The notes under the pieces are model-generated. The model was given only the letters and a program-made list of their open reading frames with translations. It did no database searches and was not told where the DNA came from. Below are positions 1-64,000 of a stretch of DNA of 64,000 nucleotides, piece after piece. The stretch is from the NCBI GenBank assembly GCA_014729395.1, contig WJJZ01000010.1:220544-284543 (forward strand). The letters are read 5' to 3'. The stretch comes from Candidatus Magasanikiibacteriota bacterium (GTDB taxonomy: Bacteria; Patescibacteriota; Patescibacteriia; Magasanikbacterales; UBA922). The stretch's first letter is position 1. Each line of letters begins with the position of its first letter. The position numbers and the translations under genes were made by a program.

Positions 1-131
1 GAACCCGAATCAGTCAAAGCGACCGCTTTATATCCTTTTGCTTTAACACCTTTAACAAGCGGTTTTATTTTGGTTAAACCGTCTAAAAGTGAATAGTGAG
101 AATGGATATGTAGATGGACAAAATCGGACAT
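1..131 (-). CDS. dnaE: DNA polymerase III alpha subunit (PHP domain N-terminus), 5' partial gene continuing beyond window start
   Basis: Reverse-complement translation from ATG at 129-131 gives [43 protein letters not shown], the classic PHP-domain N-terminus (HxHxHSxYSLLDG...TDHG-like) of DnaE/PolC. Not in ORF track because truncated. Confidence 0.6.
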
Positions 132-153
132 AATTTATTAAAAAATCAGTATT

Positions 154-398
154 CTAATACTATAACAAACAGACCTCTTAATCAAGTCATCATAATATCA
201 ATTTTTTACTACTACACTTCATACTCACAGTAAGATATGAAGATGTCATTCCCGCGAAGGCGGGAATCTAGGCATAGGACGTATAACATGCTTAATTCTG
301 GATTCCCGCCTTCGCGGGAATGACACACTGGTTTATGATTTATTTTATATTTTTTCAATATCCTAATACTATAATAATCAAGCTTCTTAATCAAGCCA
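154..398. repeat. GC-rich perfect 24-nt inverted repeat (245-268 / 301-324) flanked by ~36-nt imperfect direct repeats (154-189 / 363-398)
   Basis: Arms GTCATTCCCGCGAAGGCGGGAATC and its exact reverse complement; each arm is itself a small hairpin (ATTCCCGC-GAAG-GCGGGAAT). Flanks share CTAATACTATAA...TCTTAATCAAG(T/C)CA. Confidence 0.7.
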
Positions 399-456
399 AT
401 GTAGTAATTGACTATTAGTAAAAAGCCGGGGGAGCTTTGCAAAAGTACCAAGGGGG

Positions 457-544
457 TTCAGGGGGTGCAACTGTTTGAGCCCCACCATGCTTGGCAGTAA
501 GAACATTCTTAGAAGCAACAGGGGCGAGTTTTGCACCCCCTGAA
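457..544 (+). ncRNA. Candidate structured RNA/element closed by perfect 14-bp stem (TTCAGGGGGTGCAA / TTGCACCCCCTGAA), class unknown (SRP-RNA-like features weak)
   Basis: Perfect 14-bp terminal stem, internal GCCCC/GGGGC pairing, apical hairpin TAAGA-ACAT-TCTTA, GAAGCAACAGG resembling SRP domain IV GGAAGCAGCC only loosely; followed by hairpin CTACTTTT-GGTTAC-AAAAGTAG at 553-573. Strand not determinable. Confidence 0.3.
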
Positions 545-634
545 ACTTTTGCTACTTTTGGTTACAAAAGTAGAAGAAAAAGAATAAAGAAAACCTGCTT
601 TCACAGGCTTTCGTATTTTCAAATTTAACACTTC

Positions 635-982
635 TTACTTCTTCTTTTTTCGACCTCTTTTTTTAGTCTTCTTTGTCTTTCTCTCTGTAATCTTTTCTTC
701 CAGCTTGGATGACAACTTTCCAAAAATAAACTTATCAGCCAACTTTCCGGCCAGACCACCCAAAACTCCCATCTTGTCAGTCATCTTATCGACCCTATCT
801 TTGATATACTCAATCGCGTCAACAATCAATTCCAACTTATGAGTTATGTTTTCTATTATTTCGTTGGCATTTTTTAATACCCGGGCCGCTTGGTAAAGCA
901 ACCAGCATAAAAACACTGTAAACCACAAAATACAAAGTGATAATACAATGTACAAAAGATCCTGGCTTGATTCAAATAACAT
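635..982 (-). CDS. Hypothetical membrane protein with N-terminal TM helix, coiled-coil and Lys/Arg-rich tail (DUF948-like)
   Basis: ORF 115 aa; hydrophobic N-terminus LYIVLSLCILWFTVFLCWLL, C-terminal KKTKKRGRKKKK. Confidence 0.45.
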   Translation of the reverse strand: MLFESSQDLLYIVLSLCILWFTVFLCWLLYQAARVLKNANEIIENITHKLELIVDAIEYIKDRVDKMTDKMGVLGGLAGKLADKFIFGKLSSKLEEKITERKTKKTKKRGRKKKK

Positions 983-1075
983 AATTTATTACTTGCAAAC
1001 TTTTACTTTGCCTATGTTTGCAGTTAAAAATAACAGGCGATTATATTATAGCATAAAATATCAATGAATCCCAAT

Positions 1076-1456
1076 CTATAATATAAACAAAAGACAAAAA
1101 GTCCACAGACTAAGAATGAAAGTGATCCAATAATAATAAGATATTTTAAAATTATGGTGTTTAAATTTACTTTCTTTAAGGGAAAAAATCTTCTCCTTAA
1201 AAATATTTTTTTCTACCTCTTTTAGTCGGCTCGAAAGAGTACTTTGATAACTCAAATGACGAATACAAATGTGTGAAATAAAAATATTAACTAATAAAGT
1301 AATAATTATACCGTAAATATCCCAATCTTTTATAAACTGAAAAAATAAAATAATATTATTAATAATCAATATTAATGAGTCGCGCCAAACTAAATTATCA
1401 TACTTCTCATAGTCCCTCCTTTGTAATTCGTAAATTTTTAATATATCTTCTCTCAT
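1076..1456 (-). CDS. Hypothetical membrane protein
   Basis: 126-aa ORF with two hydrophobic segments; no recognisable motif. Confidence 0.4.
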   Translation of the reverse strand: MREDILKIYELQRRDYEKYDNLVWRDSLILIINNIILFFQFIKDWDIYGIIITLLVNIFISHICIRHLSYQSTLSSRLKEVEKNIFKEKIFSLKESKFKHHNFKISYYYWITFILSLWTFCLLFIL

Positions 1457-1501
1457 GTTAAAAAACTCTTAAGAGTTAAATAATTAGAACGGATTAAATT
1501 T

Positions 1502-1699
1502 TTATTTTTTGTCTTTTTTAAATTTATTCCAGCCTATAGTATAAAAAATCAATAGCGATGGTATCAAAAGTATAAGAACTAATGCTATACCAGATGGAGA
1601 ATATGAATCAAGAACAACTAATATATCGCCTAGCCAAAAAAATATACCAAATATCCAAATAGTAACTAATTGACCATAAGAAATTTTGTATAAATTCAT
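1502..1699 (-). CDS. Small hypothetical membrane protein
   Basis: 65-aa ORF, two TM-like segments, tandem with the two upstream small membrane ORFs. Confidence 0.35.
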   Translation of the reverse strand: MNLYKISYGQLVTIWIFGIFFWLGDILVVLDSYSPSGIALVLILLIPSLLIFYTIGWNKFKKDKK

Positions 1700-1812
1700 A
1701 CTATTTCTCTAATTAAAATTTAGCCTAATATTTTTATTATAATGTTGGTTTTCAGGGAAATTTATAAAAAATTTGATTCAAAAACCGAAGTCTGATAGCC
1801 GATTGCAGAATG

Positions 1813-4266
1813 TTATTTCCTCACCTCCACCCCAAAACCACTCTCCAAAACTTTCTCTACTTGTGCTTGTATTTTATCCACCTCTTCCGCTTTTAGAGTT
1901 TTCTCTCCCGACTGATAAACAATATGATACGCCAAGCTTTTCTTGCCGGCCTCAATATTTTTTCCTTCATAGACATCAAACAATTCAACCGACACAATCA
2001 AATCACTTACGCCCTCGATTGCTTCTACCAAATCAACATGCTGGACTGACTTGTCTACAATCATGGCAATATCCCTATCCATACTTGGATACTCCGGTAC
2101 CTTTGTATAGTCTTCTTTTTCCAGATAAAATTCTAACAATTTACTCAAATCAATTTCAGCGACCGCAGTCGGGTAATCAATTCCTGCTTTTTTTTGTACA
2201 GTCGGATGAAGCTCAAAAATTTCACCAACCGAGGTCTCGTCCACGAAAATCTCCGCTTGCCGACCCGGATGCATATAGAGATCTATACCAATACTCTTCT
2301 TGGTTAATTTTATGTGGAATCCTAAAGTTTCCAAAGTACCAACTAAAGCATCAGATACTCCATAAAAAGGTGTTTTTTGATTTTTACCAGAAAAAACCAG
2401 TCCAAGCATGACAGATTGCCGAGGTAAAAGCTCATCGCCATTTTTTGCCGCTCTCTCACCGGGATTCTCCACATCGAAAATTTTACCGACCTCAAACATG
2501 CTAACATTATCTTTAAAATGTAAATTCTTTTCCAAATTTTCTATTAAGTTTGGTAAAAGACTGCGTCGCAAAAGCGGCCTATCTTTGGCCAAAGGATTTT
2601 CCAACTCGATATTTTTTTGTGCGTTAAAATCGAGTTTTTTTAGCCAATCAGGCGAGACAAAAGAATAGTTATAGCTTTCGGTAAAGCTGAATTTATAAAC
2701 CAAAAGTTCTTTGATTTTTCTTTCCAATTCTCGCAGTTTATTTCTCTCCGGCGGAATTACAGGAAAAGAAGGCAATTCTGTGTCTATATTGTCATAGCCA
2801 TAAATTCTGGAAATTTCCTCCACCAAATCTTCGGGAATAGAAACATCTTTGGTTGCCCGCCAAGTTGGAACTGTAACTTTCAAAACATGCTTCTTATCTT
2901 TTACTCCAAAGCCGAGGCGTTCCAAAATATCTATAATTTTCTTTTTTTCTATTTCCATGCCGATTTTTCTCTTCACAAATTCCAAATCAAGCTCAATCGG
3001 ACCGGTATTTAAGTGATAATCAGCCACGTCGGCTACATTACTCACTACACGTGCCTCGGGACAAAGTTCAAGAGTAAGTTCAACCGCTTTTTTAAGAGCG
3101 AGTTTACAATTATTTGGATCTTGGGCTTTTTCAAATCTGGCCGAAGAATCGGTTCTTAATCCCAGCGCAGTAGAGGTTCTACGAACGTTAATTGCATTAA
3201 AATTAGCTGATTCAAAAATGATAGCCTTGGTTTTCTCATTCACTTCAGAATTTTCCCCTCCCATTATCCCGGCCAAAGCCACCGGCTTTTTATCATCGGC
3301 AATCACCAACATGTCTGGAGTTAATTCATGCTCCTTTTCATCAAGAGTAGTAAACTTCTCACCCTTCTTCGCACGTCTAACAAACAATGATACACGTTCA
3401 CTGCTCATTGTTATTTGTTCACTGTCAAAAGCGTGCATTGGCTGCCCCAAATCAAACATTATATAATTCGTAATATCGACTATATTATTTATTGGACGTA
3501 TTCCCACTGCCATTAATCTTTTTTGCAGCCAACCGGGTGACGGCCCGATTTTCACTCCGTCAAGAGCTACGGCCATGTAGCGCGGACACAGCTCTTTATC
3601 TTCCACTTCCACTTTTATTTCCATTTCTTTACCCGGCTTAATTTCATCGGGTTTATATTTTTTTAATTTTTTTCTGTGAATGGCGGCCACTTCTCTTGCC
3701 ATGCCATAATGACCCCAAAGATCAGGTCGGTGGGTCATGGATTTATTATCAATGTCCAAAACCACGTCATCCAGCTCAAGCGCTTCTGCCAGCTGCGTAC
3801 CCGGTTTTAATTTCAAATCCGTCAAATCCAAAATTTCTTTTTCATCTTCCAAAGGAAACATGCCGCCCAGACCAATTTCAGTGGAAGCACAAATCATGCC
3901 TTCCGAAACTTCGCCGCGAATCTTGGCTTTTTTAAGCTCTACCAAATCCCCTTCTCCATGCCAACGCACTTTGGAACCGACTTTGGCAAAAGCTACTAAT
4001 ATACCTTCCCTTACATTAGAGCCACCACAAACCAGACTGTAATCTTTTTCTCCATCACTTACGGTACACAATAATAATTTATCCGCGTCCGGGTGTTTCT
4101 TTGTTTTTTTAACCTTGCCCACGACAATATTTTCAAAACTCTGTTTTTGATTTTCCACCCCCTCCACCTCAACCGTACTCATGGTAAGCTGCAAAGCCAA
4201 CTCTTCCGGAGTGAGAGAATCAGGCAAGCCGACGTATTGTTTGAGCCAATTTTTTGATATGTACAT
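1813..4266 (-). CDS. pheT: Phenylalanine--tRNA ligase beta subunit
   Basis: 826-aa ORF; N-terminal tRNA-binding domain (MYISKNWLKQY...), B3/B4 and FDX-ACB-like C-terminus. Start refined to ATG at 4264-4266 (MYISKNWL); track start is an upstream TTG. Confidence 0.9.
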   Translation of the reverse strand: MYISKNWLKQYVGLPDSLTPEELALQLTMSTVEVEGVENQKQSFENIVVGKVKKTKKHPDADKLLLCTVSDGEKDYSLVCGGSNVREGILVAFAKVGSKVRWHGEGDLVELKKAKIRGEVSEGMICASTEIGLGGMFPLEDEKEILDLTDLKLKPGTQLAEALELDDVVLDIDNKSMTHRPDLWGHYGMAREVAAIHRKKLKKYKPDEIKPGKEMEIKVEVEDKELCPRYMAVALDGVKIGPSPGWLQKRLMAVGIRPINNIVDITNYIMFDLGQPMHAFDSEQITMSSERVSLFVRRAKKGEKFTTLDEKEHELTPDMLVIADDKKPVALAGIMGGENSEVNEKTKAIIFESANFNAINVRRTSTALGLRTDSSARFEKAQDPNNCKLALKKAVELTLELCPEARVVSNVADVADYHLNTGPIELDLEFVKRKIGMEIEKKKIIDILERLGFGVKDKKHVLKVTVPTWRATKDVSIPEDLVEEISRIYGYDNIDTELPSFPVIPPERNKLRELERKIKELLVYKFSFTESYNYSFVSPDWLKKLDFNAQKNIELENPLAKDRPLLRRSLLPNLIENLEKNLHFKDNVSMFEVGKIFDVENPGERAAKNGDELLPRQSVMLGLVFSGKNQKTPFYGVSDALVGTLETLGFHIKLTKKSIGIDLYMHPGRQAEIFVDETSVGEIFELHPTVQKKAGIDYPTAVAEIDLSKLLEFYLEKEDYTKVPEYPSMDRDIAMIVDKSVQHVDLVEAIEGVSDLIVSVELFDVYEGKNIEAGKKSLAYHIVYQSGEKTLKAEEVDKIQAQVEKVLESGFGVEVRK

Positions 4267-4294
4267 ATTTAAATAGTTTAAACTTATCAGCAAG

Positions 4295-4324
4295 TCCCTC
4301 CTCCCCTTACCAAGGGGAGGAGGA
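4295..4324. promoter_or_regulatory. GC-rich SD/anti-SD hairpin in pheS-pheT intergenic spacer
   Basis: TCCCTCCTCCCCTT-ACC-AAGGGGAGGAGGA; 12-13 bp stem made of polypyrimidine and polypurine (GGAGG-containing) arms, 74-nt spacer between pheS stop and pheT start. Confidence 0.5.
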
Positions 4325-4340
4325 CAGGAGGAGGGGTAGT

Positions 4341-5372
4341 TTAGAATTGCTCCAAAAATCTTACATCCCCACTATGCAAATGTCTAATGTCCTCTATACC
4401 ATACTTTTGCATTACAAGTCTCATTGAACCAAGCCCAAAAGCAAAACCGCTGTATTCTTTTGGATCAAGTCCGCCGTATTCAATTACTTTTGGATGAACC
4501 AGTCCGCACGGCAGTGTTTCCACCCAGCCGGAATGTTTACAAGCTCCGCAGCCCTCGCCCTCGCAAACCAAACATTTCATATCCAGTTCAAACCCGGGTT
4601 CTACAAATGGGAAAAATCCCGGTCGCAATCTTACCTCTACTTCTCTTTCTAAAATTCCTTGTAACAATTCTTTCATAACACCAATCAAATTTGCAATGGA
4701 AATATCTTTATCAACTACCAGTCCTTCCATTTGATAAAAAGTATGTTCATGAGAGGCGTCAGTCGCTTCATTTCTAAAACACCTGCCGGAAACTACAGCT
4801 CTAATTGGTGCACCATACTTTTGCATGGCACGAATCTGCACCGGTGAAGTATGGGGACGCATACACCAATCCGAATGATCTTTAATATAAAAAGTGTCCA
4901 TGCTTTCACGTGCCGGATGATCGGCCGGAATATTCAGAGCTTCAAATGCATAATAATTACTCTCAAGCTCGGGACCATCCAATACCATAAAGCCCATAGA
5001 GGTAAATAAATCTTCTAGTTTGTTATGAACAATTGTTATCGGATGAAAATGTCCATTTTCTGTCTGTGGCAACTTAGGCCGGGTTACATCAATTGATTCT
5101 TCACTAGATAACCCTGACTTATCTTCTTTTTCAAGTTCTGTCTTTTTTTCTTCAATCAATTCTTGAAATTCGCGTTTAATTTCATTGGCCAGTTTACCAA
5201 ATTCTTTTCTGGCTTCGCCTGACAAATCTTTTAAGTTCTTCATGATCTGCGTCATCTCTCCGGAACGACGAGAAAAAAAACGTTTTTCCAACTCATCAAG
5301 TTGAACCCCGTCTCTTATTTCTTCCAATCCTTTTATAAATTCTTTTTTTAATTTTTGTAGTTCGTTTTTCAT
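4341..5372 (-). CDS. pheS: Phenylalanine--tRNA ligase alpha subunit
   Basis: 343 aa; class II aaRS core motifs (FRNEATDASHEHTFYQMEG, GLGSMRLVM) typical of PheS. Confidence 0.9.
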   Translation of the reverse strand: MKNELQKLKKEFIKGLEEIRDGVQLDELEKRFFSRRSGEMTQIMKNLKDLSGEARKEFGKLANEIKREFQELIEEKKTELEKEDKSGLSSEESIDVTRPKLPQTENGHFHPITIVHNKLEDLFTSMGFMVLDGPELESNYYAFEALNIPADHPARESMDTFYIKDHSDWCMRPHTSPVQIRAMQKYGAPIRAVVSGRCFRNEATDASHEHTFYQMEGLVVDKDISIANLIGVMKELLQGILEREVEVRLRPGFFPFVEPGFELDMKCLVCEGEGCGACKHSGWVETLPCGLVHPKVIEYGGLDPKEYSGFAFGLGSMRLVMQKYGIEDIRHLHSGDVRFLEQF

Positions 5373-5580
5373 ATATTTATTTATTGTAATCGATGAATTG
5401 GTTGTAAAATATTATCAACCGATGACTGGTGATTAGTGATTGGAGATTATCCAATGTAGAAAATTAATCTTTCTTCAATCTTAAAAAGTTATAAGGATAT
5501 AAATTGAAGAATAGCCATTCTAAGTCAGTTTAATCTGTAATCAACAGTTTCGAGCCTCTCGTGATAATCTCTTAACTACC

Positions 5581-6018
5581 TTACGAAAAAGCTCGATATA
5601 CCAGATAAACCACCAAACCCACAAAAGCGCCGGCACCCAAACGTAAAAACTGCAATATTTTCTCTTTCGTCATTGGATCAACATGTACACTTGGTGCTTT
5701 CTTGATACTGCCTTTAGAAAACTTTAGCTCCTTTTCATATTTAAATTTACCTAATTCTTTATTTTCAAAAATACCATCTTTAGCTTCAGGTGTTTTCACA
5801 CCTAAACCTTTTTTAATCTTTTCAAACTCGCCTTCCTTTTTCATCTCTTCTATTGCTTTCATTCTTTCGGTCGGACTCATATCTTTTAACTTCATAATTT
5901 TGTTTAAAGCCGGATTCTTACTGGCTTTCTTGGCCCAAGATATCAGCTTGAATACAAATAAGCTAATAATTATGAGCGGTATTAATGAAGAAATTAAGGA
6001 AATAACTGTCTCTTCCAT
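5581..6018 (-). CDS. Hypothetical membrane-anchored protein
   Basis: 145 aa, N-terminal TM, Lys/Glu-rich middle, C-terminal hydrophobic segment. Confidence 0.45.
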   Translation of the reverse strand: MEETVISLISSLIPLIIISLFVFKLISWAKKASKNPALNKIMKLKDMSPTERMKAIEEMKKEGEFEKIKKGLGVKTPEAKDGIFENKELGKFKYEKELKFSKGSIKKAPSVHVDPMTKEKILQFLRLGAGAFVGLVVYLVYRAFS

Positions 6019-6022
6019 AAAA

Positions 6023-7198
6023 TTATCCGATTAATCCTAATATGTCTCGACCGGTTACAACTATAACTAATAACATCAAAAGTAAAAAACCGATTGTATG
6101 AGCAATTTGTTCGTATTTTAATGGAACCGGACGTCTAAATATTTTTTCAAATAAAACGAATATAATTCTCCCACCATCAAGTGCGGGGATCGGTAAAATA
6201 TTAATAACCGCTAAACTTAAAGATAACATAGCGGTAATATTTATCAAATAACTTATCCCTAATCTGGCGCTTTGACCTATCATTACGGCTATCCCTACCG
6301 GTCCGGATACATCAGTAATCATACCATTGCCGATTATCAAATTTTTTATAACCACATAAAAAATGATAAATATATTGAGTAGAGTTACACCCGCCGCTAC
6401 GAAACCTTTGTATAAAGCAATGTACCAGGGATAACGAACAATTCCGGCTTCCACCAATGAAACTCCAATTTTAGGATCCCCGCTTGAATCCAAATTCGCA
6501 GGTGTTAATTTGACTTCTTTACTCTCTCCTTCTCGTTCAATAGTCAAGGATAATTCGTTAAAGCCTATTTCTTTTATTAATTCCGGTACCTGAGCACTGT
6601 TTTCAATTTCATTATCATTTATTTGAAGAATTTTATCCCCGAATTGAATACCTGCTTCTTCAGCCGGAGACTTTTTTTCAGTCATTTGAACCAAAACCTT
6701 CGGTTCTTCAATAATAATAGCTCTATCGTCTTGTTGGCCGGTCACGTCGACGGGCAAGCCAACCATAAAACCGGTACTAAACAAGATTGCCGCCAATAAA
6801 AAATTCATTGTTACCCCGGCCACCAGTACAACTATCTTTTTCCAAGCCTTTTGGTAGCCAAAACTGTCGGGCTCATCTTGTTTTTCACCACTCTCTCCTT
6901 TTATTTTTACAAAACCGCCGATTGGCAGCCAATTAATCGAATACAACGTAGCCGGATATTCTTCTACTCTTTCGTCACCACCAACGGTTTCTTTCAATCC
7001 ACTTTTTTTACTTTTTCCCCAAACCCAAACAATTTTTTTTGTTTTTGGGTCTTTGTAAAAACCAAAAGCCCGAGGTGGGTAACCAAAACCAAATTCATAC
7101 ACTTTCATGCCTGATTTTCGGGCTGTTATGAAATGGCCAAATTCGTGAACAAAAACCAGTAGGCCTAAAACAATAATAAACGCTAAAACAGTTAGCAT
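6023..7198 (-). CDS. rseP: RIP metalloprotease RseP / site-2 protease (M50) with PDZ domain
   Basis: HEFGHF zinc motif near N-terminus, PDZ-like middle, NILPIPALDGG motif near C-terminus. Confidence 0.85.
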   Translation of the reverse strand: MLTVLAFIIVLGLLVFVHEFGHFITARKSGMKVYEFGFGYPPRAFGFYKDPKTKKIVWVWGKSKKSGLKETVGGDERVEEYPATLYSINWLPIGGFVKIKGESGEKQDEPDSFGYQKAWKKIVVLVAGVTMNFLLAAILFSTGFMVGLPVDVTGQQDDRAIIIEEPKVLVQMTEKKSPAEEAGIQFGDKILQINDNEIENSAQVPELIKEIGFNELSLTIEREGESKEVKLTPANLDSSGDPKIGVSLVEAGIVRYPWYIALYKGFVAAGVTLLNIFIIFYVVIKNLIIGNGMITDVSGPVGIAVMIGQSARLGISYLINITAMLSLSLAVINILPIPALDGGRIIFVLFEKIFRRPVPLKYEQIAHTIGFLLLMLLVIVVTGRDILGLIG

Positions 7199-7302
7199 AA
7201 ATTGACTATATTAAGTAAAATGTTTACAATAGTAGTATGATTATCGCATATTAGAGGTGATAATTCAATAGAGGATAATTTATCTAACTTATAACAAACT
7301 CT

Positions 7303-7866
7303 ATGATAGTTTTATATATAATTATTGCGGTGTTGGCGGTAGTTATCTTCTGGGTAATTGCGCTTTACAACGGCTTGATTAAACTACGCAACCGCACCAA
7401 AGAAGCTTGGAGCGATATTGACGTACAACTGAAGCGTCGACATGACTTGATTCCAAATTTGGTGGAAAGTGTAAAAGGTTATATGAAACATGAACGCGAG
7501 CTTCTGGAAAAAATTACCAAATATCGTTCACAGGCAATGAAGGAGCAAAAGGCCGGAGAAACTGAAAAACTCGCCAAAACCGAAGGTATGCTCGGAAACA
7601 TGCTTGGAAAATTACAAATTGCTGTTGAAGCCTACCCGGATCTCAAGGCTAATGAAAACGTAAGTCAGTTAATGGATGAATTAAGCGACACTGAAAATAA
7701 AATTCAGGCTGCGCGCAGATTTTACAACGGTCAAGTCCGAGACTTCAATACAAAAATTGAAAGCTTTCCGAATAATTTAATTGCCGGAATGTTGAAATTT
7801 AGCAAATTTGATTTCTTTGAAGTAGAAGATGCTAAAGAGAGAGAAAATGTAAAAGTAAAATTATAA
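7303..7866 (+). CDS. lemA: LemA family protein
   Basis: 187 aa; N-terminal TM then LIKLRNRTKEAWSDIDVQLKRRHDLIPNLVESVKGY, the LemA signature. Confidence 0.8.
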   Translation: MIVLYIIIAVLAVVIFWVIALYNGLIKLRNRTKEAWSDIDVQLKRRHDLIPNLVESVKGYMKHERELLEKITKYRSQAMKEQKAGETEKLAKTEGMLGNMLGKLQIAVEAYPDLKANENVSQLMDELSDTENKIQAARRFYNGQVRDFNTKIESFPNNLIAGMLKFSKFDFFEVEDAKERENVKVKL

Positions 7867-7943
7867 CAGTTATCAGTTCACGGTTCACAGCTAGCAGGAG
7901 ATACACAAATCTGTGAACTGAGAGCTGTTGGCTGCGAACTGTT

Positions 7944-8828
7944 ATGTATAATCAAATCGACTCCAACAAACGCAAAACCGTAATACTCATTACCATATTC
8001 CTTGTCCTAATCATCGCCCTGGGTTGGTTTATTGGTGTTTACTTGAACTATGGCTATGGTGTCTTTTTGTTTGCCGTAATTTTTTCTATTGGAACTTCCC
8101 TTGTCAGCTATTACAAAGGTGACAAAATTGCCCTTGCCTCAACAAAAGCCAAAGAAATCAAAAAAACAGACAATCCTTATGTTTACAGAATGGTAGAAAA
8201 TCTTTGCATTACTGCCGGTATTCCAACCCCCAAAGTCCATATAATCGACTCTCCTGCTTTGAATGCCTTTGCCACCGGCCGTGATCCGGAACATGCTTCA
8301 ATTGCTCTAACTACCGGAATTATAAAAGCTTTGGAGAATGAAGAACTCGAAGCTGTTATTGCACACGAACTATCACATATAAAAAACTATGACATTCGCT
8401 TAATGACATTGGTGGTCGTTATGGTAGGACTGATTGCCATAATAGCGGATATGTTTTGGCGAATACGTTTTTTTGGCGGTGATAGAAAATCTGATAATAA
8501 AGCCGGTGGTCAGCTGGGAGTAATAATAATGATAATAGGTTTTGCGCTTTTAATCTTATCTCCTATAGTAGCTGAACTAATAAAACTGGCCATTTCCAGA
8601 AAAAGAGAGTATCTGGCCGACGCTTCCGGCGCTCTTTTAACTCGATACCCTGAAGGCTTGGCAAGAGCGCTTGAAAAAATATCAAAATCAAAAACACCCC
8701 TTCAAACTGCTAATAATGCAACTGCACATCTTTTTATTTCCAACCCGTTTAAAGGTAAAAAAATATCGAATTTTTTTTCCACTCATCCTCCAATCGTAGA
8801 CAGGGTAAAAAAACTAAGAGGGATGTAA
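7944..8828 (+). CDS. htpX: HtpX-like M48 zinc metalloprotease
   Basis: HELSHIKNYD HExxH motif, 4 TM segments, typical LemA-HtpX pairing. Confidence 0.8.
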   Translation: MYNQIDSNKRKTVILITIFLVLIIALGWFIGVYLNYGYGVFLFAVIFSIGTSLVSYYKGDKIALASTKAKEIKKTDNPYVYRMVENLCITAGIPTPKVHIIDSPALNAFATGRDPEHASIALTTGIIKALENEELEAVIAHELSHIKNYDIRLMTLVVVMVGLIAIIADMFWRIRFFGGDRKSDNKAGGQLGVIIMIIGFALLILSPIVAELIKLAISRKREYLADASGALLTRYPEGLARALEKISKSKTPLQTANNATAHLFISNPFKGKKISNFFSTHPPIVDRVKKLRGM

Positions 8829-8858
8829 TATACAATATTATTTATTTAATAAAAAATT

Positions 8859-9209
8859 ATGGGAGATACACCTTGGATCCTAATAGCCGTTGCCGTTTTG
8901 ATACTAATTTTGGCGGTAGTGGCTATTTTAATTAATAAAGATAAAAAAAGACCACCTGACTACTATACTTTTTTTATAATAGGTCTGACCTGGATTGCCA
9001 TAGGCCTACCGCTTAAAAATTATGCACTTTGGATAATGGGCCTGGTTTTTACCGCCATTGGCCTCATCAATAAAGACAAATGGAAACAAAACCATAAAAA
9101 ATGGAACCAACTAACAGACAAAGAAAAAAAAGCGAAAATGGTCTTAATAACCATTCTAGGTATATTGGTATTGGCCGGCTTTGTCGCCTATTTAGTAGTG
9201 GCTATATAA
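8859..9209 (+). CDS. Hypothetical membrane protein
   Basis: 116 aa, four hydrophobic helices. Confidence 0.45.
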   Translation: MGDTPWILIAVAVLILILAVVAILINKDKKRPPDYYTFFIIGLTWIAIGLPLKNYALWIMGLVFTAIGLINKDKWKQNHKKWNQLTDKEKKAKMVLITILGILVLAGFVAYLVVAI

Positions 9210-9272
9210 CCTAAAGATACGAAAATAAAAAATAAATGATGGAAAAACCAGCTATACAAGCTGGTTTTTAAA

Positions 9273-10643
9273 TTATGATGTTATTATAGCTTCAATCTCT
9301 TCTTTTTTTTGTCGCATGACATCCGCCTCTTTGGCCTCCAAATTTAATCTCAGCACCGGTTCTGTGTTTGATTTTCTCACACTAAACCAACCCCAATCAA
9401 ACTTTATATAAAGTCCGTCAAGATGGGAAATTTCCTGAGCCTCGCTTTTGTAAGTTTCCTCCAATTTTGCAATCACCCCATCTTTATCCTCAACTTTAAA
9501 ATTAATCTCTCCGGAATGATAATACTTTTTTAATGGCTCAACCATTGTGCTTAAAGTTTTACCTTCACGTGAAAGCATTTGTAAAACCAAAAGTAAAGAC
9601 AGGTCACTGGATTCCAAATTATACAAATCACCATAGTACAAGTGCTGTGAAAGCTCGCTGGCAAAAATAGCTTTATTTTCCTTCATCAATTTTTTAATCA
9701 AAGCATGACCTACCATACACATCTCCGGTTCACCACCGTTCTCTTTCCAGACTTCCGGAATAACCATACTTGATCTTAAATCATAATACATTTTGCCGGA
9801 TCCTTTTTTCTTTAAAATTTCCAATCCCACCAAGGCACCAACAAAAGAAGCCCCGACTACCTCCCCGTTTTCATCCACCAAGCCAATCCTATCGGCGTCA
9901 CCATCCAGGGCGAAACCAAAATCAGCCCCAAACTCTTTTACCTTGTTCTGCAAATCGCGCAGTGTTTCAAGCTTTAGGGGGTTGGCCTCGTGATTGGGAA
10001 AACCGCCGTCCGGTTCCATGTATAAATATTCAACCTCAATCGGTAATTTTTCAATAACCTTGGGCAACACCACCCCGCCCATCCCGTTTCCACCATCCAC
10101 AACCAACTTCATTGGCTTTATCTCTTCCTTATCCACTAAAGAAAATATTTTTTCAATATAATCAGACAGTACATCTTTTTTCATAAGCTGTCCTTTATAA
10201 TCTGACTCATCAAACTCTCCCTTCTGCACCATATCTTTTATATCATCCATACCGGTAGCTCCTCCAAGAGGCAAACCATCTTCAAAAGTAATTTTAAAGC
10301 CATTATATTCAGCCGGATTATGACTGGCCGTGACCATGATTCCGCCGGCATGTTCTTTGTAATGGGCTGACGCAAAATTAAAAACAGGCGTTGATACCAA
10401 ACCCACATCCACCACATCCACACCTTCATCATTGATGCCTCTAATCAATTCTCTTTGAAATCCCAAACTAGAATCCCGCATGTCACGACCGACCACAATT
10501 TGTCTACCGTTGAAATCAAAATCTTTGTTTTTCAAAAAAATAACAAATGACCTGCCCAACCTATAAGCTAATTCCACCGACAATTCTCCTTCTACCAAGC
10601 CCCTTATATCATAGGCCTTAAAAATATGATCTGGAAATTCCAT
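9273..10643 (-). CDS. Phosphoglucomutase/phosphomannomutase family protein
   Basis: Active-site TASHNPAEYNGFK, metal-binding DGDADR, 456 aa. Confidence 0.85.
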   Translation of the reverse strand: MEFPDHIFKAYDIRGLVEGELSVELAYRLGRSFVIFLKNKDFDFNGRQIVVGRDMRDSSLGFQRELIRGINDEGVDVVDVGLVSTPVFNFASAHYKEHAGGIMVTASHNPAEYNGFKITFEDGLPLGGATGMDDIKDMVQKGEFDESDYKGQLMKKDVLSDYIEKIFSLVDKEEIKPMKLVVDGGNGMGGVVLPKVIEKLPIEVEYLYMEPDGGFPNHEANPLKLETLRDLQNKVKEFGADFGFALDGDADRIGLVDENGEVVGASFVGALVGLEILKKKGSGKMYYDLRSSMVIPEVWKENGGEPEMCMVGHALIKKLMKENKAIFASELSQHLYYGDLYNLESSDLSLLLVLQMLSREGKTLSTMVEPLKKYYHSGEINFKVEDKDGVIAKLEETYKSEAQEISHLDGLYIKFDWGWFSVRKSNTEPVLRLNLEAKEADVMRQKKEEIEAIITS

Positions 10644-10785
10644 AAATAATAATTAACAATTAACAATGAACAACTAACAAATTTATTATCGTATACCGGA
10701 AAGCAATAAATTCTTTCGAAAAAATGAAGGTCTTCACGACAAGATTTGTTAATTGCTAATTGTTAGTTGTAAATTGAAAAATACT

Positions 10786-10815
10786 TTGACAAAAGCGACT
10801 TTTACAGTATATAAT
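10786..10815 (+). promoter_or_regulatory. Sigma-70-like promoter upstream of clpC-like gene
   Basis: TTGACA-18 nt-TATAAT; followed by a ~175-nt leader containing direct repeats (AAAAAATTGAAT x2, TCATAGATTCATAG). Confidence 0.45.
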
Positions 10816-10991
10816 ATCCCTATATTTTAGACAAATATACAAAAAAAATTGAATCATAGATTCATAGCGAATTTTGGTATTTTAAAAAATGATATATTAA
10901 AAAAAATTGAATTTATAATTTAATATTACACGAAAGTTGATTAAGCGTTTATCTAGATTGCAAATTCTAGATTCTAAATTACTAAACTATT

Positions 10992-13544
10992 ATGAACCCG
11001 GAGCAATTTCTTGAAAGATTTTCAACACATCTAAAAAATACAATAGCCCGAGCTATCTCAATAGCGGTGTCCATGCAACATACTGAAGTTTCATCTACTC
11101 ATCTTATTTTAGCAATAATTGAAGAAGATGGTTCAGTTGGCGCCGAAATCATTCAGAAATCCGAACCAAAAAAGAAAAAAATTGCTTCTTTCTTACAAAA
11201 CAATCAATCTTTGAAAAATGAAAAAAAGAAAAAAAATTTAAACTCCCAAATCCCTGAACTGGATGATAATGCAAAACAATCCCTGGAAAGAGCCATGTTA
11301 ATCGCCTACAAACTAAAACATAACTATATCGGAACAGAACATTTACTATCTGGATTACTAAATAGTGATGATAAAAATATAAAGCAAATTTTTTCAAAAA
11401 AATATTTAGATAAGAAAGAATTGGAAAGGCAAATCAATACCGCACTTGAAAGTATCAGTAAATTTCCAAAAATTGAAGATGTGGGAGCCGTGATGGATCA
11501 GATACAAGGTATGCCTGATGAAACACCACTTGGAGCTAACCCGATTCAAGGACCCGGTATACCGATGATGCCGATTCCACAGTTGAATAAAAAAAAGACT
11601 GACATTACAAGTTATTATACAACCAACCTAACCAGTACGAAAATACAAAAAAATATTGACCCTGTAGTCGGTCGTGAAAAAGAAATTGAAAGAATAATAA
11701 ACATTTTGGCCAGACGTACAAAAAATAATCCGGTTTTGATCGGAGAACCCGGGGTTGGAAAAACCGCTATTATAGAGGGCTTGGCAAAAAACATACTTAA
11801 AAAAGAAACACCGCAATATCTGCACAAAAAAAAGATCCTATCCCTTGATCTCACTCTTTTAATTTCCGGAACAATATATCGAGGTGAATTTGAATCAAGA
11901 CTAAAACAAATTATAGATACAGTCAGTTCCAATGAAGATATAATCCTGTTTATTGACGAAATTCATAATATAATCGGAACCGGTACCAACCAGGGTACAA
12001 TGGACGCAGCCAACATCTTAAAACCGGCGCTGGCCAGAGGTAATTTGCGTTGCATCGGAGCAACAACAATCGACGAGTACAAAAAATATATCCACTCGGA
12101 CCCGGCTCTGGAAAGACGTTTTCAAGAAATCTTAATCGACGAAACTTCACAAGACGAAACTTTTTCCATAATAAAAGGTATAAAAGATAATTATGAAAAA
12201 TATCATAATACACAAATTACAAATAGCGCAATCCGGGCAGCGGTTGAGATGAGTAGTAAATATATTCATGATAATTTCTTGCCGGATAAAGCAATAGATC
12301 TGATTGACGAGGCATCAGCTTCTGTAAATATAAAAAGAAAAATCAATAGTGCCGAAAAAAAATTTAATGACCTGACGCAAGAGCTTGATGAAATAAAAAA
12401 ACATAAAAATAAAGCCATAACTGAAGAAAAATATTCGACCGCTAAAAAATTAAAGCAGAAAGAAGCGGAAATCAATAAAAAAATTGAAAAAGCAAGACAA
12501 GAAAACACCAAAAAACAAAGTAGAAAAAGAGTAACCGAAAAAGATGTGGCAAACGTGTTATCAAATCGCTTAAAAATAGACAAAAAAATTCTATTATCCA
12601 ATGAATGGGAACAACTAAATAATCTCAAAAAAAGGATGACTGCCAATATTTTTGGCCAAGATGATATTATGGAAAGCATTGTAAAAACCCTGCAAAAATC
12701 ACATTTACGCTCAAAAAAGCATACAGGTGCTTTTGCTTCCATGATCTTTGTAGGACCAAGCGGAGTGGGAAAAACAGAAACCGCAAAAATTCTCGCCCGC
12801 GAACTTTTTCACGATAAAGACGCCCTAATAAAGCTGGATATGAGTGAATTTTCAGAATCACACGGCATATCCAAACTACTGGGCTCACCTGCCGGTTATG
12901 TTGGTTACAATGACCGAAATTTATTTTTGGAAAAAATAACCAAAAAACCTTATTCTGTTGTTTTATTTGATGAGTTTGATAAGGCCCACGCCAGCATTAG
13001 AAGACTTCTTTTGCAAATACTCGACGATGGCTACCTCACAGACAGTATTGGCAAGAAAATTAGTTTTAATCATGCTATAATAATAATTACTACAAATATT
13101 GCTTCCGAGTTATTCAAATCAAGCGGAATCGGTTTTGAAAATATACATAATTTTGCCAACGAAAGAAATCAAATACTTAAATCAAAACTGAAAGAAAAGT
13201 TTGGTACAGAATTAATTGATAGGATGGAAAATATTCATATCTTCAATCCACTCACCAGAAAAGATTTAAAAAAAATCGTGACCAAAAAACTAGATGAGAC
13301 TATTCAAAATGTAGAAAAATCACAAGCTTTAAATATTGTCAGCGAAGATAAAATAATAGATCATCTGATCGGTAATATTTTTTCAGAAAAGCAAGGTGCC
13401 AGACAGATAAAAAAAACTGTAGAAGATATTATTCACAAACTTATAGTTGATTTTTTGAGTAATCGGAAGAATGATGCTAAAAAAAATCCAGATCTTAAGC
13501 TAAAAATTGTTAATGATAAAATCAAATTCATAGAAAATAGATAA
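10992..13544 (+). CDS. clpC: Clp/Hsp100 AAA+ ATPase (ClpC/ClpB family) with two Clp_N repeats, two AAA modules, short coiled-coil M domain
   Basis: GEPGVGKTAI (D1 Walker A), VGPSGVGKTE (D2 Walker A), N-domain repeats, possible ClpP-loop GIGF; 850 aa. Confidence 0.8.
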   Translation: MNPEQFLERFSTHLKNTIARAISIAVSMQHTEVSSTHLILAIIEEDGSVGAEIIQKSEPKKKKIASFLQNNQSLKNEKKKKNLNSQIPELDDNAKQSLERAMLIAYKLKHNYIGTEHLLSGLLNSDDKNIKQIFSKKYLDKKELERQINTALESISKFPKIEDVGAVMDQIQGMPDETPLGANPIQGPGIPMMPIPQLNKKKTDITSYYTTNLTSTKIQKNIDPVVGREKEIERIINILARRTKNNPVLIGEPGVGKTAIIEGLAKNILKKETPQYLHKKKILSLDLTLLISGTIYRGEFESRLKQIIDTVSSNEDIILFIDEIHNIIGTGTNQGTMDAANILKPALARGNLRCIGATTIDEYKKYIHSDPALERRFQEILIDETSQDETFSIIKGIKDNYEKYHNTQITNSAIRAAVEMSSKYIHDNFLPDKAIDLIDEASASVNIKRKINSAEKKFNDLTQELDEIKKHKNKAITEEKYSTAKKLKQKEAEINKKIEKARQENTKKQSRKRVTEKDVANVLSNRLKIDKKILLSNEWEQLNNLKKRMTANIFGQDDIMESIVKTLQKSHLRSKKHTGAFASMIFVGPSGVGKTETAKILARELFHDKDALIKLDMSEFSESHGISKLLGSPAGYVGYNDRNLFLEKITKKPYSVVLFDEFDKAHASIRRLLLQILDDGYLTDSIGKKISFNHAIIIITTNIASELFKSSGIGFENIHNFANERNQILKSKLKEKFGTELIDRMENIHIFNPLTRKDLKKIVTKKLDETIQNVEKSQALNIVSEDKIIDHLIGNIFSEKQGARQIKKTVEDIIHKLIVDFLSNRKNDAKKNPDLKLKIVNDKIKFIENR

Positions 13545-13573
13545 TTTTTGCGAATATAAATTAATTATAAATT

Positions 13574-14665
13574 ATGGCAGAAACCAAGGATGATAAAATT
13601 GCCGTTGACTTGAAAAAGGCTCTAAGAAAAGATTCCTTGCTTGAAAATGCCAGTGAAGAAGATCTGAAAAAAATAAGCAATGAAATAGGAGAAATAATAA
13701 ATGAAAACGAAAGCATACAAAATAATGGCATTGATCCCGACGAAATTGCCTCACCCTCGCCTGCTTATGTTGCGCCGGAAAAACCGATTTCAAGACCGAC
13801 AACACAAAAAAAACCTGCCGTACCAGAGGAAGAACTTCCAAAAAATAATCAAAATTTGGAAAATGAAAATATTACAGAAAAATCGCCTACACAAAAACCG
13901 ATACCGGAAAAAGATCAAAAACCTTTGAGAGAAAATATTAGCAACCAACCCGGTGAACTTAGCAATCCTGCCGATGCTGAAGAATCAGTACAAGAGAGTG
14001 AAGACTATGAACCTTTTTCAGAAGAACCCTTTCAGGGAGATAGCACGGCAGCCGGACAAACCGCAGAAAAAGACACCGGTACACAGCCAGATAAAAAATC
14101 TGAAACGCAAGCCGATCCTGAATCCAAAGAGCAAACTCAAGCAGCCGGGTTAAAAAGCCAGAGACAAAGATCAAGATATTTAAACAAACTACAAGATAAA
14201 AAAGATAAAGTAAAAACCAAACAGAAAGAAGAACCCAAGGCCGGAACGATCAACGGTTTCTATAGTTATTTGTTAATTTTTTTTATAAGGGATGTTTTAT
14301 TGATTATACTTTGCTTCATCCCGATTGTAGGAGCGGTTGTGGCAATGCTTACCGTACACCCCTTAGATATACTGGTAATTATCTTTTTCTTAAAAAGCCA
14401 AGATAAGGCCAGTTTTTATCCTTTTCTGGCAAAAATAGTGGCCAGCGGATCAATTTACACGCTTATTTTCTTTTTAGTTTCTCATTCTCTATTTTTAATC
14501 TATTTGGCAGTTTTATATAAAGTAGAAGGGCTTAAAGCAAAAGTTACCGGAAAAAAAACAGTGGCAAAAAAACTTCTTGGCTCAAAGGAAGATAGGAAAA
14601 AAAATTCTATTGCCAATAAAATGGCCGCAGCCAATGCCGGCGGAGGAGCCAAACCGAACGCATAA
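13574..14665 (+). CDS. Hypothetical protein: ~200-aa acidic low-complexity N-terminal region followed by polytopic membrane domain
   Basis: 363 aa; E/D/P/Q-rich N-half, 4 hydrophobic helices in C-half. Confidence 0.5.
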   Translation: MAETKDDKIAVDLKKALRKDSLLENASEEDLKKISNEIGEIINENESIQNNGIDPDEIASPSPAYVAPEKPISRPTTQKKPAVPEEELPKNNQNLENENITEKSPTQKPIPEKDQKPLRENISNQPGELSNPADAEESVQESEDYEPFSEEPFQGDSTAAGQTAEKDTGTQPDKKSETQADPESKEQTQAAGLKSQRQRSRYLNKLQDKKDKVKTKQKEEPKAGTINGFYSYLLIFFIRDVLLIILCFIPIVGAVVAMLTVHPLDILVIIFFLKSQDKASFYPFLAKIVASGSIYTLIFFLVSHSLFLIYLAVLYKVEGLKAKVTGKKTVAKKLLGSKEDRKKNSIANKMAAANAGGGAKPNA

Positions 14666-14682
14666 TATACTAATAATAAATT

Positions 14683-15903
14683 ATGGATAAAAAAAAGTTG
14701 GGACTTATAATCATTTTTATAATCATTACCCTAATCCTTGGTTACACAATGTACAGATTATTTTTTTATAGAGCTGCACAACCCCAACCCGAAGAACCGG
14801 GAGTAGAATTACCCGGGGGTCCGGGTTTCCCACAGGCAGGAGAGGGTGAAGTAACAGGACCGGGAGCGGAAGAACCCGGAGGATTACCTACCGCGGGTGT
14901 GATTCCGGAAATTGAAGGCCCTTCCATACCCGAAGAAGAACCGACTGTCTCGAGAGTAATTGACAGCATCATCGACAACTCCAGCGCCGGAACAGATGGA
15001 AATGTGAATTTTTACAGCAGACAAGATGGTAAGTTTTATCGATATGATACGGAAACAGGCATCGAAGAATTAAGTGACCAGGTTTTTTATAACGTCTCAA
15101 ATGTTACCTGGTCTCCGACCAAAAATGAAGGAATAATTGAATATCCGGACGGGTCAAATATTTATTATAATTTTGATACAAAAAAACAAGTGACACTACC
15201 AAAACACTGGCAAGAATTTGATTTTTCCGAAAACGGAAATCAAATAGTAAGCAAGAGTATGGGATTATCCCCGGAGAACAGATGGCTGATAACATCTGAT
15301 CCGGAAGGCAACGGTGTAAGAACAATAGAGCCACTTGGTGAAAATGCCAGTGAGGTAATTGTTGACTGGTCCCCAAACAGACAAGTTGTGGCGTTATCAA
15401 CTACCGGAGAGCCACTTGGTGGTTATCGCCAAGAAGTTTTATTTGTTGGTCTGAATGGTGAAAATTTTCCTTCAACCATAGTTGAAGGACAAGGTTTACA
15501 AACCGAATGGTCAAAAGACGGAAGTAAATTATTATATAGTGTTTACAGCCCCAGAAGCGAATACAAACCCGAATTGTGGGTGGTAAATGCACAGGGAAAT
15601 GATATAGGCACCGGTAGGCAATCACTAAATCTAAACACCTGGGCAGAAAAATGCACTTTCCAGGATGATAGATTTGTTTACTGCGGAGTACCAACCGAAC
15701 TGCCGGTCGGCTCCGGATTTAATGCCGATTCGGTTGATAATGTAAATGATTATCTATATAAAATCGACACTCAAACCGGCCTGAGAACGCAAATTGAATT
15801 GGAAGGATATCATGTAATTGATGATATTTTTATGAGTAAAGATGGAAGCCAATTATTTTTCACAGACAAAACAACTGACGGTTTGTTCTCGGTTGATATA
15901 TAA
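14683..15903 (+). CDS. Membrane-anchored PD40/TolB-like beta-propeller repeat protein with Pro/Gly/Glu-rich linker
   Basis: N-terminal TM; PEEPGVELPGGPGFPQAGEGEV linker; repeated WSPxxxx / DGSxLxY blocks typical of PD40 repeats. Confidence 0.55.
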   Translation: MDKKKLGLIIIFIIITLILGYTMYRLFFYRAAQPQPEEPGVELPGGPGFPQAGEGEVTGPGAEEPGGLPTAGVIPEIEGPSIPEEEPTVSRVIDSIIDNSSAGTDGNVNFYSRQDGKFYRYDTETGIEELSDQVFYNVSNVTWSPTKNEGIIEYPDGSNIYYNFDTKKQVTLPKHWQEFDFSENGNQIVSKSMGLSPENRWLITSDPEGNGVRTIEPLGENASEVIVDWSPNRQVVALSTTGEPLGGYRQEVLFVGLNGENFPSTIVEGQGLQTEWSKDGSKLLYSVYSPRSEYKPELWVVNAQGNDIGTGRQSLNLNTWAEKCTFQDDRFVYCGVPTELPVGSGFNADSVDNVNDYLYKIDTQTGLRTQIELEGYHVIDDIFMSKDGSQLFFTDKTTDGLFSVDI

Positions 15904-15921
15904 ACTCCATATCCTAAAAAT

Positions 15922-16560
15922 ATGCCAAGCACAAAGAAATTACTAATTATTTTTATCCCAGCTATTTTTGTGTCCGCTTTTGCCTTATTTATTAGAGTCA
16001 TGCAGTACTCATCAATAACAAATTCATCAGGTCAAGATGAAATTCAAAGTCAATCACTCTTACCTATCCACCCCGAGGATCCCATTATTGGACACAAAAA
16101 ATCCCCGATTACAATAATAGTTTTTGGAGACTTTGCCTGCGAGGCTTGTCGTGTGCAAGATAATATTTTAGAAAAACTAATAAAAAAATATCCTGAAAAA
16201 ATTAAAGTCATATGGAAGGGACTTCCTGTGGCCAGATTTCCTTATAAAAGCGAACCCGCACACAGATATGCTTACTGTGCCAATAAACAAGAAAAGTTTG
16301 ATCAATTTGCTAAATTAGCTTTTACAAATTCGGACAATTTATCACCAACCGCAATTGGCAGAATTGTTCAAGAAATAAAAATCAATCAAGAAGAAATGCT
16401 AAACTGTTTGAACAATGATGAAGTTGATCAATATATAGTCTTTAACAAACAATTAGCCACCTCTTTGGGAATTCAAGCGGTACCGGCAATATTTATCAAT
16501 GACAAACAAATAAAAACACCGAACAGTCTCGATGAATGGGAATCTATACTTCAACTATAA
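15922..16560 (+). CDS. DsbA-like thiol:disulfide oxidoreductase (thioredoxin fold, CxxC)
   Basis: N-terminal TM/signal; FGDFACEACR CxxC active site; 212 aa. Confidence 0.7.
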   Translation: MPSTKKLLIIFIPAIFVSAFALFIRVMQYSSITNSSGQDEIQSQSLLPIHPEDPIIGHKKSPITIIVFGDFACEACRVQDNILEKLIKKYPEKIKVIWKGLPVARFPYKSEPAHRYAYCANKQEKFDQFAKLAFTNSDNLSPTAIGRIVQEIKINQEEMLNCLNNDEVDQYIVFNKQLATSLGIQAVPAIFINDKQIKTPNSLDEWESILQL

Positions 16561-16561
16561 T

Positions 16562-18319
16562 ATGAAAAAAATAATATTTAAATCGGTATTTATTTTTGTT
16601 AGTTTTTTTATTTTTGCTTTGCTCAACCTTACACCGGTATTGGCCCAAAACGATATAGAAGATTTACAGGAAAATATCCGAGTCCCGGAAACGCAAATTA
16701 ACATACCCGGTTTGGAATTCAGTGATGCAGATTTAGAAGAATTACAAACTAAAGATATAGGTCCGTTTGGTAGATTGAATACTTATTATTATTTTCCCTA
16801 TTTCGGTGAATACTTGGCTGCTGTATATAAATATACCATTGGGGCAATCGCTATTATAGCTGTAATTGTCTTAATTATTTCCGGACTGCAATGGGCATCT
16901 TCCGCCGGCAATGATGAAATGATAAATTCAGCAAAAAAGAGAATTATTGGGGCGGTTATGGGATTAGTGATAGCGGTATCTTCTTATACGATTTTATATA
17001 TTATTAACCCCGATTTAGTCCAATTTAACAATATAAAGGTTTTAACCGTTGTCGGTGAAGATGTAGATCTGGAAAACGCTGTTTATGATGGCAAACAGGT
17101 GGCTAGCGAATTTATCACATATAATGCCGATCCCAGCCGAGCTCTTTCGGACAGTCAGTATGATGAAATTTTTAAATCTTTTGCCAATTGTATTGATGCG
17201 GACTGGCGTTTACTAAAAGTAATGGCTTATAAAGAATCCCGATTGCGTAAAGATATAAAAAATAAAGAAGGTTTTATTGGACTGTTTCAAACTAAACCTA
17301 ATTTTTGTAGAAGTGCTCTAAGAAATTACCCACAGTGGGCGGGAAAATGCAATGACTTAACGGATCCGTATGTGAACACCGCGGTTGGTGCCATGATGCT
17401 TAAAACCGGTTTAGCTAAACTAAATAAATGCCCTTCATTAAGTACTGTTGATCAAGGTATTTTAATTTATTTAAATCACAACAGTGGAGGCGGGGCCGTT
17501 AATTGGATGATTAAAAACGGTGCTTGCGGCGGAGGCAATTTGATTGAAGAAACAATAATCGCTTTTTGGGATCAGCACAAAAATGGTAGATACAAAGGAC
17601 AAGAGAAAGGTCAAAAAAGATATAAATTTGCTGTTGGTGTATCTAAACTTTTTTTAGATCAAGGGGTTACAAATTTTAAAGACACCTCGCAAAATGGTGA
17701 TTTTAGATGCCCTTTAACCGAATACACATCTGACGTGGCCAGTAGCTTAAAAAATGTTTCTATAAATTGTGACGACGCTTTTAACGGACGCAAAGTATTA
17801 GCAATTGGTGACTCAAATATTGCTAACAGCAGCTCTTTTGTAGAAAAAATGGATACCGCTTGTCCAAATGTAGAGTTTGAGAAAAAGGCTTATAGTGGAG
17901 AAGATGCCGGCGATTTATGGAAAAAAATTGAAGATGGAACAATTGACTTAAGCAACTATAATGATGTTATAATTTGGATCGGTGTAAATGACCTAGATAA
18001 TGCAACTCGAGACTTGGAAAAAATATACAGAGAAGCCAGAGATAAAAATTTACGTGTTATAGCCATAACCCTAACCCCATGGAAAGACTATGGATCCTGG
18101 ACAGAACAGCGTCAACTAAAAACCGACGAAATTAATACTTGGATTAAAAACGATGGTGGCGGTTTCTTATCCGGACAAAAAATAATTGATGCATATTACT
18201 TATTGGAGGATCCAAAAAACCCTGACTACTTAAATCCTCTATACCAACGTGACCTGATTCATATTAATAATGCGGGGCACGAACTTTTGGCCAAGCTAAT
18301 CGCCGTAAAGGCATTTTGA
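16562..18319 (+). CDS. Secreted Cys-rich multidomain cell-wall hydrolase: signal peptide + conserved two-TM pilin-like module + lytic transglycosylase (SLT) domain + SGNH/GDSL hydrolase domain
   Basis: Start refined to MKKIIFKSV (signal peptide). SLT motifs AYKESRL...GLFQ...IYLNHNSGGG; SGNH blocks AIGDSN, GVNDL, DLIHINNAGH; >10 Cys. Confidence 0.75.
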   Translation: MKKIIFKSVFIFVSFFIFALLNLTPVLAQNDIEDLQENIRVPETQINIPGLEFSDADLEELQTKDIGPFGRLNTYYYFPYFGEYLAAVYKYTIGAIAIIAVIVLIISGLQWASSAGNDEMINSAKKRIIGAVMGLVIAVSSYTILYIINPDLVQFNNIKVLTVVGEDVDLENAVYDGKQVASEFITYNADPSRALSDSQYDEIFKSFANCIDADWRLLKVMAYKESRLRKDIKNKEGFIGLFQTKPNFCRSALRNYPQWAGKCNDLTDPYVNTAVGAMMLKTGLAKLNKCPSLSTVDQGILIYLNHNSGGGAVNWMIKNGACGGGNLIEETIIAFWDQHKNGRYKGQEKGQKRYKFAVGVSKLFLDQGVTNFKDTSQNGDFRCPLTEYTSDVASSLKNVSINCDDAFNGRKVLAIGDSNIANSSSFVEKMDTACPNVEFEKKAYSGEDAGDLWKKIEDGTIDLSNYNDVIIWIGVNDLDNATRDLEKIYREARDKNLRVIAITLTPWKDYGSWTEQRQLKTDEINTWIKNDGGGFLSGQKIIDAYYLLEDPKNPDYLNPLYQRDLIHINNAGHELLAKLIAVKAF

Positions 18320-18329
18320 TAAACATAAA

Positions 18330-20315
18330 ATGATTTCTGAAAATAAAATAATAATTTTGCTTAAAAAAAAGAATTTTTTTTTATTCTTATCGATCATTTT
18401 TATATTGCTATTGTTTCCAGCGACAAGCTTTGCACAAGCCGACACCGATAAGTTGCAGGAGAATATTCGTGCCCCGGAACCGACTGTGAATATACCGGGG
18501 CTGGAATTCAGTGATGCTGATTTGGAAGAATTACAAACTCAAGATGTCGGTCCTTTTGGGAAACTGAATACTTATTATTATTTCCCGTATTTAGGTGAAT
18601 ATCTAGCTGCTGTTTACCGGTATGCTGTAGGGGCAGCGGCTATAATAGCTGTAATTATCTTAATAATATCCGGTTTGCAGTGGGCATCTTCGGCTGGTAA
18701 TGATGATACAATAAATTCGGCTAAAAAAAGAATAATTGGTGCTGTGATAGGTCTAATAATCTCAGTTGGTTCATACTCAATTCTTTATATAATTAATCCA
18801 AACCTGGTTGAATTTAAAAATTTAAAAGTGTTGAAAGTAGAAGGACAAGAAATAAATGCGGAAGGTCCTGTGGATGAAGAACAAACCCTTACTTTGACCG
18901 AACCAAGCGATGCAAATATAAGCTCTATCCAGGGCAGGACACTACGGGTTTCCAGCCCGAATAGTTTCTGTTTTCCGCTTTTGGAAGATGGTTATAGATA
19001 CAATACACAAAATTGGGGGCAAAGAAGAAAAAGAAAAATTGACACAGATTACAAGCGTTGTCATTCGGGAGTTGATTTATTGACAGAAGGTAAAGAAGGT
19101 AAAGGAACTGTAATCTCTATGACCAATGGCGAAGTGTTTTTTATAACAAGAGGTTTTTATACTTGCTATGATGGCAAAACAACCAAAACAAATCCGGGCG
19201 AGGGAGAAAAAGTTGGGGCCATTTATATTTATGATTCTTATAACGATCTGACCTATATATATGGAGAGGTAAACGCCTCTTCGATAAAAGTAAAAAAAGG
19301 TGACCGGATTAGAAGAGGACAAATTCTGGGTACAGCTTCCAAATGCAACATGCTTCACTTAGAAATATACAAAGGAAAAGGCAGAAGAACGGGAGATAAA
19401 ATGTCTGTTGAAGGCTACACTAAAAAGAAAAGCGGCTGGTATATATTCGAAGACTTGAAAGATTCATTGGACCTACCTGATTCGATTGCAATAGCCGGCC
19501 GAAGCGGATGTGCTCAACCGCCATATGTAAATATTTTGGATGAAGTAAACTCGGCCCTTCTTGATCCAAGACAATTTCTCTCAGACATAAAAGGTAATTA
19601 TTGTGACCCCAATACATATTACCCTCCCGCCGGTGATAACAATATAGAAAATATTATAAATACTTTTGCCTTATGCGAAGGAATAAAACCCGCTGTTTTA
19701 CGTCAAATTGCCGAGTATGAAAGCCAATTAAGTCCAACCGCAACCAGAGGTTCGAACTATGTTGGTCTGTTTCAAGAATCCATAGACTATTGTAAGATTG
19801 GATTATACAAAGCAGGCTATACAATAGGGCCAAATAATGATACCTTAAAATCGGAATATATAAATCTTGGTTATAATTGCAGTTATGATTCGAAAGAAAA
19901 ACTCAGTGGCCGATTTGACCCTGAAACCAACACAGCTGCCGCTGCAGCCAATCTATATTCATATTTACAAGATATAAAAAGAAAATGTTCAAATATAACA
20001 GCCTATAATGCGGTTACATTATTATATGTTGGTCACAACAACGGTAGCGGAGTTATGCAGCATGTTTTAAACAATAGTGCCGGTAACTGCAGTGACAGTA
20101 ATATCAGAAAATATGTAAGAGACTTTTATATAGAGCGAGGCGGTGAGTTTCGTGGTGTGAGCACAAGTGAAGGAGAGCAAAAATATATCAATGGCAAGGA
20201 AAACATAGCAAACCCTCTTTATGGAAACAATCAAAATGCAGGTATAGAAGATTTGGTAATAGAAAAAAACTTGAGTAACTGCCCGATACAGACAAAACAA
20301 AGAGTTAACCAATAA
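18330..20315 (+). CDS. Secreted Cys-rich multidomain cell-wall hydrolase: signal peptide + same two-TM pilin-like module + M23/LytM-like peptidase domain + SLT domain
   Basis: N-terminal 130 aa ~80% identical to preceding ORF; M23 HxxxD (CHSGVD) with second motif LHLEI (possibly degenerate HxH); SLT motifs EYESQL...GLFQ...LYVGHNNGSG. Confidence 0.75.
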   Translation: MISENKIIILLKKKNFFLFLSIIFILLLFPATSFAQADTDKLQENIRAPEPTVNIPGLEFSDADLEELQTQDVGPFGKLNTYYYFPYLGEYLAAVYRYAVGAAAIIAVIILIISGLQWASSAGNDDTINSAKKRIIGAVIGLIISVGSYSILYIINPNLVEFKNLKVLKVEGQEINAEGPVDEEQTLTLTEPSDANISSIQGRTLRVSSPNSFCFPLLEDGYRYNTQNWGQRRKRKIDTDYKRCHSGVDLLTEGKEGKGTVISMTNGEVFFITRGFYTCYDGKTTKTNPGEGEKVGAIYIYDSYNDLTYIYGEVNASSIKVKKGDRIRRGQILGTASKCNMLHLEIYKGKGRRTGDKMSVEGYTKKKSGWYIFEDLKDSLDLPDSIAIAGRSGCAQPPYVNILDEVNSALLDPRQFLSDIKGNYCDPNTYYPPAGDNNIENIINTFALCEGIKPAVLRQIAEYESQLSPTATRGSNYVGLFQESIDYCKIGLYKAGYTIGPNNDTLKSEYINLGYNCSYDSKEKLSGRFDPETNTAAAAANLYSYLQDIKRKCSNITAYNAVTLLYVGHNNGSGVMQHVLNNSAGNCSDSNIRKYVRDFYIERGGEFRGVSTSEGEQKYINGKENIANPLYGNNQNAGIEDLVIEKNLSNCPIQTKQRVNQ

Positions 20316-20319
20316 AAAA

Positions 20320-21651
20320 ATGAAAAAAAACTTTATATTTGAATGCAAGCACTGCGGCGCTCAATTCCAAAAATGGATTGGGCGTTGTTTGGAGTGTGGC
20401 AAATGGGGAACGATCGAACAACTAACAACGAATAATAAACAATTAGCAAAAACTACTCAGCAACACGCCCCGACTAAAACCCAAGTATTATCAGATATGA
20501 AAGGCAAAGATATAAAACGATTGGATAGTAATATTTCTGAATTAAATCGTGTATTAGGAGGAGGTTTAATTCCCGGTAGCCTTATTTTGCTTGGGGGTGA
20601 GCCAGGTATTGGTAAATCTACTCTTTCTATACAGCTAGCAACCATTATTCCTGAGAGTCTTTATATTTCCGGTGAAGAATCAGTAGAACAAATTAAACTA
20701 AGGTCAGATAGATTAAAATTAAATTCCACTAATTTAAAATTGGCAAACACAACAAATATAGAAAGTATTATTGCGACTATTGAACAAGAAAAACCAAAGC
20801 TTGCAATTATAGATTCCATACAAACAATGTATTCCCAAGACGTCAGTGGTGAATCCGGTAGTCCCAATCAAGTTAGAGCTTGTACAACCAAACTTTTGGG
20901 AGCGGCAAAAAAAACTAAGACAGCTATTGTGATAGTGGGACATGTGACCAAAGAAGGTTCGGTTGCCGGGCCCAAAACTTTGGAACACCTAGTAGATACT
21001 GTTCTCTATCTTGAGGGTGACAGATACCACAGCTACAGAATTTTAAGAACTGTAAAAAATCGCTTCGGCTCAACCGATGAAGTGGGTATTTTTGAAATGA
21101 CAGAAAAAGGCCTAAAGGAAGTGGCAAACCCATCAGAAAGTTTTTTAAAAGAGAGAGGTGAGGAAATGCCGGGAAGTGTAATAACCTGTTTAATGGAGGG
21201 AACGAGACCGATCTTGGTAGAAGTTCAGGCCTTGGTAAATAAAACCAGTTTTGGTTATCCGGTTAGAAAATCAAGCGGTTTTGACTTAAACCGTCTACAT
21301 GTTTTGATAGCCGTTTTACAAAAAAGAGCCGGATTAAATCTGGCTCAATATGATGTTCACCTTAATATTGTCGGCGGCCTAAAAGCCAATGAACCGGCCG
21401 CTGATCTGGCCGTATGTATGGCTGTTGCCAGTGCTTTCAAAGATAAAAATTTGAGTACAAATCTTGTCAGTTTTGGAGAAGTCGGTCTGGGTGGAGAAGT
21501 ACGATCTGTTAGCTTTTTGGAAAAAAGAATCAAAGAATGCAAGCAACTCGGTATGAACACTATTATTACTCGCTTAAAATCAAAAAAAACTTCCTCTAAA
21601 ATAAAAATCCTAAATGTAAAAAATATCAAAGAACTGATTAATCATACATAA
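20320..21651 (+). CDS. radA: DNA repair protein RadA/Sms
   Basis: N-terminal C4 zinc finger CKHCGAQFQKWIGRCLECGKWG, Walker A GEPGIGKST, Lon-like C-terminal domain. Confidence 0.9.
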   Translation: MKKNFIFECKHCGAQFQKWIGRCLECGKWGTIEQLTTNNKQLAKTTQQHAPTKTQVLSDMKGKDIKRLDSNISELNRVLGGGLIPGSLILLGGEPGIGKSTLSIQLATIIPESLYISGEESVEQIKLRSDRLKLNSTNLKLANTTNIESIIATIEQEKPKLAIIDSIQTMYSQDVSGESGSPNQVRACTTKLLGAAKKTKTAIVIVGHVTKEGSVAGPKTLEHLVDTVLYLEGDRYHSYRILRTVKNRFGSTDEVGIFEMTEKGLKEVANPSESFLKERGEEMPGSVITCLMEGTRPILVEVQALVNKTSFGYPVRKSSGFDLNRLHVLIAVLQKRAGLNLAQYDVHLNIVGGLKANEPAADLAVCMAVASAFKDKNLSTNLVSFGEVGLGGEVRSVSFLEKRIKECKQLGMNTIITRLKSKKTSSKIKILNVKNIKELINHT

Positions 21652-21654
21652 AAA

Positions 21655-21682
21655 AAGACCCGCAAAAAGCAGGTCAAGCTGG
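21655..21682. terminator. Bidirectional rho-independent terminator
   Basis: AAAAAAAGACCCGCAAAAAGCAGGTC; on minus strand GACCTGC-TTTTT-GCGGGTC followed by T7; serves radA and the convergent small gene. Confidence 0.55.
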
Positions 21683-21693
21683 AGTAAAAATTT

Positions 21694-21951
21694 TTACGTT
21701 TTTGGCCTACCGGATTTTCTCTCCGCCATGCCATCATGGTAATCAACCGCACAACCATGAAAAGGTGTTATTGCATCTACACCTTCTATCTCAATACCGA
21801 ATTCACTTACGGCCCTTTCGGCCGATACTGTGAAGGATCTCCCGTCTTCATAAGTTATTTCTACCCGCGTCCTCCTCTTATCTACCCAACGATACCTGTA
21901 GCTCCTTTTTGGTGACTCTTGAACCAGACTTAGCTGACGTTTCGCACTCAT
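21694..21951 (-). CDS. Hypothetical small basic protein (85 aa), high-GC islet gene
   Basis: Strong SD GGGAGGTG 6 nt upstream of ATG; own promoter TTGAAA-17-TAAGTT at 21985-22013; local GC far above window background. Confidence 0.5.
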   Translation of the reverse strand: MSAKRQLSLVQESPKRSYRYRWVDKRRTRVEITYEDGRSFTVSAERAVSEFGIEIEGVDAITPFHGCAVDYHDGMAERKSGRPKT

Positions 21952-22012
21952 ATTGCACCTCCCTATTTAAAAAAGACCATAAACAACTTATCATAAAATA
22001 AATTTTTTTTCA

Positions 22013-22046
22013 AGATTTAAAAAACCCCTTTCACAAAAAAGGGGTA
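22013..22046 (-). terminator. Rho-independent terminator of the 107-aa islet gene
   Basis: Minus-strand ACCCCTTTTTTTGTGAAAGGGGTTTTTT hairpin + T-run. Confidence 0.5.
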
Positions 22047-22061
22047 CATTTAGGATGATTC

Positions 22062-22382
22062 CTATCCGGCAACAGAATCTACTGATATGTTCCCGACAAT
22101 TCGAAATCTTGCCCTCCCATTGACAATTTTTTCCAAACCATCGCTGCCAACGGCATGGATCAATTGTTCTTTTAGTTTCTCAAGGTACAGGCAGTTGCAT
22201 CTTGAGACTCTCTCGGCCACCCAGGTTCCCTCCTCGTTTGGCGAGAGTTTATTATCAGACATCTCAATATCCAGATCAACGTTGTTTTGGAGTATCTCAC
22301 GAACGATACCCCTGTGCCCTTCTTCTACAAGGTCGCTTATTCTGGACATTATTTGTGCCCAATCACCGAGCAAAACTTGCAT
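22062..22382 (-). CDS. Hypothetical acidic protein (107 aa), high-GC islet gene
   Basis: Start refined to ATG (MQVLLGDW...) preceded by GGAGGAAAGC; track start upstream lacks RBS. Confidence 0.5.
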   Translation of the reverse strand: MQVLLGDWAQIMSRISDLVEEGHRGIVREILQNNVDLDIEMSDNKLSPNEEGTWVAERVSRCNCLYLEKLKEQLIHAVGSDGLEKIVNGRARFRIVGNISVDSVAG

Positions 22383-22404
22383 GCTTTCCTCCCTGAAAGC
22401 GAAT

Positions 22405-22551
22405 TTAACGATCAAGAATCCTTTTCATGCCCGGTAAATCGGCAAAGGTTGTTCTGGGTACTTCTGACCCAAACCCTCTTTTATCAAGGGGTCTCTGTTT
22501 TTCTTTACTGCCATTCTTTCGAGTCTGCTTCTTCTGTTTCTTGCGTTTCAT
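22405..22551 (-). CDS. Hypothetical very basic 48-aa protein (MKRKKQKKQTRKNGSKEKQRPLDKRGFGSEVPRTTFADLPGMKRILDR), first gene of islet operon
   Basis: Not in ORF track (<60 aa); ATG at 22549-22551 preceded by AGGAGGTG; promoter TTGAAA-16-TATAAT at 22598-22625; stop 22 nt before next gene start. Confidence 0.4.
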   Translation of the reverse strand: MKRKKQKKQTRKNGSKEKQRPLDKRGFGSEVPRTTFADLPGMKRILDR

Positions 22552-22640
22552 CTGCACCTCCTATGCACTTTTCCGGTAAAAAAAGAAGTCGAAAACAATT
22601 ATAGCATAATAATATATTTTTTCAAGATTTGTAAATAATA

Positions 22641-24704
22641 TCACTCCAGATGGACTTTTTCTTCCCAATCGGCTATTTTTTCCTTTAAACTGGGATATTT
22701 TTTAAAATCTATACCTCTTGCAATATCTCGTGACATTTTGATTAAAGCAACATCTCTCATAGTGGCCAATCTAAAATTCATCATTCCACTTTGAGCCACA
22801 CCATATACATCTCCCGGACCGCGTAATTTCAAATCATATTCAGCCAACTTAAAACCATCATTTGTGCTTTCAAAATACCCTAATCTTTTTTGAGCTTTTT
22901 CAGAATCACTGTCAGTGAATAAAAAACAATAAGATTGATGACTACTTCTCCCCACCCTACCTCTAAACTGATGCAATTGAGCCAAACCGAATCTCTCCGC
23001 CCCCTCTATCATCATTACACTTGCATTTGGAACATCCACCCCCACTTCAATTACAGAGGTTGAGACCAAAATATCTATTTTTCCCTCGCTAAATTTTTTC
23101 ATACTTTTATTTTTATCATCCGCTTTCATCTTGCCATGAAGATAAGCAATTTCTAAATCAGGAAAAATTTGTTTTGATAGTTTTTCATATTCTGCCATTA
23201 CCGACTTTTTTTCACTTAAGCCGGTACTTACATTCTGCCCTTCCTCTATCAATGGGCAAACAACAAAAACTTGCCTACCCTGTTTGACCTGATCTTTGAT
23301 AAACTCATAGGCTTTTTCACGATTATGCGGATCTACCAGTCTGGTCTTAACCGGTTTTCTACCCTTGGGCATTTCATTTATTATGGATAAATCCAAATCC
23401 CCATAAAGAGTTAATGCAAATGAACGTGGAATTGGGGTAGCTGTCATGGACAAAAAATGTGGCGTGGTTTTTTTATTACCGGATTGTTCTTTTATTTTCT
23501 TCCTCTGTTCAACCCCAAAACGATGCTGCTCGTCTACAATCACAAGACCTAAGTCTTTAAAATTAACCTTATCAACCAGCAAAGCATGAGTACCAACGAC
23601 AATATCCACATCACCGGATTCTAACAAAGATATAAATTCTTTCTTGGAAGCTTTTTTATCATTTATAATCTTTTGAGTTCTTGTAAAAAGCCCGATTTTT
23701 AAATTATCATTAAACAAGTTTAACAACGATTCGAAATGCTGTTTAGCTAAAATTTCCGTTGGTGCCATCATAGCGGTTTGAAAATCATTCAAAATGCAGT
23801 TGTACATAACAATAGCCGATACCACTGTTTTGCCGGCTCCCACATCCCCCTCCAACATTCTATTCATAGGAGTTCGCTTTTCCAAATCTTGCAATATTTC
23901 CCAAGTAGCGATTTTTTGAGCTTTGGTAAGAGTAAACGGCAAAGCATCGACGAATTTTTTTGTTTCTAATTCTTTAAACTTAATTTGCGGTGCTTGAGAT
24001 TTTTTGATGGACTGGCGGAGTATTTCAGCACGTAACTGCAACAAAAACAATTCATCAAACTTAAGACGTTTTTCAGATTGCGCTAAATCAATTTTATCTT
24101 CCGGAAAGTGAATTCCTTTTATCCCGTCTTTTAGTGGTACCAAGTCGACTTGCTCTAAGATATCATCCGGCAACCAATCGTCTAATTTCTCGGCCATTTT
24201 TATAACTTGACTCATCAAAAATCTAATTTGTTTTTGAGTAATTCCGCTGGTTAAAGAATAAATAGGGACAATTCTGGCTGTATGAGTAGTTCCGGTTTTT
24301 CCCTCCTTTTCGTAGGCCGGACCTATCATCTGCATACCAAACATACTGTCGTTTACCTTGCCTGACAAATAAACCGTATCACCCGCTCTCAGATTTTTTG
24401 TGATAAATGGCTGACCGAACCATACAACTTTAATCCTATCCGTTTCATCAACCACAACCGCTTCGGTAATAATTTTTCTTTTTCTGGGGCTGCGTTTATT
24501 GGCAATCAGCTCTATCTTCCCTTTTACTGTCACTTGTTCTCCGTCCTTCAGATCTTCTATATTGACCGTTTTGCTATAATCTTCGTATCTGAATGGAAAA
24601 TAATAAAGCAAATCTTCAACCGTTTCTATACCAAGACGAGACAACCTTTTTTCCAAGGTCTTCCCAACTCTATTTAATTGTCTAACTTTTGTGTTCAATT
24701 GCAT
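22641..24704 (-). CDS. recG: ATP-dependent DNA helicase RecG
   Basis: Wedge/OB N-terminus, helicase motifs DVGAGKT, DEQH (VVDEQHRFGV), 687 aa. Confidence 0.9.
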   Translation of the reverse strand: MQLNTKVRQLNRVGKTLEKRLSRLGIETVEDLLYYFPFRYEDYSKTVNIEDLKDGEQVTVKGKIELIANKRSPRKRKIITEAVVVDETDRIKVVWFGQPFITKNLRAGDTVYLSGKVNDSMFGMQMIGPAYEKEGKTGTTHTARIVPIYSLTSGITQKQIRFLMSQVIKMAEKLDDWLPDDILEQVDLVPLKDGIKGIHFPEDKIDLAQSEKRLKFDELFLLQLRAEILRQSIKKSQAPQIKFKELETKKFVDALPFTLTKAQKIATWEILQDLEKRTPMNRMLEGDVGAGKTVVSAIVMYNCILNDFQTAMMAPTEILAKQHFESLLNLFNDNLKIGLFTRTQKIINDKKASKKEFISLLESGDVDIVVGTHALLVDKVNFKDLGLVIVDEQHRFGVEQRKKIKEQSGNKKTTPHFLSMTATPIPRSFALTLYGDLDLSIINEMPKGRKPVKTRLVDPHNREKAYEFIKDQVKQGRQVFVVCPLIEEGQNVSTGLSEKKSVMAEYEKLSKQIFPDLEIAYLHGKMKADDKNKSMKKFSEGKIDILVSTSVIEVGVDVPNASVMMIEGAERFGLAQLHQFRGRVGRSSHQSYCFLFTDSDSEKAQKRLGYFESTNDGFKLAEYDLKLRGPGDVYGVAQSGMMNFRLATMRDVALIKMSRDIARGIDFKKYPSLKEKIADWEEKVHLE

Positions 24705-24800
24705 ATTTATTTATTTTAGCAAAAACTTTATAAAAAAGAAAAACCCAAGCATTTCTGACTTGGGTAACTATATCTTGAGGCTTCATTTTAATTATTGAAA

Positions 24801-25091
24801 TCACTCCATCATGACAATCTCACAATGACAATACAAAGAGCCCTGCACTTCTTTTATTGCATCGGTGAGAGTCCGTCTATTACCATTAAAATATTTTGGG
24901 CCAATCTCACCTTCGGTTACCATTTTATTCGCTATCTTGTACGCCAACCGATAATTATCCTCAGAGTCATCAAGCCAGACGACATCATCACACATTTCAC
25001 ATCTGGTTAGTATTCCGGCCATTATTGCAATCTCTTCAACTATATCCTGCTCAGCAAACTGAATGTCCAGTAAATCCTTGGCACGCGACAT
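24801..25091 (-). CDS. Hypothetical Cys-containing small protein (96 aa)
   Basis: CEMCDD...CHCE motifs (possible zinc ribbon); lies between recG and the tRNA-Arg repeat block. Confidence 0.4.
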   Translation of the reverse strand: MSRAKDLLDIQFAEQDIVEEIAIMAGILTRCEMCDDVVWLDDSEDNYRLAYKIANKMVTEGEIGPKYFNGNRRTLTDAIKEVQGSLYCHCEIVMME

Positions 25092-25159
25092 GTTTAATCC
25101 TCCCTTATGTAAAAAACTTAACTATCAAACAAAGCTCCAAAATGGAGCCTGTGCACCCA

Positions 25160-25281
25160 CCAGGAATCCCCGCCCGAGGCGGGTGCGCCTTGGGCGCAGA
25201 ACCTACACTTTGTGCTCTCGGCAGGAATCCCCGCCCGAGGCGGGTGCGCCTTGGGCGCAGAACCTACACTTTGTGCTCTCG
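25160..25281. repeat. Two perfect tandem 61-bp direct repeats abutting the 3' end of tRNA-Arg; each unit = copy of last ~24 nt of tRNA (+trailer) fused to GC-rich hairpins
   Basis: Units 25160-25220 and 25221-25281 identical: CAGGAATCCCCGCCCGAGGCGGGTGCGCCTTGGGCGCAGAACCTACACTTTGTGCTCTCGG; contains GAACCTACA...GCTCTCGGCAGGAATC matching the tRNA T-arm/acceptor; hairpins CCCGCC-CGA-GGCGGG and GCGCC-TTG-GGCGC. Confidence 0.8.
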
Positions 25282-25344
25282 GCAGGAATCGAACCTACAT
25301 TGCCAGTTCCGCAAACTGGTGTCCTATCCGTTGAACGACGAGAG
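25273..25344 (-). tRNA. tRNA-Arg (anticodon GCG)
   Basis: Manual fold: acceptor GCTCTCG/CGAGAGC, D arm GTTC-AACGGATA-GGAC, anticodon arm CCAGT-TTGCGGA-ACTGG, T arm GTAGG-TTCGATT-CCTGC; no encoded CCA. Coordinates +/-2. Confidence 0.65.
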
Positions 25345-25390
25345 CTTCAAAAATCGCCTAAATTATAGCCAAAAAAACAAAATCCGTCAA

Positions 25391-25560
25391 TATGATACGG
25401 ATATACGGATAATGCAGATTTACGGATCGTTTGTTGGCAAATTAATATATTATTTACTAAGCAAAAAATATATTTAAATGTATACGGCAAAGCAGAATAA
25501 CCTTTTGAACTATAATAATATTATCCGTAAATCTGAATGCATCTGTAAATCCGTATCATA
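25391..25560. mobile_element. MITE-like ~170-bp element with ~37-nt imperfect terminal inverted repeats rich in TACGGAT heptamers, located in the tRNA-Arg promoter region
   Basis: Left TATGATACGGATATACGGATAATGCAGATTTACGGAT vs reverse complement of right ATCCGTAAATCTGAATGCATCTGTAAATCCGTATCATA: ~85% match; AT-rich 92-nt interior, no ORF. Confidence 0.45.
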
Positions 25561-25563
25561 ATA

Positions 25564-26067
25564 TTAATGTAGCTTCCACACCCTGGCAAACTTGTCACTA
25601 TATGGCTCCTCCTCTTTTTCAATATCTTCTTCCAAATACTGCTTTAGAGTACTTCTTACTTTCAGTGGGTCATTATCTTTTAATGGTATCCTAAGAAGAG
25701 GTCTGGTCGTACTTTTTGTGTCAATAAATAATGACTTGGTTTCAGGCGGATCATAAATTATATAAAATTTTTCCAGTTCATTATATTCATAAAATCTATT
25801 GCCAATCATGATTCCAAGTTCAGAAATTCCAAAAGGAACTTCAGTCGGTTCTTGGTGTGACTGCAAAAAAATAATAATGGAAAATAAAATTATTATCAAT
25901 GAAAACAAGAAATTACCACTAAATACACCGTATAAAACCAGCGCTAATCCCAAAATTATCATAAATATGTACCATCGCCTGCTTCGGTTAAATTTTTCAA
26001 ATTCTTCAATTTTCCAATTATGCAAAATTTTGCCGGTCAATACACTATTTGTAATCTGTTTCGGCAT
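25564..26067 (-). CDS. Hypothetical membrane protein (two TM + C-terminal soluble domain, possibly bacterial PH-like)
   Basis: 167-aa ORF; hydrophobic pair IFMIILGLALVLYGVF / LFSLIIILFSIIIFL. Confidence 0.45.
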   Translation of the reverse strand: MPKQITNSVLTGKILHNWKIEEFEKFNRSRRWYIFMIILGLALVLYGVFSGNFLFSLIIILFSIIIFLQSHQEPTEVPFGISELGIMIGNRFYEYNELEKFYIIYDPPETKSLFIDTKSTTRPLLRIPLKDNDPLKVRSTLKQYLEEDIEKEEEPYSDKFARVWKLH

Positions 26068-26103
26068 ATTTGTATATTATTTTTATTATTCTCTTCAACA
26101 AAA

Positions 26104-26178
26104 GTGGTCGTATCTGGATTTGAACCAGAGGCCTTACGGATGTGAACCGTACGCTCTAACCAACTGAGCTATACGACC
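26104..26178 (-). tRNA. tRNA-Val (anticodon CAC)
   Basis: rc: GGTCGTATAGCTCAGTTGGTTAGAGCGTACGGTTCACATCCGTAAGGCCTCTGGTTCAAATCCAGATACGACCA; cloverleaf with anticodon loop TTCACAT. Confidence 0.85.
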
Positions 26179-26271
26179 TCTAATAGATATATAAATTATA
26201 TCATAATTCAAATAAAATATAAATAAACTCTAATATTGTCAAACCGGACATTTTAGCCTATAATACCGGTC

Positions 26272-27705
26272 ATGGAAAATGAACAAATAAACTTTCTGGA
26301 AGAGGAAAAAATTAATTATAATGAAAAAAACAGCCTGAAAAAATGGCGTCGTATTTTTATTTTTTCAATTGCTTTTTTTATTTTGGTTCTGGTATTTGGT
26401 ATAACCAGATTTGTGGCTACGGAATATGCACCAAACGACCCTATGGCATATGATGCTGTAACTTTAGAACCCAAAAAACCAGAGGGTTTGCTAGGAAAAA
26501 TAAAACAATTAATATTTCATAAGGAAAACACTTTGGAAGGTGAAAGCCGGGATCGCATAAATATTCTTCTTTTGGGAATGGGTGGCCTGGGACATGATGG
26601 ACCGTTTCTAACCGATACGATAATAATTGCCAGCATAAAACCATCCACCAATCAAGTGGCCATGATATCAATTCCTCGTGATTTGGGCGTTGATATACCG
26701 GGTCATGGTTGGCACAAAATAAACCATGCTAATGCTTACGGAGAAGCGGAAAACAAAGATTGGGGAGCCGCATTTGCTACAGCTGTTATTGAAGACACTT
26801 TTGATATTGATATTCAATACTATGTACGGGTTGACTTTAAAGCCTTTGAAGAAGTGGTTGATGAAGTCGGTGGTGTGACCGTTAATGTGGAAAGATCCTT
26901 TGTTGACTATATGTATCCCGCTCCCAATGATGAATACCAGACAGTTTCATTCACAGAGGGAGTAAAAAAAATGGATGGCTCTGAAGCTCTTATTTATGCT
27001 CGTTCCAGACACGGATCTAACGGTGAAGGTTCGGACTTTGCCAGAGCAAAAAGACAACAAAAAGTAATTCTCGCATTAAAAGAAAAAGTACTTTCGTATT
27101 CCACATTATTAAATCCGGTAAAAATTAACAATATAATGAAATCCCTGGAAAGTCATATAACTACAAATATGGAATTTGCAGACATTATTAGTTTTGCCAA
27201 GATGGCAAAAGATCTTGATACCGAAAACATCATAAACGTGGTGCTGGATAATAGTGCTGATGGATATTTGAAAAATGCTTTCTCCCCTACGGGTGCCTAT
27301 ATTCTAAAACCAAAAGATGGAAATTTTGATGAAATTAATAGACTTATTGACAATATATTTCAATCTGAACTGCAATCTGTTGATGATACACCAAGACAAG
27401 ACAAACCGGATTTTTCCTATGCTGCAATTGAAATTCAAAATGGGACTTGGTATGCCGGTATGGCTGCGCGCATGAGAAAACGGCTTCAAGACAACAATTT
27501 CAGTGTTAGTTCAATCGGCAACACCGAACAAAGACCACAGGCAAAAAGTTTAATTTATGTTACAAGCGAAGGTGAATACAATGATGTTATTAAAGCACTG
27601 GAAGAAGAACTTCTGGTTCAAAAAGTGGATCATTTACCACCCGGTATTACACCGGCCAGTTCAACCGACATCCTGGTAATACTGGGAGAAGATATGCAAG
27701 AATAA
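26272..27705 (+). CDS. LytR-CpsA-Psr (LCP) family cell-envelope phosphotransferase
   Basis: N-terminal TM; LCP core DRINILLLGMGG...DTIIIASI...MISIPRDL; C-terminal LytR_C-like domain. Confidence 0.8.
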   Translation: MENEQINFLEEEKINYNEKNSLKKWRRIFIFSIAFFILVLVFGITRFVATEYAPNDPMAYDAVTLEPKKPEGLLGKIKQLIFHKENTLEGESRDRINILLLGMGGLGHDGPFLTDTIIIASIKPSTNQVAMISIPRDLGVDIPGHGWHKINHANAYGEAENKDWGAAFATAVIEDTFDIDIQYYVRVDFKAFEEVVDEVGGVTVNVERSFVDYMYPAPNDEYQTVSFTEGVKKMDGSEALIYARSRHGSNGEGSDFARAKRQQKVILALKEKVLSYSTLLNPVKINNIMKSLESHITTNMEFADIISFAKMAKDLDTENIINVVLDNSADGYLKNAFSPTGAYILKPKDGNFDEINRLIDNIFQSELQSVDDTPRQDKPDFSYAAIEIQNGTWYAGMAARMRKRLQDNNFSVSSIGNTEQRPQAKSLIYVTSEGEYNDVIKALEEELLVQKVDHLPPGITPASSTDILVILGEDMQE

Positions 27706-27706
27706 T

Positions 27707-29107
27707 ATGTCAGAAAACAATAGAAAAATAAATTATGAAAATTTACCCGTTGTTGTGATGGTAGGCCGTGTTAATGTTGGTAAATCTACCCTTTTCAACA
27801 GATTAACCGAACAGAACAAGGCTCTCGTATCTGACATTCCGGGAACTACCAGGACATCTAATGAAGGATTAGTTTTATGGAGAGGTAAATACGTCAAATT
27901 AATAGATACGGGCGGTCTTAGTTTTGCCTATGATGTACCCCTTGAAGAAGATATAATAAAACAAAGTGAAAGAGCTATGAAGGAAGCGGATTTGGTATTA
28001 TTTGTAACTGATGCTAAGGTTGGAATTCTTCCCCAAGAAAAAGAACTTGCCAAAAGATTGCGTCGATTGGTAAAAAAACCGGTAATTTTATTGGCCAACA
28101 AAATCGATACTAAAAAAATGGAATCGAATGTGACTGAACCGGATTATGCAAAATTGGGATTGGGTGTACCCTTCCCTATTTCCGCTGTAAACGGCAGAAA
28201 CGTGGGTGATCTGCTGGATATAATATTTAAAAAACTACACTCCGGAAAAGTCAGACCAAAGACAAAAAAAATTGAAAAAAATGAAATTATTGATATTTCA
28301 CTTATTGGAAAGCCAAATGTTGGTAAATCATCTCTATTCAACAAATTAATCGGCCAAGATAAGGTAATTGTTAGTGAGATGCCACATACCACCCGTGAAC
28401 CTTTCAATACCGAACTGATTTATGAATATAGTTTGAATGATAAAAAAATAAAACAAAAAATAAATTTCATTGATACGGCCGGAATCAGACGCAAGGCAAA
28501 AGTAAAAGGCAAACTGGAAAAAAGCGGCATCCAAAAAAGTATAAAGTCAATAGAAGAGTCAGATATTGTGCTTTTTGTTCTGGATGCTGCTGAATCAATT
28601 TCCCACCAAGACAAACAACTTGGGGGTTTAATTGAAAAAAGAGGTAAAAGTGTCTTAATTTTATTAAATAAATGGGATTTAAGCGAAGATAACAGTCAGG
28701 CAAAAAGAAAAGAAATAACAAAATTTGTTAGAGCTCATTTTCCTCACTTAAAATTTGCTCCGATTGAATTCGTAAGCGGATTAACAGGTTATGGAGTACA
28801 TAAAATTTTTCCCACTATTATTCGAATATACTCTGCTCGACATACTCATATACCGGATCCTGTTTTACAAAAATTCTTAGATTCAATAACCAAAGAAAAA
28901 TTACCAAGCAGAGGAAAAGGTACACGTCATCCAAAAATTGTCGGAATAAAACAAACCGGCATTGCTCCGCCGGTAATAGAGTTAACTATCAAATACCGAA
29001 CCTCCCTCCACTCGTCATATGTTAATTACATAGAAAACAAATTGCGTGAAAGATTTGATTTTACCGGAACACCTATTATAATAAAGTTAACTAAGATGAA
29101 GAGATAA
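27707..29107 (+). CDS. der: Ribosome biogenesis GTPase Der (EngA)
   Basis: Two tandem GTPase domains (GRVNVGKSTLFN; GKPNVGKSSLFN) plus C-terminal KH-like domain. Confidence 0.9.
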   Translation: MSENNRKINYENLPVVVMVGRVNVGKSTLFNRLTEQNKALVSDIPGTTRTSNEGLVLWRGKYVKLIDTGGLSFAYDVPLEEDIIKQSERAMKEADLVLFVTDAKVGILPQEKELAKRLRRLVKKPVILLANKIDTKKMESNVTEPDYAKLGLGVPFPISAVNGRNVGDLLDIIFKKLHSGKVRPKTKKIEKNEIIDISLIGKPNVGKSSLFNKLIGQDKVIVSEMPHTTREPFNTELIYEYSLNDKKIKQKINFIDTAGIRRKAKVKGKLEKSGIQKSIKSIEESDIVLFVLDAAESISHQDKQLGGLIEKRGKSVLILLNKWDLSEDNSQAKRKEITKFVRAHFPHLKFAPIEFVSGLTGYGVHKIFPTIIRIYSARHTHIPDPVLQKFLDSITKEKLPSRGKGTRHPKIVGIKQTGIAPPVIELTIKYRTSLHSSYVNYIENKLRERFDFTGTPIIIKLTKMKR

Positions 29108-29194
29108 GCACCCAGTTGCCAACAGACATTGATTACATACAGTTGGACTCAATCGACATCTGCTGGCGACCGGGCCTTGGCGAAATATTATAAT

Positions 29195-29734
29195 ATGAAA
29201 TTAATAATTGGTCTCGGAAATCCGGGAAAAAAATACGAGAAGACGCGTCATAACGTCGGTTTTATGGTACTTGATAAATTACACAATAAACTACTTAACA
29301 AAGGCGTTAGCGAGTGGCAATTAAGTAAAAAATTTAATGCCATGATCTCGGGCTTGACAGTTTCCGGAGAAAAAATAATTCTAGCTAAACCAATGACCTT
29401 TATGAATGCCTCCGGTCAAGCGGTTCAGTTGATAGCTCACTATTACAAAATATCACCGGAAGATATTATTATTATTCATGATGACAAAGACATAGAATTG
29501 GGAGAAATAAAAATTCAAAATGAACGAGGAGACGCCGGCCATAATGGAATTCGCTCGATCCAAAAAAATATTAAATCAAATGAATTTACAAGAATAAGAG
29601 TAGGTATTGGATCATCTGATAAAAAAATGAAAGATGTATCCAAATTTGTTCTTAGTAAATTTTCTATATTTGAGAGAAAAAAAGTAGATGACACAATCAA
29701 TAAAGCTGTAAATATATTATTAAAAAAATTGTAA
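29195..29734 (+). CDS. pth: Peptidyl-tRNA hydrolase
   Basis: MKLIIGLGNPGKKYEKTRHNVGF signature; start refined to internal ATG (track ORF begins upstream without homology). Confidence 0.85.
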   Translation: MKLIIGLGNPGKKYEKTRHNVGFMVLDKLHNKLLNKGVSEWQLSKKFNAMISGLTVSGEKIILAKPMTFMNASGQAVQLIAHYYKISPEDIIIIHDDKDIELGEIKIQNERGDAGHNGIRSIQKNIKSNEFTRIRVGIGSSDKKMKDVSKFVLSKFSIFERKKVDDTINKAVNILLKKL

Positions 29735-29746
29735 TAAAAACTCATT

Positions 29747-30832
29747 ATGGAAAAGGAAATATTATTTTCTTATTTTCCTAAAAACACAGTTAGAAGGTAT
29801 AGACAGCTGATGTCTGAATTCAAAAACCTTGACAATGCATGGCAAGCGGAATTTGACGACCTTAAGCGTTTAAATTGGTCAGATAATCTAATCCATGAAT
29901 TCCTATTATGGAAAGATGAGCTGGATGAAAATAAAATATTCGACACATTGAGAAAAGAAAAAATAAAATGTCTCACAATATCAAATGATAAATACCCAAA
30001 ATTATTGAAAGAAATATATGACCCTCCTTTTTGTTTGTTTGTTAGAGGAGAATTTAAAGCATTTAAATTGCCGATTGCAATCGTAGGTACGAGAAAAAAT
30101 ACCAACTACGGAAAAAACATCACCAAAAAGCTGGCAAGCACTTTGACCCAAGCCGGGTGTGAAATAATAAGCGGTCTTGCCTATGGAATTGATGCTGTCT
30201 CTCATGATACATGTATTAATAAATCCGGATATACAATTGCCGTATTGGGCGGTGGTATTGACAAGCAGCATGTCCACCCGGCCGGCAATAAGATACTGGG
30301 TGAAAAAATCATTCAAAACGGAGGCTGTTTAATCTCTGAGTACCCACCGGGAACATTGCCCACCAAGTTCACATTCCCCAAAAGAAATCGCATCATTGCC
30401 GGTTTGAGCAAAGCGGTTATTATTATCGAAGCACCAAAAAAATCTGGAGCACTAATAACCGCTCAATCGGCCCTTGATAACAATAGAGATATATATGCAA
30501 TACCGCAAAATATCGACTCTCATACATCTTCCGGTGTCAATAAATTAATAAAATCAGGTGCCGGAATAATAACCGAAGCCAATGATATACTGGAATACTT
30601 GAATTTGCCAAACGAGGATAACTGTGATAACAATAATCGTACCATAAAACCGGATAATTTAGAGGAAGAAAAAATTCTTGATGCTTTTGATAATGATTTA
30701 ATCTTACACATAGATGACATTATCAAAAAAACAGCCATGGAAAGCTCCTTGGTATCAAGCACAATATCAATTATGGAACTCAAAGGTGCTGTAAAAAATA
30801 TTGGTAATATGAAATATAAAATAACAAGTTAG
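29747..30832 (+). CDS. dprA: DNA processing protein DprA (Smf)
   Basis: Rossmann-like DprA core IAIVGTRKNTNYG...GIDAVSH...ISGLAYGID; 361 aa with C-terminal extension. Confidence 0.8.
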   Translation: MEKEILFSYFPKNTVRRYRQLMSEFKNLDNAWQAEFDDLKRLNWSDNLIHEFLLWKDELDENKIFDTLRKEKIKCLTISNDKYPKLLKEIYDPPFCLFVRGEFKAFKLPIAIVGTRKNTNYGKNITKKLASTLTQAGCEIISGLAYGIDAVSHDTCINKSGYTIAVLGGGIDKQHVHPAGNKILGEKIIQNGGCLISEYPPGTLPTKFTFPKRNRIIAGLSKAVIIIEAPKKSGALITAQSALDNNRDIYAIPQNIDSHTSSGVNKLIKSGAGIITEANDILEYLNLPNEDNCDNNNRTIKPDNLEEEKILDAFDNDLILHIDDIIKKTAMESSLVSSTISIMELKGAVKNIGNMKYKITS

Positions 30833-30890
30833 TTATGTTGTAGACAGTAGAGAAAATTTGGAAGCTAAATCAAATAAACTTGTTATAATT

Positions 30891-31517
30891 ATGCAAACTC
30901 AATATAAACTAACCATACTCACCGCTATTTTTGTCGGCGGACTAATCTCCGCCAACACACTTGGATCAAAAATTACCACTCTTTTCGGTGTTGCTGTCTC
31001 TGTTGGTATTTTTGCCTACCCACTTACATTCATGGTAACCGATGCGGTTGCCGAAGTTTTTGGAAGAAAAAAAGCAAAACAGATTGTCTGGGCCGCTCTT
31101 ATTGCTCAAGTCTTCGTTCTCCTACTAACCTATGTATCTGTTCAACTTCCGCCTGCTTCTCGTTACCAGCTTAATGAAGAATACGTAAAAATTTTTAGTG
31201 GCAGCCTTAGAATGATCATTGCCAGTTTAATCGCGTTTATTGTAAGCCAAAGTCATGATATTTGGGCGTTTGAATTTTGGAAAAAAATTACAAATAACAA
31301 ATACTTATGGCTAAGGAACAATGCATCCACATTTGTTTCTCAAGCAATCGATACGCTACTATTTATGTTTATTGCTTTTTATGGAATCAGCGAAAAATTT
31401 ACAATATTATTTATTCTTCAATTAAGTTTATCATATTGGTTATTCAAAATTGCCTTTGCCGCACTTGACACCCCTTTTGTCTACTTGCTGGTAAGGTGGT
31501 TAAAAAAAGAAAAATAA
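30891..31517 (+). CDS. yhhQ: Queuosine-precursor transporter YhhQ (VUT family)
   Basis: Six TM; motif FAYPLTFMVTDAVAEVFG matches YhhQ/VUT; start refined to MQTQYKLT. Confidence 0.65.
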   Translation: MQTQYKLTILTAIFVGGLISANTLGSKITTLFGVAVSVGIFAYPLTFMVTDAVAEVFGRKKAKQIVWAALIAQVFVLLLTYVSVQLPPASRYQLNEEYVKIFSGSLRMIIASLIAFIVSQSHDIWAFEFWKKITNNKYLWLRNNASTFVSQAIDTLLFMFIAFYGISEKFTILFILQLSLSYWLFKIAFAALDTPFVYLLVRWLKKEK

Positions 31518-31520
31518 TAA

Positions 31521-32846
31521 ATGGACTTCAATAAAGCCTACAACTATCTATTGTCATTTGCCAACTACCCAAGGAAAGAATACATGAGCGACCCCAGGCA
31601 CTGCGCAATATATCTGAAAAGATTGCAGCTGTTTTTGGATATATTAGGAAATCCTGAAAAAAAAATCCCACACTATATTCATGTTACCGGTACCAGTGGA
31701 AAAGGATCTGTATGCTCCATGCTGCACTCAATTCTTGAAGCTGACGGAAAAAAAGTGGCTTCCACCTACTCTCCACACCCGAGTACTATTACGGAACGAT
31801 GGAAAATTAACAACAGACACATGAGTAAAAAAGAATTTGTGGAATTGATTGATTTTATCAGACCGAAATTGGATGAATACATTAGAAAGAGTCCACATGA
31901 CATGCTATCTTTTTTTGAAGTGACAGAGGCAATAGGTTTTTTATGGTTTGCAAAAAACAAAGTTGAATGGGCTATACTTGAAGTTGCCTGTGGCGGTAGA
32001 TTTGATTCCAGCAATATAATTCCGAAAAAAGACATCGCCGTTATAACCAATATCGGACTTGATCATGTAGGTATTATTGGGAACACAAAAGAAGATATTG
32101 CATATGAAAAAGCGGGCATCATCAAGCCGCAGTCACAAGTCTTTACAGCTGAAAAAAATAAAAAATTACTATCCATATTCAACAAAGAATGTAAAAAGCA
32201 AAGAACAAGCCTAAAAAAAATAAATACCACTAATTACCGATTGCTTAATCATGGAATAGAGGGGGTAAAATTTGAATATGACAATAAAACCTATTTTTTA
32301 CCGGTTATTGGCGAACATCAGATTAAAAACTCTATATTATGTATTGAAATTTCAAAATCATTGGGTATCTCAAAAAATATTATTAAAAAAGGACTTAAAA
32401 AAATTGATTTACCCATCAGAATGGAAGTGGTTGGGAAAAAACCCGTTATAATAATTGACTCGGCACACAATCCGGACAAGATTAAAACTGTTGTTGAAAC
32501 AATTAAAATGTTGACCAAAAAACAAGCACCCATCAACCTTGTGCTTGCTTTTTCAAAAGACAAAAACATAACCAATCTTGTCAAGCAATTATCAATACTG
32601 AAACCTAAGACGGTATCCTGTACCAGAAACACCATTAATCATTTCCGCAAAGTCGCCGAACCCACAAAAATATCTACAAAATTTAAAAGATATTCACCAA
32701 AATCTAAAATCAAAACTTTTTTTGATCCTGAAAACGCTCTGAATTGGTCATATACGAATACTTCAAAAAATGAAATATTACTTGTAACAGGTTCGGTTTT
32801 TTTGAGCGGAGAACTGCGAAAAAAAGCAAAAAAATTGACAATATAG
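31521..32846 (+). CDS. folC: Mur-ligase family protein, folylpolyglutamate synthase-like (FolC)
   Basis: P-loop HVTGTSGKGSV, Mur-ligase middle/C-terminal domains; 441 aa. Confidence 0.7.
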   Translation: MDFNKAYNYLLSFANYPRKEYMSDPRHCAIYLKRLQLFLDILGNPEKKIPHYIHVTGTSGKGSVCSMLHSILEADGKKVASTYSPHPSTITERWKINNRHMSKKEFVELIDFIRPKLDEYIRKSPHDMLSFFEVTEAIGFLWFAKNKVEWAILEVACGGRFDSSNIIPKKDIAVITNIGLDHVGIIGNTKEDIAYEKAGIIKPQSQVFTAEKNKKLLSIFNKECKKQRTSLKKINTTNYRLLNHGIEGVKFEYDNKTYFLPVIGEHQIKNSILCIEISKSLGISKNIIKKGLKKIDLPIRMEVVGKKPVIIIDSAHNPDKIKTVVETIKMLTKKQAPINLVLAFSKDKNITNLVKQLSILKPKTVSCTRNTINHFRKVAEPTKISTKFKRYSPKSKIKTFFDPENALNWSYTNTSKNEILLVTGSVFLSGELRKKAKKLTI

Positions 32847-32897
32847 CTAAATTATCTTATGCTGTTTGTTAGCATATATTATTTTATATAAAATATC

Positions 32898-35117
32898 ATG
32901 AGTAAATCATTAGTTATAGTTGAATCACCAACAAAAGCGAAAACAATATCAAAATTTTTAAAAAACGGATATATAGTTGAATCCTCTTTTGGTCATTTAA
33001 GAGATTTACCCAAAAGCAAAATGGGTATAAATATAGAAGATGAAAGTTTTGAACCTGAGTATATAATTCCCAAAGACAAAAATAAATACGTCAAAATCCT
33101 AAAAGAAAAATCAAAAAAAGCCGATGAAATCATTTTTGCAACAGATGAAGACAGAGAAGGTGAAGCGATTTCATGGCATTTGGCACAAATTCTGGGTATT
33201 GATCCCAAAAAAGCAAAACGGATTGTTTTTCATGAAATTACAAAAAGAGCGATAGAAGAAGCGATAAAAAATCCCAGACATATTGATAAACAATTGGTTA
33301 ATGCTCAACAAGCCAGAAGAATACTCGACAGATTGGTAGGTTACGAGCTTTCACCATTTTTATGGAAAAAAGTTGCTCGCGGTTTATCGGCCGGTCGTGT
33401 TCAGTCAGTAGCTCTTCGCTTAATAGTTGAAAGAGAAAGAGAGATTAAAAAATTTATACCCCAAGAATATTGGACTCTATTGGGTATTTTTGATATTCCC
33501 ACAACCAAAAAGAAAGAACAATTGGAAGCAAAATTATACAGTATTGATGATAAAAGACTAAAAAAATTAGATATAAAACAGAAAAAAGAGATAGACGAAA
33601 TTCTACAAGATTTAAAAACAGCAAAATATAAAATAACAAAAATTACGAAAAAAGAAACAAAACGCACTCCTCCACCGCCATTTACAACCTCCACTCTCCA
33701 ACAAAATGCTCATAATAAACTGGGATATTCCTCAAAACAAATAATGAGAATTGCCCAACAATTATATGAAGGTGTGAAAATTGGATCTCACGGTCATGTA
33801 GGTTTAATTACGTATATGCGTACAGATTCCTTGAATCTTTCGAATAAATTTACCAAAGAGGTAAAAGACTTTATAAATAAAGAATTCGGCAATAAATATT
33901 CTATTGAAAAAATCAGATATTATAAAAATAAATCCAAAGGAGCCCAAGAAGCACATGAGGCGATCAGACCCACAGACCCTGAAAAAACCCCTGAATCAAT
34001 TAAGGAATACCTTACCCCTCAACAATACAAAATATACGATTTGATTTGGAAAAGAGCGGTTGCAACGCAGATGAAAGAAGCCAGATTAAACAAAACCAGT
34101 CTGGACATTTCAGCTAAAAAATATACTTTTAGAGCTAGCGGACAAACCATGATTTTCAGTGGTTGGCTAAAACTGTACCCAAAATCCATAAAGGAAGAAA
34201 TGCTGCCTGATTTGAAAGAAGGTTTGGAAATGGATTGTTCAGTATTAAAACCGGAACAGCATTTTACAGAACCGCCAGCCAGATATTCAGACGCGACATT
34301 GGTCAAAGCCCTGGAAGAACATGGTATTGGCAGACCTTCAACTTATGCTCCCACTATTGCCACAATTGAAGCGAGAAAATATGTTGAAAGGGATGAAAAT
34401 AAAAGACTTATGCCCACGGAAATATCATTTTTAGTAAACGATTTATTGGTAAAACATTTCTCAGATATAGTTGATTATGAATTTACAGCTGAAATGGAGG
34501 AAGATTTGGATACAATTGCCGAAGGAGAAAAAAAATGGAAACCAATAATTAGGGATTTTTATAAACCTTTTCATAAAAATTTAGAAAAAAAGACAAAAGA
34601 ACTATCAAAAAAAGAGTTGACTGAAGAAGAAACGGATGAAAAATGCGAGAAATGCGGCAGTGATATGATAATTAAACTCGGACGATTCGGAAAATTTATG
34701 GCATGTTCCAATTATCCGGAATGTAAGAATACAAAACCGGTTGACCCTGAGGAAAGAAAAGAAGAAGAAACGGATGAAAAATGCGAGAAATGCGGCAGTG
34801 ATATGATTGTAAAACATGGTAGATATGGAACCTTTCTGGGTTGTTCAAATTACCCCGACTGTAAAAATATAAAACCAATAGAAAAGAAAACGGGGGTAAA
34901 ATGCAACAAATGTAATAATGGAGAATTTATAGAAAAAAGAACAAAAAAAGGAAGAACTTTTTACGGTTGTAATCGTTATCCCGATTGCGAAAATGCTTTA
35001 TGGAGTAAACCAACGGGAGAAAACTGTCCTCAATGTAAACAACCATTAGTGTTTGGTTCAAAAAAAGTCATTCGCTGCTCAAACAAAGAATGCAAATACA
35101 AAAAAAATAATAAATAA
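32898..35117 (+). CDS. topA: DNA topoisomerase I with Toprim domain and tandem C-terminal C4 zinc ribbons
   Basis: Toprim IVESPTKAKTI, core domains, four CxxC...CxxC ribbons; includes a nucleotide-identical 47-nt internal duplication (34623-34669 = 34761-34807). Confidence 0.9.
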   Translation: MSKSLVIVESPTKAKTISKFLKNGYIVESSFGHLRDLPKSKMGINIEDESFEPEYIIPKDKNKYVKILKEKSKKADEIIFATDEDREGEAISWHLAQILGIDPKKAKRIVFHEITKRAIEEAIKNPRHIDKQLVNAQQARRILDRLVGYELSPFLWKKVARGLSAGRVQSVALRLIVEREREIKKFIPQEYWTLLGIFDIPTTKKKEQLEAKLYSIDDKRLKKLDIKQKKEIDEILQDLKTAKYKITKITKKETKRTPPPPFTTSTLQQNAHNKLGYSSKQIMRIAQQLYEGVKIGSHGHVGLITYMRTDSLNLSNKFTKEVKDFINKEFGNKYSIEKIRYYKNKSKGAQEAHEAIRPTDPEKTPESIKEYLTPQQYKIYDLIWKRAVATQMKEARLNKTSLDISAKKYTFRASGQTMIFSGWLKLYPKSIKEEMLPDLKEGLEMDCSVLKPEQHFTEPPARYSDATLVKALEEHGIGRPSTYAPTIATIEARKYVERDENKRLMPTEISFLVNDLLVKHFSDIVDYEFTAEMEEDLDTIAEGEKKWKPIIRDFYKPFHKNLEKKTKELSKKELTEEETDEKCEKCGSDMIIKLGRFGKFMACSNYPECKNTKPVDPEERKEEETDEKCEKCGSDMIVKHGRYGTFLGCSNYPDCKNIKPIEKKTGVKCNKCNNGEFIEKRTKKGRTFYGCNRYPDCENALWSKPTGENCPQCKQPLVFGSKKVIRCSNKECKYKKNNK

Positions 35118-35420
35118 TAAAAAAAATCTCCGAAACCCAGAGATTTTTTTACAGTAGCGACGAGCCTTACCCCAATGTCATATAAAATGGTGTCAGGGCT
35201 CTCAATCGCTACGAACGATATTATATCAAAAAAGCTACAAATATCAAACCATAAAGAAAACTCCGTCTAAAACGGAGTTTTCTAACTGACATTGGGTATT
35301 CTCCCTAACTTCTAAAGGTTATCATAAGTAACTAAAATTAGCAAATTATAATTTATAATATTAAACAGTGCTTGTAATATTTTTAAAAAAAGTGTTTAAT
35401 AAAAAAGTATACAAATTTAT

Positions 35421-36899
35421 ATGAGCAAGAAAAATAACCAGACAATTGAACTGTTATTAAAAAAACTCAAAAAATATGCAAGCAATGATGATCTCGAAAT
35501 TATTGAGCTGGCTTATGATTTTGCCGATACTGCGCACAAAGGACAAATTAGAAAAAGTGGTGAACCATACATAACACACCCCTTGGCAGCAGCACACATA
35601 CTTGCAAACATGAGGATTGATCCGGTAGTTATTGCGGCCACCCTATTACATGATGTTCCGGAAGACACAGAGACAACCTTGCAAGAAATAGAAAAAAATT
35701 TTGGTACTGAAATCGCTTCAATGGTAAAAGGTATTACCAAGCTTGGTAAGCTGAAATATCGCGGTGTTGAAAGATATATAGAAAATCTGAGAAAAATGTT
35801 TGTAGCCATGGCTGAAGATGTAAGAGTAATGATTATAAAATTCGCTGATCGTATTCATAATTTAAGAACCCTGGACTCACTACCACCTCAAAAGCAATAT
35901 CGTATTGCTCTTGAAAGTTTAGAAATTTATGCTCCAATAGCTAACCGTCTTGGTATGAACGAAATGAAAGGTAAATTAGAAGATTTGTCTTTTAAATATG
36001 TATACCCGAAAGAATATTCGCGTGTAAAAAAAATTAGAGATGAAAAATTAAGAGGAAAAGAAATCCTGCTAAAAAAAATTCAGAAAAACGCTGAAAATGA
36101 AATAAAAGATGCGGGTATAGATGTCATTGATATTCATGGAAGAAATAAAAGATTGTTTAGTTTATACAAAAAATTACTTAGAAAAGATAATCAAGCGGCT
36201 AAAATATATGATCTCGTAGCAATCAGAGTCATTGTGCCTACGATCGCCGACTGTTATGCCAGTATCGGCATAATACATAAAATTTGGCGGCCACTCAAAG
36301 GCAGGATAAAAGATTATATATCACAACCAAAACCAAATGGGTATAAATCATTGCATACAACCGTATTTGGCGAATCCGGAGAAATAGTTGAATTTCAAAT
36401 TAGAACACCTGAAATGCATGAAGAGGCTGAATATGGTGTGGCGGCACATTGGCACTACGATGAAAACGGATCACGTCTTCCATCAAAAGAAGTAAAATGG
36501 GTGAAAGAATTAGCTGAAGTACAAAAAGAAATCTTATCAAAATTATCAGATTTAGAAGAAATAAAAATTGATTTTTTACAAACAAGGATTTTTGTATTTA
36601 CACCCAAAGGAGACGTAATAGACCTACCGGAAGGAGCTACTCCGGTTGATTTTGCATACCACATTCATACAGATATAGGAAACAAGTGTAACGGTGCTAT
36701 GATAAATGAAAAGATGGTTAGTCTAAATACGGAATTAAAAAACGGTGATGTGGTTGAAATTATCGTAGATAAAAATAGAAAAAACCCATCTGTAGATTGG
36801 CTGAAATTTACTAAAACTCATACCGCCAGATCCAGAATTAAAGCGGCTCAAAAATCCAAACTGACCGGTTGGCTAAAATCGGTATTACCCAAATCATAA
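35421..36899 (+). CDS. rel: Short bifunctional RelA/SpoT-homolog (p)ppGpp synthetase/hydrolase (HD + synthetase + TGS, no ACT)
   Basis: HD motif HDVPEDT, synthetase motifs (RVIVPT...GYKSLHTTV), TGS C-terminus; 492 aa. Confidence 0.85.
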   Translation: MSKKNNQTIELLLKKLKKYASNDDLEIIELAYDFADTAHKGQIRKSGEPYITHPLAAAHILANMRIDPVVIAATLLHDVPEDTETTLQEIEKNFGTEIASMVKGITKLGKLKYRGVERYIENLRKMFVAMAEDVRVMIIKFADRIHNLRTLDSLPPQKQYRIALESLEIYAPIANRLGMNEMKGKLEDLSFKYVYPKEYSRVKKIRDEKLRGKEILLKKIQKNAENEIKDAGIDVIDIHGRNKRLFSLYKKLLRKDNQAAKIYDLVAIRVIVPTIADCYASIGIIHKIWRPLKGRIKDYISQPKPNGYKSLHTTVFGESGEIVEFQIRTPEMHEEAEYGVAAHWHYDENGSRLPSKEVKWVKELAEVQKEILSKLSDLEEIKIDFLQTRIFVFTPKGDVIDLPEGATPVDFAYHIHTDIGNKCNGAMINEKMVSLNTELKNGDVVEIIVDKNRKNPSVDWLKFTKTHTARSRIKAAQKSKLTGWLKSVLPKS

Positions 36900-36988
36900 C
36901 TTTTTAGACCCAATAAATATAATCAAAGCTATAAATTATATAAAAACAATCGGCATAACCTGCCGATTGTTTAATTATATTCTTTTTT

Positions 36989-37849
36989 TTAGCTCAATTC
37001 GTCAACCAATCTTTTAAATTCCTCGTTAGAATAAAATGATATTGTAATAGAACCTTTCTCCCCTTTCTTCTTGATGATTACTTTGGTACCAAGTCTGTCT
37101 TCAATCATTTCTTCTTGTGCTAATAAGTTTGGATCTCGTCTAACAGAACCCTTTCTACTCTTTGCACCTTTTTTTGCAACTGTTTTTTCCAAATCTCTAA
37201 CCGTTACCTTGTCTCCCATCATAGAGGAAAAAACACTAATCTGTTCTTTTTCATCTTTAAGGCTCAATAGAGCTTTGGCTTTACCTGTACTAATTTTTCC
37301 ATCAATAAGAGCTTTTTGAATAACATCAGGTAAGTCCAATAATCTAATAATATTTGCAATTGTAGATCTATTCTTCCCCACTCTTTCGGCAACCTCTTTT
37401 TGTTTCAAATTAAACTCGTCCATTAAACGCTGGAAAGCAAATGCTTCCTCAATGGGGTTCAAATTTTGCCTTTGAATATTTTCTATTAAAGCCAGCTCTA
37501 ATTTTTCCTGTTTAGTAGCACCTCTTACTATTGCCGGAATTTTGGTCAATCCCGCAATTTCGGAAGCACGCAATCTTCTTTCACCGGCGATCAACTCATA
37601 ACCGCCATCAGTTTTTTCACTAACCGTAATAGGTTGCAACACCCCATGTTCCTTAATAGATACAACTAAATCTTCCAAATCCTTATGTGAAAAATCTTTT
37701 CTCGGTTGTTCGGGATTCGGTACAATCTCTGATATTGGAATATGCCAAATTCTATTTTTTAATTCCTCAACACTCGTTTGCTTACCGCTACTTTTTCTGG
37801 ATTTTTTTTGCTGTGGTATTAAGGAATTCAAGCCTTTACCAAGTGGCAT
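36989..37849 (-). CDS. parB: Chromosome partitioning protein ParB/Spo0J
   Basis: ParB box LIAGERRLRA, HTH, 286 aa. Confidence 0.85.
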   Translation of the reverse strand: MPLGKGLNSLIPQQKKSRKSSGKQTSVEELKNRIWHIPISEIVPNPEQPRKDFSHKDLEDLVVSIKEHGVLQPITVSEKTDGGYELIAGERRLRASEIAGLTKIPAIVRGATKQEKLELALIENIQRQNLNPIEEAFAFQRLMDEFNLKQKEVAERVGKNRSTIANIIRLLDLPDVIQKALIDGKISTGKAKALLSLKDEKEQISVFSSMMGDKVTVRDLEKTVAKKGAKSRKGSVRRDPNLLAQEEMIEDRLGTKVIIKKKGEKGSITISFYSNEEFKRLVDELS

Positions 37850-37888
37850 ATATAAATTTATTAATAATTAATAAAAAATTACCGTTAT

Positions 37889-38671
37889 TTAAGTTTCTGT
37901 TGTTTCGTATTTTTCCAAAACCTCCCTTACCAATCTTTCATATGCTTTAGCTCCTTTTCCTTTGGGGTCATAATGAAAAATTGATTGACCAAAACTTGGT
38001 GCCTCGGCCAATCTGACTGTTCGAGGTATGACTGTTCTAAATATAGTATCTGGAAAATATCGATAAAGTTCATTCATAACATCTTCTGATAATCTTGTTC
38101 TCTTATCATACATTGTCAGTACTGCACCTAAAATTTTTAACTCCGGCTTAATATGTTGCTGGATCAACGAAATTGTGTTTAAAAGCTGTCCCAAACCTTC
38201 CAATGCATAGTATTCAGCCTGAACCGGTATCATCAACTCATCTGCCGCCACCAAGCTATTTATTGTCAAAAGACCAAGTGAAGGTGGGCAATCTATAATT
38301 ATATAGTCATATGCATGCTTAACTTCTTCCAGTAAATCATGCAATTGAAATTCCCTTCTGTCCATATTTACGAGTTCCACATTTGCACCGGCCAAGTTTG
38401 AGCTACTTGGAGCTATTCTCAAACCTTCATGATCCGTATTTTTGATGATATCATAAAAACGTTTTTGTTTGGCCATTGCCTCATACACACCACTTTCAAG
38501 ATTATCCTTGCTAAAACCAAAACCGCTTGAAGCATTCCCCTGCGGGTCCATGTCTATAAGTAAAACAAATTTTCCCAACTCAGCTAAATAGGCCGCTAAA
38601 TTCATAGCGGTTGTTGTCTTTCCAACACCACCTTTTTGATTTACAATTGTGATAACTTTGGACATAAACAA
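37889..38671 (-). CDS. parA: Chromosome partitioning ATPase ParA/Soj
   Basis: Deviant Walker A KGGVGKTT, 260 aa. Confidence 0.9.
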   Translation of the reverse strand: MFMSKVITIVNQKGGVGKTTTAMNLAAYLAELGKFVLLIDMDPQGNASSGFGFSKDNLESGVYEAMAKQKRFYDIIKNTDHEGLRIAPSSSNLAGANVELVNMDRREFQLHDLLEEVKHAYDYIIIDCPPSLGLLTINSLVAADELMIPVQAEYYALEGLGQLLNTISLIQQHIKPELKILGAVLTMYDKRTRLSEDVMNELYRYFPDTIFRTVIPRTVRLAEAPSFGQSIFHYDPKGKGAKAYERLVREVLEKYETTET

Positions 38672-38689
38672 AAGCTTGAAATACCTGAA

Positions 38690-38790
38690 AAGCTTAAAAG
38701 GCCTGAAAGGCTAGTATCTATTGTTTAGAAGTCTTTCAGGCTTTTCTGGCATTTTAAGCCTTTCTAGCCTTTTATAATTATACTACAAAT
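38690..38790. promoter_or_regulatory. Repeat-rich parAB upstream region (GGCCTGAAAGG / CCTTTCAGGC / GCCTTTCTAGCC palindromic repeats), candidate operator
   Basis: Three interlocking inverted repeats within 90 bp directly upstream of parA start. Confidence 0.35.
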
Positions 38791-38835
38791 TGACATCAGA
38801 CACAATAAAATGTATAATCATTTAGCAGAAATTAA

Positions 38836-39050
38836 GCCCGAGTGGCCTGCCTTCGTTCCGATCTTATCGGAACTTCGGCAAGGCAAGCGGGACTCCGTAA
38901 AGCTCGCTACACTCGCTCTGGGTAAAGCTGGCTCTTATTTTGAGCTACAGTGAATAAAAGACGCTCAATATTTAAAATCAATAAACTAAGCCCGAGTGGC
39001 GGAATTGGTAGACGCGCACGACCTGCCTGCCGGCAGGCAGGCTCAAAATC
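38836..39050 (+). pseudogene. Decayed tRNA-Leu 5'-fragment copies: 11-nt stub (38836-38846) and 33-nt 5' half (38990-39022) interrupted by a 19-nt palindrome (CTGCCTGCCGGCAGGCAGG) before the anticodon loop (CTCAAAATC, 39042-39050)
   Basis: GCCCGAGTGGCGGAATTGGTAGACGCGCACGAC identical to intact tRNA-Leu at 39299; preceded by same 24-nt upstream sequence (AATATTTAAAATCAATAAACTAAG) as the intact gene; region 38847-38960 contains strong hairpins. Confidence 0.6.
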
Positions 39051-39199
39051 AACATTTTATGGTTTACTATGTTTACACAATAAAGAGTAAAATTAAATCA
39101 TATATTTATGTTGGAATTTCAGATAACCCTAATAGACGTATATTGTAGCATAATAAAGGTTATAATAAAACTACTAAGCCCTATAAACCGTTTGTATGT

Positions 39200-39297
39200 A
39201 TACTGTTAGAAAAGTATGATTCCAGAAGAGATGCAAGAGAAAGAGAAAAATATTTAAAGAGCGGCTTTGGAAAAGAATATTTAAAATCAATAAACTA
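39200..39297 (+). pseudogene. Remnant of a small GIY-YIG nuclease gene (C-terminal ...RERExYLKSGFGKEYLKSIN*) ending 1 nt before tRNA-Leu
   Basis: Frame encodes KPFVCILLEKYDSRRDARERENYLKSGFGKEYLKSIN*, matching the conserved C-terminus (REK/YLKSGxGRExLK) and a fragment of the N-terminal YVYIL motif of ~90-aa GIY-YIG proteins; internally deleted; a second decayed copy of the C-terminal codons (DAQYLKSIN*) at 38961-38990. Confidence 0.4.
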
Positions 39298-39298
39298 A

Positions 39299-39380
39299 GC
39301 CCGAGTGGCGGAATTGGTAGACGCGCACGACTCAAAATCGTGTTCCTTCGGGAGTGAGAGTTCGATTCTCTCCTCGGGCA
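39299..39380 (+). tRNA. tRNA-Leu (anticodon CAA)
   Basis: GCCCGAGTGGCGGAATTGGTAGACGCGCACGACTCAAAATCGTGTTCCTTCGGGAGTGAGAGTTCGATTCTCTCCTCGGGCA; long variable arm, anticodon loop CTCAAAA; D-arm nearly identical to E. coli tRNA-Leu. Confidence 0.85.
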
Positions 39381-39388
39381 CAATAATT

Positions 39389-40357
39389 ATGAAACTTTAC
39401 TTCGATATAATTATTATCACCGGAATATTTGCAACTGCCGTACCGGCAATTTTTTTGCTTTATCACCGTTCATTTTCTGAAAATTCACTGGAAAATAAGT
39501 TTAAAAACACATCTTTGATTTTGTCTCTTGTGTTGTTTATTGGTAGCATGGTATTGATCTATGGTAGTTTTTTTGAACCAAAACTTTTGATAACCAACGA
39601 ACAGGAAATTAATATGGAGGGTATAAATAATGAAATAGAAATTATTTTAATAGCTGACCCCCAAGTGGGACCCTATAAACAAGAAAAATATCTTGAAAAA
39701 ATTATCACCAGAATCATGGAATTAAAGCCTGATATCATTCTTATTGCGGGTGATATTGTAAATAATGGTATTCCAAACAAAGACGAAACCGTTTATTTAG
39801 ATCCATTAAAAAAATTGCCACTTATTGCCCCAACTTACGCTGTACACGGCAATCACGAGTATGGTATTGGATCTGAAAACCCGGAAGACAAAAAAGAATC
39901 TTTATCACCTGATGTAAGCCAAACAGTTAAAATTGCAATAGAAAATTTGAGTATAAAATATTTAGAGAATGATTTGGAATTGATTGAAGTAAATTCAGAA
40001 AAATTTTATCTTTTTGGTGGAGATTCTTATTGGGCTCGAAAACTTGATTTCTCTACCTTAAACAATCGCGAAGAGGATATCCCTACTATCGCCTTGATTC
40101 ATAACCAAGCGGCAATCTACGAAGCAACAAAACATAATGTTGACCTGGTATTAAGCGGCCATACCCATGGAGGACAAATTAGATTTCCTTTTGTTGGTCC
40201 ATTGGGCAGAGTTGATGGCAGCACTCCAAATGAATTATATCAAGGTCTACACCAATTCGGCAGCACAACCCTCTTTGTATCCAGTGGAGTCGGCGAAACC
40301 GGTACTCGAGCCAGACTGTTCAACCCTCCGGAAATAGTATTGATAAAAATAAACTAA
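39389..40357 (+). CDS. Membrane-anchored calcineurin-like metallophosphoesterase
   Basis: Motifs GDIVNNG, GNHEY, GHTHGGQ; start refined to MKLYFDI (track ORF start overlaps tRNA-Leu). Confidence 0.75.
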   Translation: MKLYFDIIIITGIFATAVPAIFLLYHRSFSENSLENKFKNTSLILSLVLFIGSMVLIYGSFFEPKLLITNEQEINMEGINNEIEIILIADPQVGPYKQEKYLEKIITRIMELKPDIILIAGDIVNNGIPNKDETVYLDPLKKLPLIAPTYAVHGNHEYGIGSENPEDKKESLSPDVSQTVKIAIENLSIKYLENDLELIEVNSEKFYLFGGDSYWARKLDFSTLNNREEDIPTIALIHNQAAIYEATKHNVDLVLSGHTHGGQIRFPFVGPLGRVDGSTPNELYQGLHQFGSTTLFVSSGVGETGTRARLFNPPEIVLIKIN

Positions 40358-40397
40358 AAAACAGCCATATGGGCTGTTTTTAAAATATAAATATAAT

Positions 40398-40901
40398 TTA
40401 AAATAACCACCTCAAAGCTCCACCTGCGAACAGAGTGATTAAAGTTACAAAAGTGGCCGCCAAGCAAACTCCCAAAAAAATCGGTGGAAAAGCTTTCTTG
40501 AAAGGGATGTTAAAAATAAATGAAGCAAAGGATGCTGTCCAAGAACCTGTTACGGGCAAAGGAATGGCAACAAAAATTACAAAAGCTATTAATCCATATT
40601 TTTCGTATTTTCCTGAAAAAGTTTTTTCAGCTCTTTTAAGATACTTGGTTAAGACCGGCCCCAAAAAACGCCTTTTTACCACCCAGTCATGAAGTACGGG
40701 TACTAAAAGTAAAATAAAAATAGCCGGGATTATATCTCCCAAAATAGCCAAGATCCATGTTGTAAATACGGGTAATTTGTATACCTCAATTCCTATCGGT
40801 ATGGCAGCACGCAATTCCGTAATAGGTATCATTGATAGAAAAAAGACCGCTAATTCCGGAGGAAAGCCCACAAACCATTCAACCGGATTTAAATTGAACA
40901 T
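40398..40901 (-). CDS. Polytopic membrane protein (possibly small multidrug-export/COG2426-like)
   Basis: 167 aa, 4-5 TM helices; family assignment from memory only. Confidence 0.4.
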   Translation of the reverse strand: MFNLNPVEWFVGFPPELAVFFLSMIPITELRAAIPIGIEVYKLPVFTTWILAILGDIIPAIFILLLVPVLHDWVVKRRFLGPVLTKYLKRAEKTFSGKYEKYGLIAFVIFVAIPLPVTGSWTASFASFIFNIPFKKAFPPIFLGVCLAATFVTLITLFAGGALRWLF

Positions 40902-40955
40902 AATAAATAAATTAAAGCCTAAACATTTTTTTACTTACAAAAAACATAATAATCC

Positions 40956-42029
40956 TTACGTGTCTAGTTCGGTCGAACTTGCAATTTCAATATTATCATT
41001 CTCCAATCTCTCTCCCGGCCATTTATAACTGGAAAATGTCCATTGGGCGATATCTCTGGCTTCTATAAATCTTGCTTCATGGTCAACGGCCCCCAAAACT
41101 ACCACATTTATAGTATGGCCCTTTTCATCAAATACTTGCATGGTAAAATTATAACCTGATGCGGGAATATAACCCGTCTTTCCTCCGGTAAACCCGCTAA
41201 AATTACTGCTTACCCAACCCAATAAGAGCCAATTCGTGCTCCACATATGATGATTTTTATTTCTTTTTGTAGAATACAAACTGAGTTCTTTTTTATTCAA
41301 AGCTTCTTTTATCTCATCATACTTCAAACTTTCATCCAGCAATATTGAAATATCCGAAGCAGTGGAAATATTTGTTGCATTCAATCCGGTAGGATCTGTA
41401 AAATAACTGTCTGTCATACCCAATTCCAAAGCTTTTTGATTCATTTTTTCAATAAACACTTTTTCATCCAAATCAAGACTGTTTACAAGACTCAAAATAG
41501 CTTTATTGGAAGATGCAACCAAACCGGCCTGCCAAAGCTCTTTTATACTATAAACATCACCTTTATAAACATGAGTGTCCAAAGAATCCGCCCCTATGAC
41601 CGTAGTGGTAGCTGACCAATCTAAACCCTGATCCAAAAGTACAATCGCCGTCATTAATTTTGTAATACTGGCAATAGGTCTTTGTATATATTCATTTTTT
41701 CTAAAAAAAACAAAACCTGTGTCAGAATCTTTGACAATCATGCTATCGGAACTAAATCGTTCGGGATTAATACTTTCTCCGATAAATTCAGGCAATTGCG
41801 GTTCTACATTTTTCGGGGGGCTGATCAAAACATCACCTCCCGCAGAAACTTCTTCAGTCTCCACCACTTTGGCAACCAAAAGAGAATCGGTCGGTAATTT
41901 TTTTTTCAAATCTAGAGAAAGATCGCTATAGTTAAAGAAAACAAACAAAAAAATTGTAACAAAAATCAACAACAAGCCGGCTGCATTCCTCCATTGATTT
42001 GCTAAATCTTTTTCTTTTAAAAAATTCAT
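40956..42029 (-). CDS. dacA: D-alanyl-D-alanine carboxypeptidase (S11, PBP5/6-like)
   Basis: SxxK (ASITKLM), SxN (VASSNKA), KTG (GGKTGY) motifs; N-terminal TM. Confidence 0.8.
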   Translation of the reverse strand: MNFLKEKDLANQWRNAAGLLLIFVTIFLFVFFNYSDLSLDLKKKLPTDSLLVAKVVETEEVSAGGDVLISPPKNVEPQLPEFIGESINPERFSSDSMIVKDSDTGFVFFRKNEYIQRPIASITKLMTAIVLLDQGLDWSATTTVIGADSLDTHVYKGDVYSIKELWQAGLVASSNKAILSLVNSLDLDEKVFIEKMNQKALELGMTDSYFTDPTGLNATNISTASDISILLDESLKYDEIKEALNKKELSLYSTKRNKNHHMWSTNWLLLGWVSSNFSGFTGGKTGYIPASGYNFTMQVFDEKGHTINVVVLGAVDHEARFIEARDIAQWTFSSYKWPGERLENDNIEIASSTELDT

Positions 42030-42031
42030 AA

Positions 42032-42565
42032 CTAATCTCCCCGGTTAAATATCTTTTCAACATATTCATGATTTGAAAATTCCTTGTAATCCGGTAACTG
42101 TTTTATATCGGTTATACCAAGGTGGCTCATGGCTTCAAATGAAATTGAATATATTGGTAAGGCCTTATCTTTATCCATTTTTTCTTCAATCAGACCTCTT
42201 ATCAAGAGATTTCTTATAATTACTGCACAATTGACACCCCTTACCTGCTCCAATTCCGGTCTGGTTATCGGTCCAAGATAAGCAATTACGGATAATGTTT
42301 CCAACTGGGCTCTGGTCAATTCGTCCGTAACTTCAGTCTTTACAAACCCTTCGACGGTTTCTTTATTATCGGGATTGGAACACATTTGATATTTTTCACC
42401 TTGTTTAATGATGAAAATCCCCGAATCAGGTTTATTAAACTTTTCTACCAGACTCTTGAGCAATACCTCAACCTTTTTCTTGTCAATTTTTAATGCTTTG
42501 GCAATTTGAGAGCTTGATAAAGGCTTTGAAGCCACAAAAAGGATGGACTCTATTTTTGATTTCAT
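42032..42565 (-). CDS. scpB: Segregation and condensation protein B
   Basis: 177 aa winged-helix pair typical of ScpB; adjacent to scpA. Confidence 0.8.
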   Translation of the reverse strand: MKSKIESILFVASKPLSSSQIAKALKIDKKKVEVLLKSLVEKFNKPDSGIFIIKQGEKYQMCSNPDNKETVEGFVKTEVTDELTRAQLETLSVIAYLGPITRPELEQVRGVNCAVIIRNLLIRGLIEEKMDKDKALPIYSISFEAMSHLGITDIKQLPDYKEFSNHEYVEKIFNRGD

Positions 42566-42574
42566 AAAATTTTT

Positions 42575-43267
42575 TTACACTTTTTCTATTGATATATCAC
42601 TGAACAAATTTTCCTGATTATATTTTATAGACTTTTGTTTCACCAATTCGAGTAAAGCCAAAAAGCCGATTATCAGTTCCGTCTTATTTTTTCCTCTACC
42701 GGAAATATCAAAAAAACTACAACTTCCTTTTTTATTTAGTAAATCTCTAATATGATCTATTTTTTCTTTCATGGAAACAGCCTTATCAATATGGGTGCTT
42801 GGTAATTTTTTTGGTGGTTTTATTCTATTAATCAACTTTGACATCGAAATATAAAAATTTTTTCCTGAAAAATTTTTCGGTTTCACAAATTCATTAATGA
42901 CACGCGGGGGTTCAGTCCTAAAATAACCTAATCTGCCATCCAACCAAAGATTATTTATTTTTTTTGAGGCCTCAATAAACTGTTTATATAATTTCAATTG
43001 CTTTTCCAAACTGTCCGCTTCTTCATCTTCTGGAGAAAACTGAGGTAATAACATTTTGGATTTTAAATAGAGCAATTTTGTTGCTACAACTAAAAAATCA
43101 GCCAATTGCTGAGCTTTTTCTCCGGTTAAAGTATCCATATATTCAAGAAATTGCTCTGTGACCTGTGAGAGAGCAAGCTCTGAAATATTCAACTCCCTTT
43201 CTTCAACCAAACTCAACAGCAAATCATAAGGTCCATCAAATTGTTCAAGTTTTAACTTGGCCGGCAT
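42575..43267 (-). CDS. scpA: Segregation and condensation protein A
   Basis: 230 aa, ScpA N-terminal motif LEQFDGPYDLLLSLVEERELNISELALSQVTEQF. Confidence 0.8.
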   Translation of the reverse strand: MPAKLKLEQFDGPYDLLLSLVEERELNISELALSQVTEQFLEYMDTLTGEKAQQLADFLVVATKLLYLKSKMLLPQFSPEDEEADSLEKQLKLYKQFIEASKKINNLWLDGRLGYFRTEPPRVINEFVKPKNFSGKNFYISMSKLINRIKPPKKLPSTHIDKAVSMKEKIDHIRDLLNKKGSCSFFDISGRGKNKTELIIGFLALLELVKQKSIKYNQENLFSDISIEKV

Positions 43268-43287
43268 ACTAACCTGAAAAATATTTT

Positions 43288-45060
43288 TTATTTTTTCGAT
43301 TTTTTATTTATGACCCTCAAACCCAATTCTTTTAACTGTTCACTGTCAACTTTAGCGGGGCTACCCATCATTGGTTCTTCCGCTTTTTGGTTTTTTGGGA
43401 ATGCAACTACAGACCTTATATTAGTTTCGCTACTTAAAAGCATAACAAGTCTTTCTATGCCCGGTGCCAATCCGCAATGAGGCGGAGCACCAAATTCAAA
43501 TGCATTAATCATGTGGCCGAATTTATCATCCACTTGTTTTTTTGTATAACCGGCAATAGCGAAAGCTTTATACATTATTTCCGGATCTTTGTTGCGGACA
43601 GCGCCTGAAGAAAGCTCTAATCCATTGGCAACTATGTCATACTGAAATCCCAAAATATCCAATGGATTCTTTGTTTTTAAAGACTTCATACCCCCCTGCG
43701 GCATTGAAAAAGGGTTATGTGAAAAATCGATTTTTCCGCTATCTTCGTCTTTTTCATACATTGGAAAATCTACTATCCAAGACCAAGCGATTACATTTTG
43801 ATCCGGTAATTCTCTCTTTTCAGCGATAGCCGCTCTAACGGCACCAAGAGACAAACAAGCAGTCTCCCAAGTGTCTGCCGCAAAGAAAATTATACTGTTG
43901 TCCTCTATATTTAGCAATTTACGCAATTTATCAAGTTCGTTTTTTGTAAAAAATTTTGAGACTCCGCCTTCAAATTCATTATCGATGTATTTAAGCCAAG
44001 CCAAACCTTTTGCACCTTGACGCTCGGCTGCATCACAAAGGTCATTATCAATTATCTTTCTGGTAAAATCATTTCCACGATCAACTACCAAAGCCTTGAT
44101 ACAATTCGCCTTATTGAAAACATTAAATTTGGTTTTTTTTGCCCATTTACTAATATCCGTTAATTCCAAGTCATATCTCAGGTCAGGTCTATCACTGCCA
44201 AATCTATCCATCGCCTCTTTGTACGGAATTCTTGGAAAGGGTTTTTGCATGCATTTTTTGCCTGCCACTTTTTCTGTTAGCTCTACAAACAGGGGTTCCA
44301 TTAACTTAAAAAAATCATCCTGATCCATAAAACTGACCTCACAATCCATTTGATAAAATTCACCGGGTGATCGATCAGCCCTGGCATCCTCATCGCGCAT
44401 GCACGGTGCAATTTGATAATACCTATCAAAACCCGCCACCATTAACAATTGTTTATACTGTTGAGGTGCCTGAGGTAAAGCATAAAATTTACCCGGATGA
44501 AGACGACTGGGTACCAAATAATCTCTGGCCCCTTCAGGAGAAGATACAGTTAAAATCGGTGTTGATATATCAATGAAAGAATTTGATTCCATGTATTGTC
44601 GAATATATCTCACAACTTCAGAACGAAAAATAATTGTATCTCGCAATTTCTTCCTTCTTAATTCCAAGTAGCGATATTTAAGCCTCAGCTCCTCATCCTC
44701 TTCATTTTTTCCACTTTCAAATATTTCAAAAGGTAAAGTCTTTGACTCGGATAAAATTTCCAAGTCCTTTGCTTTCACCTCAATTTTACCGGTACTTAAA
44801 TTTTTATTTACATCTTTTTTATCACGCATGAGTACGTCACCTGAAATTTTTACTACATACTCATACTTTAGCTTTTTAGCTTTATCGGCAATTTTTTTAT
44901 CTTTGGAATCAATTACTATTTGAGTAATACCAAATCGATCTCTTAAATCTAAAAATATTAAACCTCCCATTTTCCTATGCTTGTGTACCCATCCGGATAA
45001 TAAGACCTCCTTACCAACATGTTTTGCTCTTAACTGACCGCAAGTGTGCGTCCTATACAT
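43288..45060 (-). CDS. aspS: Aspartate--tRNA ligase (bacterial type)
   Basis: OB anticodon domain, class II motifs FRDE, insertion domain, PFPRIPYKEAMDRFGSDRPDLR, GLAPGIERLVMLL; start refined to MYRTHTCGQL. Confidence 0.9.
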   Translation of the reverse strand: MYRTHTCGQLRAKHVGKEVLLSGWVHKHRKMGGLIFLDLRDRFGITQIVIDSKDKKIADKAKKLKYEYVVKISGDVLMRDKKDVNKNLSTGKIEVKAKDLEILSESKTLPFEIFESGKNEEDEELRLKYRYLELRRKKLRDTIIFRSEVVRYIRQYMESNSFIDISTPILTVSSPEGARDYLVPSRLHPGKFYALPQAPQQYKQLLMVAGFDRYYQIAPCMRDEDARADRSPGEFYQMDCEVSFMDQDDFFKLMEPLFVELTEKVAGKKCMQKPFPRIPYKEAMDRFGSDRPDLRYDLELTDISKWAKKTKFNVFNKANCIKALVVDRGNDFTRKIIDNDLCDAAERQGAKGLAWLKYIDNEFEGGVSKFFTKNELDKLRKLLNIEDNSIIFFAADTWETACLSLGAVRAAIAEKRELPDQNVIAWSWIVDFPMYEKDEDSGKIDFSHNPFSMPQGGMKSLKTKNPLDILGFQYDIVANGLELSSGAVRNKDPEIMYKAFAIAGYTKKQVDDKFGHMINAFEFGAPPHCGLAPGIERLVMLLSSETNIRSVVAFPKNQKAEEPMMGSPAKVDSEQLKELGLRVINKKSKK

Positions 45061-45151
45061 AATATTATATTTACTGACATAATGGATATATTTTATCAAT
45101 TTTTAGCTGAATATGCAACCAAAAAACCCTCATTCAGTGAGGGCTTTTTTA

Positions 45152-46447
45152 TTATGGACTAATTCGATTTACCAAACGTGGAAAAGATATACATTCACGT
45201 ATATGTTCAACACCACCAATCCAACGAACGGTTCTCTCCAATCCTATGCCGAAACCTGAGTGTTCTATACTTCCATATTTACGTAAATTTAAATACCAAT
45301 CATAATCATCTTTTGGTAAAGCCTCTTCTTCTAACCGAGATAGCAAAAGATCAAAGTTATCTTCACGTTGAGAACCGCCAACCAGCTCACCCGCCCCTTC
45401 GATACCGATCAAATCATCATTTAACACCAAATCAGGATTTTTCGGATCTATCTTCATGTAAAAAGGTTTTATTGATTTTGGCCATTTTTCAATAAAGATA
45501 GGAACATCGGAATCCTTTGTGAGCAAAGCCTCATCATCGTTTCCCAAGTCTTCTCCGTGTTTTATATCTGATCCAAGTTCTTTTAATTTTTTTACCGCTT
45601 CGCCATAGCTGTAGCGAAGAAAAGGTTTTTCCAACAGATTTTCCAACATGGAAGTATTACGCTCCAGAATCTGCAACTCCAGACTGCAATTTTGCAAACA
45701 TGTTTTTACAATATATTTGACCAAAGCTTCCTGAATGCGCAGATTTTCTTCGTGATCGACAAATGCTGCTTCAGCATCCATCATCCAAAATTCTGTAAGA
45801 TGCCGCTTTGTCGTAGATTTTTCAGCTCTAAAAACAGGTCCGAAATCATAACATCTTCCTACCGAAGCAATTGCCGCCTCAATATATAATTGACCGGTCT
45901 GAGACAGGTAGGCTTCACCCAAATCAAAATATGGAACAGAAAATAAAGTGGTTGTCCCCTCACACGCGTTGGGAGTCAGTACTGGAGAATCAACACGTAT
46001 AAAAAATTCTTTATGCATAAAATCATGAATAGCTGATTCAATCATATCTCTAATTCTTAATATTGCCCACTGTTTTTTACTTCGAAGCCAAAGGTGTCTG
46101 TTATTCAGCAAAAAATCAGGTCCATGTTCTTTTTTAGTAATTGGGTATTCTTCTGATACTTGAACAATATTTATGTTCGATACCTGAAGTTCAAACGTAT
46201 CTTTATTTTTGGGATGTTTTGTTACTTTCCCTGTTAGCTCCAAGGATGATTCTTGTGTTAGATTATTGATACTATCCCAGACCCCGGCACCAACACCCTC
46301 TTTAGAGACGACTGCTTGAATAAAGCCGGATCCGTCGCGAATTTCTAAAAATGCGATCGAACCTGAAGAACGCATATTATAAAGCCAGCCCGAAATATCA
46401 ACTTCCTCGCCGACATGATTATTAATATTAGCAATCAAAATTTTCAT
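45152..46447 (-). CDS. asnS: Class IIb aminoacyl-tRNA ligase, Asn--tRNA ligase or archaeal-type (non-discriminating) Asp--tRNA ligase
   Basis: 431 aa; OB fold + class II core (FRAEKSTTKRHLTEFWMMD, GFGIGLERTVRWIGG); no GAD insertion. Confidence 0.75.
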   Translation of the reverse strand: MKILIANINNHVGEEVDISGWLYNMRSSGSIAFLEIRDGSGFIQAVVSKEGVGAGVWDSINNLTQESSLELTGKVTKHPKNKDTFELQVSNINIVQVSEEYPITKKEHGPDFLLNNRHLWLRSKKQWAILRIRDMIESAIHDFMHKEFFIRVDSPVLTPNACEGTTTLFSVPYFDLGEAYLSQTGQLYIEAAIASVGRCYDFGPVFRAEKSTTKRHLTEFWMMDAEAAFVDHEENLRIQEALVKYIVKTCLQNCSLELQILERNTSMLENLLEKPFLRYSYGEAVKKLKELGSDIKHGEDLGNDDEALLTKDSDVPIFIEKWPKSIKPFYMKIDPKNPDLVLNDDLIGIEGAGELVGGSQREDNFDLLLSRLEEEALPKDDYDWYLNLRKYGSIEHSGFGIGLERTVRWIGGVEHIRECISFPRLVNRISP

Positions 46448-46489
46448 ATTATATTGTTATTAAACAGAATTGTATTGTATTGTAAAATT

Positions 46490-47119
46490 TTAAAAACGAT
46501 TTTTGTATTGACTCCAATTATCTAATTTCTTTTCGCTGTGAAAAACCAAGTATTCGTAGATAAATTTATTTATTTTATTATAATCATCATCTGAAATTAT
46601 AAGTCGGTTTATTTGCGGCCAGTCGGCTTGATTTAGAATTTGAAGATTTTGCTTTATTGAATTACTGGGAATGTTATTTGCATATGTTATATCAAATCCC
46701 AAACAGTTCAATAATTTAACAATATAAGCATCTATCAAGAAAAAATTATATTTTTCAGTTGAATCAATATATTTCAACCAACTCAGCAACAGTTCAAAAA
46801 AGTTCTCATCTTTTTCTCCCGTTTGAGTAAGTTTATCAAGTAAAGATACTATATAATTGGCCGCTAAACTTTTTTCTCTATTTTTTCTTATATTACTAAA
46901 ATATCTTATCGGCTGTACTTTTGTCAGGTGGTCTATTTCTTTTCCTTTTATTATTTCTATTTCCACAATTGAAAATGGTTCCAAGTGAGGTGAATTTTTG
47001 CTGGTTATTTTCTTTACACCCCGTGCCAGAAGTTCAACTTTACCCAAATTCAAAGTATAAAGTGATACTATTTGGTCATATTCGCGAAAATTACGTCGTG
47101 AAAGTGTAATCGCTATCAT
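46490..47119 (-). CDS. recO: DNA repair protein RecO
   Basis: N-terminal OB (IAITLSRRNFREYDQIVSLYT...GKVELLARGVKK), 209 aa. Confidence 0.7.
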   Translation of the reverse strand: MIAITLSRRNFREYDQIVSLYTLNLGKVELLARGVKKITSKNSPHLEPFSIVEIEIIKGKEIDHLTKVQPIRYFSNIRKNREKSLAANYIVSLLDKLTQTGEKDENFFELLLSWLKYIDSTEKYNFFLIDAYIVKLLNCLGFDITYANNIPSNSIKQNLQILNQADWPQINRLIISDDDYNKINKFIYEYLVFHSEKKLDNWSQYKNRF

Positions 47120-47163
47120 AACTTACAACAATTTGACAATAATATTATTCAAGAATCGAAAAA

Positions 47164-47541
47164 TTACCGCTTTATCTTATCCAAATAAGATTGTAAAATC
47201 AACATAGCCGCCTTCTCATCTCGACTCACTTCTCCCCCCATCTGATCAGCTTGTCGAGAAGTGAAACGTTCATCAACAAATTCAACAGGCACAACAATAC
47301 TCTTCTTTAATTCTTCAACAAATTTGCGAACAGCCTTAGTATTTTCATTTTCCTGCCCATCAAGTCCAATCGGCAAACCTACAATGACTGAATCAGCTTT
47401 TTCTTCACGAATTAATTTTGGTAGTTCCATTCTCCAATCACCGGTCTCTAATCTCCCATACGGCAAAACAACACCTAAAGCGGTATCCACCCAAGCTAGT
47501 CCGATTCTCTTTTTTCCATAATCAATACCTAATACATTCAT
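47164..47541 (-). CDS. ruvX: Putative pre-16S rRNA nuclease / Holliday-junction resolvase-like YqgF
   Basis: MNVLGIDYGKKRIGLA signature, 125 aa. Confidence 0.8.
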   Translation of the reverse strand: MNVLGIDYGKKRIGLAWVDTALGVVLPYGRLETGDWRMELPKLIREEKADSVIVGLPIGLDGQENENTKAVRKFVEELKKSIVVPVEFVDERFTSRQADQMGGEVSRDEKAAMLILQSYLDKIKR

Positions 47542-48359
47542 AATTTATATTTTATTTCTTCGGGTCTTCTGGTAACCACCAAAGGTTCACTTGTTGTGAT
47601 TACAACCGTATGTTCAAAATGCGCTGATAAACTGGCATCTTTGGTAGCTACACTCCAACCGTCGTCTGCTGTTATGACTTCATAATTACCTAAAGTTAGC
47701 ATCGGCTCTATTGCAATGACAACACCGGGCTCCAATTTCCAATTTTCCAGATCCTTATCATAAAAGTTGGGGACCCTAGGCGACTCATGCACTTCATGCC
47801 CGACACCATGACCGACCAGATCACGTACAATTCCATAGCCTTGCGGTTCCACCCAATCCTGGATCTCTTTACCAATATCGGCAATCGTATTCCCTGTATA
47901 GCATTTTGAAATACCTATCTCCAGAGCTTTCTTTGTAACATTCAACAATTGTCGCGCTTCATTGGGGATTTCTCCAACAGAAACGGTAATAGACGTATCT
48001 GTAAAATAACCTCTTTCACCTTTATCTAAATCTTTTACCGGCCACTGCATACCGATATCAATTGTAAAAATATCTCCGGATTTTAATATTTTATCTTTTG
48101 AAGCTATACCGTGTACAATTTCTTCATTAATGCAAGCACATATTGTCGAAGGAAAAGGCGGTTCTCCTTTCCTAGATCGGTAATTTTTAAACGAAGGCCG
48201 TCCACCGGCTCTTATTATCATCTTTTCTGCGGCTTTATCTATCTCATAAGCGGATACTCCCGGTTCAACTTTTTCTACCAAAGATTCCAAAATACGACCA
48301 AGAATTTCTCCGCCTTTAGATATTATTTCGATCTCTTTTTTCTGTTTAATATATGACAT
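47538..48359 (-). CDS. map: Methionine aminopeptidase type I
   Basis: Pita-bread fold motifs (FTIDIG, VGHGVGHEVHE), 273 aa. Confidence 0.85.
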   Translation of the reverse strand: MSYIKQKKEIEIISKGGEILGRILESLVEKVEPGVSAYEIDKAAEKMIIRAGGRPSFKNYRSRKGEPPFPSTICACINEEIVHGIASKDKILKSGDIFTIDIGMQWPVKDLDKGERGYFTDTSITVSVGEIPNEARQLLNVTKKALEIGISKCYTGNTIADIGKEIQDWVEPQGYGIVRDLVGHGVGHEVHESPRVPNFYDKDLENWKLEPGVVIAIEPMLTLGNYEVITADDGWSVATKDASLSAHFEHTVVITTSEPLVVTRRPEEIKYKL

Positions 48360-48368
48360 ATTTTTGTA

Positions 48369-49430
48369 TCACGTAATATACATGGCATCACCAAAACTGT
48401 AAAATCTGTATTTATTTTCAACCGCTTTTTTATAGCAATCAAGTATAAATTCTCTATCTCCGCTGAAGGCGGCAACAAGCATCAAAAGTGTTGATTTCGG
48501 TAAATGAAAATTAGTTATCATTGCATCAACAACCTTGAATTCAAACCCCGGTTTAATGAATATATCAATTTCTCCTTTATAAGCATCAACCTTATTTTTT
48601 CTTAAAATTTTTGATACACCTTCCAAAGTTCTAACCGTAGTTGTTCCGACAGCAATTACCCGCCTGCCCTCTTTTTTTGCCAGATTAATTTTTTTAGCGG
48701 AATCTTGTGATATTTCCACCCACTCACTATGCATTGTGTGATCCTCAATCCTTTCAGATTTAACCGGTAAAAAAGTACCTAAACCAACATGCAAAGTAAG
48801 ATCCGTAAAATCAACCCTCATGTCTTTTAATTTTTTTATTAGAGAATCTGTAAAATGAAAACCGGCCGTTGGCGCAGCTACTGAACCCTCATTTTTCGCA
48901 TATACCGTTTGGTATATATCCAGTTCATGCGGTTCATCTTTTACATAGGGAGGTACAGGAATATGTCCGTATTTATTAGCTTTATTTCTAACCATCCTTT
49001 CTTCATCCTCAAATTGTACCAAAATGGTACCATCTCTTTTTTTTACGAGTACATCACAATAAAAATCTTTGGCAAATGAAACCTTTGCACCGGCTCGCAC
49101 ATGACGACCGGGCCTTGCTAAAACCTGCCATACACCTACATTTTCAGTAGGTCTAACTAAAAAAATTTCTATATCTCGACCATGCTTTATTAAATTTCTC
49201 CCGGTGGAAGACACCAAACGTCCATAAAGCCTGGCTTTGAAAACTTTGGAATTATTCCAAACTATCAAATCACCCTTGTTTAAATATTTTGTTATATCAC
49301 AAAAATGACAGTGTTCAATTGTGTTATCTTTTCTGTCGACCACCATTAATTTAGACCTGTCTCTTGGCCTGATTGGGCTCTGTGCGATCAAATCTTTTGG
49401 TAAATTGTAATCGAATTCTGATGTTAACAT
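48369..49430 (-). CDS. queA: S-adenosylmethionine:tRNA ribosyltransferase-isomerase
   Basis: N-terminus FDYNLPKDLIAQSPIRPRDRSKLMV typical of QueA; start refined to MLTSEFDY. Confidence 0.8.
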   Translation of the reverse strand: MLTSEFDYNLPKDLIAQSPIRPRDRSKLMVVDRKDNTIEHCHFCDITKYLNKGDLIVWNNSKVFKARLYGRLVSSTGRNLIKHGRDIEIFLVRPTENVGVWQVLARPGRHVRAGAKVSFAKDFYCDVLVKKRDGTILVQFEDEERMVRNKANKYGHIPVPPYVKDEPHELDIYQTVYAKNEGSVAAPTAGFHFTDSLIKKLKDMRVDFTDLTLHVGLGTFLPVKSERIEDHTMHSEWVEISQDSAKKINLAKKEGRRVIAVGTTTVRTLEGVSKILRKNKVDAYKGEIDIFIKPGFEFKVVDAMITNFHLPKSTLLMLVAAFSGDREFILDCYKKAVENKYRFYSFGDAMYIT

Positions 49431-49519
49431 ATAATGTTGTGATAGTTGTAAGTTGTAGAGTTGTAAGTTACTTACCACATCAACTTACAACTTATTAACT
49501 TACTACTTTCTACTATTAA

Positions 49520-50560
49520 CTACCTAAGATACTTGGCTACATTCTTATTATGTTCCTCCAAGGTCTTGGAATAAATAACTTCACCGGTATCAAGGGTGGT
49601 TAAAAAATACCAAAAATCATTTTCCCTGGGGTATATAGCTGCCATAATCGATTCCAAACTCGGAGTTCCTATCGGACCCGGGGGTAATCCCGGATATTTA
49701 TATGTATTCCAATATGAATCAATATCCCGATCAGATTGCATTGTAAAAACAGAACCATCCTTTCCTATAATATAGTGAACTGTTGAATCTGCCTGCAAAG
49801 CCCAATCCATATCTAATCGTCTCCAAAAAATATCAGCAATTATTCTCTTGTCTTCCTCAGTCCTGGCTTCATGCTCTAAAATACTGGCCATGGTTAATAT
49901 CTCATGAATATTTCTGTCCTTTTCTTCAATATCACTATACATTTGCTCTGTTATTTCCCGGTCTCTTTGACTAATCAATTTTTCAACCACTTCTGACAAT
50001 TCCGCATCAGCATATATTCTATATGTATTCGGAGATAGGTACCCATCATAAGCAATATAATCAGGTTTTGATTGCATAATTTTATAACCCATAAAATCTT
50101 TAGTGGGTAAATCATCATGATCACCCAGCCTATAATCTGTTGCCGAGACACCAAGATAGTCTAATACTTCTTCGTATGAGGCTATATCTTCCTTGACAAA
50201 ATAATCAGCAATATCACGTATTGTCCAGCCGGGTATTATGGTTATAGTCTTCTCTATTTTTGATTTTGGATCATTTAAAGATTCCGCCACATTCACCATT
50301 GTAACAGGTGATTCTACTTCAAACTGACCTTGCTTCACTTTTCTATCAATCTTCCGCCATATCAAATACTTTTCAAAAATCCAAGCATTACTGATAATTC
50401 CCTCCTCTTCCAATCTGGTAGATAATTCGGATACTCTTTCATTCGGCTTGACTACAAAATTTACAGACTGTTCAGAGGTATTTTGCAGAAATAGCATCCA
50501 GTATAATAAAAAAAAGGCTGATAGAACCAATAAAATTAAAAATATTAATAATCTTTTCAT
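49520..50560 (-). CDS. mltG: Endolytic murein transglycosylase MltG (YceG-like)
   Basis: N-terminal TM, YceG fold motifs (PGLPPGPIGTPS), 346 aa. Confidence 0.8.
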   Translation of the reverse strand: MKRLLIFLILLVLSAFFLLYWMLFLQNTSEQSVNFVVKPNERVSELSTRLEEEGIISNAWIFEKYLIWRKIDRKVKQGQFEVESPVTMVNVAESLNDPKSKIEKTITIIPGWTIRDIADYFVKEDIASYEEVLDYLGVSATDYRLGDHDDLPTKDFMGYKIMQSKPDYIAYDGYLSPNTYRIYADAELSEVVEKLISQRDREITEQMYSDIEEKDRNIHEILTMASILEHEARTEEDKRIIADIFWRRLDMDWALQADSTVHYIIGKDGSVFTMQSDRDIDSYWNTYKYPGLPPGPIGTPSLESIMAAIYPRENDFWYFLTTLDTGEVIYSKTLEEHNKNVAKYLR

Positions 50561-50563
50561 ATT

Positions 50564-51616
50564 TTATAAATAATTCTCTAGATCTTCTTTTTTTAATTTT
50601 TCCAACACCCTATGCATATTTGATATTTGATCTTTATGACAAATAAAAGTCACATCATCGGTGTTTACAACCATAATACCATCAAGACCATGGGTCACAA
50701 CCAATTTATCATCTTCTTCATTGTATATCAGGCAATCCTTATCTTCAGTGCTTATAACATTACCTTTGGTATAATTTCTTTCCAAGTCCGGTTCCAGAGT
50801 TTCTTTGAGTGCATACAAAGTTCCGGGGTCGCTCCATCCGAAATCTACCTTCATAACAACCGCTTCATCAGAATCTATTTTTTCTAAAATTGCTTTATCA
50901 AAATGCATTGCTTCCAATTTTGGATATACTTCACTAATCAAGTGTTCATTTTCCACGATTCTTTGCAGATCATCATACATCTTGGGGTTGTGTTTCTTAT
51001 ACAAATTTAATACAAAATCTATATTAAAAATAAAATATCCAGGATTCCACAACCAGTTACCGCTGGCAAACATTTTTTCACATAGAGCTTTTTCCGGTCT
51101 ATATTTCCAACCTTCAAAAGAATATACTTCATTTGAGAGTTCATCACCAATCTTCATCCAACCCAAATTTTCGTTGGGAAACCTGGGTTGTTCAGCCAAA
51201 AAAATAAAACGATTTGGGTTCTTGTTAATCAATTTTTCCGACTTATACAAAGCTTGTTGAAACTTTTCCGGATATTCAACAAAATGGTCAGACCATAAAA
51301 CCGCTACTGTCCCGGAAAAACTCTTATTTTTTAAACGAAAAAGTGCCAAACCCACAGCAGCTGCCAAATCTCTTTTGGCCGGCTCCAACATAAGATGGTC
51401 TTCGAATAAATCAGGAATTTGTTCTTTCACCAAATGCTCATATTTTTCATTGGTGGATATGTAAATATTTTCCATACCAAAACACCTAACCCTATCTACC
51501 GCCATTTGCAATGTAGACTTACTCTCTTTCAGTTTTTCAAATTGTTTTGGTGAATTTTGCCTGCTAATCGGCCATAACCTGGTTCCGGCACCACCGGCAA
51601 ATATTATTAACTTCAT
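50564..51616 (-). CDS. Sugar-phosphate nucleotidyltransferase (mannose-1-phosphate guanylyltransferase-like)
   Basis: IIFAGGAGTRLWPISR GxGTRLxPxS motif, 350 aa. Confidence 0.75.
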   Translation of the reverse strand: MKLIIFAGGAGTRLWPISRQNSPKQFEKLKESKSTLQMAVDRVRCFGMENIYISTNEKYEHLVKEQIPDLFEDHLMLEPAKRDLAAAVGLALFRLKNKSFSGTVAVLWSDHFVEYPEKFQQALYKSEKLINKNPNRFIFLAEQPRFPNENLGWMKIGDELSNEVYSFEGWKYRPEKALCEKMFASGNWLWNPGYFIFNIDFVLNLYKKHNPKMYDDLQRIVENEHLISEVYPKLEAMHFDKAILEKIDSDEAVVMKVDFGWSDPGTLYALKETLEPDLERNYTKGNVISTEDKDCLIYNEEDDKLVVTHGLDGIMVVNTDDVTFICHKDQISNMHRVLEKLKKEDLENYL

Positions 51617-52191
51617 ACGAAAAAACTTTTAACTAAACTATACAAAGGTTGTGATACATTATCAAGGAGCCAAAATGAAAAAAAAGAAAAGAAAAATCCT
51701 ATAATTATTCCGCCTATAATATCACGAGGATAATGGACTCCGGCATAAACACGTGCGACACCGATACAAAAAGCAAAAAAAATACACAATAAAAAAAATA
51801 ATAAATTAGCTCCTATCAAGAAAGGAATGGTAGCCAGTATGAATGCAATGGTAGTATGGTCGGACGGGAATGACTTCCACGTCTTATAGGGGGTGAAAAG
51901 CTGTTTTATGTCAGGGTTATCTACTATTGGTCGACGGTTGACCCATAAAATTCCAATTAAAAAATTCAAAGAAATCGCAAAGAAAATACCCGTTAGTATC
52001 AATTTTACCAATAAAATGAATTTTTGCGGTTCAGACTCCGATAACAAAAAAACACCCCAAAACAAAACCAAAAAAGCCAGGGCATATATTAGCCAATGTG
52101 AAAAAAAGAGCATTATATAATCCAAATATCTGTTTTTTCCAATTTTATCATTAGCCCAAAAGAACAAATTTTTATTCCAATTTTTAAACAT
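51613..52191 (-). CDS. PAP2-family membrane phosphatase
   Basis: PAP2 motifs PSDHT and GVHYPRD, six TM. Confidence 0.7.
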   Translation of the reverse strand: MFKNWNKNLFFWANDKIGKNRYLDYIMLFFSHWLIYALAFLVLFWGVFLLSESEPQKFILLVKLILTGIFFAISLNFLIGILWVNRRPIVDNPDIKQLFTPYKTWKSFPSDHTTIAFILATIPFLIGANLLFFLLCIFFAFCIGVARVYAGVHYPRDIIGGIIIGFFFSFFSFWLLDNVSQPLYSLVKSFFV

Positions 52192-52345
52192 AGATTACAA
52201 TAACTGGAAAATAATTTGACCATAATTATACAATAATTACTGCTTAATACCGCCCTAATTATTGTAAAATTTTTATATAATTATTGTTTTATTATAATTC
52301 TATGATAGCTAAAATATGCCAAATTTGCAATATTATGCTGCGGTC

Positions 52346-52374
52346 TTGATTTTTATACTAAAATAGGCTATAAT
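52346..52374 (+). promoter_or_regulatory. Sigma-70-like promoter of rpmF-nusB-rnc
   Basis: TTGATT-17 nt-TATAAT ~45 nt upstream of rpmF start. Confidence 0.4.
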
Positions 52375-52418
52375 AGGCGCAGTCAATTGTATTATATATT
52401 CACAATAATGATTAAAAT

Positions 52419-52613
52419 ATGGCATTACCAGCAAAACAAAGAACCAGGACATCAAAAAAACAACGTGCTTCACATTTTGCATTATCAAAAATGAAGCTAA
52501 ATAAATGTGAAAAATGCGGTAAAAAAACCGAACCACATAAGGCATGCTTAAACTGCGGTTATTATAAAGGCAGACAGGTCATTAATAAGCTTAAAAAAGA
52601 CAAGAAAAAATAA
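52419..52613 (+). CDS. rpmF: 50S ribosomal protein L32
   Basis: MALPAKQRTRTSKKQRASHFAL...CxxC...CLNCGYYKGRQV. Confidence 0.85.
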   Translation: MALPAKQRTRTSKKQRASHFALSKMKLNKCEKCGKKTEPHKACLNCGYYKGRQVINKLKKDKKK

Positions 52614-52650
52614 AAAAACAAATAAATAAAACATATTTAACTTTTTTTCT

Positions 52651-53100
52651 ATGTCAAGTAGACATATAGCACGTTCCATAGCAATGCAATCATTATACCA
52701 ATGGGATTTCCGAGGACGACCGACTGCGGCATTACCGGCGATCGTTAAACACAATACCGAAGAATTCGGTGCGGGATTGACCGACGATAAAAAATTTGTG
52801 TCAGAAACGGTTGATGGTGTGGTTGATAATCTGAAAAAAATAGATAATATCATCGAAAAATACTCCACCAATTGGCCGTTGGATCAAATTAGTATTGTTG
52901 ATCGAAATATATTAAGGATCGGAACTTTTGAATTAAAGTTTAATGACAACATTCCGGCAAAAGTGGCTATCAATGAAGCCATTGAACTGGCAAAAAATTA
53001 TGGAGGCCCTTCCTCGGGAAAATTTGTTAATGGAATACTTGGGGCAATTTATAATGACATGGAAAAAGAAGATGATACAGACAATAAAGACAAAAAATAA
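52651..53100 (+). CDS. nusB: Transcription antitermination factor NusB
   Basis: [18 protein letters not shown]-terminus; 149 aa. Confidence 0.8.
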
Positions 53101-53174
53101 TTATTAAAAATTGTCACCAATTTTTGGTGTAGCTAATCTAGCTATGCAAAAAATTGAGGGCTACAATTTAGCAT

Positions 53175-53936
53175 ATGCCAATAGAAAATTATAGTGAAAA
53201 AAATTTTCCCAATCTGGAAGAAAAAATTGGGATAAAATTTAAAAATCCGGATATTTTGGTTCAGGCTTTGGTCCACCGATCTTTTTTAAATGAAAATAGA
53301 AATTTCCCGCTACCCCATAATGAAAGGCTTGAATTTTTAGGTGATGCGGTATTGGAATTGGTAGTAACAGAATTTCTGATTGACAATTACCTGAATCCCG
53401 AAGGTGAACTGACAAATTGGAGAGCGGCTCTTGTCAATGCCAAAATGTGCGCAAGAGTTGCAAATGAAATCGGTTTAAATGAATATTTATTTTTGAGTCA
53501 TGGTGAACAAAAAGATGATAGTAAAAAAGCCAGAGACTACATATTATCAAATGCAATCGAAGCCCTAATCGGGGCTATTTATATTGATCAAGGCTGGGAT
53601 ATATCAAAACAGTTTATCACCAGATGGATAATAACAAAATTACCCGAAGTCTTGGAAAAAGGATTATGGATGGATCCTAAATCCAGATTCCAAGAAGCGG
53701 CTCAAGAAAAAACCGGTGTTACTCCAACATATAAAGTAATAAAAGAAGATGGACCCGATCATGATAAAAATTTCCTGGTAGCTGTTTATTTAGATAAGCA
53801 AAAAGTTGCCCAAGGGGAAGGCGGAAGTAAACAGGAAGCGCAAGTTGCAGCAGCTGAAGCAGCTCTTGAAGAAAAAAAATGGAAAGGCCCCAAAATAGAA
53901 ATACTGGAAAGAAATCCCGGAGATCCTATAGGATAA
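53175..53936 (+). CDS. rnc: Ribonuclease III
   Basis: RNase III signature ERLEFLGDAVLELVV, C-terminal dsRBD. Confidence 0.85.
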   Translation: MPIENYSEKNFPNLEEKIGIKFKNPDILVQALVHRSFLNENRNFPLPHNERLEFLGDAVLELVVTEFLIDNYLNPEGELTNWRAALVNAKMCARVANEIGLNEYLFLSHGEQKDDSKKARDYILSNAIEALIGAIYIDQGWDISKQFITRWIITKLPEVLEKGLWMDPKSRFQEAAQEKTGVTPTYKVIKEDGPDHDKNFLVAVYLDKQKVAQGEGGSKQEAQVAAAEAALEEKKWKGPKIEILERNPGDPIG

Positions 53937-54051
53937 TTATGATGCGAATATACAGATAACCTGCCGGCAGGCAGGTCCGGACTTGCGGATAGTTTGATTT
54001 TAGACTGACGTAATGTACAGTTTTCCACTATTCACATATACGTGTTATTAT

Positions 54052-54124
54052 GGGTCGTTAGCTCAGTTGGTAGAGCAGTTGCCTCTTAAGCAAATGGTCA
54101 CAGGTTCGAATCCTGTACGACCCA
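54052..54124 (+). tRNA. tRNA-Lys (anticodon CTT)
   Basis: GGGTCGTTAGCTCAGTTGGTAGAGCAGTTGCCTCTTAAGCAAATGGTCACAGGTTCGAATCCTGTACGACCCA; anticodon loop CTCTTAA. Confidence 0.8.
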
Positions 54125-54136
54125 CTAAAATAAATA

Positions 54137-54211
54137 GCACCCGTAGTTCAACTGGATAGAACGCCTGGCTTCGGACCAGGAGGTTGTGGGTTCGAGTCCT
54201 ACCGGGTGTAC
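54137..54211 (+). tRNA. tRNA-Arg (anticodon TCG)
   Basis: GCACCCGTAGTTCAACTGGATAGAACGCCTGGCTTCGGACCAGGAGGTTGTGGGTTCGAGTCCTACCGGGTGTA; anticodon loop CTTCGGA. Confidence 0.75.
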
Positions 54212-54241
54212 TAAAGCTGGCGAAGTTTATCCCGCCAAAAA

Positions 54242-54317
54242 GGGCCTGTAGCTCAGTTGGTAGAGCGTTGCATTCGCATTGCAAAGGTCATCGGTTCAAC
54301 TCCGATCAGGTCCACCA
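54242..54317 (+). tRNA. tRNA-Ala (anticodon CGC), G3:U70, encoded CCA
   Basis: GGGCCTGTAGCTCAGTTGGTAGAGCGTTGCATTCGCATTGCAAAGGTCATCGGTTCAACTCCGATCAGGTCCACCA. Confidence 0.8.
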
Positions 54318-54464
54318 TTCTTCGTATAGCGAAGAATGCTCTTCGTAGCTTTAGCGAAGAAGGGATATTACTAGATTCAAGTTAACAACTCTATCCACGG
54401 CTGCGCTTCGAATGACGCAGCCATTCAATAATCTAAATTTACTACATCGACATAATTAAATATA

Positions 54465-54489
54465 AAAATAGCCCGGTTGGGCTATTTTT
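54465..54489. terminator. Bidirectional rho-independent terminator
   Basis: AAAAATAGCCCGGTTGGGCTATTTTT; between tRNA cluster and convergent DUF378 gene. Confidence 0.6.
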
Positions 54490-54505
54490 ATATTTTTGCT
54501 CTTCA

Positions 54506-54712
54506 TTATTTTTTTCCAAATTTCATCGACATCAAAGCCACATAAACAGCTGATAATCCTACCAAAGAGTAAACCACTCTTGAGAAGGCAGACATATCTC
54601 CGAACAAAGTAGCAACCAAGTCAAAATTGAATAGCCCGACAAGACCCCAATTTAGACCACCTACTACGACTAGAACCATAGCGATCCAGTCTAATGCATT
54701 TAATTTTTTCAT
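54506..54712 (-). CDS. DUF378-family small membrane protein
   Basis: 68 aa; LVVVGGLNWGLVGLFNFDLVATLFG matches DUF378 signature. Confidence 0.6.
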   Translation of the reverse strand: MKKLNALDWIAMVLVVVGGLNWGLVGLFNFDLVATLFGDMSAFSRVVYSLVGLSAVYVALMSMKFGKK

Positions 54713-55180
54713 ACGACAAGCATTTTTCGATGTTTGAAAACACCTAAATTAATGTTTATATTATACCATAATATAGTAAAAAAAAGGAAATTATAAACCC
54801 CGCCAAGTAGGCGGGGGTTATTTTTAACTGTACCCAAGAAGATATACCTTAGAAAATTTGCGAGCCGAAGCCTGCAAAAACCTAATGCATATCCCCATGC
54901 TTGTCGTGGGCACAGAGAGATACATATTTACAAAAAATAGAGCACTTAATTTAAATATATATTTTCTCTACACCCTTCAACACAATACAAATGCATTCAA
55001 GGAGAACAGTTTGTTTACAATGCATTATTGCAACGAAAAAACAGCTTTATTAAGCTAACATAAAATAATATCAAAAAAAATATACTTTGTCAAGTATATT
55101 TACCGCTATAAATTGATAATTTAGCTAAAATATAATAAAAAAGGCCTCTTTTACTGTAATTGATATTTTCATTTATTTGC

Positions 55181-57148
55181 TTACTCTTCAGTTATTTTTT
55201 CATCTTCACCATTACCTTGTTCAGTCTTGTCATCCTCAACACCCACCAAGCAAATCTGTGGTAAAGGTCTGTAATGGCTGGTGAAAACTCTTTTTTCTTC
55301 TTCTTCATCCGGTAACTGCCTAAAATAAGTAAAGAATGCATCAGCTCCGGTATAGGCATGCTGGCATTCTCGCTCACCGGGAGCAATCTTTGTGGTTTCA
55401 ACCTCTCTGGTTTCACCATAAGGAATCCACCGAGTCACAGTGGGATGTGTGAAATAAGCAGTCCTTCCATCATCCGTACCCCACAGTGTAAAAATTAATT
55501 CCATTCTATTATAATCAGCCTGAGCCTGAATCAGCACATAATTGTCTGTATCATTTAAAAATCTAAAATCCGGTGCCGGATCATAAATAGTAGCATCAGT
55601 CCCGGGTAAACCATTTACCGGGTCATTATAATAATGTACAACCAAAGAATGATTTCGCCTCTGAGTTATATCCATTCCCGCATTCATAGCCATTCGAAAT
55701 AATGTAGTTCCAATCTGACATAAACCACCACCAATCTCGGGTTTAATTTCATCACCTTTAATTACCAACTCTGGATAATAACCACCCTCATAGGTAAAAG
55801 GTCTGGTATATGCAATAGTGGAAAATTCTTCACCCGGCTTTATTAAAACACCGTTTAGTTTGGCAATGGCATTGGCAATATTTCTTATTCTATTTCTGGG
55901 GCTTCCACTAAAATCTGAAATTCCAACACCGAGAACTTCCGCTACACCCAAGTCATTAACTTCACCTGTTTTTATCTCCGGCTCCACCTGCTCAACCATC
56001 ACCTGAACTTCATTTGTAATACCTTCATCATGCCAGGATCTTTGTAGGATTGCGTCATTTATTAGTTCATATGTTTTTTCCTTATCCAAACCTATCCCCG
56101 GTCTTGACCCTTTAAATTCAACCACTTTACCATTTTCGTTCATCTCAAAACGGGCATTCTCCGCTTCGATGTTTACAATCGGTTCAATGTTATCTGAAAA
56201 AAATTCCATCACTTTTTCTTTTACCAGTCCAAAACCCAAATCCCCTTCTCCGGTCTTTTGAACTGAAAGCCAATTCTTCATATCCTCTAATTTAATCCAC
56301 CAATTGTATTCTCTTTTTAAATGGGGGTCAGTGTATGTTATTTGCAATCCTCCATGCGTGAATACTTCGGGAATTCTGTCTTCAATTTCCTTTACATCAG
56401 TCTCCAGTATTTCCGCCTTTTCTTTGTTTTGTTTAATAATAACGTCAGTTATTTTCAATTTGGACCAAGCTGACACGATTTGATCAACCGCATCACTGTA
56501 CTCATAGGTAACACCGGGTGAAGAAGTGGTTATCGTGTAGTCAAGAGGGATGATTGTTTTGATATTTACATCCGCATTGCGCGCCGGCTCTTCATATTGA
56601 TCCAGTCTATCTTTAATTTCAAGATTGATTTTATCTCTATCAATAATAATATTTTCCACTTCCAAATGTGTCTTGCTTATTCTGCTTTCTAAAACTTTGT
56701 ATATTTTTTCAAAAAAATCCCCGTTCTTACCGTAATTAATCAAACGCTCCGACTCCTCTTCTGCATCTATATATAAAAGCTCTATCGAACCATCTTCGGC
56801 AACAATTATTGGGGATAAAATAAAATCATTTTCTCTTCCTTCTGGTGTGATGAACTGAAAATTCAATCCATGGCTTACCAAATCATCATTTTTTGTTTGA
56901 AGAAGTATGTAAATTTGATCTTTCTCCATTCCACCAATGTATTGCTCGCCAATATAAACACCAGGTAAAACTCTTTGCTCATAGCTCCTGGCATAAGCTA
57001 CCAGGCCAATAAAAAAACCTCCAAGTACTACCAATACTATAATCAAAATCAACCAAATACGACGCCAAGAAAAAGGAATTTTTCTTTCCTTAAAAAAATC
57101 CTGTAATTTTCTTTTTAGATTTTTCTTTTTAAAAATTCTTTTAAACAT
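55181..57148 (-). CDS. VanW-family protein (YoaR-like) with N-terminal TM and peptidoglycan-binding-like region
   Basis: VanW core GGGLCQIGTTLFRMAMNAGMDITQRRNHS; 655 aa. Confidence 0.75.
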   Translation of the reverse strand: MFKRIFKKKNLKRKLQDFFKERKIPFSWRRIWLILIIVLVVLGGFFIGLVAYARSYEQRVLPGVYIGEQYIGGMEKDQIYILLQTKNDDLVSHGLNFQFITPEGRENDFILSPIIVAEDGSIELLYIDAEEESERLINYGKNGDFFEKIYKVLESRISKTHLEVENIIIDRDKINLEIKDRLDQYEEPARNADVNIKTIIPLDYTITTSSPGVTYEYSDAVDQIVSAWSKLKITDVIIKQNKEKAEILETDVKEIEDRIPEVFTHGGLQITYTDPHLKREYNWWIKLEDMKNWLSVQKTGEGDLGFGLVKEKVMEFFSDNIEPIVNIEAENARFEMNENGKVVEFKGSRPGIGLDKEKTYELINDAILQRSWHDEGITNEVQVMVEQVEPEIKTGEVNDLGVAEVLGVGISDFSGSPRNRIRNIANAIAKLNGVLIKPGEEFSTIAYTRPFTYEGGYYPELVIKGDEIKPEIGGGLCQIGTTLFRMAMNAGMDITQRRNHSLVVHYYNDPVNGLPGTDATIYDPAPDFRFLNDTDNYVLIQAQADYNRMELIFTLWGTDDGRTAYFTHPTVTRWIPYGETREVETTKIAPGERECQHAYTGADAFFTYFRQLPDEEEEKRVFTSHYRPLPQICLVGVEDDKTEQGNGEDEKITEE

Positions 57149-57150
57149 TT

Positions 57151-57612
57151 CTAATCCTCAATTATTGAAATCGGTATGCGGCCACCTTTTGACTGCTTTG
57201 GCACGACAATTTTTAAAACTCCATTTTTATATTCAGCTCGAGCTAAATCACCTTTTATATCAGTCGGCATAACAATGGTACGAGAAAAATTTCCCCAAAA
57301 ACATTCTTGATGAAAAAAATTCATGTTCTCTTCTCCGGTAACCGGAAAATTTCTATTACCCCTAATTGTCAGCAAGTCATTATGGATAAAAACTTCTATT
57401 TTTTCAGCGGTGGCTCCCGCCATAGTGGAAATTACATAAATATTGTCTTCTGTTTCGGCCACATCAAGCGCAAGCTGCCCCTCAACATGATCGGCATGCC
57501 AATCTTCTGAAACTGTAATTTTTGATGGTGATGCCGAGGCTGAAGCAGAATTTGATCTATCTGTATCCAAAATCATCTCAAAAACATCTTGATTGTTATT
57601 ATTATAGTTCAT
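57151..57612 (-). CDS. Hsp20/alpha-crystallin small heat-shock protein
   Basis: ACD domain with C-terminal AEYKNGVLKIVVPK motif, 153 aa. Confidence 0.8.
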   Translation of the reverse strand: MNYNNNNQDVFEMILDTDRSNSASASASPSKITVSEDWHADHVEGQLALDVAETEDNIYVISTMAGATAEKIEVFIHNDLLTIRGNRNFPVTGEENMNFFHQECFWGNFSRTIVMPTDIKGDLARAEYKNGVLKIVVPKQSKGGRIPISIIED

Positions 57613-57810
57613 ATATAAGTATTATATACTAAAATTAAGAAAAGGTAAAAGAAAAACACCTAACTTAGCGGTGTTTTTCATGTTATTTTGATAGAAAATA
57701 TTGAACCATATTAGTCCGTCTCAAGATGACGGCTATTTAAATACTGTTAACTATCGTCCCTTAAACTAACCTTTTTCATAATATGGCTCACTCAAAATGG
57801 CTATCGCCAT

Positions 57811-57832
57811 TTTTCGTGGCGGAGGATTACGA
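57811..57832 (-). repeat. Partial duplicate of tRNA-Ser(TGA) 3' end + trailer (CGCCATTTTTCGTGGCGGAGGA), followed by degenerate T-arm-like ATTACGAAC
   Basis: Matches 57943-57965 (CGCCGCTTTTCGTGGCGGAGGA) at the real tRNA 3' end; intervening ~100 nt is GC-rich with hairpins (GCCACGTGGC; GGCAC-TTGG-GTGCC). Confidence 0.6.
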
Positions 57833-57955
57833 ACGACGCTAGAATCATATAGTCCGCCACGTGGCGGCGCCTTAGTAAAATAATCGTTTTGTCGCGTAAA
57901 GGCACTTGGGTGCCCACGCGACCACTCCAAGCGGCTTGCTTCGCGCCGCTTTTCG

Positions 57956-58045
57956 TGGCGGAGGAGGTGGGATTCGAACCCACGGAGGACTTGCACCCTC
58001 AACGGTTTTCAAGACCGTCGCCTTCGACCGCTCAGCCACTCCTCC
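57956..58045 (-). tRNA. tRNA-Ser (anticodon TGA), encoded CCA
   Basis: rc: GGAGGAGTGGCTGAGCGGTCGAAGGCGACGGTCTTGAAAACCGTTGAGGGTGCAAGTCCTCCGTGGGTTCGAATCCCACCTCCTCCGCCA. Confidence 0.85.
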
Positions 58046-58422
58046 ATGTTTAGACAAAATGCCTGTTTGTAAATGCTCTTCCAGAGCCAGTCTTCAAATA
58101 CTTCTCAAAATTAAAAGCCGTATATTTATCAGGAAAGCAACAGTAAAAAAAATAATTCTACTGACAACCTATTACGGGTTGATTTTACTTTACCATTTTT
58201 ATGCAACTTCACTCGTTTCTTCAAATTAGAAGTACAGCCTACGTATAAATTATCATTACCACATCGTAATATGTAAACATACCACATAACAAAGAAATAT
58301 TATAAAGCAGATAAAACCCCCCTTCGCTGTCGCTTTCATAAAAAACAAAAAAGCTTTAGAAAAGTATCCCAACGGACCGTGTCCGCCGTAGCCCAGACGA
58401 AGCGACAGCTTCGACGGGCGAA

Positions 58423-58511
<89 letters not shown>

Positions 58512-58626
58512 TTATATAAAATAACAGCGATATTATAGCCAAAAATTGTAATTAGGTCAACCCTGAATTTTATTGTATTAATATGATACAGATGATAAAA
58601 TAAAAATAAATATTTAATTTGAAAGT

Positions 58627-59796
58627 ATGGATATAGCCATGATTGGACAAAAAAGCGTCGTATTTTCTGAAAAGAGTGGAGGGGTGGAAAAGCATGTAGA
58701 AGAATTATCAACCAGATTGGTCAAACTGGGTAATAATGTTACGGTCTACTCTCGTCCCAGGCATACATTGCGAGGTAAAAAAACCAAAAAATACAAAGGT
58801 GTAAAGGTGGTATATCTACCTTCTATCCCAACAAAAAATTTGGATACAATAACGCATGTTTTTTTAGCCACTATTCATGTCCTTTTTAAAAAAGCGGACA
58901 TCATTCACTACCACGGTGTCGGCCCTTCTACTTTGGCGTGGATTCCTAGGATTTTTAAAAGAAAAACAAAGGTTGTGGTAACTTTTCACAGTATAGACAG
59001 ATTTCATAAAAAATGGGGTTGGTTTGCTCGGATTTATCTGGGTTGGGGTGAATGGACCGCCTGTAATTTTCCTCATGAAACCATTGTTGTCTCCAAAGCA
59101 ATCCAAGAATACTGTCGTGAAAGATTCAACAAAGAAACCATCTACCTTCCAAATGGAGTAAACATAGAAAAAGAGGAGAAAACTGATGATGATAAAATCA
59201 AAAAATATGGTTTAAAAAGAAATGAATATATTTTAACAGTTGCACGACTAATCAAACACAAAGGTATACATCACCTGATAAACGCCTATAAAAATTTGGA
59301 AGCCAAGTACTCTGAGAACGAAAAAAAATGGCCCGGCGGCAAAAAAATAAAATTAGCTATAGTGGGCGCACCAAGTTACACCGATGATTATTTGAATTAT
59401 TTACACAAACTGGCCGATAGTAGTCCTGACATAGTATTTGTAGGATTTCAAAAAGGAAAAACCTTAGCTCAACTATTTACTAATGCGTATCTATACGTAC
59501 ACCCATCAGAAGCAGAGGGTCTGGCAATTACAATTCTTGAGGCTATGAGTTATGGTAAATGTGTTTTGGTGAGTAATATTCCGGAAAATTTAGAGGCAAT
59601 AAACAGCTCCGGTTATAGCTTTGAATCCAAAAATATTAAAGACCTGGAGAAAATTCTAATTCAACTTTTACACTCTAAAAATAAAGTAATGGAATGCGCT
59701 CGAGATAGCATAAATCTAGTAAAAAAGAATTATGACTGGAAAGACATTACAAAAAAGACAGTGAATATTTATGAAAATCTAGGCTCTCGCAAATGA
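58627..59796 (+). CDS. Glycosyltransferase family 4 (GT-B, group 1)
   Basis: C-terminal EGLAITILEAMSYGKCVLVSNIP (E-x7-E region) typical of GT4; 389 aa. Confidence 0.8.
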   Translation: MDIAMIGQKSVVFSEKSGGVEKHVEELSTRLVKLGNNVTVYSRPRHTLRGKKTKKYKGVKVVYLPSIPTKNLDTITHVFLATIHVLFKKADIIHYHGVGPSTLAWIPRIFKRKTKVVVTFHSIDRFHKKWGWFARIYLGWGEWTACNFPHETIVVSKAIQEYCRERFNKETIYLPNGVNIEKEEKTDDDKIKKYGLKRNEYILTVARLIKHKGIHHLINAYKNLEAKYSENEKKWPGGKKIKLAIVGAPSYTDDYLNYLHKLADSSPDIVFVGFQKGKTLAQLFTNAYLYVHPSEAEGLAITILEAMSYGKCVLVSNIPENLEAINSSGYSFESKNIKDLEKILIQLLHSKNKVMECARDSINLVKKNYDWKDITKKTVNIYENLGSRK

Positions 59797-60489
59797 AAAA
59801 CCAACAATTTTCTGACAATTTTGTTTTTTTAAAACAAAGGCCGCTTCTTGCATTGTCACCCCGGTCGTATATACATCGTCAACCAACAAAATTTTTTTAT
59901 TTGTAAGATCAACGTTCTTTTTTATTGAGAAAGCCTTATCTAAATTTTCAATTCTTTCTTTTCTACCCAAACGAGCTTGTTGTTTGGTTTTTTTACGCCT
60001 GATTAGTATTTCATTAACCGGTACACCTATGAAAAAAGATACAATATTACTTAAAACTTCAGCCTGATTAAAACCTCTCTCCGCTCTGCGTTTATGATGA
60101 AGAGGTATGGGCACAATATAATCAAAATCTTTAAATAAATATGTATAGTTATCATAGAAATTTTTAAATACTATTCTTATCAAATCTTGTATGTCAATTG
60201 CATAATTATATTTTAAAATTTTTATAATTTTTCCCGATAAAGCGTTTTCTTCATAACGACAAAGTGAAATTTGTTGAATCAAATTGGATTTGTTTATACA
60301 ATTAACGCAAGTAAATCCATCTGTACTCATACATCGACAAACAGGGCAAATAAAAACCGGCTCAAAGTTTATTTTTTCAAAGCAAACCTTGCATAACCAT
60401 GAGCTTTCTTTACCGCATTCGATACAAAAAATCGGAAATATCAAATCCTTAATTTCTTTTATTAAACTTGCTGAAAATTGTTTGAACAT
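59779..60489 (-). CDS. comFC: ComF-family protein (ComFC): N-terminal zinc finger + phosphoribosyltransferase domain
   Basis: CxxC...CxxC N-terminus, PRTase motif ILLVDDVYTTGVT; 236 aa. Confidence 0.75.
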   Translation of the reverse strand: MFKQFSASLIKEIKDLIFPIFCIECGKESSWLCKVCFEKINFEPVFICPVCRCMSTDGFTCVNCINKSNLIQQISLCRYEENALSGKIIKILKYNYAIDIQDLIRIVFKNFYDNYTYLFKDFDYIVPIPLHHKRRAERGFNQAEVLSNIVSFFIGVPVNEILIRRKKTKQQARLGRKERIENLDKAFSIKKNVDLTNKKILLVDDVYTTGVTMQEAAFVLKKQNCQKIVGFSFARA

Positions 60490-60554
60490 AAAAAAATAAT
60501 TGCTAAAGCAATTATTTCATATATGTGATGAATTTTGTTTAAAAAAAATCTAAA

Positions 60555-61124
60555 CTAATCCCAATACAAACCATCGATCTTCCAATCATCGTTAATTTTA
60601 ACCAAGTCTACAGAACCGGACAAATTTTCTTTTTCTTCTCCCAATGTGGTTTCTGTAATTCTTTGCGCTTCCACTAACACCGTTGCACTGTCTTCATCAA
60701 TTTGTTCAACAGAAGAAGCAATTACTTTTGTAGTTACTCCTACGTAATCTTTTGATTGATCCAGGTCTTGCATTGAAAGCCAATTTGCCATTTGATCGGT
60801 TACCAGCGGAAGAACATCTTCAATATGCTGATTGTCATTTTGATTGGAATAAGTTCCAAATCTTTCTACAAATATTTCAGATACCTGCTTTACATAAGTC
60901 TCTTCTGAAAAAGGTTCTGCTTCAAGCGTAGACTGAACATCAGGTGTTAGCCTTTCCATCACTTCTTGTTCAATATCTTGCTCAGTGGTCGTGGGTGTAA
61001 TCCCCTCCTCCTGTTGATCCTCTCCGGTGGGTTTAAGTACAAAAAAATAAAATAATAAAAATGCCAAGACTAATCCTATAATTATGCCTATGGCTATAAA
61101 TATTCTTTTTCTAATATCCATCAT
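60555..61124 (-). CDS. Hypothetical membrane-anchored acidic protein with C-terminal compact (NTF2-like?) domain
   Basis: N-terminal TM IFIAIGIIIGLVLAFLLFYFFVL, acidic linker, C-terminal ...VDLVKINDDWKIDGLYWD; placed directly downstream of VirB4-like gene (VirB8-like position). Confidence 0.45.
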   Translation of the reverse strand: MMDIRKRIFIAIGIIIGLVLAFLLFYFFVLKPTGEDQQEEGITPTTTEQDIEQEVMERLTPDVQSTLEAEPFSEETYVKQVSEIFVERFGTYSNQNDNQHIEDVLPLVTDQMANWLSMQDLDQSKDYVGVTTKVIASSVEQIDEDSATVLVEAQRITETTLGEEKENLSGSVDLVKINDDWKIDGLYWD

Positions 61125-61136
61125 ATAAATTTTTTA

Positions 61137-63023
61137 TTATTGCTCAGTCTGATTTTTATTATTCATCACTTCTTCTTCAAATTCCTTTTTTGCTTTTTCT
61201 ATTTCAAGTAACTGTCCCGGGTCCGAAGTAATTAACTGATCCTCTGTGTATGATGCTACAACCTTTATAGCGGCATGTTTTAGTCCGGCAAAAAATATCC
61301 CCTCTCCAACAGCGCTTTCAAGAAGTAAATATTTTTCACCTTCGGTTAGCATAAAAGTTTTTTGAATCATATCAATTGAAGCCGGAGATTGGCGCAACAG
61401 TAATTGCAAAGCCGAGTTGGTTACGATCGCTTGGCCGTATGGAGAACGCAAAAAATCATTTACATCTTGAGTAATGGTAGTCACACCAAGGTAATATTTT
61501 CTGGCTCGCTTTACCAGAGCATAGATAAACTTCGCACTGTCCTCATGTGTCATTAACCACCAGGCCTCGTCAATAACAAGCATTCTTTTCTTTCTCTCAC
61601 TTCTTACCACGTTCCAAATATAATTGATCAAGTTATATATTGCCATTGGCCTTAACTCATCCTCCAAATCCCTGACACTAAAAACTACGAGCTGATTATT
61701 CATATTGACATTTGTTGGCGAGTTGAATAATCCGGAAAATGTCCCCTCGGTAAATTTTCTTAATTTCAATACCAAATTATCGGCCCCCTCCATACCTTCT
61801 AAAATATCAAGCAAGTCCTGCATAATGGGCGGCTCAACAGTAGATAAATCAGAAGAAGACGTAATATCTTTTTTAGCATATGTCTCCAGCAAAGCTCGAT
61901 CCATAATTGAATCTTCTTGTGGTGTCAACGAACCGAACATTACTCTAATCAAACCTTTTAGACTAATAACGGCACTCCTAATAACATCTTCTGTGGAAAT
62001 CTGCTGACCAACAGGCCTGGGTAAATCAAAGGGGTTTACCTTGCTCTCCGAAGAGAGTGATATATTTACATAGGTTCCACCAACCGCTTCATTCAAGTGA
62101 ACATATTCCATCTCCGGATCAATAATTATTATATCCACCCCAAACATGAGTGAGCGCAACACTTCCAATTTTACAGCATAAGATTTACCGGCTCCGGAAG
62201 TGGCGAAAACAACCATATTGGCATTTTGCAATGAAAACCTGTCAAAAATAATCAGACTATTGTTATGACGATTAACACCATACAAAATACCGTCATCGCT
62301 TGTCAGTTCTGAAGAAATAAAAGGAAAAGACGAAGCGATCGGAGATGAATTCATATTGAAAGTAACCATCAATTCATCGATTCCAAGCGGCAGAGTCGAA
62401 GTAAAACCCTGTTCAGACTGATAAAGAACATGCTTGGTGTAAATTAATTTTGAAGAAAAAATATTTTCAATATCCTCTGTAATCCTATCAAGCTCTTCTT
62501 TTGAATTTGAATACAAAGTGACATAAAAAGCAAATTGAAAAAAATGCTCAATACCCTGAGTTAAATCATCCCTAAGCTGTTCTATGTCGCGAAGTGCTGT
62601 CTCACGCAAAGGATCACGCGGCGCGCCCTTTTCCGCATCAGCACTCAACTGTGCCTGCAAAGCACCGACTTTTTTCTTTAATTGCTTCAAAATTACGCCT
62701 GAAGGTACCGGATAGAAAAACATGGATATATCCATGGTAAAATTCAAATTTAAAATCGGTGAACTCCAGCCTACGGCAATATATCTGGGAAAAGTAATTA
62801 CAAAAATCGTCCTCAAAAAAGTATCACCAAGCTGGATGAAAGTTGATTCAACTCTTAAAGCGGATGGGGCGATCAAATCTCTAATAGCAACAGTCCCCTC
62901 TCTAAAAGTTCTTTCTTCTTCAAGAGATACCAGCTGTTCTTTTACTTGTTTTTTCTTTTCCTCTTCTTTCTTTTTTGATTCTTTTTTCTGCTTTGTTTCA
63001 GTTGTGATTGGTTTAAACGGCAT
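61137..63023 (-). CDS. VirB4/TrbE-like conjugation/type IV secretion ATPase, lacking the usual N-terminal ~150-200 residues
   Basis: VirB4 N-domain pattern LGDTFLRTIFVITFPRYIAVGWSSPILNL...DISMFFYPV, Walker A ATSGAGKSYAVK, Walker B MLVIDEAWWL; 628 aa vs ~800 typical. Confidence 0.7.
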   Translation of the reverse strand: MPFKPITTETKQKKESKKKEEEKKKQVKEQLVSLEEERTFREGTVAIRDLIAPSALRVESTFIQLGDTFLRTIFVITFPRYIAVGWSSPILNLNFTMDISMFFYPVPSGVILKQLKKKVGALQAQLSADAEKGAPRDPLRETALRDIEQLRDDLTQGIEHFFQFAFYVTLYSNSKEELDRITEDIENIFSSKLIYTKHVLYQSEQGFTSTLPLGIDELMVTFNMNSSPIASSFPFISSELTSDDGILYGVNRHNNSLIIFDRFSLQNANMVVFATSGAGKSYAVKLEVLRSLMFGVDIIIIDPEMEYVHLNEAVGGTYVNISLSSESKVNPFDLPRPVGQQISTEDVIRSAVISLKGLIRVMFGSLTPQEDSIMDRALLETYAKKDITSSSDLSTVEPPIMQDLLDILEGMEGADNLVLKLRKFTEGTFSGLFNSPTNVNMNNQLVVFSVRDLEDELRPMAIYNLINYIWNVVRSERKKRMLVIDEAWWLMTHEDSAKFIYALVKRARKYYLGVTTITQDVNDFLRSPYGQAIVTNSALQLLLRQSPASIDMIQKTFMLTEGEKYLLLESAVGEGIFFAGLKHAAIKVVASYTEDQLITSDPGQLLEIEKAKKEFEEEVMNNKNQTEQ

Positions 63024-63030
63024 AACCTTT

Positions 63031-63494
63031 AATCATAAATCTAAAATCCTAAATCATAAATTTTTATTTTTTCTCTTTGTAGAGTGTGGAAACACTTTTG
63101 CCTAATATTTTAGAAATTTCAACCGCCTCATCAAGTAAAAAATTAAATTCTTTTCCCTCATCGATTCCCGTATCTTTCATCAATGAAAGCCAGTACTTAC
63201 TTTCATTGCATGATTTTAATGAATAAGCCAAAAAGTTTCGAAAGTCTTTTTTTGTGGGCGAACCAATTGCCTCAATATAATTTGCTCCTATACTTGTTCC
63301 CGAACGTAATAATTGGTTTACTATAGTTTTGACAGCTTCATCTTTCTCCTGTTTTGATAATATTCTCAAGTATTTTACCAACCTAACCGACCAATTATAG
63401 ATCCTTAGTTTTAAATCGTTTTTAAATTTATCTTTCTCATCCTTTTTATATGACACAAAATAATTTATGATTTATGATTTATGATTTATGATTT
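63031..63494. mobile_element. ~465-bp insertion-like unit: four-helix-bundle gene flanked by inverted arrays of AATCATAAAT / (ATTTATG)n repeats (63031-63061 and 63463-63494)
   Basis: Left AATCATAAATCTAAAATCCTAAATCATAAAT; right ATTTATGATTTATGATTTATGATTTATGATTTT, mutually reverse-complementary decamers. Confidence 0.5.
63064..63456 (-). CDS. Four-helix-bundle protein of the rRNA intervening-sequence (TIGR02436-like) family
   Basis: Motif block FKNDLKLRIYNWSVRLVKYL...QLLRSGTSIGANYIEAIG characteristic of IVS-encoded 4HB proteins; GTG start. Confidence 0.7.
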   Translation of the reverse strand: MSYKKDEKDKFKNDLKLRIYNWSVRLVKYLRILSKQEKDEAVKTIVNQLLRSGTSIGANYIEAIGSPTKKDFRNFLAYSLKSCNESKYWLSLMKDTGIDEGKEFNFLLDEAVEISKILGKSVSTLYKEKK

Positions 63495-63495
63495 T

Positions 63496-64000
63496 CTAAA
63501 TGTTTTCCACTTGCAATTCCTCTACCGGCTGCAAAGATTCTGCAAATGATATATCCGGATTATAAGTTGTATAGTAAAGCTCAATCAATGACTGGGTATC
63601 AAGCTGAGCCACACTCAACCCCATAGCTTCAAGACCACTTGTCACTTGCCTTAGTCGCAAATCCAAATCATATTTTCTTTTTTCAAATTGCTTTTCTTTC
63701 AGTCTCAGACTCAAAACCGGTTTTAAAACTTCTTTAAATCTGGACCAAAAACTTTTCTTTTTGTTACTTAATGGATCATAGGGAACAACTACATAAAATC
63801 GTTTTGTCATAATTTGCCCAATCTCCACCATTTCCTCTACAAAGGCTCGATAATCAGCAATTTGCACTCTCAATAATTCATTTTTTTGTTCTTTCTCGGC
63901 TGTCATTAACTTATCAATATAAGGCTTGATCCGAAGACGCCTGGACTGAACCAAAATTTGCAATGGAAAATCCAATGAATTCAAGAAACTCACATATGAA
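63496..64000 (-). CDS. Partial ORF (5' end beyond window); candidate detached N-terminal portion of the VirB4-like ATPase
   Basis: ≥165 aa, same strand, immediately upstream of 4HB insertion and VirB4-like ORF that lacks its N-terminal region; no TM. Confidence 0.4.
   Translation of the reverse strand, partial: SYVSFLNSLDFPLQILVQSRRLRIKPYIDKLMTAEKEQKNELLRVQIADYRAFVEEMVEIGQIMTKRFYVVVPYDPLSNKKKSFWSRFKEVLKPVLSLRLKEKQFEKRKYDLDLRLRQVTSGLEAMGLSVAQLDTQSLIELYYTTYNPDISFAESLQPVEELQVENI

Follow-up and report, generated by a model that had tools for sequence, protein, structure and literature searches.

An apparent IVS-type four-helix-bundle cassette between the two genes of VirB4 in a Candidatus Magasanikbacteria type IV secretion operon

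At the end of the window, the 64,000-nucleotide stretch of DNA that was analyzed here, two genes for a type IV secretion system (T4SS) ATPase of the VirB4 family are separated by a cassette of 463 bp (63031-63493, minus strand). The cassette is of the type found as intervening sequences (IVSs) in 23S rRNA and encodes a four-helix-bundle (4HB) protein. We are quite confident that this locus combines a two-gene VirB4 with an inserted 4HB cassette that is discrete and mobile and whose stem is probably cut by RNase III; co-transcription, cleavage and translational coupling are parts of this picture that we infer. Judged from the sequence comparisons presented below, the locus looks like a gene disruption but is not one. 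Its T4SS ATPase is an ordinary two-gene VirB4, in an operon that is probably functional.

A VirB4 encoded by two genes

The ATPase part of VirB4 is encoded by a gene of 628 codons on the minus strand (61137-63023). Its translation contains RTIFVITFPRYIAVGW, the Walker A motif ATSGAGKS and the Walker B motif IDEAW. In profile searches it matches P-loop_TraG (2.2e-26) and reaches 347.9 bits against NF045971, the CD1110-type VirB4 model, which is above the cutoff of 325. An exact look-up of the 628-aa protein returned no record, and P0002 and P0014 were used in its place. Upstream on the same strand lies the gene for the VirB4 N-part, which is TraC-like/TrsD-like and runs off the window. Its 3' part is visible (63499-64000, minus strand; 167 codons), followed by the stop codon TAG at 63496-63498. 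In relatives the stand-alone N-part protein has ~228 aa, and the visible part shares 86% identity with that of one of them, L001, an ORF of 228 aa. This ORF of L001 matches VirB4_CagE at positions 3-179 of 792, the CD1110 model at positions 2-105 of 752, and TrsD/TraD; its precomputed Pfam match is TraC-like. The partial N-ORF of the window has no significant match in Pfam, the best being TraC_F_IV (0.013), and a PDB sequence search with the N-part gave no match. On the VirB4 profile the two ORFs complement each other, the C-ORF occupying positions 186-725 of 792. In the CD1110 profile the C-ORF begins at position 182 of 752, and the N-terminal domain is carried on the separate upstream ORF. 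Both ORFs are colinear with one fused VirB4 of 898 aa. Judged by these alignments, the two ORFs of the window jointly make up one VirB4.

The same division is found in the relatives. All 13 relatives that have both ORFs on a contig carry N gene and C gene separately, none of them with a 4HB gene in between, and the spacer measures 1-38 nt in 11 of the 13. In L001, whose ATPase is 92% identical to that of the window, the junction is an empty 12-nt spacer (AAAAAGTTATTT) with stop and start codon placed as in the window. Empty junctions of 1-12 nt are also the state of the lineages closer to the window (78-92% ATPase identity). The best 120 ATPase homologues are all 600-638 aa long. The stand-alone N-part family comprises 971 cluster representatives, and among the best 150 of these all but one, the fused 898-aa protein, are stand-alone. 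Comparison across these lineages indicates that two abutting genes, one for an N-terminal domain of ~228 aa and one for an ATPase of ~625 aa, are the natural state of VirB4 in this Candidatus Magasanikbacteria lineage, and that the split is older than the insertion of the cassette.

The first-pass annotation had suggested the opposite order of events, in which an IVS-like element inserted into an intact virB4 and thereby created a two-piece protein. In favour of this, the two ORFs are indeed colinear with full-length VirB4, with the cassette exactly in between. However, the 13 relatives are split with a short spacer or an ORF-less hairpin in place of the 4HB gene, L001 has its own stop and start at an empty junction, and the family of stand-alone N-parts is large and diverse. 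We regard a split caused by the insertion as extremely improbable, and the alternative that the annotation offered, a naturally two-part VirB4 with a cassette that is merely intergenic, as the correct reading. Its other statements on the gene pair agree with our results, namely the VirB4 hallmarks in the 628-aa ORF and the same-strand upstream ORF that continues beyond the window end. Of the two checks on the gene pair, the first showed that the upstream ORF is similar to the VirB4 N-terminal domain, and the second that the length of the ATPase part is that of its best homologues.

Further genes of the region keep their order in relatives. Downstream of the ATPase gene follows a predicted membrane protein of 189 aa (60555-61124, minus strand), and relatives have a gene of 192-200 aa at this conserved position. 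Profile searches gave no significant family match for it, and hence its earlier description as a 'VirB8-position' protein holds as a statement of place downstream of the ATPase gene, not of homology. The gene for a ComFC-like phosphoribosyltransferase (59779-60489, minus strand) occupies the equivalent position in relatives, and its match to Pribosyltran together with a weak match to a double zinc ribbon supports the earlier naming as ComFC. In the relatives L001-L004 the upstream region, which is outside the window, has PrgI-like and TrbL-like T4SS genes.

The cassette and its relatives

The 4HB gene of the cassette (63064-63456, minus strand) is intact, begins with GTG and encodes 130 aa. 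The protein matches PF05635 (1e-21; 77.5 bits, cutoff 33.8) over profile positions 2-105 of 106, as well as TIGR02436 (4.7e-24; 84.7 bits, cutoff 24), and retains all 23 invariant residues of the family. The RxxxSxxxNxxE motif is present, with R50, S54, N58 and E61 invariant in the 4HB alignment A1, and where the published GxxR motif has G, the clade to which the window protein belongs has Q47. The family profile matches PDB entry 2RLD (4e-21). This homologue and 2GSC are solved structures, with five chains deposited for each. The 4HB gene has no obvious Shine-Dalgarno sequence, and its start codon is located at the top of the stem.

Two arms of 35 nt that are 89% complementary and 393 nt apart enclose the gene, and they represent the longest inverted repeat listed for the 64-kb window at spacings within 700 nt. 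As transcribed, the 5' arm (63459-63493, minus strand) is composed of ~4.6 tandem heptamers, AAUCAUA in RNA; the DNA carries a perfect (ATTTATG)x4.6 array at 63463-63494. The 3' arm (63031-63065, minus strand) complements the 5' arm with a degenerate array of the heptamers ATCATAA, ATCTAAA and ATCCTAA. Minimum-energy and centroid folds of the RNA alike contain the terminal stem. Owing to its coding interior, the whole cassette RNA reaches a z-score of only -1.7. A residual host spacer, AAAGGTT (63024-63030, minus strand), provides the ATPase gene with an AAGG that resembles a Shine-Dalgarno sequence. Neither a further copy of the 4HB gene nor an rRNA match was found in the 64-kb window. A scan for promoters and terminators yielded 20 promoter-like sites against 13.4±3.9 expected, which is uninformative in such AT-rich DNA, so that the cassette may have a promoter of its own. 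For this part of the locus the first-pass annotation needs little change. It had placed the unit correctly with a length of 465 bp, which is now 463 bp, and had recognized the 4HB family of 23S rRNA IVSs and the inverted heptamer arrays. The fold bears out the stem, and the PF05635 ORF within a heptamer stem, opposite an empty site in L001, agrees with its proposal of an inserted IVS-type element. Relatives of the cassette are located at three unrelated junctions, and none of 80 related 4HB loci is in rRNA.

The three junctions are rpmE->prfA, GtrA->infA and DUF6938->EamA, where the closest relatives of the cassette reside (72, 66 and 61% amino-acid identity, respectively). Homology to cassettes elsewhere spans the ORF and both arms and ends at the outer arm ends, with ~35% outside. 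Compared with the cassette at L085, the 4HB ORF has identities of 0.82/0.88/0.42 at the three codon positions. The arms are 88-97% identical to those of L085 (29 of 33 positions in the 5' arm, 29 of 30 in the 3' arm), although synonymous sites are saturated. This pattern is the mark of purifying selection on the 4HB ORF and the arms. Arm sequence is kept beyond what pairing demands, a hint that a protein may recognize the sequence itself, possibly in the DNA. We consider the cassette to be an insertion with sharp boundaries into an existing stop-start junction. It is a discrete unit that has moved in the course of evolution, by a mechanism that we infer.

The 80 related 4HB loci come from many phyla, and subsets of 76, 71 and 61 of them were used per test. 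The 4HB gene is co-directional with both neighbours in 66 of 71 loci and opposite to both in none. Of 76 loci, 58 have flanking inverted repeats that score 13 or more, compared with 11 among 152 control genes (Mann-Whitney p = 1e-23), and 28 of the 30 arms with clear periodicity have a period of 7. The median distance is -2 nt from the upstream stop to the stem and +6 nt from the stem to the downstream start. Mismatches in the stems, counted as a test for RNA-level selection, are G.U in 96 and A.C in 71 cases, which is marginal (p = 0.06). Over this set, and across many phyla, the 4HB cassette family can be described as a colonizer of the stop-start junctions between co-directional genes. A search of the literature for stem-flanked 4HB cassettes in protein operons found no description, and the lodging of such cassettes between the genes of ordinary operons is apparently widespread and undescribed.

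A model for the cassette in the operon and its alternatives

In our model, the putatively promoterless 463-bp cassette entered a gap of a few nucleotides between the N and C genes of VirB4 and would be transcribed within the mRNA of the T4SS operon. Its arms would pair to a stem of ~32-35 bp that closes a loop containing the 4HB ORF. The base of this stem would bring the upstream stop (~3 nt away) near the downstream Shine-Dalgarno sequence and ATG (~7 nt). Since the stop and start regions would be held close to each other, operon expression might be little disturbed. Host RNase III probably cuts the stem, as it does in rRNA IVSs, and cutting would free the 4HB mRNA and part the two VirB4 messages. 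The window itself contains an RNase III gene (rnc, 53175-53936, plus strand; Ribonucleas_3_3 6e-39, dsrm 2e-16, NERLEFLGD motif), and its product is a candidate for the enzyme that acts in trans on the stem. Translational coupling is presumably preserved, and the 4HB protein may have a role.

The sharp boundaries and the arm conservation in excess of pairing needs might also be expected of a transposable element that acts at the DNA level. The arrays would then be terminal inverted repeats for a transposase supplied in trans or for the 4HB protein, ORF-less relatives would be MITE-like, and the RNA stem would be incidental. ORF-less tandem-array hairpins do exist at the same and at other junctions, and at a single intergenic site a Y1_Tnp gene flanked by hairpins alternates with a 4HB gene in near-identical strains. 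However, no transposase was found in or adjoining the cassette, and the signal of a target-site duplication is absent: in 61 loci, with arm ends known to a few nt, the longest common flank is 3.48 nt versus 3.50 nt after permutation. The repeat units of the ORF-less hairpins are unrelated, the cassettes keep to the sense orientation without exception (66 to 0), and the precise fit of the arms to stop and start codons points to constraints at the level of the transcript. We therefore hold a DNA-level element to be unlikely.

The hairpins at the VirB4 junction itself bear on two further explanations. Of 14 lineages, 3 have tandem-array hairpins there. Besides the window these are L096 and L097, whose hairpins, of 119 and 76 nt respectively, are ORF-less with fold z-scores of -3.9 and -4.4. 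The stem could be a regulatory device that benefits the host, acting on mRNA processing or stability and uncoupling or setting the N:C ratio of VirB4, with the 4HB gene as a passenger in its loop. Its recurrence with unrelated repeat units would fit this, as would the rarity of periodic long hairpins elsewhere (~6 in 138 kb in a gene-free hairpin scan). That scan is a crude baseline and missed 49441-49510, so that it does no more than suggest an enrichment at the VirB4 junction, and the numbers are small. Moreover, 11 of the 14 lineages manage without any hairpin, and the cassette family also lies between unrelated housekeeping genes, which means that it has no link to the T4SS. A regulatory stem thus seems rather improbable to us. 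The ORF-less hairpins of L096 and L097 could otherwise be remnants of a 4HB cassette that was ancestral at the junction and was cleanly lost in relatives, but their repeat units have nothing in common with the arms in the window, the closer lineages have compact empty sites, and the closest relatives of the cassette are at other loci. This makes an ancestral cassette very unlikely.

We prefer the insertion of a mobile cassette, probably cut by RNase III, between two existing VirB4 genes. It is tempting to go further, and we do so tentatively, with more doubt than conviction. ORF-bearing IVSs and ORF-less miniature hairpins might be one widespread class of promoterless, self-insulating cassettes that occupy rRNA helix tips and operon stop-start junctions wherever a long stem holds the flanks, and that are tolerated or removed via RNase III. 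Their heptamer arrays of ~4-5 copies might be read sequence-specifically by a pentameric 4HB protein for maintenance or spread.

Comparison with known systems

Two-gene VirB4 systems are known from Gram-positive conjugation (TrsD/TraD and TrsE/TraE), where a small homologue of the VirB4 N-terminus is encoded directly upstream of the ATPase. An N-ORF of the window type matches NF041427 (4.9e-8), but with 33 bits against a family cutoff of 200 it is a homologue and not a member. For the cassette, a reading as an integron cassette with attC was rejected, since the inverted repeats flank the ORF instead of following it. REP/BIME elements with their Y1 transposases are similar in that repeated hairpins lie between operon genes, and one related site alternates between Y1_Tnp and 4HB. 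In contrast, the arms in the window are tandem heptamer arrays of lineage-specific sequence, and there is no Y1 transposase with the cassette. PF05635 is the commonest Pfam match in the neighbourhoods of diversity-generating retroelements (DGRs) (PMC10053308). The DGR accessory protein Avd and the window protein share the four-helix-bundle superfamily, but the 4HB gene of the window has neither an adjoining reverse transcriptase nor a template/variable repeat, its neighbours being VirB4 genes and its flanks being filled by the cassette arms out to both of them. An Avd of a DGR was rejected on these grounds.

Genes annotated as 23S_rRNA_IVP have been noted inside cas operons, e.g. between cmr3 and cmr2, by Zhang et al. 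2013, who read this position as a functional association with CRISPR-Cas (PMC3936711). The 4HB genes are likewise packed tightly among co-directional operon genes there, whereas flanking stems, an orientation rule and an origin by insertion are not described in the passages searched (PMC3936711). If the rules seen here hold, claims of a functional link between 4HB genes and operons, such as those for cas loci (PMC3936711), need re-examination because the genes are possibly mere insertions.

Set beside the ORF-containing IVSs, the cassette has the long enclosing stem and the PF05635 ORF with heptamers, but not the location in rRNA. Such IVSs are found in 23S rRNA, in helix 45 of Coxiella burnetii and also in Leptospira and others. 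The Coxiella IVS has an ORF of the PF05635 family that appears unexpressed, with 3-4 tandem heptamers before its start and a 28-bp terminal stem that is cut by RNase III; since ~1990 it has been unclear where ORF-bearing IVSs come from and what purpose they have (PMC4990558). Should such cassettes live mostly in mRNA operons under strict rules, i.e. sense orientation, exact fit to a stop-start junction and conserved arms, the biology of IVSs can be studied outside the ribosome, and the 4HB/Avd-like protein gains a testable ligand, its own heptamer stem. Coxiella IVS and window cassette have the ORF family ('S23p') in common, are similar in size (428-444 nt versus 463 bp), place heptamers directly before the start, and surround the ORF with terminal inverted repeats that give a stem of ~28-35 bp. 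Both would depend on a host transcript. Excision by RNase III is demonstrated for the Coxiella IVS and proposed for the window cassette. The former lies in an rRNA helix and has a decaying ORF, whereas the latter occupies a spacer in a protein-coding operon and has a 4HB ORF that, by its codon-position pattern, is under clear purifying selection.

Cassette anatomy and the two-gene VirB4

The window locus is a clean example of a four-helix-bundle (4HB) cassette of the type found in rRNA intervening sequences (IVSs) that has inserted into an operon junction. In this DNA of 36% GC (Candidatus Magasanikbacteria, CPR/Patescibacteria), an ORF for the VirB4 N-terminal domain (N-part) runs past the window end with 167 visible codons and stops at TAG 63496-63498. 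After a 472-nt spacer it is followed by the 628-aa VirB4 ATPase ORF (61137-63023), whose product has a 100% identical counterpart among NCBI MAG proteins, and then by genes for a 189-aa membrane protein and ComFC, all on the minus strand.

As the first-pass annotation had described, a 4HB gene lies inside this spacer between inverted (ATTTATG)n-type arrays. It is intact (63064-63456, minus, 130 aa), spans the whole PF05635 profile (23S_rRNA_IVP, 1e-21) and matches TIGR02436 (4.7e-24). The 35-nt arms (63031-63065 and 63459-63493) are 89% complementary and head the list from the inverted repeat search of the 64-kb window; one is a perfect (ATTTATG)x4.6 array. The RNA fold that had been suggested gave a dominant terminal stem in both the minimum-energy and the centroid structure. 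The cassette is sense-oriented, looks promoterless, fits tightly into the junction and has conserved arms and ORF.

The two flanking ORFs do make up one VirB4, since their profile coverage is complementary and a fused homologue is colinear with them. The 628-aa ORF matches positions 182-728 of 752 in the CD1110-type VirB4 model (347.9 bits, cutoff 325) and 186-725 of 792 in VirB4_CagE. For the N-part, profiles were searched with the full-length 228-aa version from the related locus L001 in place of the window ORF; it covers positions 2-105 of 752 and 3-179 of 792, respectively, and also matches the TrsD/TraD family. In the single fused 898-aa homologue P0374 the N-part corresponds to residues 61-218 and the ATPase part to residues 323-890, the latter aligning with window ATPase residues 40-606 at 49% identity.

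It had been proposed that the cassette split VirB4. This is refuted, and the alternative offered with it, a naturally two-part VirB4 with a merely intergenic cassette, is correct. Thirteen related loci have both genes on the contig, and in every one the N-part and ATPase genes are directly adjacent, with a spacer of 1-38 nt in 11 of them and a 4HB gene at the junction in none. In L001 (ATPase 92% identical) the empty junction reads TAA-AAAAAGTTATTT-ATG; stop and start positions equal those of the window, where the cassette lies in between. The best 120 ATPase homologues (81-100% identical) all have 600-638 aa, and the stand-alone N-part family counts 971 cluster representatives at E<=1e-3, the best 150 of which are all 92-443 aa long except for the fused P0374. 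Because relatives share the split without the 4HB gene, and given these ATPase lengths and the large N-part family, the split must be far older than the cassette. In the related locus L096 the ATPase gene itself (937-2897) is interrupted, giving overlapping ORFs at 937-1281 and 1200-2897, owing either to a frameshift or to an error of assembly.

The cassette at other operon junctions

The closest 4HB proteins (61-73% identical) come mainly from Magasanikbacteria, and the three located in genomes sit at the junctions rpmE to prfA (L085, 72% amino-acid identity), GtrA to infA (L108, 66%) and DUF6938 to EamA (L086, 61%). When the four cassettes are aligned as DNA, ORF and both arms are homologous and homology ends at the outer arm ends, beyond which identity is at the random level of ~35%. 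Between the window and L085 identity at the three codon positions is 0.82, 0.88 and 0.42, and therefore the 4HB protein is, as judged by these substitutions, under purifying selection with saturated synonymous sites. The arms are nevertheless 29/33 and 29/30 identical despite this saturation; they are part of the element and under a constraint of their own that exceeds the demands of pairing. In L108 the GtrA-like upstream gene stops at a TAA within the cassette 5' arm (~2440-2500), so that at some loci the host gene takes its stop codon from the arm.

With a clade profile we retrieved 80 related loci from GTDB genomes (CPR, Omnitrophota, Zixibacteria, Nitrospirae, Chloroflexota and others). 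The median flanking inverted-repeat score was 16 at 4HB genes versus 7.5 for other genes of the same loci, and scores of at least 13 were reached by 58/76 4HB loci versus 11/152 controls (Mann-Whitney p = 1e-23). Tandem repeats make up the arms, with units that vary by lineage (GTCAAAA, ATGAAAA, GTTAAAA, ATCATAA and others) and period 7 in 28 of the 30 arms showing clear periodicity; pairing is thus retained while the arm sequence changes, in effect a covariation. Median stem length is 32 bp; the median distance between the upstream stop codon and the outer 5' end of the stem is -2 nt, and that between its outer 3' end and the downstream start is +6 nt. For 71 cassettes a neighbour was called on each side; 66 of them share the strand of both neighbours and none runs against both, compared with a same-strand baseline of 0.84 for adjacent genes. 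No rRNA gene contains any of the 80 loci. The evidence is that insertion into operon junctions is the usual habit of this family.

At a DNA ligase/ftsW intergenic site of near-identical strains (L100-L107, ~250-1130) the contents alternate: most contigs carry a 246-aa Y1_Tnp (IS200-like) gene between REP-like hairpins (GTCCAATCTGGCAGATTGGAC), and L103 carries a 237-aa PF05635-domain protein with an 11-mer tandem array (CCCTTAATCAT) before the gene.

Proposed expression of the cassette and rival explanations

The cassette would be transcribed together with the T4SS operon, and pairing of the arms would bring the N-part TAG and the ATPase AAGG-ATG within ~10 nt at the stem base. RNase III, which is encoded in the window (53175-53936), probably cleaves the stem as in rRNA IVSs and would thereby release the 4HB message. 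Two observations, the absolute preference for sense orientation and the purifying selection acting on the ORF, speak for production of the 4HB protein from host transcripts and for its importance to element or host. The solved homologues 2RLD and 2GSC have five chains in each deposition, and a pentamer binding ~4-5 heptamers is an attractive hypothesis. Because a heptamer is not a whole number of codons, three units with TAA (in the other arm, ATG) should show the triplet in all three reading frames, a property of the window arms and not of every lineage.

A DNA-level transposon would agree with sharply bounded ends, conservation of the arm sequence and the existence of ORF-less relatives. We consider this reading unlikely, because the orientation bias is absolute, no transposase accompanies the cassette and no target-site duplication signal was found at the related loci. 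A stem that serves as a host-regulatory device seems quite improbable to us. It is prompted by ORF-less tandem-array hairpins that occupy precisely the VirB4 N/C junction in two further lineages (L096 818-936, 119 nt; L097 2133-2208, 76 nt; fold z-scores -3.9 and -4.4). This is striking, all the more as periodic long hairpins are rare elsewhere (~6 in 138 kb), but the numbers are small. Counting the window, 3/14 lineages have a hairpin element at this junction, and the repeat units of the two ORF-less hairpins are unrelated to those of the window cassette.

Further hairpins occur in the window. An ORF-less tandem-heptamer hairpin (AGTTGTA/TACAACT; 49441-49510, minus) at the mltG/yceG to queA junction fills the 89-nt gap from the stop of the YceG/MltG-like gene (49520-50560) to the queA ATG (49430), with the layout stop, stem, start as in 4HB cassettes. 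Three long intergenic hairpins have fold z-scores of -3.5 to -4.2: 10644-10775 between phosphoglucomutase and ClpB-like genes (TAACAAT x5 arms, 61-nt loop), 52197-52287 upstream of a PAP2 gene (11-mer arms, ACAATAATTAG) and 38670-38772 upstream of a ParA-like gene (9/18-mer arms, AAAAGCTTAAAAGACCTG). A GC-rich 28-bp hairpin (244-325, 96% complementary, TGTCATTCCCGCGAAGGCGGGAATCTAG) stands amid AT-rich DNA, and a perfect 61-nt x2.1 direct repeat (25161-25290) overlaps the tRNA-Arg(GCG) gene (25273-25345, minus), possibly as a partial tRNA duplication that an integrated element left behind.

Relation to rRNA intervening sequences

Avd, from diversity-generating retroelements, also belongs to the 4HB superfamily (PMC10053308). 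Zhang et al. 2013 (PMC3936711) describe 18 such 4HB-family genes wedged within cas operons, taken there as a functional link. A literature search of incomplete coverage found no account of the stems, or of the orientation and junction rules, for non-rRNA copies, and outside rRNA these features appear, with due caution, to be new.

The 23S rRNA IVS of Coxiella burnetii has 428-444 nt and an ORF of the PF05635 family, with three or four tandem heptamers (GACAGAT) immediately 5' of the start codon; its 28-bp terminal stem is cut by RNase III at the first repeat (PMC4990558). Insertions in 16S and 23S rRNA of CPR bacteria also carry ORFs of this family (10.1101/2024.02.27.582315). The assignment to an IVS-type element thus stands for the architecture, which the window cassette shares with the Coxiella burnetii IVS. 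It does not extend to the defining location in rRNA, because the window cassette is sited in an mRNA operon.
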